From Coleofasciculus chthonoplastes F2-STO-03 (lineage in GTDB: Bacteria; Cyanobacteriota; Cyanobacteriia; Cyanobacteriales; Coleofasciculaceae): a stretch of 64,000 nt of DNA. Position 1 is the stretch's first letter. Each line of letters starts with the position of its first letter. Location: positions 21,720 to 85,719 of the forward strand of contig JAVJWO010000022.1 in NCBI GenBank assembly GCA_040222015.1. The letters are read 5' to 3'. This document shows positions 1-64,000 of the stretch, in pieces. A model generated the notes under the pieces. That model was not told the DNA's origin and searched no databases. It saw nothing but the letters and a program-made list of their open reading frames with translations. The position numbers and the translations under genes were made by a program.

Positions 1-29
1 TTTTGTGGCTTTAAAGTTTCCTTGATGAT

Positions 30-1103
30 TTAACGGGGTGAATTTAGTTGCGAGCGATTGAGCTGACTCTCCTGCAATCCTGGTGTAATGAGTGTCGGAT
101 TATTTCCGGCGCTAGGAAGGTTATTGGGTTGAATCGGATATTGTCCAACATTAGCAGAGTTGGCAGGTGCGGTTGGCATCACCGGATAAGTAGTGACACC
201 TGTTGCAGGGGCTGGAGGGGCGGGAACTGATGGATACATGGGCTGTCCGGCACCGTTGTAAACCGTTGCATTCGGTGCCACTCCTGTGGGATAGGTGGGC
301 TGTCCGGCACCATTGTAACCAGAGACCGTCGGTACAGAAGCCGGAGGGTAGCTAGGCTGTATCATCCCTCTGTTAGTTGTCGTCCTTGGTACAGTGGGTA
401 ATGGAGTCCTGTTTTGTTCACTCGTTCCAGAGGTTGGCACGGTTTGACTGGGACTTGTGTCAGAACGTTGCGTCAGTTGCTCAGAATTTTGATTGCTCGT
501 TTGAGACGCCTCAGTTCCTGGCACCTCAGTCAATTCTGGGAAAGCATTCGCAGAACTCGTGTCTGAGTTTGAGGAGGAAGACTCAGAACTCAACATATTC
601 GGTTTGGGAAAGAGTCCCTTACCCGACAAAATATCCCCCATGAGGAACTCTTGTGAGGCTTTGGCAAAGGGATTGCTGAAGCTTGGTTTTGACTCAGCCG
701 CGCTATTTAGGATTGAGGGAGTAGAGGTTGACGGCGGTTCGGATGCCGATGCGGTCAAGGAATTTTTTTTGTCTCCGGGCTTCTGGTTCGGTAGATTAGC
801 CAAGGCGAGAGCATTCTGTTGGTCAAATTCCTCAATCAGGACTGCCGAACTGTCAATATCTGCCATGTTAGCGGCAAGTTCTTCAGCCGAAAGCGTTGTC
901 TCATCCGTTGAGTTCTCAAATTGCTCGCGGATTGGGTCTTCGTCTAAGAAACTCAACCAATTGGGATTCTTCCAATATTCCCAGACAAACAACACGATTA
1001 AGCCAAAGCCCATGACGGATAGCCAAAATTTGGGTTGCCTTAAGGGTTGAAGTCGGGCTTTTAAATAGCGCAGATACGCAGGCACTTGATTGGGAGATGA
1101 CAT
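30..1103 (-). CDS. Hypothetical membrane-anchored protein (N-terminal TM helix, long Ser/Pro/Thr-rich tail)
   Basis: 357-aa ORF; hydrophobic segment FWLSVMGFGLIVLFVWEYW followed by low-complexity sequence. Confidence 0.7.
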   Translation of the reverse strand: MSSPNQVPAYLRYLKARLQPLRQPKFWLSVMGFGLIVLFVWEYWKNPNWLSFLDEDPIREQFENSTDETTLSAEELAANMADIDSSAVLIEEFDQQNALALANLPNQKPGDKKNSLTASASEPPSTSTPSILNSAAESKPSFSNPFAKASQEFLMGDILSGKGLFPKPNMLSSESSSSNSDTSSANAFPELTEVPGTEASQTSNQNSEQLTQRSDTSPSQTVPTSGTSEQNRTPLPTVPRTTTNRGMIQPSYPPASVPTVSGYNGAGQPTYPTGVAPNATVYNGAGQPMYPSVPAPPAPATGVTTYPVMPTAPANSANVGQYPIQPNNLPSAGNNPTLITPGLQESQLNRSQLNSPR

Positions 1104-1434
1104 AGCGCAAGTCAGAAGTAGGATTTGACAAAAATTGAACGAACCGAGTCAGAATAAGTAGGATAATGTAACTTTTGTTACAGAAATAATTTAAAGGATT
1201 GATTTTTTCTGAGTAAACGGTTGGTTCTGTAGTGCAACCCACTAATTATATCTAATTTGATAGACTCTGCGACTCATCCGTTCGGACAGGTTATACCACC
1301 ATGCTGTTCGGTTGAGTAAGCTGACTTAAGCCCTCAACTAAAGTTGGGGCTAAAAGCTGAAACCCGTTGAAACGGGTTCAAAGAGTCATACTTTACAATA
1401 CCAAATTCGGGGAACGCTACCCCGGTTATAACCC

Positions 1435-1486
1435 AGTCCGCGCAGGCGGACTTTGTTTGTGTAGCTGCGATTTCAATCGCCTCCTC
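1435..1486. repeat. Dispersed 52-bp palindromic repeat (copy 1)
   Basis: AGTCCGCGCAGGCGGACT hairpin plus tail; matches 56555-56606 with one mismatch. Confidence 0.85.
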
Positions 1487-1489
1487 TTG

Positions 1490-2635
1490 CTACCGGGCGG
1501 CTCGAATTAATAAAAATCCGCCAACCGCAAACCCCATCAGATTGGGCAACCATGCAGAGATTAAGGGAGGGAGGTAGTTACTCAATCCTAGAGCATCTCC
1601 GATCGCCATTAGCATATAATACGCGAAAATCACTAACACGCTGATACCAAAGCCTGTGGCTTTACTGGTACGCTGAGGTCGATTGCCTAATGATCCCCCA
1701 ACTAAGCCAAAAACAACGCAAGCAAAGGGTAAGGCAAATTTTTGACTGATGCGGATTTTGAGTTTGCGAATGTCATCCTCGTCCCCAGTCTGGCGCTCTA
1801 ACTCTAGTCGTTCTATGGCTTGAGTGATGTTCATTTCATCGTAATCGCGGTCTTTTCTGGCTAAATCTAAGGGAATGCGAGGCAACTGTAGTTGTTGGTG
1901 TTCAAACCGCACGATGTTACGGTAAGAGGCATCCGGCGCAATTAAATAGATAGTGCCGTTGTAGAAATCCCAAGTACTTTGCGCTATATTCCATATTGCG
2001 GAATCAGCGGTGACAATTTGGTTAAGACCTTGCTGAGACCAGTCGAGAATGGTTAAGCCCTTCATCCGCTCACCATCAAAATTTTGAGCGTAGAATAAGC
2101 GCTTGAGTGTTTTATCCTCCTCTGCATATTCTCGATAGAAGATATTGCGCTCTTTGAAGGTGGGTTTTTCCTCTCCTAATGCCTTTTCTAAGGTTATCGT
2201 TGCTTGATAGTTAGAGGCGGGGACTACGTATTCATTAAATCCAAAGGTCATGCCAGTAACAATCAAACTCAGTAATAACGCGGGTAGCACTAGGCGATAA
2301 ATACTCACCCCGCAGCTTCGCAACGCGATTAGTTCACTGTCGCTAGAAAGACGGCTGTAAGTCAATAAGGTGGCTAACAGGACAGATGTAGGAAAAGCAT
2401 ACGCCATGAACTGAGGTAAACTCAACAGCAGCACTTTCAGCACCAATGTGGCTGGTAGTCCTTCATCCACCGCTCTCCGCATCAAGTCAAATAAGCTACC
2501 AATCGTTACCCCCACTGAGGAAAACATTCCCATGCCAAATAAAAATGGGGGAATGAGTTCGGTGATAATATAACGATCCATCACCGATACGCCAGGAATA
2601 AATGAGAAAAGAGGTAGAGATTTACGGATCGTCAT
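1490..2635 (-). CDS. LptF/LptG (YjgP/YjgQ) family LPS export permease
   Basis: MDRYI..EL..PF N-terminal motif, RLSSDSELIALRSCGVS motif, 3+3 TM layout, AWLPN near C-terminus; follows lptB. True start may be the Met of MDRY. Confidence 0.92.
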   Translation of the reverse strand: MTIRKSLPLFSFIPGVSVMDRYIITELIPPFLFGMGMFSSVGVTIGSLFDLMRRAVDEGLPATLVLKVLLLSLPQFMAYAFPTSVLLATLLTYSRLSSDSELIALRSCGVSIYRLVLPALLLSLIVTGMTFGFNEYVVPASNYQATITLEKALGEEKPTFKERNIFYREYAEEDKTLKRLFYAQNFDGERMKGLTILDWSQQGLNQIVTADSAIWNIAQSTWDFYNGTIYLIAPDASYRNIVRFEHQQLQLPRIPLDLARKDRDYDEMNITQAIERLELERQTGDEDDIRKLKIRISQKFALPFACVVFGLVGGSLGNRPQRTSKATGFGISVLVIFAYYMLMAIGDALGLSNYLPPLISAWLPNLMGFAVGGFLLIRAAR

Positions 2636-2717
2636 TCGTCATTCGTCTTATGTCATTCGTCTTATGTTTATGTATGGGTTTGAGGGCTATTTACGGAACA
2701 TTTAGAAACAGCCAGGA

Positions 2718-3446
2718 TTATTTTTGAAACTCATCACCCAAGTAATATTGTCGCACCAACGGGTTGTTGTAAAGTTCTTCCGCACTACCCGATGCCAGAA
2801 TTTGCCCATCTCGCATGATATAGGCGCGATCGGTGATGGCTAGGGTTTCGCGAACATTATGATCCGTAATTAAAACCCCAATTTCGCGATCGCGCAACCG
2901 GGCAATGATTTTCTGGATCTCAGACACAGCAATCGGATCAACCCCAGCAAACGGTTCATCCAAGAATAAAAACTTGGGTCCTTCTGCGCCTGAAGCTAAC
3001 GCTCTTGCCAATTCTGTGCGACGACGTTCACCCCCAGAAACCTGCCTCCCAATCGTATTCGCTGCTTTTTCTAAGCCAAACTCTTCAATCAACGTTCGTA
3101 ACCTCCAGCGCCATTCTTGACGGGGTACACCTGTTTGCTCCAGCACCAGTCGAAGATTATCCCGAACCGTCAGATTACGAAATATACTGGGTTCTTGTGC
3201 CAAATAGCCAATCCCAAAACGCGCCCGCTGGTGCATCGGCTGCTTGGTGATGTCCTGATCATCTAACCATACTGTCCCTTGATTCGGTTTTTCCAGACCA
3301 ATAGCAATGTAAAAGGTGGTCGTTTTTCCCGCACCATTTGGACCCAATAGTCCCACCACTTCGCCCTGTGCCACTGACAGATTGACACGGTTAACGATAG
3401 ACTGCTTATTATAGGATTTATGAATATTCTCTAAAACGATTTTCAA
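2718..3446 (-). CDS. lptB: LPS export ABC transporter ATP-binding protein
   Basis: Walker A GPNGAGKTT, SGGERRR signature, LDEPFAGVDP, ITDHNVRETL, YYLG C-terminus; TTG start with GAGG upstream. Confidence 0.95.
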   Translation of the reverse strand: MKIVLENIHKSYNKQSIVNRVNLSVAQGEVVGLLGPNGAGKTTTFYIAIGLEKPNQGTVWLDDQDITKQPMHQRARFGIGYLAQEPSIFRNLTVRDNLRLVLEQTGVPRQEWRWRLRTLIEEFGLEKAANTIGRQVSGGERRRTELARALASGAEGPKFLFLDEPFAGVDPIAVSEIQKIIARLRDREIGVLITDHNVRETLAITDRAYIMRDGQILASGSAEELYNNPLVRQYYLGDEFQK

Positions 3447-3480
3447 GAATAGCTACCTCAGTTGGGGAGTTTTGTGATCT

Positions 3481-3689
3481 GTAGAGACGTACCATGGCAC
3501 GTCTTTCCGGGGCGGGTTTCACTACTATCGTTTTCTCTTCACCCAGATGTAACTCGCGCCCGCCCCGATTAGTGTTCAGTTGAAGGGTACTGACTGGCAT
3601 GCTGGTGGGCAATGCCCACCCTACTGTTCCATAACAAATGACGAATGACGAATGACAAATGACGAATGACAAATGACAAATGACGAATA
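3481..3689. repeat. Cluster of REP-like palindromes plus (AATGACR)n STRR array between lptA and lptB
   Basis: GTAGAGACG..CGTCT, GGGGCGGG..CCCGCCCC and GGTGGGCAATGCCCACC palindromes; heptamer array at about 3637-3689. Confidence 0.8.
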
Positions 3690-3693
3690 ACAA

Positions 3694-4209
3694 CTACTGA
3701 TCACTTACTGGAGTTTTGAATACAGGTTTTGGATTAAAGGGAGGAGTTACAGGCGACGCGACAGGTTGAGTTGGAGCTTCTGGATCAGACACAATGTAGA
3801 TCGATTCAACCTGTTGTTCAGTTTTCGGTAGAGCAACAAAGCGCCCTTCATCAATTAAATAGGTAATCGTTTCACCACGCAGACTATTGCCTTGTTGCAA
3901 AACATAAACATTTCCCGTGAGAACAATACGCCGTTCTCGACTAAAATATTGAGCTTGAGCCGCCGTTGCTTGAATTTGGCGAGCTGGATAATCAATCTGT
4001 ACATTCCCCCGTGCGGTGACAACACCCGTTAGGGAATTCGCTTCTTGAACATCTGCCCGAACCGTGATGGCACGTCCATCCCCAGTTTGGGCTTGGGCAT
4101 CTTTGAGGGGAGTGGGAAGCGCGATCGCTCCCATCAGGCTAATTGGCACAATCAGCGCTATGCCTAGACGTTGCTTCAGGTTCACCATATCAAATAAGCA
4201 GGACTTCAT
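3694..4209 (-). CDS. lptA: LptA/OstA family periplasmic LPS transport protein
   Basis: Signal peptide ending AQA; OstA-type motifs TARGNVQI and LTGNVYVLQQGNSLRGETITY; upstream of lptB. Confidence 0.85.
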   Translation of the reverse strand: MKSCLFDMVNLKQRLGIALIVPISLMGAIALPTPLKDAQAQTGDGRAITVRADVQEANSLTGVVTARGNVQIDYPARQIQATAAQAQYFSRERRIVLTGNVYVLQQGNSLRGETITYLIDEGRFVALPKTEQQVESIYIVSDPEAPTQPVASPVTPPFNPKPVFKTPVSDQ

Positions 4210-4526
4210 CAGTATATTTATCAGCCATAGGTGTCGGGCAGATCCGAGAAGTCTTTCAACCTCAGACCTCTGTATTATACTACTGGCGATTCATCAGAAA
4301 TTCAGTCTAGCTCCGCTCCCCATCCAGAAATCGGGTCATGATTCTTCTCGCCAGTTTCGTCTAACTCTTTTGACGCATCAGCACTTGCCCAGGTTTCATT
4401 GCCACGATTTCATCAGAGATAGTTATTATACTTAACTCTGAAAAATTGGCTACAGTTCGTTTTCCTGACTTGGTTGAAAATATATTACTTACCGTTGTTG
4501 TTTAGTTCTGTAGTCTTTAGCCAGCG

Positions 4527-5126
4527 ATGACAAATCAGCCTCGCGATCGCCAAGATTCACCCTCACAGTCTCTTGATTCGTCTGCACCCGTAGCTAATGT
4601 GCTACAGTTTCCGCAGACAGAGCCAACCTTTTACTACTTCGCCTATGGCTCCTGTATGTGTCCAGTTGATTTAAAGCGATCGCTAAATGAAAGTACTCAT
4701 GCTTTCGTCCTAGGCTCAGCCGTTCTCAACGGATATAGACTGGGATTTAACCGCAAATCAGTCAAGCGTAACTGTGGTGTACTGGATATCGTACCCGATG
4801 TGAACGCAACGGTTGAAGGCGTCTTATACCGCTTACCTGAGCGATTTAGTGATCCTCTTGATCACCGGGAAGAAGTACCCCGTGGTGGCTATCGACGAGA
4901 AACCGTGCAAGTATGTTGTCAAGGACGAATCTATCACAATGTCCGGACTTATGTAGTTGTGGAAAAATTAGCCGAAGAACTAGCACCGAATGATTGGTAT
5001 TTTAATGTTGTACTGCGCGGGGCTATCACCTGTGGGTTAAGCGAATCTTACTGTTGGCAACTCTTTAACCACATGCATCAGCTTCAACAGCGTCACTGGC
5101 AAACCCAATCCTTACGTTCCGCGTAG
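4527..5126 (+). CDS. Gamma-glutamylcyclotransferase family protein
   Basis: YYFAYGS motif, VEGVLY, LDHREE. Confidence 0.85.
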   Translation: MTNQPRDRQDSPSQSLDSSAPVANVLQFPQTEPTFYYFAYGSCMCPVDLKRSLNESTHAFVLGSAVLNGYRLGFNRKSVKRNCGVLDIVPDVNATVEGVLYRLPERFSDPLDHREEVPRGGYRRETVQVCCQGRIYHNVRTYVVVEKLAEELAPNDWYFNVVLRGAITCGLSESYCWQLFNHMHQLQQRHWQTQSLRSA

Positions 5127-5442
5127 TCAGCACCTCCGACAAGGATCGGGTGATTGATTGTGCGTTTATCATCCCTCCCCTCTCTTCCTACTCCCTTCTG
5201 ACTCCCCTCTCCTAGGCTTGGGAGAGGGGCTGGGGGTGAGGGCTGCCATTGGTGTCAACTTAAGGTGAAAAGCTCAGTTGAGCAAGGGTGTAGGGTGTCA
5301 ATTGTCTGTTGGCAGCTAAAAAACCTAACACCTACCACTGATCCTATAAAAAAAGAGACACTTTCCCATCAAAATGCTACCGTTTTTAGATAGACGTACC
5401 ATTCCTACGTCTAGACCAACGCACTAATAGCGAAATCCCACC

Positions 5443-8400
5443 GTGATTATCCTTCCGGGTTACCAGATTCTCTCCAAAATATACGAAAGCTCTAATTCTA
5501 TAGTCTATCGGGGAATCCGACAGGTCGATACTCAACCTGTTATTTTGAAACTTCTCCAACCCGACTATCCTACGTCTGAAGAACTTAGCCGCTATAAAAC
5601 TGAATACGAAATTACTCATAACTGGCAACTGGCGAGTGTCATTCGCGCCGATGACTTACTCGCTTATCAGAATAGGTTGGTGATCATATTTGAAGATATT
5701 GGCGGAGAATCATTAAACGTATTACTCAATACAATAAAATTTTCACTATCCGATATTCTGGACATTGCAATTAAGATTACAGAAGGCTTAGGTCAAATCC
5801 ACGCCGATAATACAATTCATAAAGATATTAATCCATCAAATATTATTTTCAATCCCGTAACGGGACAACTCAAAATTATTGATTTTGGTATCGCGGTTCG
5901 CGTATCCAGCGAAAATCATTCCCTAAAACAATCGCCTAGTGTAGAGGGAACATTAGCCTATTTATCACCCGAGCAAACTGGACGGATGGATTGTCCTCTA
6001 GATTACCGCACGGATTTTTATTCCTTAGGTGTCACTCTTTATGAACTATTAACCCATCATCTCCCTTTCGATAAAGATGAACCTATGGAGTTGATTTATT
6101 GCCATCTGGCTCAACAGCCTCTCCCCCCTCATGTAACATTGCAGTCAAACATCGTAGAGGAGGAGGACAAGGAAGATGGGGAAGACAAGGAAGATGGGGA
6201 CGTTGACTCAAAACTCAGTCAAGGCGGGTTTGGCACAAACGTTACCATCAATAGCGAACAGAAAGTTCCTCAATCCATCCCGACAAATCTGGTTCCAGAT
6301 GAGCCTAGTGTTGGGTCAATACTCCACACTCACCACTTTCTTAATCACCAATTAGTTTGTCCTAAAGCTATTTCCAATATTGTCATGAAACTATTGGAAA
6401 AAATGCCGCAAAAGCGATACCAAAGTGCTGTAGGACTCAAGGCGGATTTAGAGTATTGTTTAGACCAATTAAAAACAACTGGCAAAATTCAAGAATTCCC
6501 CCTTGGATGTCATGATCTGGGAATAATATTGCAAATCCCCCCAAAACTTTATGGTCGAGAACGCGAAATTCAAGCACTCCTCGCCGCTTTTTTTCGCATC
6601 GCTTGTTACCCAAAGGGGCAGGGGGCAAGGAATACCCAAAAAGGGCTGAGTGAAATCATGCTGATTACCGGTGATTCTGGGGTTGGCAAATCCGCTCTAA
6701 TCCCGCAAATTCGTCCATCTATTATCCAGAAAAACAGTTATTTTATTACTGGAAAATTTGATCAATTTCAACGCAATATTCCTTATTCCGCCCTGGTTAA
6801 TGCCTTCTCCAAATTAATCCGAAAAATTTTAACTGAACCTGAAGCACAACTTAGGCAATGGGAAAAAAGATTAGTGAAAGCCTTGGGTCGCAATGGACAA
6901 ATTATTATCCAGGTCATTCCAGACGTTGAATTGATTATTGGTACTCAGCCTGAAGTGCCTGAATTAGGATTGGCTGAATCACAAAATCGCTTTCATTTAG
7001 TGTTTCAAGCCTTTATGCGGGTTTTCTGTCAACCTGAACATCCTTTAGTCATTTTTTTAGATGATTTACAATGGGCTGATGCGGCTACCCTAAAGTTGCT
7101 GGAATTCATTTTGACAGATGACCCAATCCACCATCTATTCCTGATTGGTGCCTATCGAGACAATGAAGTTGAGCCGAATCATTCTTTAATGATTAGCTTC
7201 GATAAAATTTGTAGTCTTGGCGTTAGTCTTAACCAAATTATCTTAAACCCCCTGAACCGGGAACACGTTATTGAGTTAATCTCCGAAACCTTACACAGAG
7301 ATGCTCAAGCGGTTACTGATTTAGCCGAACTCATCGTGCGTAAAACCGCAGGAAATCCTTTTTTTATTAAAGAATTTATTAAAACCCTCGCCCAGGAAAA
7401 TCTGATTTTCTTTAGTTATTCTACCAACAAAGGTTTAGGTCAGTGGACTTGGGATATCGACCGGATTGAAGAAACGGCGATTACAGATAACGTGGTGGAG
7501 TTGATGATTGGCAAGTTAAAAAAACTTCCGGAAAGCACTCAACAGGTTTTAAGTTTAGCCGCTTGTATCGGAAATCATTTTCAACTCGATTTACTTGCCA
7601 AAATTTATGGGAAAATTCCGAAGGAAACCTGGGATGATTTATCTACAGCAATTAAGTTAGGATTAATTGAACCTCAGGCAAAAAATTCCAAAACATATTT
7701 TCATTTAATTCAATATTATAAATTTTCGCACGATCGCGTCCAACAAGCGGTTGATGCTTTAATGGATAAAGCAACAAAAGAAACCGTGCACTGGCACATT
7801 GGTCGGCTGTTGCTTGCCCAGCTATCCCCCTATCAAAAATATGAGCGAATTTTTGATATTGTTGATCATCTCAATTGGAAAGCTTACGCAATTACCACGA
7901 CTCACGAACGACTTGAATTAACTCGGTTAAACTTAGCGGCTGCCAAAAAAGCGAAGTCAGCAACGGCTTATACCGCCGCTAGAGATTACCTAAACTACGG
8001 ACTATTAACCTTAAGTGAAACAAGCTGGACTGACCAGTATTCATTAACCTTAAAACTTCATAATGAACTCGCTGAAGTTGAATATCTGAATGGTGACTTT
8101 GAATCATCACAGCATTTAATTCATCAGAGTTTAATTCAAGCTAAATCCGTTGTGGAACAGGCTGAACTGTATAACCTGCTTATTGTTCAGCATACCATGC
8201 TAGCCAACTATAAAGAAGCCATTCAAGTCGGACGCAAAGCCCTCAAAAAAATCGGCATCGATTTTCCAGACACTAATGTAAAAAGCGGCTTAACTAGTGA
8301 ATTGTCTGACTTAAAACGAAATTTAGGAAATCGGCACATTGCCAGTTTAATTGATTTACCCGATATGACCGACACGGTGATAAAAGCGGCAGTCAATTTA

Positions 8401-11400
8401 CTATTAAGTCTCGATCCGCCCACGTATTTCTTTGATCAAGATAGTTATGCCTGGGTTACGGTAAAACTCGTCAATTTATCCCTACAATATGGCAATGCTC
8501 CTGAATCAGCTAAAGGCTATTCTAATTATGGATTACTCCTGGGTTCCCTTTGGGGAGATTATCAGTCTGGGTATGCCTTTGGCTTACTGTCTTGTCAACT
8601 GAGTAAAACTTTTAATCATCCAATTTATATCAGTCGAACTCATCAATTCTTGGCGACATTTTTGAATTCCTGGGTCAAGCCGATTCAATGTGCCGAGTCG
8701 ATTAATCATGAAGCTTATCAGGCGGGAATGGAAGCGGGTGACTTTCAATATGTTGGCTATATCTTAAACAATCAATTTTATAATGCCTTCAATCAAGGCT
8801 CAAGCTTAACTGATGTCCTTACCCAAGCGGATACATTTTTGCACTTTAGCCGTAAAACTCAAAATCAATGGGTAACAGACATGATTTTAGCCTGTAAACT
8901 GCCTGTTTGGAATTTATGTGGACGAACGGAAGCTAAAGAGGTTTTTGATACTGATGAGATGAGTGAAGCCAATTATTTAGCCACCTGCCATACTTATCAG
9001 ACGTTTGGTGGTCTTTGTACATTTTATAGTATTAAAGCCTGGGTTCTCTATCTCTACAACCAACCCGAAACAGCACTTAATTGTATTAAATCAGCCGAAA
9101 AATACTTGCCCTTTATTCGGGGTTTATTCACCCAAGCTGAACATAATTTTTATAGATCCCTGATTCTCACCGCACTCTATCCTCAGGCAGCGGAGAGTCA
9201 ACAAGCTGATTATTGGCAAACATTGAGTATTGCTCAAGCTCAGATGAAAGGTTGGGTAGACAATTGTCCAGAAAACTTTCGGCATAACTATGTATTAATT
9301 AATGCAGAAATGGCACGAATTTCTGGTCAAACGGAAAAAGCAATGGACTTCTATGATCAAGCCATTGATTTAGCCAGAACCAATGGGTTTATTCACCATG
9401 AGGCTTTAGGAAATGAACTAGCCGCCAAGTTTTGGTTGAGTAAAGGTAAGGTAAAGTTTGCTCAACTATACATGCAAAAAGCACGCCATGGCTATCAACA
9501 TTGGGGTGCCAAGCGAAAGGTTGAAGATTTAGAGAAGACTTATCCTGGCTTATTTACCGACGCCTTAACCTCGGTTAATATCAAAGATACACTTACCAAT
9601 TCACATACGGACTCAGTTTCGGGGAGTCATCTTGCCGCTGTGCTAGACTTGACCACAATCATTAAAACATTCCAAGCGCTTTCTAGTGAAATTGCCCTCG
9701 ATAAGTTGCTGATTAGCTTAATGAAAATTTTAATCGAAAATGCTGGCGCGACACAAGGCGCTTTACTATTGGATTGGGAGGGACAGTTACGGATTGAAGC
9801 AACTTGTCGGGGGGATCTGGATAGTATTGCTGTCTTACAATCGATTCCCTTAGAAACCAGCCAAGATATTCCCATCGCCATTATCCATTATGTCAGCCGG
9901 ACGCAAGACATTTTAGTCTTAAACGATGCCACGTCTGAGGATAGATTTATTACCGATGCCTATATTCAGCAAAATCAACCCAAATCTATTGTCTGTGCAC
10001 CACTGCTGAATCAAGGACAATTAATTGGACTGTTTTATCTAGAAAATAATTTAGCGATCGCGGCATTTACACCCGCACGAGTTGAACTATTAAATCTAAT
10101 ATCAGCCCAAGCCGCGATTTCGATTAAAAATGCTCGGCTGTGGCAAAAACAAGCGGAACTTAATCATTCATTAAAGGCGGAAATTGCCGAACGCCAACGC
10201 ACAGACGCAGCTTTACGTAAAAGTGAGGGACTTTATCGAACCCTGACACAAAACTTTCCTAATGGCAGTGTTTTATTATTTGATCGAGAGTTACGCTTCT
10301 TGTTAGCAGAAGGGGAGGGGGTAAGGGCTGGCGGTTTTGAACCGGAACAGTTAAAAGGAAAAACGATTACAGAGGTTTTATCACCCGATGTTTGTAAAAT
10401 AATCGAACCCCTGTATCAGTCAGCCTTAGCCGGAGAAACCCGGGTATCGGAAATTACATTTGCCGATCGCACCCATCAAGTCTATACCCTGCCGGTGAAA
10501 AATGAGCGGGGTGAAATTTTTGCCGGGATGGTAATGTCTCAAGATATCACCCTGCAAAAACAAGCGGAACATATCTTACAAAATGCGCGATCAGAATTAG
10601 AACGGCAAGTGGAAGAACGCACCCAAGCTTTAACCACGATGAATACTATCTTACAGACGGAAATTGCTGAACGTCGTGAGGCTGAAGCAAAACTTAAAGA
10701 ACTCACCCAGGAACTACAACGTTCTAATCAAGAATTGGAACAATTTGCCTATATTGCTTCCCACGATTTGCAGGAACCGTTACGCGCTGTGGCAAGTTAT
10801 ACCCAACTTTTACAACAAGACTACCTCGATCAACTCGATGAATCCGCCCAAGACTATATGGCATTTATCATTGATGGTGCAACCCGAATGCGCCAGTTAA
10901 TTCAAGCCTTGCTGATGTATTCTCGCTTGGGGACTCGTCCACCCGAAGGAAAACCCACTGACTGTAATGCTATACTGCGCCAAGTGACTGAAAATTTGCA
11001 GATCGCGATCGCAGAAAGCCAAGCGACGATTACCTACGATGCCCTCCCCACAGTTCAGGCTGATCCCACTCAACTGATCCAACTGTTTCAAAATCTGATC
11101 GGAAACGCGATAAAATTCTGCCGCGATCGTCCCCCTCTCATCCAGATTGAGGCACAATTGATAGAGAATGCATGGCTGTTTCAGGTAAAGGATAATGGAA
11201 TTGGGATTAAACCCAAATACCTCGACCGTATCTTTGTCATCTTCAAACGTCTCCATACCCGGCGCGAGTTTTCGGGTACAGGTATCGGTTTAGCCGTTTG
11301 TAAGAAAATTGTCGAACGCCACGGTGGACGGATTTGGGTGGAATCTCAACCTGGAGTTGGTAGCACATTTTTCTTGACCCTTCCCTGTTTAATATCCTCG

Positions 11401-11406
11401 CTATGA
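5443..11406 (+). CDS. Hybrid Ser/Thr kinase - P-loop ATPase - GAF - PAS - histidine kinase
   Basis: HKDINPSN, DFG, YLSPEQTGR; GDSGVGKS and FLDDLQWAD; GAF region YLENN; H-box ASHDLQEPL, NLIGNAIKF, DNGIGI, GTGIGLA; GTG start. Confidence 0.93.
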   Translation: MIILPGYQILSKIYESSNSIVYRGIRQVDTQPVILKLLQPDYPTSEELSRYKTEYEITHNWQLASVIRADDLLAYQNRLVIIFEDIGGESLNVLLNTIKFSLSDILDIAIKITEGLGQIHADNTIHKDINPSNIIFNPVTGQLKIIDFGIAVRVSSENHSLKQSPSVEGTLAYLSPEQTGRMDCPLDYRTDFYSLGVTLYELLTHHLPFDKDEPMELIYCHLAQQPLPPHVTLQSNIVEEEDKEDGEDKEDGDVDSKLSQGGFGTNVTINSEQKVPQSIPTNLVPDEPSVGSILHTHHFLNHQLVCPKAISNIVMKLLEKMPQKRYQSAVGLKADLEYCLDQLKTTGKIQEFPLGCHDLGIILQIPPKLYGREREIQALLAAFFRIACYPKGQGARNTQKGLSEIMLITGDSGVGKSALIPQIRPSIIQKNSYFITGKFDQFQRNIPYSALVNAFSKLIRKILTEPEAQLRQWEKRLVKALGRNGQIIIQVIPDVELIIGTQPEVPELGLAESQNRFHLVFQAFMRVFCQPEHPLVIFLDDLQWADAATLKLLEFILTDDPIHHLFLIGAYRDNEVEPNHSLMISFDKICSLGVSLNQIILNPLNREHVIELISETLHRDAQAVTDLAELIVRKTAGNPFFIKEFIKTLAQENLIFFSYSTNKGLGQWTWDIDRIEETAITDNVVELMIGKLKKLPESTQQVLSLAACIGNHFQLDLLAKIYGKIPKETWDDLSTAIKLGLIEPQAKNSKTYFHLIQYYKFSHDRVQQAVDALMDKATKETVHWHIGRLLLAQLSPYQKYERIFDIVDHLNWKAYAITTTHERLELTRLNLAAAKKAKSATAYTAARDYLNYGLLTLSETSWTDQYSLTLKLHNELAEVEYLNGDFESSQHLIHQSLIQAKSVVEQAELYNLLIVQHTMLANYKEAIQVGRKALKKIGIDFPDTNVKSGLTSELSDLKRNLGNRHIASLIDLPDMTDTVIKAAVNLLLSLDPPTYFFDQDSYAWVTVKLVNLSLQYGNAPESAKGYSNYGLLLGSLWGDYQSGYAFGLLSCQLSKTFNHPIYISRTHQFLATFLNSWVKPIQCAESINHEAYQAGMEAGDFQYVGYILNNQFYNAFNQGSSLTDVLTQADTFLHFSRKTQNQWVTDMILACKLPVWNLCGRTEAKEVFDTDEMSEANYLATCHTYQTFGGLCTFYSIKAWVLYLYNQPETALNCIKSAEKYLPFIRGLFTQAEHNFYRSLILTALYPQAAESQQADYWQTLSIAQAQMKGWVDNCPENFRHNYVLINAEMARISGQTEKAMDFYDQAIDLARTNGFIHHEALGNELAAKFWLSKGKVKFAQLYMQKARHGYQHWGAKRKVEDLEKTYPGLFTDALTSVNIKDTLTNSHTDSVSGSHLAAVLDLTTIIKTFQALSSEIALDKLLISLMKILIENAGATQGALLLDWEGQLRIEATCRGDLDSIAVLQSIPLETSQDIPIAIIHYVSRTQDILVLNDATSEDRFITDAYIQQNQPKSIVCAPLLNQGQLIGLFYLENNLAIAAFTPARVELLNLISAQAAISIKNARLWQKQAELNHSLKAEIAERQRTDAALRKSEGLYRTLTQNFPNGSVLLFDRELRFLLAEGEGVRAGGFEPEQLKGKTITEVLSPDVCKIIEPLYQSALAGETRVSEITFADRTHQVYTLPVKNERGEIFAGMVMSQDITLQKQAEHILQNARSELERQVEERTQALTTMNTILQTEIAERREAEAKLKELTQELQRSNQELEQFAYIASHDLQEPLRAVASYTQLLQQDYLDQLDESAQDYMAFIIDGATRMRQLIQALLMYSRLGTRPPEGKPTDCNAILRQVTENLQIAIAESQATITYDALPTVQADPTQLIQLFQNLIGNAIKFCRDRPPLIQIEAQLIENAWLFQVKDNGIGIKPKYLDRIFVIFKRLHTRREFSGTGIGLAVCKKIVERHGGRIWVESQPGVGSTFFLTLPCLISSL

Positions 11407-11849
11407 GCAGTCATTATAGATTGAGACCCATTGAAATTTTACTGATTGAAGATTCCCCCAGTGACGCGAATCTGATCCAGATCAGCTTTAAGCAAGCTAA
11501 AATTCCTAACACCCTGCGTTGGGTGGAAGATGGGGAAACAGCCCTAGAGTACTTACTCCATCAGGGGGATTATACGAACAGTCCCCGTCCGGATTTGATT
11601 GTGTTGGATCTGAATTTACCGGGAATGGATGGTCAAGAAGTATTAACCTCGATTAAATCAGACCCCACGCTTAAACGGATTCCAGTGATCGTTCTCACAA
11701 CTTCAGAGGATGAAGAGGATATACTCAAGTCTTATGAACTTAATGCCAATTGCTATATTACCAAACCTATTGATATTCAACAGTTTATGGGAATGGTTCA
11801 ACTATTGAAAGAATTTTGGTTAGCGGCGGTTCAATTGCCCTCGGAGTGA
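11403..11849 (+). CDS. Single-domain response regulator (Rcp1-like)
   Basis: ILLIEDS, PDLIVLDLNLP, VLTTS, NCYITKP, FWL tail; overlaps kinase stop (ATGA). Confidence 0.92.
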   Translation: MSSHYRLRPIEILLIEDSPSDANLIQISFKQAKIPNTLRWVEDGETALEYLLHQGDYTNSPRPDLIVLDLNLPGMDGQEVLTSIKSDPTLKRIPVIVLTTSEDEEDILKSYELNANCYITKPIDIQQFMGMVQLLKEFWLAAVQLPSE

Positions 11850-11859
11850 TACCAGTCCT

Positions 11860-12627
11860 ATGGACAAACAACTAATTCATGTCCTATTAGTGGAGGATAG
11901 CCCTAGTGATGCTCGCTTGCAGCGTCATCGATTTTCACGTTTAGACCCAACCGAATGGCAACTTCATCATGTTGAACGACTCGCTGATGCGATTGAGAGT
12001 TGTACGAATTTCCCCATTGATGTGGTGTTGTTAGACCTGAATCTTCCGGATGCTGATGGCTTAGAAACGGTGACTGAATTCCGAGAGGCGATTCCCCATC
12101 TTCCTATTGTTGTGTTAACGGGAAATAATGACGAAGAATTAGCCTTAGGAGCAATGGCTCATGGGGCGCAAGATTATTTACTTAAGGATGATATTACAAT
12201 TCCCTTATTAGTGAAAACGATTCGCTATGCGATTGAACGGGGACAAATTCTCAAAAAACTCCAGGATAGTGAACGACGTTTCCGGGCAATTTTCAATCAA
12301 ACCTTTCAATCCATGATGTTGCTGACTCCAGCAGGACTTATTGTGGATATCAATGAAACGGCATTAAATGCGAGTGGCTATAAATTAGATGATTTACTCG
12401 GTTTGCCTGTATGGAAACTGGAGTGTTGGAATCACTGCCAATCTATACAGGAGTGGTTGAAAGCGGCGATTAAAACGGCGGCTAACGGTGATTTGGTTCG
12501 CCAAGACGTTCAGTTTCGGAAACGGGAAAATGTGATAATTTGTATAGATTTTTCCCTTAAACCGTTAAAAGATGAGGAAGGAAAGGTTATTTTACTTATT
12601 GCTGAAGGACGAGATATTCATGAATAA
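11860..12627 (+). CDS. Response regulator, receiver plus PAS domain
   Basis: LLVEDS, LLDLNLPD, GAQDYLLK; PAS from SERRFRAIFNQTFQ to AEGRDI. Confidence 0.88.
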   Translation: MDKQLIHVLLVEDSPSDARLQRHRFSRLDPTEWQLHHVERLADAIESCTNFPIDVVLLDLNLPDADGLETVTEFREAIPHLPIVVLTGNNDEELALGAMAHGAQDYLLKDDITIPLLVKTIRYAIERGQILKKLQDSERRFRAIFNQTFQSMMLLTPAGLIVDINETALNASGYKLDDLLGLPVWKLECWNHCQSIQEWLKAAIKTAANGDLVRQDVQFRKRENVIICIDFSLKPLKDEEGKVILLIAEGRDIHE

Positions 12628-12690
12628 GGCTGTTCGTCGTCAGCACTTTATTGCTGGGAAATATAGCATTTTGAGGCACTAAAGTGCCTA

Positions 12691-13890
12691 CTACGAACCG
12701 ATAAAATTAAGCAAGGCGTGGGCGAGTTCCAGTTTGCTGCACGGTTGAACCGACTCCTGGCGTCCCTGTTTATCGATGAAAATGGCTTGATTGGTGTCGC
12801 TGGCAAATCCTACATTAGGCTGGTCAATGGGATTCGCCGCGATCGCGTCTAAGTTCTTGGCGTTTAATTTTTCTAACGCAGGCTTGACAATATCGCCAGT
12901 TTGTGCTGCAAATCCGATTAGCCGTTGATGGGCTTGTTTGCGCTGTCCTAACTCTGCCAAAATATCCGGTACAGGTTCTAAAGCTAAGGCAGTGGGAAGC
13001 TGGGCTTTGGGTAATTTCTCTGAGGCGTGATCGGCAGGTTTGACATCGGCGACGGCGGCTGCCATGATTACCAGATCGGCTGCGGAGAAATAAGATAACA
13101 TGACCTGACGCATTTCAGCAGCGCTGACGACTGAAATTGCCTGAATATCCGGGGGGATGGGTTCAGTTAAGGGCGCATGAACTAATACAACTCGTGCGCC
13201 GCGATGCTTGGCGGCTTGTGCCAATGCCAATCCCATCTTACCCGTAGAGGGATTGCCAATAAAGCGCACAGGGTCTAAATGTTCTCTGGTGCCACCGGTA
13301 CTAATTAACACCTGTTTGCCGACTAAATCCCGCTTACCGCCTGTGTATAACACTGAATAAATAGCAGTAAGAATCTCTGAGGGTTCTGCCAAGCGCCCTG
13401 CACCCACGCGATCGCACGCCAATCGTCCCGCACCGGGTCCTACTGTATGATATCTGGAATCGCTCAACAGGTTTTGCCAATTCCGTTGTACCGCCTGCTG
13501 TTCCCACATATCCGTGTTCATCGCTGGGGCAAGGAGTACGGGACAATGGGAGGCGAGAACGGTATTGGTTAATAAATTATCCGCTAAACCGTGAGCTAAT
13601 TTACCCAACGTGTTAGCAGTAAGTGGGGCAATGACGAATAGATCTGCCCATTCGCCCAAGTCAATATGAACGGGGCGATGGTGAATCGGTTGCCAAAATA
13701 CGCGATCGGTATACGCCGGATGGCGCGAGAGGGTGGAAATAGTCAGGGGGGTGATAAATTCTTGAGCCGCTTGGGTGAGAATCACTCGAACTTGCACCCC
13801 AGCCTGAAACAGGGTGGAAATAACCTGACACACTTTATAGGCGGCGATACCACCGCCTATACCTATCAATACTTGCCGCGACTCATTCAC
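12691..13890 (-). CDS. coaBC: Bifunctional phosphopantothenoylcysteine decarboxylase/synthase
   Basis: [57 protein letters not shown]. Confidence 0.96.
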
Positions 13891-14099
13891 GCTTCATCAT
13901 ACGCTTCCAGGTCTAACAAGTAGAGGTAGGGTTCTGCTAACTCCGGACGTTGGAAGGCTAGCGCCCGCAGCACATGCCAGTCATCTAGTCCCGCAAACGC
14001 ATTTTCATATTCGTCCTGTTCTAAACGTCCTGCTAATTCAGCAACATCCTGTTCCGTGAAAGCCGACAAATCACGCTGGGACATGGTTAACGTTGCCAT
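13887..14099 (-). CDS. Small conserved cyanobacterial protein (DUF2555-like)
   Basis: [13 protein letters not shown] and [26 protein letters not shown] motifs; overlaps coaBC start. Confidence 0.8.
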
Positions 14100-14303
14100 T
14101 GCTCACGCCTCTCTTGAATCGGATTGATGTACTCTGCGGAGAGTGCTATTACTGCCGCGTTTCTATTATCGCCATTCAAGCACAGAACTGGGGACTTTTT
14201 TGGTTAAGGTTCTGGTAAGATTCTTCAGTTTGAGTCATGAATCCTTAACCATGAATTAACCCTAGAGAAATAAACATCTCCAGGGTCAATTTTGGTCTTG
14301 CGA

Positions 14304-14377
14304 TCGGAGCGGCGGGATTTGAACCCACGACCCCCACTACCCCAAAGTGGTGCGCTACCAAGCTGCGCTACGCCCCG
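14304..14377 (-). tRNA. trnP: tRNA-Pro (anticodon GGG)
   Basis: Minus strand reads CGGGGCGTAGCGCAGCTTGGTAGCGCACCACTTTGGGGTAGTGGGGGTCGTGGGTTCAAATCCCGCCGCTCCGA; cloverleaf with GTTCAAA T-loop; CCA not encoded. Confidence 0.97.
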
Positions 14378-14471
14378 TGAAACCTTTCCTAGATTATCAT
14401 AAGATTCATCATTTTAACAACTTTCCCAAAACACGTTCTGACATCAGGGTTTGAGGTGCAAGTTTGAGGAG

Positions 14472-14535
14472 AGGGCGACCCGATCCCATTGAGTGGACTG
14501 GTGTTGTTAATTTAAGCAAGCGGGTCGCCCCTACA
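14472..14535. repeat. Dispersed palindromic repeat GGGCGACCCG...CGGGTCGCCC
   Basis: Diverged reverse-complement copy at about 46329-46391. Confidence 0.75.
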
Positions 14536-14572
14536 GGTGTTTTTTCCATTCATAGCAACGTCTGGAACCTTC

Positions 14573-14944
14573 TCAAAATACTTTAAAAGACTGAGTCGCT
14601 TGCAGCAAACCGGGAACGGCTGTGGCTTGCCAACTTCCCTCACAACGACGTTCCTGGTTCAAAATCAAGCGTAGTGTATAGGCAGACGGATAACCTTCGA
14701 CTTCCATCCAGAGCAAGTCACTTTCGGCTTCACAGGTGATTTTCTCCTCATCGACCAACTCATCAGCGATGTCTTCAATAGCTTGAGCAAGCTGTGCTAA
14801 CAATCGGCAAAAATCGTCTAACTCCGCCTGAGTCAGCTCGATTGCCCACTCATCAGTACCCACTAACCCCTGATAATGAGTTGCCTGAGGATTCCAACCT
14901 AGACGCCAACCTGAGCCACTTTTGACAATTCGTTCCGTGGTCAT
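14573..14944 (-). CDS. DUF1818 family protein
   Basis: GSGWRLGW, LVGTDEWAIELT, EEKITCEAE motifs. Confidence 0.8.
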   Translation of the reverse strand: MTTERIVKSGSGWRLGWNPQATHYQGLVGTDEWAIELTQAELDDFCRLLAQLAQAIEDIADELVDEEKITCEAESDLLWMEVEGYPSAYTLRLILNQERRCEGSWQATAVPGLLQATQSFKVF

Positions 14945-14997
14945 TGGTCATTGGTCAGAGTTTGAGGAACATTTATTAACTTAACCTCATTTGAATT

Positions 14998-16146
14998 CTA
15001 AGATTGCTGTTCTAACCAATCTCGGATTACCCTCTTAGCGGTATGATGAGATACCCCAACCAACATGGCTAAGGCTTCTACCAAAAGGGCAAAGGTTTCA
15101 TCTAGCATTCGGGAAATTGTTTCGGCGCCAAAGAAGCCCAAAAACTGATTCAGAATTTGCTGGACTCGTTGTGCAGGTGTTGAATGACTGGTTATTTGTC
15201 TAGTTAACTGCACCCATTGGCGGCGAATTAAATAAGCTCGTTTGCGCTCATCGGCTGATTCCGGAGTAAGCAACTGCAACTCTCCCACAGGTATCATGAG
15301 CCGACAATCCTGATCAAATATCCCCCCAACGGCAGCGCCAGGGCCAGCAAATTCGGCATGATAACGTTTCCAGAGAATTACACCATTTCGACGACGCGGA
15401 TCAACGATTAATAACTGATTATTTAACCAAAAATTTTTTCCAGGCATTGTTACTATTAGCGACTTTTTGGGTGATTGTGGTGGATTAGCTGAACCCGATA
15501 TTTCTGTACTTGGAGTTTCCGAGTCCGGGGATAAATTAGGCGAAGAATTTACGAGCAAGGAATGATGCCTTAGCAAATCTCGGATGATCATCTGAATGGT
15601 ATGAGGCAATACCCCAACTAACAGCGCAAAGGCTTTGACAAACAGGGCAAGGGTTTCGTCTGGCATTTGGGCAATGGTTTCGGCGTTAAAAACTTCCCTA
15701 AAGTAACTCAAAATATTCTGGGCGCGTCTGGCTGGTGTTGGGTAACCCGTGATGTGTCTCGTCAGTTGCGCCCACTGGCAGCGAATTAAATAAGCTCGTT
15801 GTCGCTCCTGGGCTGATGCTGGAGTGAGCAGCTTTAAATCACCCACAAGTATTATTTTCCGACAATCCTGATCCAATATGCCCCCAAAAGCAGCGCCAGG
15901 GCCAGCAAATTCGGCATGATAACGTTTCCAGAGAATTACACCATTTCGACGACGCGAATCAACCACTAATAACTGATTATTGAAGCCAAATTCTTCAATT
16001 ATTAATGATTTGGGAGGTTTGGGTGGATTACCTGAACCCGATGTTTGTGTACTGATAGTTTCCGATTCCGGGGATAAATTAGGCGAAGAATTTACTATCC
16101 AGGAAGGATTGGAACTCTCCCGAACTGGATTGGGGGAATGGTTCAT
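14998..16146 (-). CDS. Hypothetical protein with two tandem copies of an RRRNG..KRYHAEFAGPGAA domain (possibly CRP/FNR-like)
   Basis: Internal duplication visible in protein and DNA; same domain as 16264-16869. Confidence 0.7.
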   Translation of the reverse strand: MNHSPNPVRESSNPSWIVNSSPNLSPESETISTQTSGSGNPPKPPKSLIIEEFGFNNQLLVVDSRRRNGVILWKRYHAEFAGPGAAFGGILDQDCRKIILVGDLKLLTPASAQERQRAYLIRCQWAQLTRHITGYPTPARRAQNILSYFREVFNAETIAQMPDETLALFVKAFALLVGVLPHTIQMIIRDLLRHHSLLVNSSPNLSPDSETPSTEISGSANPPQSPKKSLIVTMPGKNFWLNNQLLIVDPRRRNGVILWKRYHAEFAGPGAAVGGIFDQDCRLMIPVGELQLLTPESADERKRAYLIRRQWVQLTRQITSHSTPAQRVQQILNQFLGFFGAETISRMLDETFALLVEALAMLVGVSHHTAKRVIRDWLEQQS

Positions 16147-16263
16147 GGTTACTCTGTCATGAGTTTACTAATGTTTTAACTCAGACAGTAAGTTCGTATC
16201 ACTTGTGCTTGATTAGGATGAGTCCAATATTCACAAAACGTAATATCCTCATTTGGAGCATTA

Positions 16264-16869
16264 TTAGTTCCTTGGCGAATCTCGAATCATCTGAATTGTA
16301 TAAGGAAATACACCCACCAACAGGGCAAAGGCTTCGTCTGGTATTTTGGCAATGGTTTCGGCGTCAAAAAATCCCTCAAACTGACTCAGAATCTTCTGAG
16401 CACGTTTGGCTGATGTTGGATGATTGGTTATTTGTATCGTCAGTTGCGCCCACTGGCGGCGAATTAAACAAGCTCGTTTTCGCTCATCGGCTGATTCTGG
16501 AGTGAGCAACTTCATATCCCCCACAGGTATCACTTGCCGACAATCATGATCAAATATTCCACCGACGGCGGCACCCGGTCCAGCAAACTCGGCGTGATAA
16601 CGTTTATAGATAATTAAACCATTCCGACGACGCGGATCAACAATTGATAACTGATTATTTAACCCACATTTTTCAGTCATTGATAATTTTGGCTTTTCGG
16701 ATGGGATACCTAAAGCCGATGTCATTGATGATTTGGATGGTTCAGGCGAGACACCTGAATCTAATGTCTCTGTGCTTAGCTTGTCCGACTCCGGGGATAA
16801 TTTAGGCGAATGATTCACTATCAAAAAATGATTGGAACTCTCCAGACCGAGATTGTTGGGCTGGTTCAT
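16264..16869 (-). CDS. Hypothetical protein with one KRYHAEFAGPGAA domain (possibly CRP/FNR-like)
   Basis: Paralog of both halves of 14998-16146; ends in an HTH-like segment DEAFALLVGVFPYTIQMIR. Confidence 0.7.
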   Translation of the reverse strand: MNQPNNLGLESSNHFLIVNHSPKLSPESDKLSTETLDSGVSPEPSKSSMTSALGIPSEKPKLSMTEKCGLNNQLSIVDPRRRNGLIIYKRYHAEFAGPGAAVGGIFDHDCRQVIPVGDMKLLTPESADERKRACLIRRQWAQLTIQITNHPTSAKRAQKILSQFEGFFDAETIAKIPDEAFALLVGVFPYTIQMIRDSPRN

Positions 16870-17039
16870 TGTTACTAGGGCAGGGGTTTACTCCTGTTTT
16901 AACGCAATCGCCGTTGTACTTATCCGACAAACTCCTAATCGCTGCCAATTGAGCTAGGATTGCATCCTCAGTATCATAGTCCAGCAATTCTGGTGCTGCT
17001 GCTGAGGAAACGGTTTCAGGCAAGTGAATTCGTTCTCAC

Positions 17040-17470
17040 TCAATGGTACACTGAGAGTGCTTCTGCTAAGAGGACGGGTTCAACATAACCCAATTCCTGG
17101 CGGATGCGGGTAGAATCGACCACCCAATGCTGTTCTAAATTGTAGGGCAAACTCCAACTGTCTAGCATCAGGGATGGCGACGCAATTACGACTTCACCCT
17201 TCCATCCAGCCACTTGTCCAATGCATCGAATCCGTTCTGCTTCCGTTGGAAATTGTGCCTCTGCTATATTGTAAACCTGACCAGTCGCTCGGTCATCGGT
17301 AATGGCAAGTGCGATCGCAGCAGCTACATTCTCCACATATCCTTCTCCACATATCCTCATACGCCGCGCCACTGGGCTATGCCGTTGAATGTACTCATCA
17401 GGGTTCTAGCATCCTGTTCAGTATAGGCGATCGCATCCAGAACCACTTGAGGTCAAATCTGCTCAAACTC
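17040..17470 (-). pseudogene. NAD-dependent epimerase/dehydratase remnant
   Basis: C-terminal motifs GYVENVAAAIALA, GQVYNIAE, DSTRIRQELGY; upstream out-of-frame fragment EFEQI*PQVVLDAIAYTEQDA with a stop; no Rossmann N-terminus. Confidence 0.7.
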
Positions 17471-17562
17471 GGCTTGTATTAATTAACGAAGTATCAATGT
17501 CAATCTGATATTTACCTTGTTTTAAAACTATTTTCCCGATCAAAACGCTCAATCCTTAAAAA

Positions 17563-17674
17563 CTGTTCCCTGTTCCCTGTTCCCTGTTCCCTGTTCCCTG
17601 TTCCCTGTTCCCTGTTCCCTGTTCCCTGTTCCCTGTTCCCTGTTCCCTGTTCCCTGTTCCCTGTTCCCTGTTCC
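17563..17674. repeat. STRR tandem heptamer (CTGTTCC)x16
   Basis: 16 perfect copies read directly. Confidence 0.97.
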
Positions 17675-17721
17675 CTAAGGTAAATTAATAGTGATATTAC
17701 CAAATAACCGATAACCACACT

Positions 17722-19002
17722 ATGCAACTGCTGTGCATCAGCAACGGTCACGGAGAAGATGTCATTGCTATCCGAATTCTACAGGAACTCAACGCTAGCC
17801 CAGATGCGCCGGAATTAGCCGCATTGCCGTTAGTGGGTGAAGGTGCAGCCTATCGACAATTGGATATTCCGATTGTTGGACCGGTGCAAACCATGCCCTC
17901 TGGTGGTTTTATCTATATGGAAGGGCGTCACCTGCTGCGGGATTTGCAGAGTGGTTTGTTGAAATTGACATGGGCGCAATTGAAAGCGGTTCGCCGTTGG
18001 GCGAAACGCGGCGGGGTTATTTTAGCGGTGGGAGATATTGTCCCGCTTTTGTTTGCGTGGTTAAGTGGCGCCCCTTACGCTTTTGTCGGGACAGCTAAAT
18101 CGGAGTATTATCTGCGGGATGAAGCGGGATGGTTACCGAATCGTCAGCGTCGGGAAGGATGGTCCGGTTCGGTGTATTTGCCGTGGGAACGTTGGTTGAT
18201 GAGTCGCAAGCGATGCAAGGCGGTGTTTCCTAGAGATAAACTGACAACAGAAATTTTGCAAAAATGGTCAATTCCAGCATTGGATTTAGGGAACCCGATG
18301 ATGGATGGGATTGAACCGGAACAGCCAGAACCGATATTCTATGAACCCGACGCCGAACAAAAAGAAATGCAGCGTCCTTTGGTGGTTGCATTATTACCGG
18401 GTTCGAGAATGCCAGAAGCCTACCAGAATTGGCAGAAAATCGCCCTAGCCGCAAATGGGTTATTGGATGCTTATAAACAACGATCAGTGGTGTTTCTCGG
18501 CGCGATCGCACCCGCTTTAAGTCTTGACCCCTTACAAGAAACGTTGATAGGGTATGGCTGGCGTCAGCAGCCTCTGGAAGCCATCGACGTGAATTTGAAG
18601 TTGAATGACCCGAGTGCGATCGCGTTAACCAACCAGAATGGCACTTTGATATTAACCCAAGATGACTATACCCTTTGTCTGCTCAAAGCCGACTGCTGCA
18701 TTGCCATGGCAGGAACCGCAACCGAACAATTTGTCGGATTAGGAAAACCTGCGATCGCGATTCCGGGAACGGGACCTCAATACACGCCGGCTTTTGCCGA
18801 AGCGCAAACCCGACTATTAGGACCATCCTTAATATTAGTCGAACAACCCGAGCGAGTCGCCCAAGTCCTTCAGCAGTTGTTACGAGATCCAGATCGCTTG
18901 CAACTGATTGCCGAAAATGGACACCGGCGTATGGGTCAATCTGGTTCAGCGCGGCGCATTGCCGATTGTTTGATGGAACGATTTGGGGTCTTCCGTACTT
19001 AG
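17722..19002 (+). CDS. Lipid-A-disaccharide-synthase-related glycosyltransferase (cyanobacterial family)
   Basis: LCISNGHGED, MPSGGF, AVGDIVP, GNPMMDG, LLPGSR, MAGTATEQFVGLGKP motifs. Confidence 0.85.
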   Translation: MQLLCISNGHGEDVIAIRILQELNASPDAPELAALPLVGEGAAYRQLDIPIVGPVQTMPSGGFIYMEGRHLLRDLQSGLLKLTWAQLKAVRRWAKRGGVILAVGDIVPLLFAWLSGAPYAFVGTAKSEYYLRDEAGWLPNRQRREGWSGSVYLPWERWLMSRKRCKAVFPRDKLTTEILQKWSIPALDLGNPMMDGIEPEQPEPIFYEPDAEQKEMQRPLVVALLPGSRMPEAYQNWQKIALAANGLLDAYKQRSVVFLGAIAPALSLDPLQETLIGYGWRQQPLEAIDVNLKLNDPSAIALTNQNGTLILTQDDYTLCLLKADCCIAMAGTATEQFVGLGKPAIAIPGTGPQYTPAFAEAQTRLLGPSLILVEQPERVAQVLQQLLRDPDRLQLIAENGHRRMGQSGSARRIADCLMERFGVFRT

Positions 19003-19065
19003 TGTGCTAAATTGTTAGTTTGATTAGTCCGAACATTGAACAGTAATAGCTTTAGGAATGGGTGG

Positions 19066-19155
19066 CGAGCAAGATGCTCGCAGCGAGCAAGATGCTCGCA
19101 CTACTACAATGATTTGGCAATTCTTGACATTATGGTTTAAATGCCGAACAGCTTA
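19066..19155. repeat. Partial MITE copy (family of 56809-56911, inverted)
   Basis: GCGAGCAAGATGCTCGC hairpin (doubled) and TTTAAATGCCGAACAGCTTA end. Confidence 0.75.
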
Positions 19156-19162
19156 AGCCGCC

Positions 19163-20077
19163 CTAATCTGCTTTCATTCGCTTACGTTTTGCCGCCAAGA
19201 AACCACCCAAGCCAAATAGCCCTAATAATGTGGTAGGTTCCGGTACAGATGCAATCTCAGATTCGCCACCCAATTCTCCCGGTGGAGCTGTAGGCGGTTC
19301 TTCAGCAACAGGGGGTTCAGGTTCAGCAGAGGGGTTCTCGTTACCAGGAGATCCAGGTTCAGTTTCAGGAGAGGATTTTTCGGCAACAGGTGGTTCGGCT
19401 TCAGAATCAACAGGTAACAAAGCGATCGGTTCGGGTATAGAGTTGATTGGAGTGATTGAATAGTCGAAAGATACTAAACCAGGCTCTGTAGAACCGTCAT
19501 CAACCAGAGACATTGCTGTTTGGGTAAAACCGCCACTTACCGTTAGATTAACGCTGGAAGGGAAAAGGATAGAGGCAGTAGCATTACCGTCAAATAAGAC
19601 ATGACAGGTATTTTCTAAACAGCCTGCGATATCACCATAATTATAGTTACCTGCCACAATTTCATTATCCCGTAAAAAGACATCAAAGCCTGAGAGTAAG
19701 TTGTTCTCGGAATCTAGAATAGAACCCTGAACGTCAATATCATCAATCAATGGTAAAACGGTGCTAGGTAGGATTGCCTCTAAATAGTCCTCAACATGAC
19801 TAAGACCCAAGGTTAGCTCTTCATCTTCTGCATCAGATAACCGACCATGAGCATTATTGACAATAATTGTACTATCGAAATCTACCTGTTGTGGAGCAAG
19901 TAGCGCTTGAAATTCGGATGGTAAAAATGACGACACAAGGGGACTAACGTCTACGTCAAACGCAACAGCTCCAGAGGAGTCAATTTGTGTCAAGTTGGCT
20001 GCCTCAGCCGGAGCCATACCTACTATGCCGAGAGCCATAAATCCGGCTCCAGCAATTGCTATGGATAACTTGTTCAT
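19163..20077 (-). CDS. PEP-CTERM sorting-domain protein
   Basis: Signal peptide (APAEA), Pro/Glu-rich linker, VPEPTTLLGLFGLGGFLAAKRKR C-terminus. Confidence 0.9.
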   Translation of the reverse strand: MNKLSIAIAGAGFMALGIVGMAPAEAANLTQIDSSGAVAFDVDVSPLVSSFLPSEFQALLAPQQVDFDSTIIVNNAHGRLSDAEDEELTLGLSHVEDYLEAILPSTVLPLIDDIDVQGSILDSENNLLSGFDVFLRDNEIVAGNYNYGDIAGCLENTCHVLFDGNATASILFPSSVNLTVSGGFTQTAMSLVDDGSTEPGLVSFDYSITPINSIPEPIALLPVDSEAEPPVAEKSSPETEPGSPGNENPSAEPEPPVAEEPPTAPPGELGGESEIASVPEPTTLLGLFGLGGFLAAKRKRMKAD

Positions 20078-20280
20078 GTCGATTTTTCTATCTCCTAGCT
20101 AGATGTACGTGTTCATCTTTACTCTATGGGATGCCAGAACTGATTTAGGCAAAGTAACTGTGAAGCTTATGTAAAGTGTTGATGAATATTTGGGCTGGTT
20201 TCATAGGGGTTAATGTGAGTATAAAAAAAGAGCTAGATAGCTCTCTTAAATTTCATCTCATTTCTCTGATGAAAAATTTA

Positions 20281-20979
20281 CTATTTTTTCTGCTTGCGCT
20301 TGGCGTTCAATAAACCTCCCCCCGCCAATAAACTGGCTAATAAAAATGAGGGTTCTGGAGCCGATGGAGTTTGTGTTGGAGAAAGGGGTTTTGCCGTTTG
20401 GGTAAGATTAAAACTTATAACAGCGTCAACCGATCTTGTTCCTGACAATGGAAGACCTAAGTCAACATAAGGAATAGATAACAATACATCTCCTTGACCC
20501 GTTACGCTACATGTAGCTGACAAACAGGGTTTAATTTCATTAAAATCATACCTGTCCACAACCATTTCACCTGTGGGTTTGTCGTAAGCGAAATCAAAAT
20601 CCGATAGTTTATTATTCTGGAGATCCCAAACAGAACCCATTCCCTGAAAGGAAGTCAGTAAATCATCTTCATAAAAAAATGACAAGAATCCTGGAAAGAG
20701 ATCTGACAAAGTGTCAGAATCATTTTTCCAAGGAATGGTTAACATAGTATCCCCTGCATCAGAGAGTCTTCCGCTAAGGTTGTCAATATCGAAATCCTGG
20801 TCTATGGGTATTATGACCTCATCCCCAGTAACACCGGGTAGAAAAGGCAAATACGACGATTTCACACTAAAAGATCCAGAATAGTTGAGATTGGTAACAG
20901 TAGCTGCCTCAACCGGAGCCATACACACTGTTCCTAGCGCTATGGCTGTTCCAGCGATCACAATGGATAACCTTTTCAT
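20281..20979 (-). CDS. PEP-CTERM sorting-domain protein (paralog of 19163-20077)
   Basis: Signal peptide, shared GRLSDA and CL..TC.V motifs, APEPSFLLASLLAGGGLLNAKRKQKK. Confidence 0.9.
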   Translation of the reverse strand: MKRLSIVIAGTAIALGTVCMAPVEAATVTNLNYSGSFSVKSSYLPFLPGVTGDEVIIPIDQDFDIDNLSGRLSDAGDTMLTIPWKNDSDTLSDLFPGFLSFFYEDDLLTSFQGMGSVWDLQNNKLSDFDFAYDKPTGEMVVDRYDFNEIKPCLSATCSVTGQGDVLLSIPYVDLGLPLSGTRSVDAVISFNLTQTAKPLSPTQTPSAPEPSFLLASLLAGGGLLNAKRKQKK

Positions 20980-21176
20980 ATTGGGTGTTCTCTGTTATAG
21001 ATATACGAGTTCTTTCTTAATCTATGAGATGTATAACCCTGATCAGGTAAAGTAACCGTGAAGTTTATATAAAGTTTTGATGAATTTTCTGGATTGTCAA
21101 ATCGTGGGGAGGCGATTGCCCAAAAAAAAGGAGGGGTAGAAGCTGTAACCAAACCTCTACCCAAAGCTACCCATTG

Positions 21177-21347
21177 CTAGACATTTTTGGGTAGCTTGCT
21201 TCGGTTTCGTGCCATACGCTCTATCGTATCGCTTAGACTGTTAGCTCCAATTCGCTTCTGTTCCTGCTCTAACCAAATAATTGCCGTTTCCGTTAAAGTC
21301 ATTGTGAATCGGCGTTTTGACTCATCATAAATTTTTTTCCTGGGCAT
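21177..21347 (-). CDS. 56-aa putative ribbon-helix-helix protein inside the TnpB element (not in ORF track)
   Basis: MPRKKIYDESKRRFTMTLTETAIIWLEQEQKRIGANSLSDTIERMARNRSKLPKNV; AAGGA upstream; divergent from tnpB. Confidence 0.55.
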   Translation of the reverse strand: MPRKKIYDESKRRFTMTLTETAIIWLEQEQKRIGANSLSDTIERMARNRSKLPKNV

Positions 21348-21408
21348 CCTGTTTCCTTCTATTATTCATGTATAATACGAGTATAACAGGTGTTAAACAG
21401 GTCGAATC

Positions 21409-21809
21409 ATGCTGTTAGGTTTTAAAACAGAGTTAAAACTTATTTAGCCCAAAACCACAGCCGAATAGGAATAGAGGATCTTAACGTGTCTGGGATGATG
21501 GCTAATCACAAACTGGCGAAAGCTGTTCAAGACATGGGCTTTTATGAGTTCAAACGTCAGCTAGAGTACAAGTGCAAGCTGTACGGAGCAACGCTGGTTG
21601 AGGTTGACCAATGGTATCCCTCAACTAAAACCTGTTCTCGCTGTCATACCGTCAAAGATGAAATGCCTTTATCTGAGCGGGTTTTCCGGTGCGATAACTG
21701 CGGACTGGAAATTGACCGAGATTTTAACGCCTCCATTAATTTGGACAGGTTCCGCCAGTTAGGTGGTATTAGCCTGTGGACTGGTAAGGTGCCGACACCG
21801 CCAGGATGA
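21409..21809 (+). pseudogene. tnpB: tnpB pseudogene with large internal deletion
   Basis: N-terminal MLLGFKTELKL joined out of frame to YLAQNHSRIGIEDLNVSGMMANHKLA...PSTKTCSRC..FRCDNCG..DRDFNAS (RuvC II, Zn finger, RuvC III). Confidence 0.85.
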
Positions 21810-21909
21810 AGCAGGAAGTAAGTTCCAAGCATGTCCATTTATGGGTAGCTTTGGGTAGATCTTATGTAACGGAGTTAGCTCCCTCGCCTATAATACAAAT
21901 GTTCTATTT

Positions 21910-22923
21910 TCAGACTGACGATTTTTTCTGCTTGCGCTTGGCGGCAAACATGCCACCCGCCGCCAATAGGCTTCCTAGTATAAAGGAAGGTTCAGGTGCC
22001 TCTTCCACTTCCGCATTACTGGTTAGCTCAGGATCGTAGATACCTGTATGAGACATCATATCCCCCTGTTCAAGCAACCCAGATTCTGCGGCGCTGAAGC
22101 TGTAGTGGTACGTTGTCTCTCCCTCGTAGTCAATCTTGACGAGTTCAGCCGCTTGTACAGGTTTCCCGTCCAAGAATATTGACAATAGACCTTTGTGCTG
22201 ATCAGTGAGACCATCAAAAATCAGATCAACGGCATCATAGTGACCTGTTAGCCCAACTTCTAGAGCTCCCGTCATATCATCCATGTCAACATAGGCAATA
22301 TTCGGATCGCTGAATCGTTGAAATCCACCGTTATCCCGGAATTGGTTGAACAGAGTCGTTTTATTACTGGGAATTTTATTGACGAAGGTATTCGCCATCT
22401 CCAGCAGTTGATTATCGATACCATAGGAGGTTAAAGCTGCCTCGAACCACTCATTCGCCAAATTATTGACTCCATAGCTAGTATCCAAGGTTTCCCCAAA
22501 CCAATCTGTTGCCGTCAAACTGCTCAGGGTAATGCTTTTGTCCCCAAGATCTCCCGTTAAGCTAGTCACCGTGGTGTAATCCAAGAATTCATCAAAGGAT
22601 AGTCGTTCACTATTGGCGAATAACTCAACATTGCCCCCCGGTTCACCTTTTTTACAACTGTTACTGGGAACGAACGCTCCTCCAACCGAGCAACTTCCTT
22701 GCAGAACTGTTTCCAAATCTGCATCGTTGTTGAGCCTTGTAAAATCTGTACTCGCTGTAGGCTCGGGATTGGGGACATGTTCGTAGATGAAATAGTCTAC
22801 TCCCTTTTCACCGATCACTTGAGGGTTAGTCAGAGATGCAGCCGACGCTGGATTAGCGGCGATCGCACTGACACATAAGGCAACTGATGCCCCGACGAGC
22901 AGTTTCTGGATATTTGTTTTCAT
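21910..22923 (-). CDS. PEP-CTERM protein (cyanobacterial family with GGFQRFSDPNI motif)
   Basis: Start at MKTNIQK after GGAG; PGGNVELFA, LSSLTATDWF, GFQRFSDPNIAYV, APEPS-TM-KRK. Confidence 0.9.
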   Translation of the reverse strand: MKTNIQKLLVGASVALCVSAIAANPASAASLTNPQVIGEKGVDYFIYEHVPNPEPTASTDFTRLNNDADLETVLQGSCSVGGAFVPSNSCKKGEPGGNVELFANSERLSFDEFLDYTTVTSLTGDLGDKSITLSSLTATDWFGETLDTSYGVNNLANEWFEAALTSYGIDNQLLEMANTFVNKIPSNKTTLFNQFRDNGGFQRFSDPNIAYVDMDDMTGALEVGLTGHYDAVDLIFDGLTDQHKGLLSIFLDGKPVQAAELVKIDYEGETTYHYSFSAAESGLLEQGDMMSHTGIYDPELTSNAEVEEAPEPSFILGSLLAAGGMFAAKRKQKKSSV

Positions 22924-23352
22924 TGCAGTATCTCCGTGACTTGACAGGTTGAGCCTTCTTAAAAGCACATACACAGGGTTAGGCTTTGGCTAACCCTCTC
23001 TTGGCTCTAATAACCTCTGGTCATCCCTTAACAGGCAATATCTTCAGCTCTTGAGCTTTCCGCGCCTGTACACAAATTTCCTCATCTATTTATAAAGCTT
23101 ACATGAAGTTTCGCGAAAAAGCGATAAAGTTTCGATGAAGTTGTAGCCATTTTTTTTTATATGTGCTAATAAACACTCAATAACTAAATATATATAAATT
23201 AATCTAGCAATCTGTATACCTTGAGTGGTATATTGCCACCGAAGTATGCATACTCACTGACAAAAATCAGATCTTCAAACCGCAAAGGGAGCCAAAAGGC
23301 TCCCTAAAAACTGATCGAATTGTCCCAAGCGCCTATCTCAGCGACATTTGAC

Positions 23353-24252
23353 CTAAGATTTTTTGCTCTGACGTTTAGCGGCGACTAAACCACCTACGCC
23401 AATTAAGCCGAGTAGAATCGACGGTTCTGGCACATCAACTGGATCATCAAGCGTAAACTGTGGATCATAGACTCCAGTGTGCGATCGCGTGCCATCGTTG
23501 GATGAAAGGGTAGATATAGCCGCACTGAAGGTATAAGCATAAGTGGTTCTACCGTTATGGGTCACTTTAACCACCTCACTGGCTTGCAATGGTATCTCAA
23601 ATTGTGTGGAAGAGACGCCTAATAACATCTGTCTCGCGTCATAGTGACCCGCTAAACCAATATCCACTGTGCCGTTATCGTTATTGACGTAGCTGATATT
23701 CGCGTCACTGAACCGTTGGAATCCACCGCTGTTCAGGAATAGGTTGTAGAGAAGTGGACTATTAGCAATACCATAAGCACTCAGAGCATCATTAAACCAT
23801 CTATTGGCTAATGTATTTGCTCCATAGCCAGTATTTAAGTCCTCTCCGAACCAGTCCACTGCCGTGAGGCTACTAAGGGTCATGCTTCTACCATCATCAA
23901 ACGTCGCGTCTAAACTGGTAACGTCCTGATGCGCTAAAAATTGATTTAGGTTTAGTTGTTCGCTGCTGGCGAATAATTCTAGGTTTCCACCGGGTTCACC
24001 GGGTTGACATTGATATTGAGGCTCATAGGCGGGAACACTGCAATTTCCTTGTAGGAGAGCATTGATATCGGCGTTTGGATTGGCTACTGTTGTATCCGGT
24101 ATACCATCATTATTCGTATCGATCGCTTCATATTTAATAATGTCTGCACCAGAGAGAGTAAACGTTGTTGCAGCAGCTGGGGCAGTAGCAAGCCCAGTCA
24201 CACTGGCAATAATTGATGCGCCAAACAGTAGTTTATTCAGATTGCTTTTCAT
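23353..24252 (-). CDS. PEP-CTERM protein (paralog of 21910-22923)
   Basis: PGGNLELFA, GFQRFSDANISYV, IGLAGHYD, VPEPS-TM-KR. Confidence 0.9.
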   Translation of the reverse strand: MKSNLNKLLFGASIIASVTGLATAPAAATTFTLSGADIIKYEAIDTNNDGIPDTTVANPNADINALLQGNCSVPAYEPQYQCQPGEPGGNLELFASSEQLNLNQFLAHQDVTSLDATFDDGRSMTLSSLTAVDWFGEDLNTGYGANTLANRWFNDALSAYGIANSPLLYNLFLNSGGFQRFSDANISYVNNDNGTVDIGLAGHYDARQMLLGVSSTQFEIPLQASEVVKVTHNGRTTYAYTFSAAISTLSSNDGTRSHTGVYDPQFTLDDPVDVPEPSILLGLIGVGGLVAAKRQSKKS

Positions 24253-24800
24253 GATTTTTTCCTTACTTAACTATTGAGTGTTTACCAGTCTTAAGGATTA
24301 TAAAATTTCGCTTCGCATGGCAATGTATTCGCCATTTAAATCCTAGATTTCAGCAAATAATAAGACGACATAAGCCTTTCCAGTTGGCGAAATTTTATCG
24401 ATTCGCTGGGTTGCAATTTTCTCCTTACTTGTCAAACCCAGCCTGCTCTCAGATATCTTTTATTATAGAAATACCGACTCCTAAAATGGGTGAAGCCTGT
24501 GTAAAACTTCTATAGGCTTCTGTGAAGATTTTGAGAAAATCAGGAAAACCTGGTGCAGCGCGGCAGAAATAACTATCCCCTTGAAAAAGGTGCAACAGCT
24601 TACTGTACAAGCTTTATTTCCTTCTGTCTCCTGTGTTTTGCCTTCTTGCATTAGAGATTTAGGAAGAGTTAAATAGGGAAAAAAATGCCTGAATTTTTAA
24701 TTTTTGTAACTATTTATCCCAGTTCACTGGCAAAAATATTGAGATTTATGAATCATTCGATCATGTCCTTCTCGTCAGTGATTATTCCCTTTTACCTTGC

Positions 24801-24861
24801 AACCTTGTAGTGTGAACATCTTGCTCGCTACCCATTCCCAATCTAAATGCATGACAGCTTA
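24801..24861. repeat. Partial MITE copy (family of 56809-56911)
   Basis: CATCTTGCTCGCTACC..TTCCCAAT.TAAATGCATGACAGCTTA shared with the right part of 56809-56911. Confidence 0.75.
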
Positions 24862-24973
24862 ATCTTGTCAAAATCTGGCGCGGGAACCTAGGATATCAGA
24901 TTGAATACGCTGAATTAAGCGTTTTTAGCATTAAAGCGCAACTACGAAATCTATCTCAATGTTGAAAATAATT

Positions 24974-25198
24974 CTAATCTTCAACAATTTCAATTAATTT
25001 GGTTTTAGACGACAACCCTGATTTAATCTGAATTTGAGACTTGGTAACGTTGAACTTTTCTGCCAATAACTTAATTAACTCCTTATTCGCTTTCCCATCC
25101 ACAGGCGGCGACTTGAGGTTCACTTTTAAAGTCCCATCCGCCATTTCTTCTATCAATTGGGTTTTAGAATTGGGTTTAACTTTCACCGTTTTTTTCAT
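24974..25198 (-). CDS. DUF167/YggU family protein
   Basis: [29 protein letters not shown]; start placed at MKKTV. Confidence 0.88.
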
Positions 25199-25379
25199 AT
25201 CCACCTGCAGGGATGACCCGCTTGCATTAATGAACAACACCATGGGGGAGAACTCAAAGCCTCTCTCCTTGCAGGAGAGAGGTTTGGAGAGAGGTATTCC
25301 AGATCCCGTGAAAAGTAAGCCCTTGTCAAGGGGAGGAAACTCGAATGGTTTTAGTCGGGAGGTTTATCCTACTAATGAA

Positions 25380-28300
25380 TTATGCATTCGGTGTCTGTTC
25401 CGGGAACATACATTTATCCGAATCACAACCCACGGGTCCAGCTTCGATTAATTCACCTGCATCATAGTTCTCCAAAGCTGGATAGAATTCAGGCATCTTC
25501 CGTCGCTGTTGTACCTCTTGCATCAATTGTTCATAAGTCGCTTTATCAATCGGTTCAAAGGGTAAACGGGGGAAGGATTGATGATCATCAAACCGCGCCA
25601 ATAGCGCCGCTGAAATATACCCGTCATCATCCTGAATCGCTTGATAAATCCGTTCTCCTAACGGTTCAATTTCATTAACGCGCAATTCCCAGGTGGAAGA
25701 GGTGTTGTGTGTCACATACCAGCGCTGAACTTGCATGGCAAAATCCATTTGTGCCAATGCCGAAAACTGACTGATATCAATTTCATCGGCACCGGGTAAA
25801 TCTGCCCAGGATACAGCCACGGGAATTTCCACCAACCATTCTGAACAGGCTTCAGCAAAGGGATCATTTAAGAGATTCCCATTTTCATCTTTATCCGATT
25901 GGGATGGCGTGACATTGTATCCGTAATCCAGACAAGCTAATGCTACGGGATCATTCTTTCTGAACGTAATTCGGCGAATAAATCGCTGTGCCTTAGGGGG
26001 ATGCCAACCCGGAGATGCGCCTGTAAGTAGAGATTTTGTCCCAGACGGTTGAACGGTTGTACAACGATTGGGGCGTTTAATCCCATGCTTATCGCAATAC
26101 TCCCACACCACCCGATGGACAATATCGCGCCAGCGGGTTAAATAGGCTTTTTCTTGTTCCTTAAACTGCACCCCTTCAACAGTATCTGGGCGCCCTTCTG
26201 CCCACCAGTGTAACCATTCTGCGCCAAAGGCTTTGACAAAGAAGTCAAATAGTCCGGTGAAGGATACGCCGACAATTGGGTCTAATTCCCGTGATTTTTG
26301 ATAGCGTTCCTCAACAAACTGATGGTTGAGCAAAATGGCAACGGAAAGCGCTCCCGCACTGAATGCCTCCTCTTGTTCTTTTTCGTTATTCGGATCAATT
26401 TGATTTAGGTGAATTTCGGCTAAATTACAATGGAATACGGAACCAATAATTTCACCGCAATTGTGCGCCACAATGCCATTAGCATCGAACCGAGAGACAC
26501 CTGGAACGGTGCAATCGTAAACGGGTTCGATACCAGTAGGAGACACAGATTCAACGGTGACAACAAAGCGTTCCCGATTTAGCTGACGCTGGTATCCGTT
26601 GAGTAAATTATCCAACTCTTGCTGTTTTTCCGGCTGACGGAAACCCACGCGATCGCGAAACTCAATCAGGTTGTCGTTAGCAATCACCAATTCGGGCTTT
26701 TCGGGATAATCTTCCGTGTCACTATTTTGAGAAACAGTGGAAACAATGCCTAAGCGCAGCAGCATCCGCTGTACGGCTGGCAGTAACTCAAGATTACGTT
26801 GGGCTAAACGCACGCTAATGCCTTGAGTGGGCGTTCCTTGCACGTTACCATTGGCATCAAATAACCCTTGTAGGAATCCCTGATAAAACTCGTAGCTGGC
26901 TTGTTCAACTTCCGGCGTCACTATTTTTTGACCACCATTAATATTGAACTGGGCGGCTAGTTGTTCCAGATCACTCGACGCCACTTGCTGTAAATCCGGT
27001 TGGCGAGCAGAATCACCCCCTAAATTTACAGTACAAACACCATTGTTCTGGAGGGTTGCTACTTCAGACTCTGCCATTTTGACCTGAGAGTTACCCCAGA
27101 ATCGCACTATTGCCTGAGTTTGGGCGAGTGATCCATTACTGACGAGACTCCCTAATAACCATCCTTGGGTAAATGTTCCCACACCTTGCCAAGGCTGAAT
27201 TCCTCGGTGATTGTGCAAGCAGACGCGATCGCCTCTTTTCAATTCCTCAGCCGCAACCCATTCAGTATATTGACGCTTTTGGGTTTGGGCGCTAATACGT
27301 AAAAGTTGATGGTTCCCTGTCAAACGTAGGGAAACCCCCTCTTTTGTGGCTAGGGTTAAGACAGCGCGATCGCCCGTATAGAAAAAGCCATCGGCTGTTG
27401 TGCTAAACAGTTCCCCATTAACGTAAGTTCCATGTTGTTTCCCGATTAAATCTTTAACTTGGCGGGGACCAAATTCCGTATGCACCCAAGTATCCGCCGT
27501 CACGCAGGGATTTAAGCCAAACCGCTGCAAGCGATGCTCAATTTCATCGGGTGTCAAATTCGGATACTTTTCCTGTAACCAGTGACTCGCTTTTCCTTGT
27601 TCGTAGGCTTGCAGAAACTCTTTTCTCAAGGCTTGAGTTGTTAACAAATCACAACTTGCTCGTGCTACGGCTTCTCCCGCCCATTGAATCGCACCTTCAC
27701 CAGAATAATATTGTTTGCGAACTGCTGCAATACATTCATCTAAGGTGGGTTTATGATGAAAAACACGGGAATGATTCGCCATCCTCAACGCATCACGTTC
27801 CGGATCAATCCGCCAATTTCCATGTTCATCTTGTTGCCACAGGTTATCTTTAGCATTGACAAACTTTTCATCATTACTAATCCCCTGGCGCATACCGGCA
27901 GAACGACGCACGTTTCCGGCTACAACCACAACAGCAGCTTCATCAATTAATAGACAGCATTCGACTGAATTTAATTGTCGTCCCACGGCTTTATTTAAAA
28001 TTGCCGCACATCGCTGATACAGTTCTGGTAATTTAACCGGATTTGCCACCCCGCCAAAGCCTTTTAAGGATTCTCCGGCGGGACGGATATCACTCACATT
28101 AATGGATACCTGAACTTCACCAGAAAATTGTTCATCTGCAGATAATTCCAGCAGGGTTTGATAGGACTGAACCCACCCTTGACGGGAGTCCCCGACATAA
28201 ATTTTTACCTGATTCCCATCAATTTTGACCTCAGTTTTCTCCCGCCGTTCCTCTGGTGGCGTTGTGCCAATTTCCCCCGCTAAGATTACATTTAAGTGAT

Positions 28301-28724
28301 TACGAATTGGGGGTAACTGGTTAATGTATTGGGGTTCCAAAACCGCCCCTGTGCCACATCCCATCATGGCGAGGTCCATCATTAAGCCAAAGGCACGCCA
28401 ATCTAACACATTTGTGGACGTACAATTGTAAGCGCCAGAGAAATTTTCCGGATTTTCCAGCCAATTTGTGCCTCCGACCCACAACCAGCGCCCTGAGGGT
28501 AAACTTTTAATCTGGTGCATCATCCGTTCCAGCAGGGCGGTTTCTGCGGGAGTCAGCTTACCCAGTTTGCTTAAGCCTTGGATAGTGCGATCGCACACCT
28601 CCCTCCACGTCTCTCTACCCTTGGCTGTGCGGCGGCTGTAGGTTCTGAAAAACACTGGATTTGCCGTCGATGCCGTTTCCGGAAAATCACCATTGATGCG
28701 TTTTCGCTCAAGCTCTCTTACCAT
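25380..28724 (-). CDS. nrdJ: Class II (adenosylcobalamin-dependent) ribonucleotide reductase, intein-containing
   Basis: VFFRTYSR, LPSGRWLW, YNC, GNVRRSA, NP|CGE active site split by an intein, TTVQPSGTKSLL, C-terminal GCDSDKC. Confidence 0.93.
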   Translation of the reverse strand: MVRELERKRINGDFPETASTANPVFFRTYSRRTAKGRETWREVCDRTIQGLSKLGKLTPAETALLERMMHQIKSLPSGRWLWVGGTNWLENPENFSGAYNCTSTNVLDWRAFGLMMDLAMMGCGTGAVLEPQYINQLPPIRNHLNVILAGEIGTTPPEERREKTEVKIDGNQVKIYVGDSRQGWVQSYQTLLELSADEQFSGEVQVSINVSDIRPAGESLKGFGGVANPVKLPELYQRCAAILNKAVGRQLNSVECCLLIDEAAVVVVAGNVRRSAGMRQGISNDEKFVNAKDNLWQQDEHGNWRIDPERDALRMANHSRVFHHKPTLDECIAAVRKQYYSGEGAIQWAGEAVARASCDLLTTQALRKEFLQAYEQGKASHWLQEKYPNLTPDEIEHRLQRFGLNPCVTADTWVHTEFGPRQVKDLIGKQHGTYVNGELFSTTADGFFYTGDRAVLTLATKEGVSLRLTGNHQLLRISAQTQKRQYTEWVAAEELKRGDRVCLHNHRGIQPWQGVGTFTQGWLLGSLVSNGSLAQTQAIVRFWGNSQVKMAESEVATLQNNGVCTVNLGGDSARQPDLQQVASSDLEQLAAQFNINGGQKIVTPEVEQASYEFYQGFLQGLFDANGNVQGTPTQGISVRLAQRNLELLPAVQRMLLRLGIVSTVSQNSDTEDYPEKPELVIANDNLIEFRDRVGFRQPEKQQELDNLLNGYQRQLNRERFVVTVESVSPTGIEPVYDCTVPGVSRFDANGIVAHNCGEIIGSVFHCNLAEIHLNQIDPNNEKEQEEAFSAGALSVAILLNHQFVEERYQKSRELDPIVGVSFTGLFDFFVKAFGAEWLHWWAEGRPDTVEGVQFKEQEKAYLTRWRDIVHRVVWEYCDKHGIKRPNRCTTVQPSGTKSLLTGASPGWHPPKAQRFIRRITFRKNDPVALACLDYGYNVTPSQSDKDENGNLLNDPFAEACSEWLVEIPVAVSWADLPGADEIDISQFSALAQMDFAMQVQRWYVTHNTSSTWELRVNEIEPLGERIYQAIQDDDGYISAALLARFDDHQSFPRLPFEPIDKATYEQLMQEVQQRRKMPEFYPALENYDAGELIEAGPVGCDSDKCMFPEQTPNA
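26460..27506 (-). mobile_element. 349-aa intein with degenerate LAGLIDADG endonuclease domain
   Basis: Starts CVTADT; block B LRLTGNHQL; block F VYDCTV; ends IVAHN followed by extein Cys; blocks C/E read LLGSLVSNG and FLQGLFDANG. Confidence 0.93.
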
Positions 28725-29006
28725 CGTGATAATCTACTGTTAATTTCCGCTAAACCTTGACTATAAGTGATGTCAGATATAGCGTCAAAGCTTGAAAAAT
28801 TAATCCGTTTGCGCTATGTGTAGTACGTCTGGGAAGTTTTGAGTTTTGATCCTTCGCTTCGCTCAAGGGATAAAGTTTGTAGGGGCGGGTTTAGGGACAA
28901 ACATGAATTGTTTTACCTAACTTTTTTGGCAAAACCCGTCCTTATTCAATTTTGAGTGAACTCCCCCATCTCTCCATCTCCCCATCACCCCATCTCCCCT
29001 GCACCA

Positions 29007-29954
29007 TCAAAAACCACGAGTCACCTGATCCAACTGTTCCACCTCTTCAGGCGTTAAACTCCACCCCAACGCCCCAGCATTTTCCTGGGCTTGCTGGGCA
29101 GTTTTCGCGCCCGGAATTGGCACTACCCCTTGGGCAATTAACCAATTTAACGCTACCTGTGCAGGCGTGCGATCGTATTTTTCCCCCAATTGATGCAACA
29201 GTTTAATCACAGGCGCAATCTTCTCCAACCCCCCTTTACTGAAACGCGGATCAAGACTACGCGCCCCTGTGGGTTTCACGTAATTTTCCGGGGTATACTT
29301 CCCGGTTAATAATCCTTGGGCTAAAGGACTATACGCCAAAATCGTCACCCCCAACTCCCGCGCTGTATCCAAAACCCCATTCCGTTCAATTTTCCGCTCC
29401 AGTAGGGAATATTGCACCTGATTCACCGCCAAAGGAATTCCTCTGGCGGCTAGATAACCGTGCGCTTCCCGCATTTGTTCGGCGGAGTAATTACTCACCC
29501 CCACCGTGGCGATTCTCCCCCGTTGCACTTCATCCGCCAGGGCATTCATTAAGGTTTCTTGACTCATAAAGAAGCTAAAGGGAGAATGAACCTGATACAG
29601 TTCTATTTGCTCAACCTGTAACCGTTTTAGGCTAGCCGTTAAAGCGTCAGACACGGACTGTGACGTAAACCGCCAGGGCACCGGGAAGTATTTTGTGGCT
29701 ATCTGGGCTGGACGTCCGAATTCTTTCATAAACCGTCCCAACAGTGATTCGGATTCTCCCAATCCGTACACTTCCGCCGTGTCAAAAAAGCTGACTCCCG
29801 CATCTAGGGTAGCGGCAAAGGCGTCTCTCACCTGAGATACCCCATAATCTTTGCCGTAGCCCCAAAACAGCGTATCGCCCCACGCCCAAGTCCCAATACC
29901 GACGCTGGTTACGGTGGGACCATTTTCAGCTAAGGTGGTTGTCTGTATCGTCAT
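29007..29954 (-). CDS. Aldo/keto reductase
   Basis: GIGTWAWG, FFDTAEVYG, IATK, VGVSNY, NQVQYSLL, AYSPLAQG, PIPGAK; start placed at MTIQ. Confidence 0.93.
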   Translation of the reverse strand: MTIQTTTLAENGPTVTSVGIGTWAWGDTLFWGYGKDYGVSQVRDAFAATLDAGVSFFDTAEVYGLGESESLLGRFMKEFGRPAQIATKYFPVPWRFTSQSVSDALTASLKRLQVEQIELYQVHSPFSFFMSQETLMNALADEVQRGRIATVGVSNYSAEQMREAHGYLAARGIPLAVNQVQYSLLERKIERNGVLDTARELGVTILAYSPLAQGLLTGKYTPENYVKPTGARSLDPRFSKGGLEKIAPVIKLLHQLGEKYDRTPAQVALNWLIAQGVVPIPGAKTAQQAQENAGALGWSLTPEEVEQLDQVTRGF

Positions 29955-30047
29955 TCCCTGCGCTCCCAATTCGTTACATTTATTAATGTTTATTTTATCG
30001 GGTTTTGCTGGTGGGGACTTTTAGATGAGGTCGGATGCTCAAACAGC

Positions 30048-30173
30048 CTAAACAGACCAAGGATTTACGATCGCGACACCCGTCTTGGCAAAGTCGTTTT
30101 CGTTTCGGGTAACCAGATGCAGAGAATGTTGAAGGGCGATCGCGGCAATCAAAGAATCCATTACTGGTAGAGG
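30048..30173 (-). pseudogene. vapC: C-terminal remnant of VapC/PIN toxin
   Basis: PLPVMDSLIAAIALQHSLHLVTRNENDFAKTGVAIVNPWSV*, a typical PIN C-terminus; N-terminal part absent. Confidence 0.8.
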
Positions 30174-30418
30174 ACAAAACGATCGCCTGGAACAGAGCGA
30201 TCGCGACTGAGGTCGAGTTCTCCAGTGGCAGCGACTTCAGCCAAGGGAGAGCAGCGAAAAAACTCGGAAAGCTGGGTGGAGGGTTCTGGGGACGGGCTAC
30301 TCCAAAGATCGTTGAGACTCTGGGCAAGCAGTTGGATGAGGCGAAGTTTGTCTTTGGGTGGGAGACAGAGGAGTTGTTGTTCAAGTTCTGGAGATAGGTC
30401 AAGGAAGAGGGTTGCCAT
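30161..30418 (-). CDS. Putative antitoxin (VapB-like)
   Basis: 85 aa, LSEFFRCSPL..ELDLSRDRS motif, directly upstream of the PIN remnant. Confidence 0.6.
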   Translation of the reverse strand: MATLFLDLSPELEQQLLCLPPKDKLRLIQLLAQSLNDLWSSPSPEPSTQLSEFFRCSPLAEVAATGELDLSRDRSVPGDRFVLYQ

Positions 30419-30459
30419 AGTCTTTGCCGAGCCAAAATTTACGTTTATTCTATCTTTCT

Positions 30460-30552
30460 CTATCCTCTGTCAACTAAGGTGGTTGTCTGAATTGTCATTC
30501 CCTGCGCTCTGAGTTTGTTACATTTGTTCATACTTCTTGGATTTTATCGGTT
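30460..30552 (-). repeat. Duplicate of the aldo/keto-reductase upstream region and first 8 codons (MTIQTTTLVDRG*)
   Basis: 30474-30552 aligns with 29930-30003. Confidence 0.85.
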
Positions 30553-30637
30553 TATGGGTTATTGACTCTCAGGAAACGTATAGTTTTATATGGGTCATTA
30601 ACGATAAACAGCAGCAAGCGATCGCGTCTGAACGGCT

Positions 30638-32122
30638 ATGGAAACCAGTGATTTTACTCAGTCCTCGTCCACTCCCTCATCCCCCGACAAACCCCTGCCC
30701 AGAATCAATATTTTAACCATGTTCCGCCTGGGTTTATTCCAGATGGGGTTAGGGATTATGGCGATTCTCACCTTGGGTATCCTCAACCGGGTAATGATTA
30801 GCGAACTGGGGATTAATCCCGCTTATGCTACGGGGGTATTAGCCATGCATCAATTGGTTGCCCCGGCGAGAATTTGGTTTGGTCAACTTTCTGATGCTAA
30901 ACCCCTGTTTGGCTATCACCGCAGTGGTTATGTTTGGCTGGGCACGGCTGGATTTGCGATCGCGGCTTTTTTGGCGGTTCAGGTGATGTGGCAACTGGGT
31001 GCAGCCGTACAAACCGCTGGAGGCTGGACATTAAATACTGAGATAGTAGGCTGGACAGGGGTATTGGCATTAATTTTTACCCTCTATGGTTTAGCCCTGA
31101 GTGCCAGTTCCACCCCATTTACCGCTATGCTGGTGGATGTTTCGGATGAGGACAATCGCTCCAAGTTAATCGGCACAACCTGGTCAATGCTAATGGTGGG
31201 TATTATTATCGGCGGGATTACTGGAGGTATCTTGCTCAAAAGTCTTGATCCGACAGAAACAGGCTCACAGGTTAGTGCAGAGGTTCTCTCATCACCCTTA
31301 GCCACATTACAGACTCCCCTCAACCGTCTGTTTATGATTGTGCCACTGGTAGTTATGGGATTAACCCTCCTAGCCACTCTGGGAATTGAGAAAAAATACT
31401 CCCGCTACGCCTCCCGTTCAAGTTTAGTGGAGCGAGAAGACCAAGTTACGTTGGGTAGAGCGCTGAAAGTGTTAACCGCCAGTCGCCAAACCGGTTTATT
31501 TTTCACCTTTTTACTGGTGATGACAATTAGTCTGTTTATGCAGGAAGGCGTGTTGGAACCTTATGGCGCTGATGTCTTTGGCATGCCCATTAGTGAAACG
31601 ACTCGGCTCAACTCCTATTGGGGCTTAGGCACATTAATCGGTGTGAGTACCACCGGGTTTTTAGTCGTACCTCGTATCGGTAAGCAGAATACGACGAAAT
31701 TGGGGTGTCTATCCGTAGCCATTAGCTTCTGCCTGATTATTCTAGCCGGATTTACCCAACAGGGGGAGATTTTGAAGCTGGCGATGCTGTTATTTGGTCT
31801 AGCGGCGGGAATCACCACGACGGGAGGATTAAGTCTGATGCTGGATTTAACAGCAGCGGAAACCGCCGGAACCTTTATCGGTGCATGGGGATTAGCCCAA
31901 GCGATGGCGCGGGGGTTAGCCACCTTTATCGGCGGTTGGGTGTTGTCCATTGGAGAAGCCCTGTTTACCGCACCTGTGCTAGCTTATGGCTTGGTGTTTG
32001 CCTTGCAAGCCGTGGGGATGATTGCCGCCGTATGGTTTTTGGGACGAGTGAACGTGCAAGAATTTCGGGATAATACCAAGCAAGCGATCGCGACGGTTAT
32101 GGAAAGCGATTTAGACGGATAA
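30638..32122 (+). CDS. BCD/PucC family MFS transporter
   Basis: FRLGLFQMGLG, LNRVMISEL, RIWFGQLSD, LEPYG, GTFIGAWGLAQA; about 12 TM helices. Confidence 0.9.
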   Translation: METSDFTQSSSTPSSPDKPLPRINILTMFRLGLFQMGLGIMAILTLGILNRVMISELGINPAYATGVLAMHQLVAPARIWFGQLSDAKPLFGYHRSGYVWLGTAGFAIAAFLAVQVMWQLGAAVQTAGGWTLNTEIVGWTGVLALIFTLYGLALSASSTPFTAMLVDVSDEDNRSKLIGTTWSMLMVGIIIGGITGGILLKSLDPTETGSQVSAEVLSSPLATLQTPLNRLFMIVPLVVMGLTLLATLGIEKKYSRYASRSSLVEREDQVTLGRALKVLTASRQTGLFFTFLLVMTISLFMQEGVLEPYGADVFGMPISETTRLNSYWGLGTLIGVSTTGFLVVPRIGKQNTTKLGCLSVAISFCLIILAGFTQQGEILKLAMLLFGLAAGITTTGGLSLMLDLTAAETAGTFIGAWGLAQAMARGLATFIGGWVLSIGEALFTAPVLAYGLVFALQAVGMIAAVWFLGRVNVQEFRDNTKQAIATVMESDLDG

Positions 32123-32258
32123 TATTGTAGGGACGGGTTTGACGATTATCGGTTTGGGTTGACCCAGATGTAACGAAACCCGCCCTGACCTAATTTGGGG
32201 TGTGACAATTTCTGTCCTGGAACTCCGGATGAGGGATTATGTAATGGATGTTTAACCA

Positions 32259-33071
32259 ATGAAGGAATTTTGGGCGTCTGTACTCGACTTTGCCAAAGAT
32301 ATTACCAACCATGTCGGTATCCAACTCCTGCCTGATTTTCGCTGCTGTCAGGCGTCGCAGAAAGCGGATGGGAGTTTGGTAACCCAAGCAGATCATTGGG
32401 CGGATGAGACGATTCGTCAGGCGATCGCGTCTCGGTTTCCTAGTCACGGAATCCTCAGTGAGGAAGGGGAACATCGCTTTCCAGATACAGAGTGGTGTTG
32501 GATTATCGATCCCTTAGATGGTACGACTAACTTTACCCGAGGCATTCCGATTTGGGGGATCTCTCTGGGCTTGCTGTATCATGGCACACCTGTGTTCGGA
32601 TATGTTCATTTTCCCCCCATTGGGCAATCCTTTCATGGCTTTTGGGCGGGAGAATCTGGATTACCCGATATTATCCCTGGCGCGTTTATGAATGAGTTTT
32701 CTATCCACAGTAGTCCGGATGAACTCAGTAGTAACCACTTTTTCAACCTTTGCTCTCGCAGTACCTCCCTCTTACAGCAACCCTTCCCCTGTAAAATTCG
32801 CATGTTAGGGGTTGCCAGTTATAACTTCATTACCGTTGCCACAGGAGCAGTTCTTGGCGGGATGGAAGCCACACCCAAAATTTGGGATCTTGCTGGGGCG
32901 TGGGTAATTGTCAAAGCCGCAGGTGCGGTTTGGGTGGCGTTGGCATCAGACCCAATTTTCCCGTTGAAAGTCGGTCAAGATTATGGTGGGCGATCGTTTC
33001 CCACGCTGATTGTCAGCCGTTCTGAATTAGTGGATGTGTTTAAATCGTATATCCAACAAAACCAGAATTAG
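32259..33071 (+). CDS. Inositol monophosphatase family protein
   Basis: VTQAD, LSEE, WIIDPLDGTTNF, IWDLAG. Confidence 0.92.
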   Translation: MKEFWASVLDFAKDITNHVGIQLLPDFRCCQASQKADGSLVTQADHWADETIRQAIASRFPSHGILSEEGEHRFPDTEWCWIIDPLDGTTNFTRGIPIWGISLGLLYHGTPVFGYVHFPPIGQSFHGFWAGESGLPDIIPGAFMNEFSIHSSPDELSSNHFFNLCSRSTSLLQQPFPCKIRMLGVASYNFITVATGAVLGGMEATPKIWDLAGAWVIVKAAGAVWVALASDPIFPLKVGQDYGGRSFPTLIVSRSELVDVFKSYIQQNQN

Positions 33072-33189
33072 CTCCTAGAGGTTCCAGTGGAACGTCTCTA
33101 CAAGCTCCCCCAGCTCCCCCTGCCTCCCCAGCTTCCCCTGCCTCCCCAGCTCCCCCCGCTCCCCCATCTCCCCTGAAATCTTGGCGAGA

Positions 33190-33563
33190 ACCTTGATGAT
33201 CACTCTACCGAGAGGTCATTATGGAAGCGGCAATACGTTACAGCGATCGCTCCTAGCCATTTGCTACTGTACAGATTAATCCGGCTACAGGGAAAGGGCA
33301 GATCGTGATCAGTGGTGACATCGGGACAGTTAAACCTAGCCCAAGGGTGCAACCAAACGGTACTCAAGGTAATACGGGAAGCGGCTTCTCTACCAGTAGC
33401 AGGGTATCAACGTTGAAAGGCTCACGAATAAGAGTTTTTTACGCAAGCCCCCACGATGGCGATTGCCCTCGTTACCCGCATAAAAAATAGTGGTCTGGGG
33501 GTAAGGACGGGCTAAAGCCGCTTAATTGGGTGTTTTACCTTCCCGTCCTTAGCCAGGTTTTTT
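33190..33563 (+). ncRNA. Candidate large structured non-coding RNA or long leader of unknown family
   Basis: Closing stem 33198-33204/33489-33495, GNRA-capped hairpin, long-range 8-bp pairing 33262-33269/33394-33401, terminator-like end; no credible ORF. Confidence 0.55.
33502..33563 (+). terminator. Intrinsic terminator-like hairpin
   Basis: TAAGGACGGG (33502-33511) pairs with CCCGTCCTTA (33542-33551); T6 at 33558-33563; loop is unusually long. Confidence 0.55.
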
Positions 33564-33593
33564 GAGAGTATTATGGAGCAATAGAGATTTATC

Positions 33594-34580
33594 ATGTCTT
33601 ACGAGCAAGAAAAACAGGTAGCTATTGAGGCAGCGCTGACAGCAGCCAAACTGTGTGAGCAAGTTCGCCAAGAACAGGTGACTGAAGCCATGGAAAAGAG
33701 CGATAAAAGTCCAGTCACGGTGGCGGATTTGGGTTCCCAGGCGGTTATCTGTCGAGCGTTAGCGATGGCGTTTCCTGATGACCTCGTGGTGGGCGAAGAA
33801 GATGCGTACCAGTTGCGTCAACCCGAAATGGCTGATCAACTGAATCGGGTAACGCACTACGTCAAGTCTGTCGTTGGTGATGCGACACCGGATCAGGTAT
33901 TGGACTGGATTGATCGCGGTAATAGTCAGATTGGTGGACGCTATTGGACATTAGACCCCATCGATGGCACAAAAGGGTTTCTGCGTCAAGACCAATATGC
34001 TGTGGCTTTAGCGCTAGTAGAATTGGGTGAAGTGAAACTGGGTGTTCTAGTTTGTCCCGCCTTACCCGTTTCCCCAGATCAACCTGATGGAGAAAAGGGT
34101 GTCCTATTCGTCGCGGTACGGGGTCAGGGTGCAACCATGGTTCCCCTCTCTGGCGGAGAACCTCAGCCGATTCAGGTGACAAAGGCGGATAATGCGGAAG
34201 CGATGCGTTTTGTGGAGAGTGTGGAATCCGGTCACGGGGATCATTCCCGACAGGATGCCGTTGCCAAAGCCGTAGGCATTACCGCGCCTTCGTTGCGGAT
34301 GGACTCTCAAGCTAAATATGGCGCAGTCGCGTCGGGTCGTGCATCGCTTTACCTGCGTTTGCCATCACCCAAGTCTCCAGACTATCGGGAAAAGATTTGG
34401 GATCACGCGGCGGGAACGATTGTGGTTGAGGAAGCGGGCGGACGAGTTACCGATATGCACGGGAAAGCCCTCAACTTTTCTCTGGGTGCCAAACTTTCGG
34501 ATAATCAGGGGGTTATTGTCAGCAATGGTGTGATTCACGATACCGTGCTGGATGCCTTGCGGGAAACCGCGAGCGTGTAA
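33594..34580 (+). CDS. 3'(2'),5'-bisphosphate nucleotidase (HAL2/SAL1-like)
   Basis: KSDKSPVTVAD, GEED, WTLDPIDGTKGFLR, ESVESGH, MDSQAKY, YREKIWDHAAG. Confidence 0.92.
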   Translation: MSYEQEKQVAIEAALTAAKLCEQVRQEQVTEAMEKSDKSPVTVADLGSQAVICRALAMAFPDDLVVGEEDAYQLRQPEMADQLNRVTHYVKSVVGDATPDQVLDWIDRGNSQIGGRYWTLDPIDGTKGFLRQDQYAVALALVELGEVKLGVLVCPALPVSPDQPDGEKGVLFVAVRGQGATMVPLSGGEPQPIQVTKADNAEAMRFVESVESGHGDHSRQDAVAKAVGITAPSLRMDSQAKYGAVASGRASLYLRLPSPKSPDYREKIWDHAAGTIVVEEAGGRVTDMHGKALNFSLGAKLSDNQGVIVSNGVIHDTVLDALRETASV

Positions 34581-34675
34581 AGAGGTTGCCTAGATAACGT
34601 CTGTCAGCGATCAAAAAGGGAAAAGGTTAAACCTTTTCCCTGGAACCGATGACTCACAACCTTGAGTCAAACAGC

Positions 34676-35515
34676 TTAATTTTCAGCGTTTGTTTCAACA
34701 GTTGACCCAGAGCGACTAACCAACGGTTCTTCAATCAGTTGATCTAGACCTGCAAAGTTCAAGGCAGATTGCCAATTTTCTTGAACTTGAGGATCATCGG
34801 TATAATCCTGACGTAATTGAGCCAATGTACCTGCTGCGTCCATCCAGAAGCCATATTCAGCAAAAATAGCTGCCTTTTCTCGTTCTGATGCATTGGCTAA
34901 CTTTTGAGCAAGTTCGGTTTCTGGAGAAACACGCTCAACCCACCCTTCGATTGTCAAATTCCCAGAAGCATCACCCCCCTCATCACAACTAAGAGAAAAT
35001 ACCCACTGGTACTTTTCCGATTCCTTGAGTAGCTCCTCTTCCTCTGTCATCGGCTCTGGCAGAGTGAACATGACAATTCCTGGCGTTTCGTTTAGAGAAA
35101 CCATTTCGTGATAAATAATCCCTTTGTCTGGACTCAGCAATGCAAATTCTGCTTCCTTGGCTTGAGTCTCACCGACATAAACCAAGAACGTCGGATTAGG
35201 CTGTACAGTCACTTCAACTGGAACTGTGTTTTTTTCCGCAACTTCTGGTATTAAGGGTGTAACCTCGACTTCCTCTCCATAACACATACCAGAACCTCGC
35301 GAGAATCCTGGAGTTCTCCACCGAGACGCTCTAATTTTTCTGTTGCGAAATCGCAGCCCCTTATTTCCAGCGAAGAGGGTTTCCGAAGACTTCTGATCAT
35401 TGTAACTGGACGAAGTGGGTTTGAAACCAGCGATTGCCATGGCACTGGCACTCATCACTAATCCCAGAGACAACATCAGGGAAAACGTTTTTAGATAGAT
35501 AGAGGGCTTTTTCAT
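34676..35515 (-). CDS. DUF928 domain protein
   Basis: Signal peptide, GFSRG-C, PTFLVYV, PGIV, YQWVFSLSC, GWVERV, GFWMDA, W..L...GL; start placed at MKKPS. Confidence 0.85.
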   Translation of the reverse strand: MKKPSIYLKTFSLMLSLGLVMSASAMAIAGFKPTSSSYNDQKSSETLFAGNKGLRFRNRKIRASRWRTPGFSRGSGMCYGEEVEVTPLIPEVAEKNTVPVEVTVQPNPTFLVYVGETQAKEAEFALLSPDKGIIYHEMVSLNETPGIVMFTLPEPMTEEEELLKESEKYQWVFSLSCDEGGDASGNLTIEGWVERVSPETELAQKLANASEREKAAIFAEYGFWMDAAGTLAQLRQDYTDDPQVQENWQSALNFAGLDQLIEEPLVSRSGSTVETNAEN

Positions 35516-35748
35516 GTTACTTTTTGCCAATGGCAGCTCTTGAGACAAGTCTAGCCTTATTTTTATCTGTAGAGACGTTCCTCCGGAACGCCTCTAACTG
35601 GGGAAAAGAGGATCTGCTTTTCCCGGATCTACATCATTATCCTGGCAGACATTAGGATTTGGAGTTGAAATTTATAGCAGTAGACACATCGATTAGGACT
35701 TTCGGAACCATTGTAGAGACGCGCCATGGCGCGTCTCTTGTCAACCCC

Positions 35749-36612
35749 TTACTCAGGACTATTAACGGGACGTTCTGCAACGAGATTCTCTAAACCCACA
35801 GATGCAAGGAGATCTTTCCAATCCGCTTGAACTTGAGGATTATTCGGATAACGCTCTCGCAATTTCGCCAGTGAACTCACTGCCTCTGTCCAAACGCCAT
35901 GATCCACAAATACTTTCGGTTGATCAATATCTGGGGTTTTGGCTAACTCTTGCTTCAGAGACTCTTCCTTAGCAATTCGCTGCACCCAGCCTTCTGCTGT
36001 AGGATTTTGACTCCAATCATTCTGATCGCAAGGAATGGTTACAAACCAATTGTAGATTTGATCCACTTGTAACAACTCATTCTCTGGATCAGCCGGATCG
36101 GACTCTGGGATGCTAATGCTGACAATTCCGGGAGTTTGATTGTCCAGAGAAATAGTTGTTTCATAAACAACCTTATCCTTGTTTTCAGTCATCAGCGTAA
36201 ACACTGCTTCCTCAGCCTCAGTCTCGGTGATATGAACGAAGAACGTTGGAGTTTGCTCAACTGTCAGTTCAACCGGGATTTGTTCATTGGTGGACGCTTC
36301 TTGGGCATCATCTGGCAACTCCTTACTTTGAAGTTGCGGCAATAATGCTGTTACATTAACTTGTTTTTCTTGATCGCCGATTTTGCAGACTCCCCGCGAG
36401 AACCCTCCAGTTCTGCGCCGAGAAGCTCGCATTCTCCGCCGCCGGAAGCTTAGACCTTTATTCCCTGCGACTAAGGTTTCTGAAGGCTTCTGATCTGCCT
36501 GATTGGAGGAATTGGGTTTGAGACCAGCAATTGCCATGGCACTGGCACTCATTACTAATCCCACAGACAACATCAGGGAAAACGTTTTAAGATATATAGA
36601 GGGCTTTTTCAT
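35749..36612 (-). CDS. DUF928 domain protein (paralog)
   Basis: GGFSRGVC, PTFFVHI, YNWFVTIPC, GWVQRI, GVWTEA, WKDLLASVGL; AAGGAG before MKKPS. Confidence 0.85.
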   Translation of the reverse strand: MKKPSIYLKTFSLMLSVGLVMSASAMAIAGLKPNSSNQADQKPSETLVAGNKGLSFRRRRMRASRRRTGGFSRGVCKIGDQEKQVNVTALLPQLQSKELPDDAQEASTNEQIPVELTVEQTPTFFVHITETEAEEAVFTLMTENKDKVVYETTISLDNQTPGIVSISIPESDPADPENELLQVDQIYNWFVTIPCDQNDWSQNPTAEGWVQRIAKEESLKQELAKTPDIDQPKVFVDHGVWTEAVSSLAKLRERYPNNPQVQADWKDLLASVGLENLVAERPVNSPE

Positions 36613-37142
36613 TTTACTCCTTGCCAATGGCAGTAATGGATACAATTTTATTTAATTAACGCAGCAGTAGAGAGCTAGAGCGAAGTCTGTATATTCATCT
36701 AGTGTATTCATTTACAGACCGACTCCTCTCTATTCAGCAAAGTTTCCTGTTCTACCTGTCAAGTTTACGTGACGCTAAACTAGGTTACCTCATTTTTTTA
36801 TTTATAGCGACTCAGCCAAGGTGATGGGCAATCAGCCTCTTCACCGTCTCAGCTCGCTCAGTGTACAATTTAAACCCTATGACAGCAATAAACTGCCTGG
36901 GTACTATATTATATACTAATATTCTATCTGATTCGTCTGTAAACTCTAGTATCATTACAGTTCTTTAAAAAAAGTGATTAATATCTGGAGAAACTTTGAA
37001 AGTAGCTATAGTGATTTAACTTCACGTTAATTTATATTAAGTTTGATTGTCCGAATCCAAGGTTCAGAATTCAAAAAAATTCCGCCGTAACGTAGGCGTT
37101 GTCAGTGAATTAACGCTCAGGGAAACAGGAGGCAATACCAAG

Positions 37143-38843
37143 ATGATGTCTGAAATGCGTTCATTTTTCACCCAACATCCCGTAGGTAAGGGAATCATGG
37201 CATTTAGTGGCACAGTCGTTCTGACGAGTGTGGTGGTTACAGGGGTGATTGTGGGACTGCGACAGTTGGGGGGGTTAGAAGGCTTTGAACTGGATGCGTA
37301 TGACCAACTCGTGCGATCGCGTCCTGAATCTGAGCCAAGCGATCGCGTGTTAGTCGTGGGGATTAGTGAAGAGGATATCCGCAACTATAACCAGTTTCCA
37401 ATAACAGATGCCACATTAGCGACGGTACTAAAGAAACTAACAGCGTATCAACCTCGTGCGATCGGGATTGACATTGGACGGGATGTACCTATTGGCGCAG
37501 GTCGTGAGGATTTAATTCAGGTTCTTAAGCAAAACGATAACATGGTCGCCGCCTGCGTCATGAGTTCTGCAACTGAACCCGGAACACCACCCGCTCCTGG
37601 AGTTCCCCTAGAACGGGTTGGTTTTGCAGATATGCAGCTTGATCGGGATCAAGTTATCCGCCGCACGGCATTAGTTTCATTTCCTCCGTTTGTGGAACCA
37701 CTTCCAGAAAATCCCCATCTGTGCCAAGATCCCGATAACCTACTCTATTCCTTACCGTTTCAGTTAGCACTGTCATATCTGGAAGAAGAGGGAATCGAAG
37801 AAGAATTAACGACCCCAGAGGAATTCATCAAGTTGGATTCCACGATATTCCCGCCTCTAGAAGAGCAATCAGGTAACTATAGCTACACAGGTGCGTTTGA
37901 CTACCAAATCATGATCAATTGGTCAGGTGAAAATGCCATTGAGCAAGTCACCCTGACTGATGTATTAGAAGACAACATTGATCCGAATCTCGTTAGAGAC
38001 CGAGTGGTTTTGGTCGGGTACACCGCCAGCACAGCGAATGATGATTTTGCCACACCCTTTAGTGCAGCTGCCCAGGATCAAGTGTTAATGCCTGGGGTAG
38101 TCCTTCATGCTCAAGTTGTAAGTCAAATTATGACTACCGTTTTAGAGGGTCGTCCTTTAATTTGGTATTGGTCACAGGGGAGTGAAATTCTCTGGATTTT
38201 TCTCTGGTCAGTTGTTGGCGGAACCTTGGCTTGGAAAATTCGCCGTCCTTGGATTCTGCTTCCGGCTGCAATAGTAGGCAGTGGTATTTTGTATGGTATT
38301 TGCTATGCTCTATTCGTTCAGCAGTCGGGATGGATACCGTTAGTTCCGCCAGCCGTCGGCTTAGTCTTAACCACCTTTAGCGTTGTCATTATTGACCGCT
38401 ACGGTCAAGTTGTGGCAAAAACAGTTAAGAAACTGCTGAGAATCAACATTGAAATCGACGAAACTCAAAAAGAAGAGCAAGTCGCCCAAATCTTAGAAAC
38501 TGATAGCTTTCAAGAAATTCAGCTCAGAGCTGATCAACTCAGACGTCGCCGCCAAATCACCAAGCCTAAAACCTATAACAATACAGTCACGGATCAAGTA
38601 GAACTCAATTGGGAAGAAGTTCCAGAACTCGGTCAATACCAACAAGTCCTGCAACGAGCGAGAGTATTAAGACATCAGCTCAACCGGGTGGAGGTGGAAC
38701 GGGACGAGGTTGAAGATGTTGAGCAGACAACGAACGGTTCGTCCGGGAGAATGCCCACGGTTAAAAAACAAGCATTTAACCCAGAAGACGAAAGTTATCT
38801 CTCGCAATTACAAAGTCGGGGAAGACGGATGAGAAACAAATAA
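37143..38843 (+). CDS. CHASE2 sensor protein without a recognisable enzymatic output domain
   Basis: ELDAYDQLVRSRP, PRAIGIDI, VGFAD, VLVGYTA, MPGVVLHAQVVSQI, 3 TM helices, charged tail; AGGAGG before the ATG at 37143. Confidence 0.88.
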   Translation: MMSEMRSFFTQHPVGKGIMAFSGTVVLTSVVVTGVIVGLRQLGGLEGFELDAYDQLVRSRPESEPSDRVLVVGISEEDIRNYNQFPITDATLATVLKKLTAYQPRAIGIDIGRDVPIGAGREDLIQVLKQNDNMVAACVMSSATEPGTPPAPGVPLERVGFADMQLDRDQVIRRTALVSFPPFVEPLPENPHLCQDPDNLLYSLPFQLALSYLEEEGIEEELTTPEEFIKLDSTIFPPLEEQSGNYSYTGAFDYQIMINWSGENAIEQVTLTDVLEDNIDPNLVRDRVVLVGYTASTANDDFATPFSAAAQDQVLMPGVVLHAQVVSQIMTTVLEGRPLIWYWSQGSEILWIFLWSVVGGTLAWKIRRPWILLPAAIVGSGILYGICYALFVQQSGWIPLVPPAVGLVLTTFSVVIIDRYGQVVAKTVKKLLRINIEIDETQKEEQVAQILETDSFQEIQLRADQLRRRRQITKPKTYNNTVTDQVELNWEEVPELGQYQQVLQRARVLRHQLNRVEVERDEVEDVEQTTNGSSGRMPTVKKQAFNPEDESYLSQLQSRGRRMRNK

Positions 38844-38846
38844 ACG

Positions 38847-39005
38847 ATGAACCAGGAACAACGAACGATTCTCTTAAAACTTGCTGCCAAGGTATCCCAA
38901 GATCCTTTACTCTTGAGGAAAGTCAGCGATCGAGTGTATCAGCTTATGCAAGAGGATTTACGCAAGCAACGCGAACGCCATAAAAACTACAGAGGGTTAC
39001 TATAA
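38847..39005 (+). CDS. 52-aa protein coupled to the tail-tube gene (not in ORF track)
   Basis: MNQEQRTILLKLAAKVSQDPLLLRKVSDRVYQLMQEDLRKQRERHKNYRGLL; TAATG overlap with next gene; shares VYxL...RER with 39873-40847. Confidence 0.7.
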   Translation: MNQEQRTILLKLAAKVSQDPLLLRKVSDRVYQLMQEDLRKQRERHKNYRGLL

Positions 39006-39523
39006 TGGCTGACAATGGTAATATCACCCACGAACTTAACTACGTCACCGCTAATCGATTTTATATCGAAATCGAAAGTCAGATTACGGCTTCATTTAGC
39101 GAGTGTTCTGGTTTAGGAGTTCAAATTGATAAAGAAGTCTATTTTGAGGGAGGAGTCAACGAACAGCAACGCATCTTTCTCAAGCAAGCCAAATTTGATG
39201 ATGTTACCCTCAAGCGAGGGATTACCGAAGATTTAGTGTTTTGGGATTGGATTAATAAGACGCTCAATCCTGGTAAAAAAGAACGACGTAATGTCAACAT
39301 TTTGGTCTTTAACCAAGGGGGAGAAACCATGCAATGTTGGACATTAATTGGTGCGATTCCAGTCGGTTGGAAAACGCCAGCCTTACAAGCCAGTTCTAGC
39401 ACCGTGGCGATTGAGGAATTAACCCTTGCCTACGAAGGCTTAAAGGTTGTCGCTGAGCAAGGTGGCGGCGGTGCTAGTACCAATTTACAACGTGCTAACA
39501 CTGGCTATTTCCCCAGCCACTAA
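39005..39523 (+). CDS. Phage T4 gp19-like tail tube protein (contractile injection system, Afp1/5-type)
   Basis: RFYIEI, FSECSGL, EGGVN, VTLKRG, FWDW, W....AIPVGW, VAIEELTLAYEG. Confidence 0.9.
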   Translation: MADNGNITHELNYVTANRFYIEIESQITASFSECSGLGVQIDKEVYFEGGVNEQQRIFLKQAKFDDVTLKRGITEDLVFWDWINKTLNPGKKERRNVNILVFNQGGETMQCWTLIGAIPVGWKTPALQASSSTVAIEELTLAYEGLKVVAEQGGGGASTNLQRANTGYFPSH

Positions 39524-39872
39524 CTAGATCAATCGGTGGGAAAAAGTAAAGTTAACGGTGGGAATCGTCATTTGTCATTTGTCATTTGTCATTTGTAAGG
39601 GTTTGAGAAATATGGACAAAAGTTGGGTATTTCCACCCACATACTTAGAGACGTGCCATGGTACGTTTTGAAGAACAGGTTTAGGAAGAATGTCACTGAC
39701 TTAAGGCTGGTGGGTTTCGACTTCGCTCAACCCACCCTACTAGGCTACAGTATATCAAGGGTTTTGGCACTCCCTAAATGAAATGCTTATTTTAGTGCCA
39801 TTCGGTTTAGGAATGTTCGTGATAATTGTACCTCAAACTTGCTCTGAATAAATTTTAAGATTAAAAGAACTG

Positions 39873-40847
39873 ATGAAATTTTCCGAACTATCACTTGGGA
39901 TAAAAAAGCCATTACTGTCGGCTAAACCTCTGGGACAGACGCCAGGTAAATTACCCACTCTAGGGCTATTTACTAACTCAACTGTTCATAACTTAGACAT
40001 ACTTTCTTCCACGGGTAGAACTGTATTAGCGGCTATCTCTCAAACAGAGGAAAAGCAACCTGTCAGGTTGGCAGAAAATGCTCAAGCTAACGATGGCGTT
40101 GGATTGAGGAACGACACCCAAGGGTCAAGTATTCCCAGAAACCGGGTTTCTGGTGAGGATAACAACGAAATATCGGCATTTTATCCAAAGGTTAATCAAG
40201 CCAAATCCTTTCCACAACTCCCCCTGAGTTGGCAAGACTTAAACACCATAATTTCTTTAGGTCAATTTGATGGTTTAGGTTGGTCTTCTCTTCAATCTTT
40301 GCAGGTGTTAAATCTGACTCCTGAAACTTCAATCGATCAGGAATTAGGGGAATTGTCCTTAAGCAGTTCCGAGAATAATCAGAATCGTTTACTTGAGTTA
40401 AGTCTTTCACGATTGAACTCAATCTCTTTAGACAAGAGTCATTCAGATTTAAATCTAGATAGTCAATCCTCTAGTCAAACTACACCAACCTCTTGGGAGA
40501 GTTTGGCTGAATTAATTGGTGAAGATAGTTCTGTTTCTAGTCAGGATAGGGATAATGAATATATCGAAGGGTTCATGTTTACCCCAGAAGGATTTCGTCC
40601 CATTTATGCTAATCCAATAAAAACATCTGGTGATGTAGCGGATTTAATTGAAGCGGAAGCAAAAACAGTTTCTGAAACCGATCAAACTCCTAGAGTAACG
40701 GTTCAACCTTCAGTAACAGTCGTTCAACCCTCCCAATCCAGCGAATCAGAACTTGTCAGTGAATCTAATTTGCGGATGTTGGCACAAGAAGTCTACAAGT
40801 TAGTCCGACAGCGTTTGCAAATTGAGCGAGAACGTTATCGTCGTTAA
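39873..40847 (+). CDS. Hypothetical Ser-rich protein with C-terminal helix LAQEVYKLVRQRLQIERER
   Basis: 324-aa low-complexity ORF; C-terminal motif shared with 38847-39005. Confidence 0.65.
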   Translation: MKFSELSLGIKKPLLSAKPLGQTPGKLPTLGLFTNSTVHNLDILSSTGRTVLAAISQTEEKQPVRLAENAQANDGVGLRNDTQGSSIPRNRVSGEDNNEISAFYPKVNQAKSFPQLPLSWQDLNTIISLGQFDGLGWSSLQSLQVLNLTPETSIDQELGELSLSSSENNQNRLLELSLSRLNSISLDKSHSDLNLDSQSSSQTTPTSWESLAELIGEDSSVSSQDRDNEYIEGFMFTPEGFRPIYANPIKTSGDVADLIEAEAKTVSETDQTPRVTVQPSVTVVQPSQSSESELVSESNLRMLAQEVYKLVRQRLQIERERYRR

Positions 40848-40984
40848 GCTTTTTATAACATGGAATTATAAACTATACTTATTTAATCAAAAACCATCTA
40901 TAGCTGATACTAGATTTAGGTTAACTGCCTCCGCTTTTATAGAGGGAAATCAGAGAAAACAATGGTAAAATTAAGGAAACTAAA

Positions 40985-41716
40985 ATGGAGCAAATCAGTA
41001 AATATCGCTTAAATTCAAAGCTGAAACTGATACTAATCGGGGGTTTAGTTGTTTTTCTGATTATTGCCAACAAACATTTCGACATTCGGGAACTTTTGCA
41101 AACCGCCTTACATTGGGTTGAAAGTCTTGGTGTCTTAGCGCCCATTGTATATATAATTATCTACAACCTAGCAACAGTACTATTTATTCCGGGTTCTCTC
41201 TTGACTCTAAAAGGAGGTTGCTTGTTTGGCTTGCTTTGGGGTTCAATCTATGTCACGATCGCGGCAATGTTTGGCGCCATTTTTGCTTTCCTAATTGGAC
41301 GCTATCTCTCGCGGGATTGGGTTTATAAACAGATTGAACATCATCCAAAATTCAAAGCGATTAATCAAGCCGTGAAGACAGAAGGATGGAAAATTGTCCT
41401 CCTGACTCGCCTTTCTCCTATCTTTCCGTTTAACCTACTCAATTACCTATTTGGTGTTACTCAAGTTTCTATCAAAGACTATGTTTTGGGTTCCATTGGG
41501 ATGATTCCAGCCACCTTGGTGTACGTGTACATCGGTTCCCTGGCTAGCAATTTAGCCACAGTCAATATGTCTAATCAACCCACCACACAGGAAACTCAAA
41601 TCGCTAAATGGGTGATTCGGATAATTGGTTTAATTGCGACGATTGCGGTAACGGTCTACCTAGCCCATATTGCCAAGAAAGCTTTAGATGAAACTGTTGT
41701 ACAGGAAGAAGTCTAA
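40985..41716 (+). CDS. TVP38/TMEM64 (DedA/VTT superfamily) membrane protein
   Basis: FIPGSLLTL, FLIGRYL, LTRLSPIFPFNLLNY, GMIPAT. Confidence 0.9.
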   Translation: MEQISKYRLNSKLKLILIGGLVVFLIIANKHFDIRELLQTALHWVESLGVLAPIVYIIIYNLATVLFIPGSLLTLKGGCLFGLLWGSIYVTIAAMFGAIFAFLIGRYLSRDWVYKQIEHHPKFKAINQAVKTEGWKIVLLTRLSPIFPFNLLNYLFGVTQVSIKDYVLGSIGMIPATLVYVYIGSLASNLATVNMSNQPTTQETQIAKWVIRIIGLIATIAVTVYLAHIAKKALDETVVQEEV

Positions 41717-42034
41717 TTCGGAGCTGGCGGATCTAAGCATCATCTAAGCATCAATTAGCTGTAGAGCATCCACTGCACATTAGTTTAGCGGCTAAGTATA
41801 TCATCGCCACACTCGTACTGCACGTTATTTACGGAGCGTACTGATTTTCCTCGACTAACCTACATCTCCTCTAACCAAGTTTCAATGGCGGAATTTTAAC
41901 TGTGTTAGTCCAGTAGTGAGCAAGATGCTCACACTCCTGCTATTGCATTTGTCCACTATCGTGAGTTTCACATCTCAAATGAAAACACTATATGGGAAAA
42001 TTTACTCAAACGGCGATCGCGGAATGGAACGGAC

Positions 42035-44413
42035 ATGAGAACGTTTAAGTGGGTGATTTGGGGACTCTTAGGAATAATCTGTGCGATCGCGCTAATCTAT
42101 TTTTCCCCGGAACCCCAACCTGCTGTTCCTCAGGAGTCCAGTTACACCCTGAGTCAACCAGCAGGAAATCAACCGTCTTTTTATCCCCTTGAGCAAGACA
42201 TTGACCCAACCTTCTATCACTCTGTCGGTGATTGGGTGGGACGATTAATTTTACCCAATCCGGAAGAAATAACCGCCAATTCAACAGGTGATTGGGTTTG
42301 GTTTCAGGTGTACAACGCCCCCGACACTGCCCAGGATTTAATCGGTGATAAAGTGCGTTTAGAATGGCAGGAAACGCCCCAAATTCAGGCATATTTGGAT
42401 GCTGTTACCACCCCGATTGAATTTAACCAAACGACTCGCAATAGCCAGAAAGACGGTAATATTCACCCCAATCGCCTGAATGGTTGGTCACAGGTGGGTC
42501 CATTACAATCTTTAGCGGGAGCCAGACCTAAAAATGATGTGATTGTCCGCTTAGAGGAGGTGATTTGGGCAGAAAATAGGCTGAAAATTGCTCGTTCTCC
42601 GATTCAAGTTTCCGGGCGATTTTATGGTTTAGTGTCGATTGTCAGCACCCAGGGAGAATGGTTAACGGTACGTCATTACAACCCCGAATCGGACAGATTT
42701 GACGGTGTTGAAGAAGTCATTCGTTTCCGCAAGGGGAGGTTGTTTTCCACGCCACAACAGCTTGAAGCGTCTCCCGCAGGCGAGGCGGGGTGGTATATTT
42801 ACGGGGCGAAGGATAAACAAGGTGTTTTTACCGTCCAAGCCATTGCGCCGCGATCGCTATTTCAATTGCAACCGGATCGGGTTATTTTAGGTTCAGATCG
42901 GCTGCCGAATTTGTGGCAGAATACCCGCGAGCGTCAGGGTACTGTGGCGACAGTGTTAATTGATCCAGAGGCGAAAAGCAAACCCGATGCAATTTCCGCT
43001 TGGCAAGCAGGCGATCGCGCTTTGATTTTACATCTGTTTGGCGGGATTGGCGGTGAAAATGGCGATGAACAGACGATATGGGCGACGGTAACGGGTCATT
43101 TCTCCTTTGGGGTGGCGGAGATTATTCGTGATCCGTTGACTAATGAGTTAAGCTGGGAAATTGTCTATCAACAGGTTTATGCCCATAACCCGAACGGTAT
43201 TATTGCTGGAAATGTAACCTGGGCAAATTATATGGGGGATTTGCACCGGGGATGGTTGGGGACACGCCCGGTTGTTGATGTTTTAATCAAATTGGAAGCT
43301 GTCACTCAAGACTATAATTTCGATGGCGTAATTCTCTCACCTTTACAGGCATTAAAGTACCAGTTGAATGTCATGATGTCCCGCTATCGCACCGGGGATG
43401 GAACCGGAAGTGCGATCGTTACACCTGCTTCGTCTTGCGTTCAGGATTCTAATCAAGCCTTATATATTGCGATTGAACAGATTAAGCAGCAGGTAGCGAC
43501 AACGCCTCAGATACAGGCTTGGCTACAACAGCATCCTAATCATCCCCAAACCCAGCGATTTCAGGCGTTAGTGGCGTTAGGGAAGGAATTAGAACAGAAT
43601 TTAACGCCGTTGGGGGTGGTGCGTTCCGACTGGAAGCAAAACGCGGAAACCTTGGCAGGTGTGGGTGATCGCTTGATTCAGGATAATGATTTATTCGCCG
43701 GGATTTTGAGTTGGCGGACAATTATGCCCCGTCGAGGACAGGATATCATTGCCGATTTGTTGCTTGACAAAAAGGCGAAACTGTGGTTTTTGCAAAGTTT
43801 TCAAGTCCCTGGGGGAGAGGAGTCCATTTTTCCGGTGGCGCCAACGGTATTATTGGGACAGGTTCCCGTCTTGTCAACGCTGTTAATTCGCGTAGTGACG
43901 GGGTTAATAACGCTACCGAGTGGGTGGGGGTGGCTGATTTGTGTGAGTATTGGTTTGGGGTATGCTGCGATCGCGGTTCCCTTCGGTTTGATGACGGGTT
44001 TTTTACAATTCCGTTGGGATTTGAATTGGAATCAGTTCTTTTTAACCTTGGTTTTCCCAGCATTCAGCGAAGAGTTAGTCTTTCGGGGGCTGCTGCTTCC
44101 CAGTTTCCTAGAAAATGCATCGGCGGGGGCGTGGTTATTTGGGTTGAGCCTGAGTACAATTCTGTTTATCCTGTATCATCCCTTGAATGCCCGCTATTTT
44201 TACCCTCCCGGTTATCCAATGTTCTGGGATTGGAGATTTTTAGTCTTGGCGGGATGGTTAGGAATTGCCTGTGGGGTTAGTTATGGCGTGACGCGATCGC
44301 TGTGGTCTGCTGTTAGTTTACACTGGCTAGCGGTGATTATTTGGCTATTTGTTTTCGGGGGAAAGGGTAAACTCCATGTCAAACAGACAGAGATGTTACA
44401 CGAGTCGCACTAA
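42035..44413 (+). CDS. Large membrane protein with C-terminal CPBP (Abi/CAAX) intramembrane protease domain
   Basis: C-terminal EELVFRG, FILYH, SLW....HW motifs; large N-terminal soluble region (HLFGGIGG, YAHNPNGI, SCVQDS). Confidence 0.82.
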   Translation: MRTFKWVIWGLLGIICAIALIYFSPEPQPAVPQESSYTLSQPAGNQPSFYPLEQDIDPTFYHSVGDWVGRLILPNPEEITANSTGDWVWFQVYNAPDTAQDLIGDKVRLEWQETPQIQAYLDAVTTPIEFNQTTRNSQKDGNIHPNRLNGWSQVGPLQSLAGARPKNDVIVRLEEVIWAENRLKIARSPIQVSGRFYGLVSIVSTQGEWLTVRHYNPESDRFDGVEEVIRFRKGRLFSTPQQLEASPAGEAGWYIYGAKDKQGVFTVQAIAPRSLFQLQPDRVILGSDRLPNLWQNTRERQGTVATVLIDPEAKSKPDAISAWQAGDRALILHLFGGIGGENGDEQTIWATVTGHFSFGVAEIIRDPLTNELSWEIVYQQVYAHNPNGIIAGNVTWANYMGDLHRGWLGTRPVVDVLIKLEAVTQDYNFDGVILSPLQALKYQLNVMMSRYRTGDGTGSAIVTPASSCVQDSNQALYIAIEQIKQQVATTPQIQAWLQQHPNHPQTQRFQALVALGKELEQNLTPLGVVRSDWKQNAETLAGVGDRLIQDNDLFAGILSWRTIMPRRGQDIIADLLLDKKAKLWFLQSFQVPGGEESIFPVAPTVLLGQVPVLSTLLIRVVTGLITLPSGWGWLICVSIGLGYAAIAVPFGLMTGFLQFRWDLNWNQFFLTLVFPAFSEELVFRGLLLPSFLENASAGAWLFGLSLSTILFILYHPLNARYFYPPGYPMFWDWRFLVLAGWLGIACGVSYGVTRSLWSAVSLHWLAVIIWLFVFGGKGKLHVKQTEMLHESH

Positions 44414-44415
44414 CG

Positions 44416-44895
44416 TTGACGGTTATGAGGATTCGGATTGCTCAAGCCTCGGATAGTCCCGAATTAGCCAAACTGTATCAAGAAACGGTACTCGCGATCG
44501 CGCCTCAATTCTACTCTGATGCTCAAACCCATAGCTGGGCGTCGTTTGCTGAGGATACGGCTGGGTTTCGGGAGTTCATTTTGTCAGGGACAACATTTGT
44601 GGCGGTGGATGAAACCGGGATTCTCGGCTTTGCGGGAATAGCCGATGATGGTCATATTCTCTCAGCTTATGTGCGGCGCGATCGCATCCATCAAGGGATT
44701 GGTTCTCGGCTTATGGACATTCTCTTGGATTATGCTAAACGTCACAGGATTCAGCGCTTATATGCAGAAGCAAGTGAGTTTAGTTTGGGGTTGTTTAAAA
44801 GGTTTGGTTTTCAGGTTTATGATATGGAGATTGTCGAACGTCAAGGGGTGGAGTTTCAGCGCTATTTGGTTGAACGATTTACCCTCATTCCTTAA
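44416..44895 (+). CDS. GNAT family N-acetyltransferase
   Basis: YV....HQGIGSRL motif A, LFKRFGF; start may be the ATG at 44425. Confidence 0.85.
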   Translation: MTVMRIRIAQASDSPELAKLYQETVLAIAPQFYSDAQTHSWASFAEDTAGFREFILSGTTFVAVDETGILGFAGIADDGHILSAYVRRDRIHQGIGSRLMDILLDYAKRHRIQRLYAEASEFSLGLFKRFGFQVYDMEIVERQGVEFQRYLVERFTLIP

Positions 44896-45102
44896 CTTTT
44901 TCAGCCTTGCATCGCAGGTACGCGGATTACGGTGCAGAGTTTGAGACAATAGGGCACGGCAATGCCGTACCCCTACGTTAGGGATAATTGATGGGGTAGA
45001 GGCACAATACTATCGTGCCCTAATCTAGCTGAATTCAACTGCCAAGAGTTGATCTAAAAGCAAAAGGCAGCAACCGCAGATGGTAGGTGGGCAATGCCCA
45101 CC

Positions 45103-46182
45103 CTACTCAATCGCCTGTTGTAAGATTGCTTTATTCACCGACGGTTCAACGGTTTCCAGGGATGCAAGATTCGTCGCCAATAATTCCTCTACCATAGCCG
45201 CCACCTTCCCAGAGACAAGATCACGCCAAGCCTGACGCTGTAGGGAATGTCCATCCTGCTTACACCATTGTGCGATCGCATTAGATAAGTCTTCCATCTT
45301 ATTGGGTAACGGTTCAATCAACTCAGCCAACTCAGCCAACTCTTGAGCCGAAAAAAGCGATCGTTGATGCTGTAACAGTTCAATAAAAGCCACAACATTT
45401 TGTTCAGCAAATAACCGTGCGGCTTGTTGAACCACTTCCCCAGGCAAATCCAATCCTTCAGCAATCATCTCCCAACTCAAACCTAACTGCATTAGGCGGG
45501 GTATTGCTTTTAACTTGGTTTCTTGTCTGCCTTCTTCTTGCGCTTCCTGATAAACCTTGGTTTGTTTGAGTTCACTTAACCCGAACATAGCTTGTATCTC
45601 CTCTCGGCTTTTTTGCGGTAATTTGTAAACGATGATTGTCTCGATTAAATCAATCAGATTCTGTTTAGTCGTCTCATCGGTTATCTGGACTTGGGCTTGT
45701 TCAATCAAGCGTCTTGCTTGTTCCGGGGCTGTCTTTTCCCTCTCAATCACTAGCTTAACAACATTAACCCCCAGGGAATCCGATGCAGCATCTCCTAACT
45801 CATCTAAGTATATGCGAGTAACCCGGGGGAAAAGTTCCCTAAAGTGTAACGGTTGTTCCCTTTCAATCCGACGAGTGGGATAAATGACCACAACCCGCCA
45901 TTGATGGGCAGGTTTGTATTGCTTCAGAAAAATAAACAGTTCCGTAAATACACGATAATATAAATTCTCATCCGGTTGAAACTGAACCTCGACCACATAA
46001 AAGGGTTCGTTTGATTGTTCATTCTTCGGCAGAAACAACCCATCGAGTCGAAATGACAGTTCCTTAATTTCACGGGATGTGAATTCATACATCTCGGCTT
46101 GTTCTGCGGATTGGTTGATCAGTTCAAAGAAGATACTGGGAAACCCTTTGAACAAGCGATAAAAAATGCTGTCAGTTTTCAC
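45103..46182 (-). CDS. Rpn family recombination-promoting nuclease / putative transposase (DUF2887-type) with C-terminal extension
   Basis: MKTDSIFYRLF, FRLDGLF, VEVQFQ, IETIIVYKLP, LKQTKVYQEA. Confidence 0.85.
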   Translation of the reverse strand: MKTDSIFYRLFKGFPSIFFELINQSAEQAEMYEFTSREIKELSFRLDGLFLPKNEQSNEPFYVVEVQFQPDENLYYRVFTELFIFLKQYKPAHQWRVVVIYPTRRIEREQPLHFRELFPRVTRIYLDELGDAASDSLGVNVVKLVIEREKTAPEQARRLIEQAQVQITDETTKQNLIDLIETIIVYKLPQKSREEIQAMFGLSELKQTKVYQEAQEEGRQETKLKAIPRLMQLGLSWEMIAEGLDLPGEVVQQAARLFAEQNVVAFIELLQHQRSLFSAQELAELAELIEPLPNKMEDLSNAIAQWCKQDGHSLQRQAWRDLVSGKVAAMVEELLATNLASLETVEPSVNKAILQQAIE

Positions 46183-46426
46183 GTTCTCCTTGGGCTTTCC
46201 ATCACACAGTTGACGATTAATACTGTGTCACCCCAGAAGCGGAAAATTCCTATCACCACAATCTTGACAAATTCAACCAATTATGATTTAAGCCAGGACA
46301 GACGACGCGATCGCACCTGTGGAAACCTTGTAGGGGCGACCCGCCTGCATCAATTAACAGACCACTCCATTCAATTGGATTGGGTCGCCCTTTACTCCAT
46401 ACAAAAAACGCTTAAACTTGCTCACG

Positions 46427-48514
46427 TCAATAGCCCCGGGTTTGACTTTTCTCGACTTGCGCCAATAATTGTTTCTGAGTATGAGCCGTGGGTTTACAAC
46501 TGAGTCCCTGACAAACTAATCCAACCGCATCCTCCGGAAGACTGGGTTCTAATCGATACATGATTGCCGGAAAATACTGAGTCATTAGGGATAAAATCTG
46601 AGCCACGTCGGTGCGAATTAGGGTAGAATTGCGGAACCAATCTAAGGCAGTAAACAGACTGGGACAGGATTGGGACGACTGGTTCATCACACTAGCAAAC
46701 GCATTGAGAGCAACTTCTGCGCGATCCAAATAAGCTAAGTTTTCCGTGAGTAACGTCAGACGCACCAAATTCGCGATCGCGACACCATTCGCCGCAGGTG
46801 TGGCATTATCGGTATAACTGCGTTCCCGTATCAATAAATCTCCACTACTATCATTAGCGGCGTTATAGTAGCCTGCGAGTTCCACACTCCACAAATATTC
46901 GTCAAATTCGTCCTGTACCTTAATCGCCTCCTCTAACCAAGTATCCGGGGTTGGCGATTGGGAAGACTCTTGTGCTGTTGCTAATCCTAGTGAGGCTTGA
47001 TGCAAATCTAATAAGGCTTTAATAAATAACGCATAATCTTCCGACTGTGCCAATACAGAGGCTTCACCTTCATAATTCAAGCGATGGAAACGCTGATCTA
47101 CCCATTGATTCTCCAGAATAAATTTAGCGGCTGTTGTGGCTAATTCCAGGTATTCGGGTTTACGAAATACGCCATAGGACCGGGCTAAACCAGAAATCAT
47201 CAGGCTATTCCATGCCACAATCATTTTCGTATCTGTAACCGCCGGAATCCGACCTGACCAATTCTTGGTTTTTGCCTCTTGATTATTCTGGGCTGGGGGG
47301 AAGGTTTTTAAGCTATCGGGAGGGGAACCATAACGGGCAGTAAACAGTTTTGCTAATGCCGTTTCTAAGGTATCGCTTAACTGATCCGAATAACGGCGCT
47401 GCAACACATTTTGTCCTTCAAAATTACCCTCAGACGTCACCGTAAATTGTTCTTGCAATTCTGCCAATTCCTCAGCCGTGAGGAGTTGCTGCAATTCGGC
47501 ATAACTCCAGACATAAAATGCCCCTTCTTCTGGTTCAGGGGCGCTGGGTTCAGTGAAACTATCGGCGTCTTGGGCGGCGTAAAAATAACCGGATGAGGCG
47601 GTCATTTCCCGTGTCAACCATTGCACTGTCCCCGATATTGCCCGTTCAAATGCAGCTTCTTTAATCCCCGCACTCCACAGATTTGCCAAATACTCGACAA
47701 TCTGCCCATTATCGTAGAGCATTTTTTCAAAGTGAGGCACCGTCCAAGTGGCGTCTACGGTGTAGCGATGAAAGCCGCCAGCGACGTGATCATAGATTCC
47801 CCCTTTGGCTAAATCTAACCCCCGCGATCGCGACGCTTGGTAAGCATTAACCTCTGTCGTTTCTTGGAAACGAATTCCGCGCAAGGCTAAATCCGCATAG
47901 GGAATCATCGGAAAACTCGGTCCATAACTCCCACTATCTACAATTCGGATCGTCTTGTCCATCCCCTGGCGCAGTAATTCAGCCGTAAGTTGTCCTGAAG
48001 CGGGGAGGAGAACCGACTGTTGTAGATGACCAAGAATTTCCTGTTTAAAGTTTTGCAGCTTGGTCTTTTCGACATCATAGAAGCGGCGAATCGCTTGCAA
48101 TACCTGCAAAAAGCCCGGACGCCCATAGCGCGGTTCCACAGGGAAATAGGTCCCCCCATAAAAAGGAACCCGATCCTCTGGCGTCAGAAAGATATTTAGG
48201 GGCCAACCCCCTTGACCGGTCATCATCTGCAACGCCTGCATATAAATGCTATCAATATCCGGGCGTTCTTCGCGGTCTACCTTAATCGGTAAGAAATTGG
48301 CATTCATGTACTGTGCGATCGCCGGATCAGAAAAGGCTTCCCCTTCCATCACCGTACACCAGTGGCAGCTTGAGTAACCAATGGACAGAAAAATTGGCTT
48401 ATTGTCCGCCTTGGCAGTGAATAACGCTTCATCACTCCAGGGCCACCAATCGATAGGATTTTCCGCATGCTTACGCAGATAAAGGCTTTGGCATTGGGCA
48501 AGGCGATTGGTCAT
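46427..48514 (-). CDS. YyaL/DUF255 thioredoxin-domain protein
   Basis: NRLA...SLYL..HAENP, SIGYSSCHWCTVME, KVDREERPD, GGWPL, PHFEKMLYDN, SEDYA. Confidence 0.92.
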   Translation of the reverse strand: MTNRLAQCQSLYLRKHAENPIDWWPWSDEALFTAKADNKPIFLSIGYSSCHWCTVMEGEAFSDPAIAQYMNANFLPIKVDREERPDIDSIYMQALQMMTGQGGWPLNIFLTPEDRVPFYGGTYFPVEPRYGRPGFLQVLQAIRRFYDVEKTKLQNFKQEILGHLQQSVLLPASGQLTAELLRQGMDKTIRIVDSGSYGPSFPMIPYADLALRGIRFQETTEVNAYQASRSRGLDLAKGGIYDHVAGGFHRYTVDATWTVPHFEKMLYDNGQIVEYLANLWSAGIKEAAFERAISGTVQWLTREMTASSGYFYAAQDADSFTEPSAPEPEEGAFYVWSYAELQQLLTAEELAELQEQFTVTSEGNFEGQNVLQRRYSDQLSDTLETALAKLFTARYGSPPDSLKTFPPAQNNQEAKTKNWSGRIPAVTDTKMIVAWNSLMISGLARSYGVFRKPEYLELATTAAKFILENQWVDQRFHRLNYEGEASVLAQSEDYALFIKALLDLHQASLGLATAQESSQSPTPDTWLEEAIKVQDEFDEYLWSVELAGYYNAANDSSGDLLIRERSYTDNATPAANGVAIANLVRLTLLTENLAYLDRAEVALNAFASVMNQSSQSCPSLFTALDWFRNSTLIRTDVAQILSLMTQYFPAIMYRLEPSLPEDAVGLVCQGLSCKPTAHTQKQLLAQVEKSQTRGY

Positions 48515-49001
48515 AGTTACTCTTGATGCTCTCTGAATCAGTGTATCGCGGTTTGCGGTTTTGGTCTGGAAAGCCTCAAAGTGATTTGGGGGAGCAACGC
48601 ACCCTAATTTTTAATTGAGTGTGGGAGGATGTCACAATCTTAATAAGCTGTTCCCCAATCCCCAGAATGTCTAATCAACCTCAAATCCATCACCGTAGTA
48701 TTCCCGTCCGCGATCGCGCCATTGAACATCTTCCTGGATTGAGTGAGCAAGATTGCGCTAAACTTCAGCAGCAGGGAATTACGACAACAGATCAACTCCT
48801 CAAAGTCGCGAATAATCGCCAATCTCAACAAGCGTTAGCTAATCAACTGCAAATCAAGGCACAATATGTGTATAAATGGGTCGCACTGGCTGATTTAGCT
48901 CGCGTACCTAGTGTTGGCTATGAATACTGTGGGTTATTGCTGCACGCGGGCATTATTTCAGTCAAGCAGCTTGCTCAAACACCGACTCACAAGTTACAGT
49001 A

Positions 49002-50391
49002 CAAGCGATGGTGCAGGCTCCCCCGTGTTTCAACCGGGGGATGAAACCGAGCGAGGCATTTAACCAAGCAACTTTAGTTGCCAGTGTTAACTCGTTTATG
49101 ATATATTTTTATCATAAGCGTAACGCGATAAAATGATTGTCTACGAGGGGAAGCTAAAAGGTAAAGAGTACCAGTACAGAAGGCTTGATGAAGCCATCCG
49201 TACTGGTTTGTTTATTCGTAACGCTTGCCTTCGTTATTGGGAAGATGGTCACGCTAAGAGTCGCAATGACTTATCTAAGTATTGTGCAGTCCTTGGCAAA
49301 AATAAAGAGTTTCCTTGGGCAAGGAAACTAAACTCTCAGGCTCGGCAAGCCATGTCTGAGCGAACCTGGGCTAGCGTTAGTCGATTCTTTGATAACTGTA
49401 AAAAGCAGATCAAAGGAAAGAAAGGATATCCCAAGTACAAAAAGAACCGTCCCAATCATGGTTCAGTAGAGTACAAAACGTCAGGTTGGAAGCTGTCAGA
49501 GAATCGTGACTCAATCACATTCACTGATGGGTTGAAAGCCGGAACATTTAAACTCTATGGAACCCGTGACTTAAACGACTACCAACTCAGCCAAATCAAA
49601 AGAGTTAGGGTAGTACGTCGCGCCGATGGTTATTATGCTCAGTTCTGTATTGACCATGACAGGACAGAGGACAAAGAGCCAACGGGTAATACTCTAGGAT
49701 TAGATGTTGGGTTGAACCATTTCTATACTGATTCTAACGGACAGACAGTTGACAATCCAAGATTTCTGAGGAAATCGGAGAAACAACTTAAGCGTCTTCA
49801 GAAGCGAGTATCTAAAAGGTTTAAGAAAGGTCAACCTCAATCTAATAACTACAAAAAGGCTAAACAAAAGTTAGCCAAGAAACACTTGAAAGTCAGTAGG
49901 CAGCGTAAAGACTTTGCGGTAAAGATTGCATTGTGCGTAGTCCGGTCTAACGACTTGGTAGCTTATGAGGACTTGCAAGTGCGGAACATGGTCAAAAATC
50001 ATCACCTAGCTAAATCTATTAGTGATGCGGCTTGGTCTGAGTTTAGACGTTGGCTTGAGTATTTTGGTAAGGTTTTTGGTGTAGCAACAGTTGCCGTTAA
50101 ACCTCGCTACACCTCTCAAAATTGTTCTAATTGCGGTTGTCTTGTGAAGAAAACGCTTTCAACCCGGACGCACAAATGTCAGTGTGGATGCGTTTTAGAC
50201 CGTGATTGGAATGCCGCAATAAACATACTCAAGGAAGCACTTCGTACCGTGGGGCACACGGGAACATTCCAGGAATACTGGATAAACGCTTCGGGACAAC
50301 TCGCCCTATAGCAGTGTTGATGAAAATCAATACTCGCTTGGTGATTGGATGAACGAAGAATCCCCCGCGTTTTCAACCGGGGGAGTGTCAA
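49002..50391 (+). mobile_element. IS200/IS605-family tnpB-only (IS1341-type) element
   Basis: Matching subterminal hairpins TCCCCCG..TTTCAACCGGGGGA at about 49019-49041 and 50361-50384; right end TCAA; no tnpA; left boundary approximate. Confidence 0.88.
49133..50311 (+). CDS. tnpB: RNA-guided endonuclease TnpB
   Basis: RuvC residues GLDVG, YEDL and DRDWNAA all present; Zn finger TSQNCSNCG..HKCQCG. Confidence 0.93.
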   Translation: MIVYEGKLKGKEYQYRRLDEAIRTGLFIRNACLRYWEDGHAKSRNDLSKYCAVLGKNKEFPWARKLNSQARQAMSERTWASVSRFFDNCKKQIKGKKGYPKYKKNRPNHGSVEYKTSGWKLSENRDSITFTDGLKAGTFKLYGTRDLNDYQLSQIKRVRVVRRADGYYAQFCIDHDRTEDKEPTGNTLGLDVGLNHFYTDSNGQTVDNPRFLRKSEKQLKRLQKRVSKRFKKGQPQSNNYKKAKQKLAKKHLKVSRQRKDFAVKIALCVVRSNDLVAYEDLQVRNMVKNHHLAKSISDAAWSEFRRWLEYFGKVFGVATVAVKPRYTSQNCSNCGCLVKKTLSTRTHKCQCGCVLDRDWNAAINILKEALRTVGHTGTFQEYWINASGQLAL

Positions 50392-50500
50392 GACTGCAAG
50401 TGGCAACAATGCAACGGCGTGATCTGAGTCCGACTATTGATCAAGTCGCCGCTTGGATTCAACAAGCGCGGGAATTATAGAGACAGGCTAGGGCGCGTCT

Positions 50501-51064
50501 TTACTCCAACAACCAAGCCAATAAATCTCCGACTGTAATTTGCAACTCACTGGCAAAAGATGGTACAGGAAGCAATGCTTCTGGCTGATCAAACACTTCA
50601 GTTTCTTGTCTGGGACGATAAACAAACACGGTTTGCTCATCCGGATCAATTAACCAACCCATTTGAGTTTCATACTTCAAACAATGAAGGATGTTTTTCG
50701 TAACTTTTGTTTGGCTTTGATTCGGTGACAAAATTTCAATTGTCCAATCTGGAGCGATAGGAAACGTGTTAGCAACTTGTCCATTGTCGTCACGGGGAAT
50801 CCGGCTACAAACCAAAACAGCGATGTCGGGGACAATTGAACGCCCACCAAAGGTACAACGCAACTCTGGGAACGCACGCGCTATGCGTTTAGGTTTGACA
50901 ACGGCATTAATCGCAGGTACAAGTTCACCTTGAATCGTACTGTGTTTTCCTTGGGGCATCGGTTTTTGAATAATCTTACCATCAATATATTCACTGGCAG
51001 GTTTGGTTTCTGGTTGTTGCAGAAACTCTTCCAGTGTCAAAGGTACGTAAGGTGCTTGTACCAT
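50501..51064 (-). CDS. Uma2/DUF820 family endonuclease
   Basis: EYIDG...KPMP..KH, PELRCTF, VPDIAV, PDWTIEILSP, GWLIDP. Confidence 0.92.
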   Translation of the reverse strand: MVQAPYVPLTLEEFLQQPETKPASEYIDGKIIQKPMPQGKHSTIQGELVPAINAVVKPKRIARAFPELRCTFGGRSIVPDIAVLVCSRIPRDDNGQVANTFPIAPDWTIEILSPNQSQTKVTKNILHCLKYETQMGWLIDPDEQTVFVYRPRQETEVFDQPEALLPVPSFASELQITVGDLLAWLLE

Positions 51065-51132
51065 TTGGGGTTGCCTCCAAGACTGACAGACTGATTCTTA
51101 TTAGAGTACATCAACTATTCAATTCCTAATTC

Positions 51133-51747
51133 TTAATCCTTCGCTAACACACCATTAAGGAAAATATCAGCAATGCCTTCTGCCATGTCTTGTACATCTT
51201 TGAGGGAAGCGCCTGGTTCCATAATCGTCTCATCGCTAAACCCGGCTACTGCAAACATCCCTAAAAATACCCTCGCCACCACCTTGGGATTAGTCCGCCG
51301 ATAGATCCCGCGTTCCATTGCCGTTTCAAAGAACGCTTCCGCCACATCGGACATTTTAGCAATGACTTCCGACTGGATGCGATCGCGTAAATCGGGGTGA
51401 AACTGGGCTTCCATAAAGCAAACCCGCATCATATCCGCATTTTCATGCATCCGCATCATCCGTCGCCGCATCACCTGCGCCACAGCTTTATAACTCCCCA
51501 TTTCGCTCAATTCCGTCAGCAAATCCGTGAGCAATTCCACCCATCCTTGGGTCGCCACCTCGACTAATATGGCTTTTTTATTCTCAAAATGGCGAAATAG
51601 AGTCCCTTCCGCGACACCCGCTTTTGCCGCCAAGTCACGGGTTGTTGTCCCGTTATACCCTCGACTAGCAAATAAACGTTGGGCAGCATCTAGGATACGC
51701 TGCTTTGTCTCTGTCTCTGAGTGAGGGGGCTGATGTAAGATTCGCAT
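51133..51747 (-). CDS. TetR/AcrR family transcriptional regulator
   Basis: ILDAAQRLFASRGY..TT..LA..AGVAEGTLFRHFENK. Confidence 0.93.
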   Translation of the reverse strand: MRILHQPPHSETETKQRILDAAQRLFASRGYNGTTTRDLAAKAGVAEGTLFRHFENKKAILVEVATQGWVELLTDLLTELSEMGSYKAVAQVMRRRMMRMHENADMMRVCFMEAQFHPDLRDRIQSEVIAKMSDVAEAFFETAMERGIYRRTNPKVVARVFLGMFAVAGFSDETIMEPGASLKDVQDMAEGIADIFLNGVLAKD

Positions 51748-52020
51748 TGGCTTCCAAATGAGCTGTAAGGGCTATGGGCGACAGGTCATCTATTCCAGAA
51801 AAGGCACGCTTTTAAGATTAGACGTATTTTACACTAGGTTATTTCTTCCCCCAAACGGGTGAAAATTTACAAAAAGTTAGTTGTCATGAACGACAAGTCG
51901 CATGATAGGAGGAAGCTGGGGAAGCTGGGGAAGCTAAACTATATAAAGTCCTATGGCATTTCGCCTCCCCTAACCTAAATTAAAAATGACGAATGACATA
52001 AGACGAATGACGAATGACAA

Positions 52021-53610
52021 ATGACCAAGAGATCTATTTTGCGTTTTCTACGTTGGACTGTTCACTTGAGAAAATACCCCTGGCGCTCCATCCTCGGAGC
52101 GTTCTTAGTCCTAACTCTAGTATGGAGTAGTATCCCGTTGGGGGCTTTAGCTCGCAGCGAAACCCCACCGACGAATGCCCAATCAATCCAACCTTACTTG
52201 GATGGCGTCGTTGATCAGGTGACGGAGTTTAGCCTCGATAATGGGATGAAGTTTATCGTTCTCGAACGGCATCAAGCCCCCGTTGTCTCCTTTGCCACCT
52301 ATGCTGATGTCGGTGGTGTTGATGAACCTGTAGGCAAAACGGGTGTGGCTCACTTTCTGGAACATTTAGCCTTTAAGGGCACCCAGCAAATCGGCACCCG
52401 AAATTATCAAGCAGAAAAACCCCTGTTAAACCGCTTGGATCAGTTAGCGGCACAAATTAAAGCCGCGAAAAAAGCCGGTAACGAGGCAAAGGTTGCCCAA
52501 TTAAAAGAGGAGTTTGCCCAAGTTGAAGCCCAAGCCGCTAGCTTGGTCAAGCAAAATGAGTTGGGTCAAATTGTTGAACAAGCTGGAGGTGTCGGATTAA
52601 ATGCCGCTACCTCCGCCGATGCAACGGTTTATTTCTACAGCTTCCCCTCCAACAAACTGGAACTGTGGATGTCTTTGGAGTCGGAACGCTTTCTAGAACC
52701 CGTGTTCCGTGAATTTTATAAAGAACAAGAGGTGATTCTGGAAGAACGGCGTCTGCGAACCGACAACTCGCCCATCGGTAAAATGATCGAGGCTTTTCTG
52801 GATACCGCGTTCCAAGTCCATCCCTATCGGCGTCCTGTGATTGGGTATGACGAAGACATCCGCAACCTGACTCGCGACGATGTGCGGCAATTCTTTGAAA
52901 CCCATTATGTTCCCAGTGAATTAACCATCGCCGTTGTTGGTGATGTTGATCCCGACGAGGTTAAAGCGTTAGCTCAAACGTACTTCGGACGCTATGAAGC
53001 AAAACCCGCCGCCTCTGAAGTCAGCATTGTCGAACCTCCCCAGCAACAAACGCGGGAGGTGACGTTGGAATTACCATCTCAACCCTGGTATTTAGAAGGA
53101 TACCATCGACCCTCTCGAACCCATCCTGACCATGTAGTTTATGAAATTATCGGGCGTTTACTCAGCGATGGTCGCACTTCTCGCCTGTATAAATCCTTGG
53201 TTGAAGAACAGCAAGTTGCGCTTTCAGCAGCAGGATTTAGCGGGTTTCCGGGAGATAAATATCCAAATCTGATGTTGTTATATGCCCTAACGGCACCGGG
53301 ACATACTGTTGAAGAAGTAGCGACAGCCCTAGGAGAAGAAATTGAGCAACTCAAAACCGAACCTGTTTCAGCCCAAGAGTTGGAACGAGTAAAAACCCAA
53401 GCCCGTGCTGGCTTATTGCGATCGCTCGATTCTAATATGGGAATGGCACGTAATTTAGTTGAATATCAGGTGAAAACAGGCGACTGGCGGAATCTGTTTA
53501 ATGAAATCCAGGCAATCGCCCAAGTTACACCTGCTGATATCCAACGGGTGGCTCAAGAGACGTTCACGCCGGAAAATCGTACTATTGGACGGTTGTTATC
53601 GAGTCAATAG
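52021..53610 (+). CDS. M16 (pitrilysin) family peptidase, catalytic subunit
   Basis: HFLEH zinc motif, LDNGM, NAATS, ESERF, EERR, HPYRRPVIG. Confidence 0.92.
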   Translation: MTKRSILRFLRWTVHLRKYPWRSILGAFLVLTLVWSSIPLGALARSETPPTNAQSIQPYLDGVVDQVTEFSLDNGMKFIVLERHQAPVVSFATYADVGGVDEPVGKTGVAHFLEHLAFKGTQQIGTRNYQAEKPLLNRLDQLAAQIKAAKKAGNEAKVAQLKEEFAQVEAQAASLVKQNELGQIVEQAGGVGLNAATSADATVYFYSFPSNKLELWMSLESERFLEPVFREFYKEQEVILEERRLRTDNSPIGKMIEAFLDTAFQVHPYRRPVIGYDEDIRNLTRDDVRQFFETHYVPSELTIAVVGDVDPDEVKALAQTYFGRYEAKPAASEVSIVEPPQQQTREVTLELPSQPWYLEGYHRPSRTHPDHVVYEIIGRLLSDGRTSRLYKSLVEEQQVALSAAGFSGFPGDKYPNLMLLYALTAPGHTVEEVATALGEEIEQLKTEPVSAQELERVKTQARAGLLRSLDSNMGMARNLVEYQVKTGDWRNLFNEIQAIAQVTPADIQRVAQETFTPENRTIGRLLSSQ

Positions 53611-53876
53611 TTCGTTGTCATTGGTTATTTGTTATTGGGTTGAATCTGTTGTCTTGCGAATTGTTTTTTTAACGCAGAGGACGCAGAGGTTAACGCAGAG
53701 TAACGCAGAGGTTTTTGCGGTGTGTTAATAGGGGATGTTTCTGTTTATTGTGGGAGAATGTTTGGGAAAACTGATTGGGGCGGTGGGTGGAAATACAGTC
53801 AGTTTTATTCGGTTGTGTTAATGGTTCTAAATCTCTGACAAATGACAAAGGACAAATGACGAAGGACAAATGACAA

Positions 53877-55358
53877 ATGAGTAATCTTACATTGAACAGA
53901 TTCGGTCGAAAAGTCTGGCGCTGGTGTGGACTACTGGTTGCCACAATGCTATTGGTTGTCGTATCGCGCACGCCTGCTGTGGCGGCTACGGCAAAACACT
54001 ATACCGAGTTAACTTTTCCCCCTCTGTCAGAGATTAAAATTCCGGAGTATACTCGCTATCAACTTGATAATGGCATCGTTATCTATTTAATGGAAGACCA
54101 CGAATTGCCCTTGGTGAGTGGAACAGCGATGATTCGGACAGGCGATCGCCTGGAACCCCCTGATCAGGTTGGTTTAGCCAATATTACTGGAGAAGTCCTC
54201 CGCACAGGCGGGACAACAGAACATTCGCCGGATGAACTGAATCAGTTACTCGAACAACGGGCGGCGTCTGTGGAAACAGGGATTAGCACGTCAAGTGGTA
54301 GCGCCAGTTTCAATGCCCTCAGCGAAGATGTGGATATGGTGTTTGACTTATTTGCTGAGGTGATTCAAAAGCCTGCCTTTGCTGAAGATAAGCTGGAGTT
54401 GGCGAAAAAGCAACAAGCGGGACAAATTGCCCGTCGCAATGATGATCCTAAAGATATTGCCAGTCGCGAATTTACTAAACTGATTTATGGTGAGCAGAGT
54501 CCTTATGCCCGCACTATTGAATATGAGACCCTAGCCAATATCTCCCGTGACGATATGGTGGAATTTTATCAGACCTATTTCCATCCCGAACGGATGATTT
54601 TGGGTATCGTGGGGGATTTTGATTCAGACAAGATGCGATCGCGGATTCAGGAGAAGTTTAGTACCTGGAACCTCTCATCACCTCCCCCAGAGATAACGGT
54701 ACCCTCTGCGTCTCAGGCAAAGGCAGACGGTTTATTTGTCGTGAATCAGGCTCAACTCACCCAAAGTTATGTGTATCTGGGACATATTGGCGGAGAATTT
54801 GATAACCCTGATTATCCGGCGTTGGATGTGATGAATCAAATCCTGAATGGGTTTGGTGGACGGTTATTTAATGAAGTGCGATCGCGCCAAGGTTTAGCCT
54901 ATTCCGTCTATGGCTTCTGGAGTCCTCGCCACGACTATCCTGGCATGTTTGTTGCAGGCGGACAAACTCGTTCTGAAGCAACGGTATCTTTTATTCAAGC
55001 GATTCGCTCAGAAATTGAGAAAATTCGCACCACCCCTGTAACTCCTGAAGAACTGGCGTCTGCTAAAGACCAAGTCCTGAACTCATTTGTCTTTAATTTC
55101 CAAGATCCCAGCCAAACCTTATCACGGCTGATGCGGTATGAATATTATGGGTACCCCGAAGATTTTCTTTTCCGCTATCAGCAGAAGGTGAAAGAGACGA
55201 CGATTGAAGATGTGCAACGGGTGGCGCAAAAGTATCTCCAACCTAATCAACTGGTTACGTTAGTTGTTGGTAATACCAACGCGATTCAGCCTCCCTTAAC
55301 CAGTCTGTCTAACAATGTCACATCGTTAGATATCACCATTCCCGAACAAAGCAGTTAG
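53877..55358 (+). CDS. M16 family peptidase, non-catalytic partner subunit
   Basis: LDNGI..EDHELP, no HXXEH, RLFNEVRSRQGLAY motif. Confidence 0.9.
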   Translation: MSNLTLNRFGRKVWRWCGLLVATMLLVVVSRTPAVAATAKHYTELTFPPLSEIKIPEYTRYQLDNGIVIYLMEDHELPLVSGTAMIRTGDRLEPPDQVGLANITGEVLRTGGTTEHSPDELNQLLEQRAASVETGISTSSGSASFNALSEDVDMVFDLFAEVIQKPAFAEDKLELAKKQQAGQIARRNDDPKDIASREFTKLIYGEQSPYARTIEYETLANISRDDMVEFYQTYFHPERMILGIVGDFDSDKMRSRIQEKFSTWNLSSPPPEITVPSASQAKADGLFVVNQAQLTQSYVYLGHIGGEFDNPDYPALDVMNQILNGFGGRLFNEVRSRQGLAYSVYGFWSPRHDYPGMFVAGGQTRSEATVSFIQAIRSEIEKIRTTPVTPEELASAKDQVLNSFVFNFQDPSQTLSRLMRYEYYGYPEDFLFRYQQKVKETTIEDVQRVAQKYLQPNQLVTLVVGNTNAIQPPLTSLSNNVTSLDITIPEQSS

Positions 55359-55486
55359 CGGTTAAACCTGTAGGGGCGGGTTTTACTGATAACCTTCGGT
55401 TGATATCCGATAACTTGACTAAACCCGCCCTTCTAAACCAACATAGGACGAATGACTAATGACGAATGACTAATGACCAATAACCA

Positions 55487-56302
55487 ATGACACCGACCCA
55501 GTTATTAATTTTCGCATCTGCTGGCTTATTTGCCGGAATCCTAGCCGGCTTTTTGGGAATCGGTGGCGGTACAGTGCTTGTACCTTTATTGGTAACCTTA
55601 GGATATGACTATCAACAAGCCGTTGCCACAAGCACCCTGTCAATCGTGATTACAGCGATTTCGGGTACATTACAGAATTGGCGGCTGGGTAACATAAATT
55701 TTAAACGCATCATTGCCATTGGCTTTCCGGCGATAATAACAGCGCCGATTGGCGCTTATTTAACCGAATTATTTGCCGACTACTGGTTAAAGGCGGCATT
55801 TGGACTATTACTCCTAATTAATATTTACTTAGTGCGACTTCGCAAACGTTTGAAAGAACGAGAAAAGCAAAACGCTTCAGAAACGGAAAATCAACGACAA
55901 ACTCCGCACTCGAAAAGCAAAGCAGCATTAGCCATAATTGGCACAGGAAGTACCGCAGGCTTACTCGCTGGTGTATTTGGTGTGGGTGGAGGTGTGATTA
56001 TGGTTCCCTTGCAAATTTTACTGTTGGGAGAGAGCATTAAAACGGCAATTCAAACCAGTTTAGGCGTAATTGTAATCACCGCAATTTCGGCTTGTGTCAG
56101 TCATGCTGTACAGGGGAATGTGTTATGGATTGAGGGATTACTGCTTGGTACAGGAGGTTTATTGGGAGCCCAAATTAGTACCCGTTTTTTGCCCAAATTA
56201 CCGGAGCGGGTGGTTAGTTTAGCATTTAGTACATTACTGGCTATCTTAGCCATTTACTTTTTCTGGCAGGCATGGCAAAGTTATATAGGGTCTGCTGAAT
56301 AA
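55487..56302 (+). CDS. TSUP (TauE/SafE) family membrane protein
   Basis: Two repeats GFLGIGGG..VP and GVFGVGGG..VP; ATS/TSL motifs. Confidence 0.9.
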   Translation: MTPTQLLIFASAGLFAGILAGFLGIGGGTVLVPLLVTLGYDYQQAVATSTLSIVITAISGTLQNWRLGNINFKRIIAIGFPAIITAPIGAYLTELFADYWLKAAFGLLLLINIYLVRLRKRLKEREKQNASETENQRQTPHSKSKAALAIIGTGSTAGLLAGVFGVGGGVIMVPLQILLLGESIKTAIQTSLGVIVITAISACVSHAVQGNVLWIEGLLLGTGGLLGAQISTRFLPKLPERVVSLAFSTLLAILAIYFFWQAWQSYIGSAE

Positions 56303-56501
56303 ATTTTGTGGTGAGGGGAGGGAACAGGGAACAGGGAACAGGGAACAGTTTCAACCCCCGGTTGGGGGAAGATTCTGCGCTCGCGGAGGTGAAAATTCAA
56401 GGATGCAAGAGCGTAATGGTTTAAAAACCTTGCACTTGTTGGGTTAAAAAATGGCTTTAAACCCTTGCATAGTATAGCTTCCCGATTAATTCAGCAAGCC
56501 C
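56288..56501. mobile_element. MITE with GGGTCTGCTGAAT / ATTCAGCAAGCCC ends and internal (GGGAACA)n
   Basis: Imperfect 13-bp TIRs, TATATA on both flanks. Confidence 0.7.
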
Positions 56502-56554
56502 TATATAAATGGGGTCTGATATCAAATCCGGGTTAGCCACCCCCTTTATAATCT

Positions 56555-56606
56555 AGTCCGCGCAGGCGGACTTTGTTTGTGTAGCAGCGATTTCAATCGC
56601 CTCCTC
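56555..56606. repeat. Dispersed 52-bp palindromic repeat (copy 2)
   Basis: Matches 1435-1486 with one mismatch. Confidence 0.85.
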
Positions 56607-56808
56607 AAAAAGGGGTTTCTTGAAGTTCCTTGATCTTCTTCGTCATCTATAGAATATATATAAGGTGAATTCACATAAGCTTGCAAATCTTCAATGGCTC
56701 CGGTTTTATCTCCGATTAAAGCTTTAGCAATGCCTCGATTAGTGTTAATGGTGCGTTACGCTGCGCTAACGCACCCTACAGATACAGATAGAAGCTATAT
56801 GTCAGTCT

Positions 56809-56911
56809 TAAGCTGTTCGGCATTTAAACCTTAATGTCAATAATAGCGAAATCCTTGTAGTGCGAGCATCTTGCTCGCTACCAATTCCCAATTTAAATGC
56901 ATGACAGCTTA
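56809..56911. mobile_element. ~103-bp MITE (TAAGCTGT..GCATTTAAA ... TTTAAATGC..ACAGCTTA)
   Basis: About 20-bp imperfect TIRs, internal GCGAGCATCTTGCTCGC hairpin; partial copies at 19066-19155 and 24801-24861. Confidence 0.75.
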
Positions 56912-57037
56912 TTGTATGGAAGCGATCTGCTTGAGATAGGGTAATTTAATCAGTCTGATATCATGTCCGGTGGAATACTTACACTATTGGTGAAGACAAA
57001 ATGACTAAGGATTCCAGTTTTGTGCCGCAAACCTTAC

Positions 57038-57649
57038 TTATACTTCATTTTGATGAGAAATGCCACTCGCTAAAATACCAAGAATTTTATCTACATCTTT
57101 GAGATAATATTCGCTTAAATCAATGGACAAGGTTTGCCCGTCTAATTTGAGAAATTGCCAAATACTACCCGTCGTCACCGCACCGTAAATTGTTTTAATT
57201 TCAGTTGCCGATCGCTGATTAAAAATTTGGGACGCAACCATTGCCGCCGCACACTGACCTAGTCCAGCATTAATATTCTCTTTTTTGGCTTCTATAATTG
57301 TAATGACTGGTGCTGTTACTATCAGGATTTCTGGGGATTGAGTGATAATAAAATCACAGACTCCATTTAATCCTTTGTCTTTATCTACAGTAAAATCTAC
57401 TCCAGAGAATAAATTTATTTGCTCATTTAATTGTCGGCGTAAATCAACTAATATGGGTGCTATAATGAGTTCTGAACGAGCTTTTTCACTATTACTAGCT
57501 AATGCAATCGGTAGGTTATAGTTGAGAATTTCTGCCAGTAATGTACTGGTGGCTAATTCAGGACTATCGGCGAAAATATCACGTTTTTCTAACGTAGTTA
57601 AGCCGAACTCTTGTTTGGCTTTAGTTAAAGTAAAGTCGCTGTAAGACAT
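57038..57649 (-). CDS. Conserved hypothetical protein, probable PD-(D/E)XK fold
   Basis: SEKARSELIIAPIL, GVCDF, IIEAKK, GQCAA.M, YGAVTTG..WQF. Confidence 0.75.
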   Translation of the reverse strand: MSYSDFTLTKAKQEFGLTTLEKRDIFADSPELATSTLLAEILNYNLPIALASNSEKARSELIIAPILVDLRRQLNEQINLFSGVDFTVDKDKGLNGVCDFIITQSPEILIVTAPVITIIEAKKENINAGLGQCAAAMVASQIFNQRSATEIKTIYGAVTTGSIWQFLKLDGQTLSIDLSEYYLKDVDKILGILASGISHQNEV

Positions 57650-57708
57650 AAGATGATTATGGATGGTAACAACAGTTATCCTGATCGCCCTGAATTGGTA
57701 GAAATGTC

Positions 57709-58566
57709 TTACCGGTGATCAACAGAGGGTGAGAAAAATTGCGATCGCGCGGCTTGAGTGTCTTGCAGGTGCTGTTCTAAGCCTTGCCAGTCGCTTTGCT
57801 CAACCCGTTCAATCAATTCATCGAGACGGTGGCGATAGGATAAGAGCGATCGCAATAAAAAGTCCCGATTATAACGTGCCATCATCACCCCTAACTCCGG
57901 ATTTCCGCCACCCACCCGACTGGTATCCCGAAACCCGGAACTGGCTAACTGCTGCACTAACTCCAGGACAATCGGGTCAGTTTCATCGATACAAGCATTA
58001 ATTAAACTAGCACTCACCATAACTGGCAGGTGAGAAATCCAAGCCACGGCGCGATCATGATCCTGAGGGCTACAGAAATAAACCCGATTGGTGAGCGATC
58101 GCACCAAATGCTCCACCTGTTTTACAGCGGCGGTTGGTGTCGTATCCAGAGGTGTCAACACATAAGGACAATCCGTAAATAACCCCGATACCGCCGCCTC
58201 AATCCCATTCGATTCTCGACCCGCCATCGGATGTCCACCGACAAAATTATGCCACAGGGGGGTTACCGCTTCCACCACCGCCGTTTTCACTGAACCCACA
58301 TCCGTGATGATGGTTTCAGGGGATAGATGGGGAATTAACGCCTGAAGCGTTGGCGCGATCGCAGAAATTGGCGTACAAATAAAAATAATATCAGACGCTG
58401 CCAAAAGGTTCATTTTGACACTCGCGTCATCCACGACACCGAGTTCAATGGCTCTGTTGCAGGTATAGTCTTGGCGAGACACTCCCAAGACAGAATGACC
58501 ATCATTTCTCAAATCTAGTCCCAGAGAACCCCCAATCAGTCCAAGTCCAACAATTCCAATCTTCAT
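57709..58566 (-). CDS. tyrA: Prephenate/arogenate dehydrogenase
   Basis: GLGLIGGS, TDVGSVK, GGHPMAG, HDRAVAWISHLP, GFRDTSR. Confidence 0.95.
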   Translation of the reverse strand: MKIGIVGLGLIGGSLGLDLRNDGHSVLGVSRQDYTCNRAIELGVVDDASVKMNLLAASDIIFICTPISAIAPTLQALIPHLSPETIITDVGSVKTAVVEAVTPLWHNFVGGHPMAGRESNGIEAAVSGLFTDCPYVLTPLDTTPTAAVKQVEHLVRSLTNRVYFCSPQDHDRAVAWISHLPVMVSASLINACIDETDPIVLELVQQLASSGFRDTSRVGGGNPELGVMMARYNRDFLLRSLLSYRHRLDELIERVEQSDWQGLEQHLQDTQAARSQFFSPSVDHR

Positions 58567-58855
58567 AATCCCATGCCATCCACGCTAAGCTAATCAAATC
58601 ATCTCAAATTCAGTTTTTTTTAGGCAAAGCTGGAGTGGGAGAGTCTTCGCACCCTTCCCAACTATCATCGTTTGACTCTAGCGCTACCCTTGACCAGTGG
58701 GAGAGGATAAGCACCATAAGGGAGAATGACTTTAACCGATCCCACTCAACTCTACCTTGACACTCTACTGGGAAACTTGATCCGATAACAACACCAATGG
58801 GTAGCGCTTTCGGTGAAAACGTATCCTCTGGCAGTTCAATTAAGGGATAGCATTA

Positions 58856-60292
58856 ATGAATGTGACGGCAATTCTCAAAAAATATGCGGCTGGCGTGAAA
58901 AACTTTTCCGGTGCAAACCTTGCCGAAGCCAATCTGAGTGGGATTAATCTCAGTGGTGCCGATTTAAGTGAAGCCAACTTAAGTGTAGCCAACCTCAGTG
59001 GTGCTTATTTAATTGGAACTAATTTAAGTCGGGCGCGACTGAATGTAGCCAGACTCAGTGGTGCAAATCTTACCAAAGCCAACTTAACCAAAGCCAATCT
59101 CAACGTTGCCAATTTGATTCGAGCGGACTTGGGGGGAGCGCAACTGACGCAGGCGGCGATGATTCGGGCGGAACTAATTCGTGCCAAGTTAAGTGGTGCC
59201 ACCCTCACAGAAGCGAACCTCAGTGGGGCGGATCTGCGAGAAGCCGCCCTCAGAGATACCAAACTGCAACGGGCTAATCTGAGCGAAGCCAACCTACGTG
59301 GGGCGTTTGTCACCGGGGCAAATCTAGAAGGTGCCAATTTAAACGCCGCCGATTTGAGCCGTAGTGATCTGAGTAATAGCAATTTTCGTCACGCTGAATT
59401 CAAGCAAGCCAATCTCAGTTGCGCCAATTTAGCCGGTGCGGATCTCAGTGGTGCGAACTTGCGCTGGACTGATTTGAGTGGTGCGAATCTCAGTTGGGCA
59501 AATCTGAGTGAGGCGAAATTAAGTGGTGCAAATTTAACCGGGGCAGATTTGACTCATGCCAATTTGCTTAATACCAGTTTAGTTTATGCGGATTTGACCC
59601 AAGCGCGATTAATTCATGCCGATTGGATTGGAGCGGACTTAACCGGGGCAACGCTCACGGGAGCAAAATTGCATGGCGTGTCTCGTGTGGGTCTCAAAAC
59701 CCAAGGGATTGTCTGCGAGTGGGTTGATTTGAGTCCAGAGGGCGATCACAGCCGGGTGGTTAACCTTTCAACGGAAGAAATATCCCACAAGTTTTTTAAC
59801 GAAACCCTACCCACGGTCACGATTCTGATTGATGCTCCTTTAGATATAGCCGCGAATTTAGCCTTAGTCCGTGTTTATGATCAACTAGCGCAGATTTTTC
59901 CCGTTCTCAATACAGCACCCAACGTGAATGTTGGTGTGCGGAAAACCTCTTTGACCTTTAGTGCCAGTAATTCTGAATTATTGATTATTGCTTACTTAGG
60001 CATTGTCCCGTTTAACGATGCAACGATTACTCAGCAAAATATTATCACATTGCTCAATAAGCTAGAAGATGGTGTTCGGGAAAAGTGGGGATTTACAACG
60101 TCCCAATCCATTCAAGAGTTCCAGCAAACTCTGAACCAAGGGATTGACCAGTCAAAAATGGCAGTGGATTTTAGGAAGTCGAGTCCTTTCTTCCAAGCTC
60201 CCACTCAAACCATCATCACCAACTCTCACAATCAAACCTGGACAGCTTACGACCATCCCGCCTTTGGTAAGCCGTTGATGAAATCTCAATAG
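58856..60292 (+). CDS. Pentapeptide repeat protein with C-terminal domain
   Basis: Long run of A(N/D)LXX repeats over roughly the first 280 aa. Confidence 0.93.
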   Translation: MNVTAILKKYAAGVKNFSGANLAEANLSGINLSGADLSEANLSVANLSGAYLIGTNLSRARLNVARLSGANLTKANLTKANLNVANLIRADLGGAQLTQAAMIRAELIRAKLSGATLTEANLSGADLREAALRDTKLQRANLSEANLRGAFVTGANLEGANLNAADLSRSDLSNSNFRHAEFKQANLSCANLAGADLSGANLRWTDLSGANLSWANLSEAKLSGANLTGADLTHANLLNTSLVYADLTQARLIHADWIGADLTGATLTGAKLHGVSRVGLKTQGIVCEWVDLSPEGDHSRVVNLSTEEISHKFFNETLPTVTILIDAPLDIAANLALVRVYDQLAQIFPVLNTAPNVNVGVRKTSLTFSASNSELLIIAYLGIVPFNDATITQQNIITLLNKLEDGVREKWGFTTSQSIQEFQQTLNQGIDQSKMAVDFRKSSPFFQAPTQTIITNSHNQTWTAYDHPAFGKPLMKSQ

Positions 60293-60494
60293 GCAGGGGG
60301 GAGATTAAATTGATCATATCGTTATATTTCGCCCTGATGTCACTAACCCGCCCCGTCTAAACAATGTTGTATTCGCTGTTCGCTGTTCCCTGTTCGCTGT
60401 TCCCTGTTCCCTAACGAATGACGAATGACTGATAACAACCCGAGAAGAAAGTGTTATCCTCCACAGTATTGTGTTGTGTGAGGAAATTCAAGTT

Positions 60495-61958
60495 ATGGTT
60501 ACATCTCCTGTCCGCCGTCAGGACATCCATCGGTTTACCCCCAGACATCTACACAAATCTTCAACTCATGGGATGTTCACGGATTTACCCCTAACTCTGC
60601 CCAAGACTCCCTTATTTGGTACTGATGGGATTCGGGGACGAGTGGGTGAGCTGCTCACCGCCGAATTAACCCGACAAATTGGGTTTTGGGCAGGTCAAGT
60701 CTTACATTCTCAAGCCTCTGCATTGGGTCCGGTGATTGTGGGACAGGATTCGCGCAACTCCAGCGATATGTTGGCATCGGCGTTGAGTAAAGGTTTAAAC
60801 TTAGCTGGATTAGAGGTGTGGAATTTAGGCTTATGTCCCACCCCTGGAGTTGCCTATCTAACCCGTTTCTCAGAAGCCGTAGGAGGGGTAATGATTTCTG
60901 CCAGTCATAATCCCCCAGAAGACAATGGGATTAAATTTTTTAGCGCCCAAGGGACAAAACTGCCAGGGGAATTGCAGCAGCAGATTGAGGCAGGTATCCG
61001 AGGCATAGTGGATACGGCTGTGATTGCTCATACCCCGGGTCAGCATTATCACCGACCCGAATTAGTGGGACGTTATCTGGAATCATTACGGTGTCCCCTG
61101 CAATCTGGAACCCATTTACAGGGGATGAAAATTGTCCTGGATTTGGCGTGGGGGGCGTCGGCAAGGTTAGCAGAACAAGTCTTTTCCGAGTTGGGCGCAA
61201 CAGTTATCTGTTTGCATAATCAACCTGATGGCGATCGCATTAATGTAAATTGTGGCTCTACTCATTTAGCCTGTCTCCAGAAGACGGTACGAGAACAGTC
61301 GGCTGATATGGGGTTTGCCTTTGATGGTGACGCGGATCGAGTGATGGCAGTTGATAGTGAAGGTCGAGTTGTTGATGGCGATTACATTCTCTATTTCTGG
61401 GGACAAACGTTACAACAAAGGAATCAACTCCCGGATGATTTAATTGTTGCCACAGTTATGGCAAACTTGGGCTTTGAACGAGCATGGAAAGCCAGTGGCG
61501 GTAAACTGGTACGAACGGCTGTGGGTGATCAATATGTTCAGGCGGCAATGGATCGCACCGGTGCTATGCTGGGTGGTGAACAGTCGGGACATATTCTTTG
61601 CTACCATTACGGCTTGACGGGTGATGGTATGTTAACGGCTTTGCATTTAGCCTCATTAGTACGGCAGTCGGGGGTTTCCTTAAAAACATTGGTGGATCAA
61701 AGCTTTCAGACTTATCCCCAACTCCTGCAAAATGTGCGCGTCGAAAACCGCGATCGCCGTTTACATTGGCAAGACTGTCAACCCCTGATGGATGCCATTT
61801 CCCAAGCTCAAACCGTAATGGCAGATCAAGGGCGAGTTTTAGTCAGAGCATCGGGAACCGAACCCGTTATCCGGGTGATGGTAGAAGCCGTTGAAGCGCA
61901 AATGGTAACGCACTGGACAGCCAAACTGGTTTCTGTTGTGGAAAAACATTTAAGTTGA
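60495..61958 (+). CDS. glmM: Phosphoglucosamine mutase
   Basis: [37 protein letters not shown]; start uncertain. Confidence 0.93.
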
Positions 61959-62209
61959 ATGGCACTGAAATAAGCCTTTTGGCATCGCCGAAACCATTGA
62001 GATACCGTAGGGTGGGCACTGCCCACCAACATACCAGTCAGTACCATTCCATTTAAGTTCAAAGGCAGGAGGCTCAAAGGCAATGAGAAAGGATATGAGA
62101 ACTCCCCTAGCTTCCAGACGTAGCATGCTACGTCTCTACATTGCTTCCCTACACCCTCGCTTGTGGATGTGCCACAATCGAAAGGAATGGGCAACGTGAC
62201 AGCTTTGCC

Positions 62210-63901
62210 ATGGTTAAATCGAAATCGAAATCAAAATCAAAAAAATCGAAAACCTCAAAAAAAGGGAAAAAGCAGTCAAAGCAGTCTGAAGCCCCTCTCC
62301 TGAGTTTGAAGGAGCAGTTAGCCCAAAAGCGTAAAGCACAAAAGCAGCGCCAAGAACTGATTCAATGGCTGTTCATGACGCTATTGCCGGGGATATTCCT
62401 AGGCGCGATCGCGAGTGTGGTTGCTGAACCCAAGATGGGTGTGATCGCCGGAGCTATCATACCTTGTTTTGGTCTGTCCTATAAATATCCCCGCAAGGCA
62501 CTGTGGCTATTTCTCATTTACATGCCCTTTAGCGGCACTGTTGTGTATATGCTTGGAGGTAGCGCTCTACTCCAATTAGCCAAAGATGGATTATATATTC
62601 CTGCCCTCATTGGCTTATACCAACAGTGCCGACGCGAAAAGAAACCCTTCTTTGTTCCCCAAAGCATCATGCCAACACTGAGTATTTGCTTGGTGTTGTC
62701 TCTGTTGACATTATTCTTTGTCAACGGTTTGCAGTTGACAGGCAAGGAGTCAGGACAACCCTTTCTTCAGGGAGTTTTGGGCTTGAAAATTTTCCTGGGA
62801 TATGTTCCCTTGATTTTTTGCGCTCAACATTTGCTCAAAAGTAAAAAGGAGTTGCTATTTTGTAGCCGATTACATCTAGGTTTGGCAATTACTTGCTGCC
62901 TCCTAGGGCTGTGGCAGTACATGATGCTTAAGAGCGGCAGGTGTGCTGGTACGGATCATCTCTCAGGGGTTGAGTTATTTAAAGCCAGCTTAGAGGCTCG
63001 CTGTTATATTGGTGGGGCTTTACTGTACAGTCCATCACAGAATATGATTCGCTTGCCAGGAACCTTTGTGTCTCCTTGGCACTGGGGTTGGTTCTTGATA
63101 GGCAATAGCGCATTGACATTTGCCGCCGCATTTAGCGATTCGTCTTTTTTGTGGCGGATTGGAGGTTTGGTGGGAATGGCACTGGTTTTTGTCAATGCGG
63201 TCATTTGCGGTCAGCGAATTGCCCTAGCTTTGGTTCCGGCTATTACGATACTTTTGTTGATCCTCACAGGTCAGATAACGAATCTCAAGCGGTTTATTCC
63301 AATTGGGGTGGGACTCGCCGTGCTTTTGGGGATTGGATTAGCCATGAACCCAGAACTGGTTCAGGAACGGATTGACAGTTTTAAAGGGCGTGCCGAGGCT
63401 TCACCACCGCAAGCATTTATTCAAGAGCAATTTGAATGGGCAAATCATAACACGAAGGGTTTACTAGGGAGGGGTTTAGGACGAGCCACGAATGCTACTC
63501 GTACCTTTGGGGATATTTCACTGGTTGAAACCTATTATCCAAAACTTATATTTGAAGTAGGTGTAATCGGCACCCTAGCGTTTTTGGCGTTTGTGACGCA
63601 CTTGACATTTACTACATTTCAAGCTAAACAATCGGTTCGTGACAAAAATTTACGCAGTTTTGGCTCTAGTTATTGGGTCTTTGTTTTGATTATCAGTTAT
63701 AACACCTATTGGTATCCTTTGGATACAGACCCCGTAGCTGTCTACTACTGGTTCTTTGCAGGAGTAATCCTAGCCTTACCCAAGATAGACCGACAGGAAC
63801 TGCGAAAACAGAAACTTGTCGAACAACAGGATGAACCTGAGATGCAAAAGAACGGTAAAAAAAAGGGTTCTAAACCACGTATTGCTACCCCAGCAGTCTA
63901 G
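62210..63901 (+). CDS. hpsL: Hormogonium polysaccharide biosynthesis protein HpsL-like (Wzy/O-antigen-ligase-like membrane protein)
   Basis: Lys-rich N-terminus, many TM helices, IRLPGTFVSPW.W.WFL, ETYYPK, YNTYWYPLDTDPVAVYYWFFAG. Confidence 0.75.
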   Translation: MVKSKSKSKSKKSKTSKKGKKQSKQSEAPLLSLKEQLAQKRKAQKQRQELIQWLFMTLLPGIFLGAIASVVAEPKMGVIAGAIIPCFGLSYKYPRKALWLFLIYMPFSGTVVYMLGGSALLQLAKDGLYIPALIGLYQQCRREKKPFFVPQSIMPTLSICLVLSLLTLFFVNGLQLTGKESGQPFLQGVLGLKIFLGYVPLIFCAQHLLKSKKELLFCSRLHLGLAITCCLLGLWQYMMLKSGRCAGTDHLSGVELFKASLEARCYIGGALLYSPSQNMIRLPGTFVSPWHWGWFLIGNSALTFAAAFSDSSFLWRIGGLVGMALVFVNAVICGQRIALALVPAITILLLILTGQITNLKRFIPIGVGLAVLLGIGLAMNPELVQERIDSFKGRAEASPPQAFIQEQFEWANHNTKGLLGRGLGRATNATRTFGDISLVETYYPKLIFEVGVIGTLAFLAFVTHLTFTTFQAKQSVRDKNLRSFGSSYWVFVLIISYNTYWYPLDTDPVAVYYWFFAGVILALPKIDRQELRKQKLVEQQDEPEMQKNGKKKGSKPRIATPAV

Positions 63902-64000
63902 TGAGGGAGATAGGGGAGATGGGGGAGATGGGGGAAATAAAAAAAATAAAAAAAATAAAAAATTATCTCAACACTAAATTAAAACAAATTTTGGACCAAA

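Follow-up and report, generated by a model that had tools for sequence, protein, structure and literature searches.

A conserved, uncatalogued non-coding block specific to Coleofasciculus between an inositol-monophosphatase-family gene and a HAL2-type pAp phosphatase gene

The DNA analysed here is a 64,000-nt stretch (the window) of contig JAVJWO010000022.1 from Coleofasciculus chthonoplastes F2-STO-03 (assembly GCA_040222015.1, forward-strand positions 21,720 to 85,719), and coordinates refer to this window unless a contig is named. On its plus strand, a gene encoding a 270-aa protein of the inositol monophosphatase (IMPase) family (32259..33071; PF00459, E 1e-44) is followed by a gene encoding a 328-aa HAL2-type 3′(2′),5′-bisphosphate (pAp) nucleotidase (33594..34580; TIGR01330, 331 bits with a cut-off of 267), in agreement with an earlier, sequence-only reading that had placed an undescribed RNA between two IMPase-superfamily genes. 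An NCBIfam search with the 270-aa upstream protein returned no model above its cut-off. According to PMC8268124, the substrate hydrolysed by FIG-superfamily enzymes of the pAp-phosphatase type is pAp, which sulfate assimilation yields as a by-product, and a title in the reference list of that paper describes the Arthrospira counterpart as lithium-sensitive and sodium-tolerant. A second HAL2-like paralog, 59% identical, is present in all nine genomes of the genus and in F2-STO-03 (G000) lies at G000:C172:13741-14712.

The interval between the two genes begins with a degenerate, high-copy REP-like palindrome (33072..33103; inverted repeat at 33077-33097, with 12-mers that recur as many as 141 times in the genome) and a C-rich 9-nt tandem repeat (33104..33175), neither assigned to a strand, both high-copy and strain-variable, and both outside the feature under study. 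That feature is a conserved, single-copy, non-coding block of ~390 nt (33177..33563, plus strand), found only in Coleofasciculus, whose 5′ edge is sharp at 33177, the DNA upstream being the variable repeat that differs between strains. Between the block and the HAL2 gene is a highly conserved spacer (33564..33593, plus strand; 97-100% identity) that carries a -10-like hexamer (33569-74) and a GGAG (33575-78); as had been noted, the T run at the 3′ end of the block stops 30 nt before the HAL2 ATG.

Several other features of the window can be recorded. On the minus strand, 25380-28724 holds a 1114-aa ORF with an intein-like insert of ~350 aa midway, and from its motifs we take this ORF to resemble a class II ribonucleotide reductase. 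Within 34676-38843, two similar minus-strand ORFs, the first of them a DUF928 protein, face away from a 598-aa membrane protein that resembles a CHASE2 sensor. The plus-strand ORFs of 39005-40847 are similar in appearance to a phage-tail-tube (gp19-like) gene and its neighbour, which would suggest a contractile-injection-type locus further on.

The claims that the block is non-repetitive and lacks a credible ORF are both borne out. It is single-copy in the F2-STO-03 genome, where a search for paralogs gave a best E of 0.4 for the whole and 0.046 for any segment, and its sole ORF of at least 60 aa (61 aa, 33305-33490) is broken in homologs by indels of 1, 3 and 4 nt. The best tblastn similarity, against the same genome, has an E of 0.03. 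An origin as a decayed gene or other protein-coding sequence was rejected on these grounds, since the frame-breaking indels leave no conserved frame. The proposed check against Rfam was run with the sequences of G000 and G008 and yielded no credible match at E<=10 among the 4227 families of Rfam 15, and the literature searched yielded no paper on the block. The block is real, uncatalogued, genus-specific non-coding DNA.

Homologs of the block, sought by BLASTN as had been suggested, all belong to Coleofasciculus and all occupy the same locus, in eight of eight genomes. The accompanying survey of gene context found the downstream HAL2 gene to be constant, and at this single locus action in cis would look the same as action in trans. 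Outside the genus, blastn found no homolog in 32 genomes, and in a set of 394 only 12 gave matches, of just 20-30 nt (E 0.001-0.01). A sequence-only model of the block matched none of 43 genomes of the family (G410 included) and none of 148 of the order; across the phylum, 2 of 150 genomes gave short, chance-level matches at E ~0.045, and one of the five closest genomes gave a match at E 0.04 that lies inside an 860-aa ORF. Searches of plasmids and phages returned no match, and six viral pattern scans gave 0, 4, 0, 3, 5 and 0 loci, all of them short chance matches. A metagenome pattern scan contained one real copy, at the same locus, among the 40 matches listed. Since the searches relied on exact patterns or on a first step that matches words, they may have passed over more distant homologs. 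In other genera, 3 of 20 IMPase loci surveyed (the G410 locus being left out) have the IMPase gene followed directly by the HAL2 gene (G024, G023 and G421), with spacers of 14, ~160 and ~260 nt that hold no trace of the block. Because these three relatives carry the flanking genes side by side, gain of the block in the ancestor of Coleofasciculus would be the simplest reading.

Identity of the block to F2-STO-03 is 88-98%, as against 67-86% at fourfold-degenerate sites of the flanking genes (upstream-gene values for G004 and G006 are left out because the gene is not on those loci), and this excess suggests constraint. By the standard of other intergenic DNA, the block is less conspicuous: its identity to G008 is 0.87, within the range of 0.74-0.95 seen in 11 further intergenic alignments to G008, most of them of unique DNA. 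Intergenic regions giving any 200-nt alignment numbered 16 of 35, 12 of 21 and 10 of 38 in three comparisons, and the conservation of the block (87-89%) is ordinary for the alignable intergenic DNA of Coleofasciculus. The block thus falls in the conserved share of intergenic DNA and is not exceptional there.

Near the 5′ edge of the block is a candidate sigma-70-type promoter (33193..33222, plus strand), with a -35 element at 33193-98, an 18-nt spacer and a -10 element at 33217-22. It agrees with the sigma-70 consensus, the general one that also underlies the call at 33569-74, at 8 of 12 positions, and it is the only site of at least 8/12, on either strand, that is kept in all nine homologs. 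A site of this quality kept throughout also occurs in 7% of 300 shuffled alignments, and 33193-33222 falls below the 9/12 threshold of the promoter scan. An RNA from this site would start near 33229, and the candidate promoter overlaps a hairpin at 33191-33224. The 5′ part of the RNA as originally drawn (33193-33222) may be promoter rather than transcript and, if the promoter is real, the closing stem and the tetraloop hairpin of that drawing would be promoter DNA. The -10-like hexamer at 33569-74, invariant in nine of nine homologs, could drive the HAL2 gene alone, without the block. A start from this hexamer (~33581) would omit the GGAG, which other genera also have before the HAL2 gene, about as far from its start codon; a transcript containing the GGAG would have to start upstream of 33575. 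Part of the block is contained in 10 RNA-labelled sequencing runs, four of which were examined for depth. In two of these (X3 and X4), depth is flat across genes and block (440/461 and 361/252, respectively) and contigs reach 78 kb, a DNA-like pattern and thus uninformative on transcription; in the other two (X9 and X10; depth 2-5.5, too shallow to count), only pieces of the HAL2 gene occur, one of them from 33568, and the block is uncovered.

The sequence-only reading had assembled the block into one large RNA closed by a long-range stem and tied by a pseudoknot. Every pairing that it had picked out by eye is present in the sequence at the coordinates given, but the helices fare poorly in homologs. 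Pairing in the closing stem amounts to 80%, three of its pairs being disrupted in 3-5 sequences, and G008 has lost the 3′ strand of this stem; a T/A-rich stem is 84% paired; and the CCTAGCC stem has one pair broken in four of nine. In the proposed 8-bp pseudoknot (33262-69/33394-401), the pair 33265-33398 is C-A in four of nine, and 33264-33399 is broken at one more sequence-position. A perfect inverted match of at least 8 bp arises in 53% of 300 shuffles, and a long-range one in 46%, so the match is by itself no evidence of a pseudoknot. Four such perfect matches, the number in F2-STO-03, are reached in only 1% of shuffles, and G008 also has four, G007 only one. The first strand of the pseudoknot (33262..33269, plus strand) has a better-fitting alternative partner at 33310-33317, which is 98.6% paired with two one-sided changes and shows G-U/G-C exchanges. 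The switch-like pairing proposed between GCCCCC and GGGGGT is half lost in G008.

Covariation does not rescue this architecture. The whole model is 93.2% paired against 92.9% in shuffled alignments (90 of 500 shuffles doing as well), and for the minimum-energy fold of F2-STO-03, 242 of 500 shuffles are equal or better, in tests on nine sequences of ~89% identity that have little power either way. The structure conservation index (SCI), 0.76, is below the mean identity of 0.88, and the long-range fold differs from homolog to homolog. With key helices broken in homologs, covariation no better than in shuffles and long-range folds that disagree, the large-RNA model is unsupported; what survives of the sequence-only reading is a conserved, uncatalogued non-coding block with plus-strand hairpins. 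Two further elements were considered and rejected: a terminal 5′/3′ stem (33180-87/33550-57) is broken at two pairs in 3-4 of nine homologs, and an internal direct repeat (33223/33377) is of a kind, a 9-mer, that recurs in 15-16% of shuffles.

Comparison with known RNAs likewise provides no family for the block. A likeness to domain 1 of group IIC introns (Bacillales, RF02001 region) consists of three short words in similar order and one 19-nt stretch that aligns, whereas the block has no domain V, no RF02001 match and no intron ORF, and profile scores are insignificant. A pattern inspired by these introns found 35 loci, 29 Bacillales and 5 Coleofasciculus among them, and RF02001 matched six of the eight loci checked. 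A profile of 17 introns, taken from 30 loci after leaving out 12 (11 short, 1 from Mollicutes) and one duplicate, gave the block no hit at E<=5 in F2-STO-03 and a best E of 0.38 on the nine homologs, and a group IIC origin was rejected. Domain V (RF00029) has 20 matches in four genomes, none at the block; in two genomes of the genus, a domain V-like match stands beside CRISPR-DR5 repeats (L107:459-612 and L110:1209-1578).

An orphan guide scaffold, another of the earlier suggestions, finds neither a scaffold partner nor a mobile-element family. HEARO/omega-RNA (RF02033) has 35 matches in F2-STO-03, none of them at the block, and a profile of 24 of these 35 copies gave no block hit at E<=10. 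In common with IS200/IS605 RNAs, the block has one exact 17-mer that recurs in a TnpB-like element present in three copies, at the right end of that element, whereas no nuclease gene lies near it, its flanks are phosphatases and it is single-copy; the 17-mer is at chance level (227 of 1000 shuffles), and a TnpB right-end origin was rejected. The three right ends of the TnpB-like element are on contigs C30, C56 and C213. Nor is the block a cobalamin riboswitch (RF00174; 12 matches in four genomes at E<=10, none at the block), RNase P RNA (RF00010; the true gene is on contig C130, at 259 bits) or tmRNA (one elsewhere in the genome and none in the window), and 6S RNA, SRP RNA and group I introns gave no block match at E<=10 among the 4227 Rfam families. 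A sub-threshold match of ~190 nt to the cobalamin model (21-28 bits) recurs in four of four genomes (L228, at G000:C117:46330-46520, L229, L231 and L233) and is possibly a variant riboswitch, and a weak match to the RNase P model (20.7 bits, E 5e-4) lies just outside the window, at G000:C22:20995-21081.

The folding signal of the block is local and favours the plus strand. Single-sequence folding is modest in F2-STO-03 (z -2.0 on the plus strand, -1.7 on the minus) and, in six of the nine homologs, plus-strand z-scores run from -1.1 to -2.6, or from +0.15 to -2.2 without the 3′ hairpin. Consensus folding is strand-biased, with a core z of -4.5 on the plus strand (0 of 40 shuffles) versus -0.6 on the minus strand (9 of 40); homolog and consensus scores used six or seven of the nine sequences, and column shuffles do not keep dinucleotides, which inflates z. 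Without the promoter-overlapping hairpin (33229 on, 3′ hairpin excluded), the core z is -2.1, and 33229-33563 with the 3′ hairpin reaches -3.8 on the plus strand (0 of 35 shuffles). Among control intergenic regions, five of seven attain z <=-2 on one strand (14 shuffles each). Two unique intergenic regions of the window have minus-strand consensus scores of their own, -5.8 at 22951-23324 (G000:C22:44670-45043) and -3.3 at 36681-37054 (G000:C22:58400-58773), again with 14 shuffles. Substitutions are significantly depleted in the stems of one of three folds (38 of 81, against an expectation of 49; p 0.007) but not in those of the other two (p 0.17 and 0.43), and of the changes that do fall within stems, roughly two thirds break the pair.

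Only local hairpins recur across homologs. Three of these, on the plus strand at 33323-42, 33345-65 and 33368-94, have mean pair probabilities over nine homologs of 0.63, 0.48 and 0.59-0.71, respectively, and the stretch that they span (33323-33394) is nearly invariant, which makes a covariation test impossible there. Two small plus-strand hairpins follow at 33453-72 and 33476-93; the second is deleted in G008 and shows two both-sided changes, the only notable ones in the block, within one clade and in a structure picked after the alignment had been viewed. A hand-picked local model is equalled in 3 of 500 shuffles, but its choice of structure is circular. The block ends in a 3′ hairpin (33500..33563, plus strand) with a 10-12-bp base, a 30-42-nt interior and an imperfect T run. 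Its 10-bp base is paired in nine of nine homologs, its three one-sided changes all give G-U on the plus strand, and its alignment z is -4.9 on that strand (0 of 150 shuffles). It had been described as terminator-like, yet a terminator scan makes no call here: the stem encloses a loop of 30 nt, the T run begins only after a gap of 3 nt, and the run is interrupted in three of nine homologs.

Several readings of the block can be weighed against these results. It is rather unlikely that the block encodes a standalone, genus-specific sRNA of ~335 nt that acts in trans, with its promoter at 33193-33222, its end at 33558-63 and a separate promoter for the HAL2 gene at 33569-74. The promoter-like site and the hairpin with its T run do bracket the block, a separate invariant -10-like hexamer lies downstream, the HAL2 gene is expressed in relatives without the block, and 33229-33563 folds at z -3.8 on the plus strand (0 of 35), but one constant locus makes cis and trans indistinguishable, the terminator is poor (T run interrupted in three of nine), homologs outside Coleofasciculus were not found in the genomes searched, and there is no stable global fold. 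It also seems fairly improbable that the block consists of long-decayed mobile fragments, REP-like or of other kinds, clustered together and fixed in the genus, which are transcribed by read-through and contribute at most a passive stabilisation of mRNA. Gain as a block beside recent repeats would fit such an origin, as would conservation that is ordinary for intergenic DNA. The F2-STO-03 genome contains hundreds of copies of a GTAG/GTCG-ended REP family of 63-64 nt, and PMC3733652 describes GTAG REPs in cyanobacteria and gene-adjacent MITEs that fold and influence expression. The 3′ hairpin arms are 2 and 3 mismatches from REPs of this GTAG type, and there is a weak alignment of 33328-33393 with a REP copy, its score exceeding that of 95 of 100 shuffles and being reached by 5, in a comparison made post hoc after many looks. 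Unlike these REPs, however, the block is single-copy and genus-fixed, with no paralog in F2-STO-03 (best E 0.4, best segment 0.046); the class of 2 plus 3 mismatches is at null level (69 versus 66), REP profiles either miss the block or score it at E>=0.065, and identity exceeds that of fourfold sites.

A conditional attenuator is distinctly unlikely. In this scheme, a candidate anti-terminator at 33374..33387 (plus strand), whose sequence complements two parts of the 3′ hairpin, namely its loop (33515-23) and its 3′ arm (33542-46), would pair with both, and a ligand, an ion or a protein would in this way switch the read-through that reaches the pAp phosphatase gene. Like riboswitch and attenuator leaders, the block precedes a metabolic gene and allows a pairing exclusive with its 3′ hairpin to be drawn: two nested helices of 5 and 9 bp, with 13 of 14 pairs invariant in nine of nine homologs, are better conserved than GCCCCC/GGGGGT, the loop 8-mer is invariant where the remaining loop varies and includes a 12-nt insertion, and the two forms are within ~4 kcal/mol in five of nine homologs. 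Such invariant pairs nevertheless carry no structural information, as 500 of 500 shuffles are equal; the motif is near-palindromic and also folds back on itself, and in eight of nine homologs the form with the 3′ hairpin is the more stable one, by 1.2-20.4 kcal/mol. Further unlike those leaders, the block has no Rfam score, no covariation and a weak terminator, and it was not found outside the genus, even before the closest orthologs that were checked there, whereas known riboswitch classes generally occur across many genera. A fuller version, a young, genus-restricted RNA switch in which a ~335-nt leader from ~33229 has 33374-33387 invade the 3′ hairpin and pAp/PAPS or Na+/Li+ set the read-through, is very unlikely. 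Least likely of all would be a large RNA whose tertiary fold includes the closing stem and the pseudoknot, whether ribozyme-like or serving as an orphan guide scaffold (such as domain 1 of a domesticated group IIC intron, or an omega-RNA). Short words that follow one another as they do in group IIC introns of Bacillales and the four perfect matches of at least 8 bp in both G000 and G008 point toward it; against it, the intron pattern had been designed with that intron in mind, the 17-intron profile fails to score the block, domain V, RF02001 and HEARO are without a match at the locus, homologs disrupt both the closing stem and the pseudoknot, and SCI is below mean identity.

The block is genus-restricted, single-copy, non-coding and conserved, and its plus-strand folding bias comes from local hairpins. 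The most likely interpretation, advanced tentatively, is a genus-specific promoter plus a hairpin leader of ~335 nt with a leaky 3′ end before the gene for the HAL2-type pAp phosphatase. Lineage-specific structured 5′ leaders and intercistronic stem-loops exist in cyanobacteria, and the block resembles them in being an extended, conserved stretch of non-coding DNA that precedes a metabolic gene and contains local hairpins and a promoter-like site, differing in its absence from Rfam 15 and its restriction to one genus. On this interpretation, the Coleofasciculus ancestor gained a regulatory intergenic block between the IMPase-family and HAL2-type genes, whose sigma-70-type promoter at 33193-33222 would start an RNA near 33229 that folds into a row of hairpins, each independent of the others. 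The last of these, at the 3′ end, might then behave together with the imperfect U run as a leaky terminator, a pause or a barrier to 3′ exonucleases, yielding a ~335-nt leader RNA and a read-through phosphatase mRNA, and the leader could determine how abundant and how stable this mRNA is, with neither a ligand nor a tertiary fold involved. Counted in favour of this leader are the same locus in eight of eight genomes, with the gene pair adjacent and block-free at 3 of 20 other loci; a conserved promoter-like site on the plus strand exactly at the 5′ end, with variable repeat upstream; strand-biased folding, G-U-only changes in the 3′ stem and recurring local hairpins; and the position of the GGAG and identity above fourfold sites. 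Counted against it are a promoter of just 8/12 that 7% of shuffled alignments can match, the second -10-like hexamer at 33569-74, intergenic identity that is ordinary, control regions of which five of seven also reach z <=-2 on one strand, the inflation of z by column shuffling, a core z of -2.1 once the promoter hairpin is removed, and stem avoidance in only one of three folds.

If the block is a plain promoter plus leader, it would be one more lineage-specific untranslated region, of small weight in itself, yet still a clean example of how two genes that used to be neighbours were parted by the gain of a ~390-nt regulatory block. Were the switch true, pAp/PAPS or salt would constitute a ligand class without a riboswitch in Rfam, and this in a cyanobacterium of hypersaline mats. 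Either a switch or a standalone RNA would amount to an uncatalogued regulatory RNA, linked to a pAp phosphatase, in the organism that dominates the construction of marine microbial mats, and would exemplify a regulatory RNA that arose within one genus.
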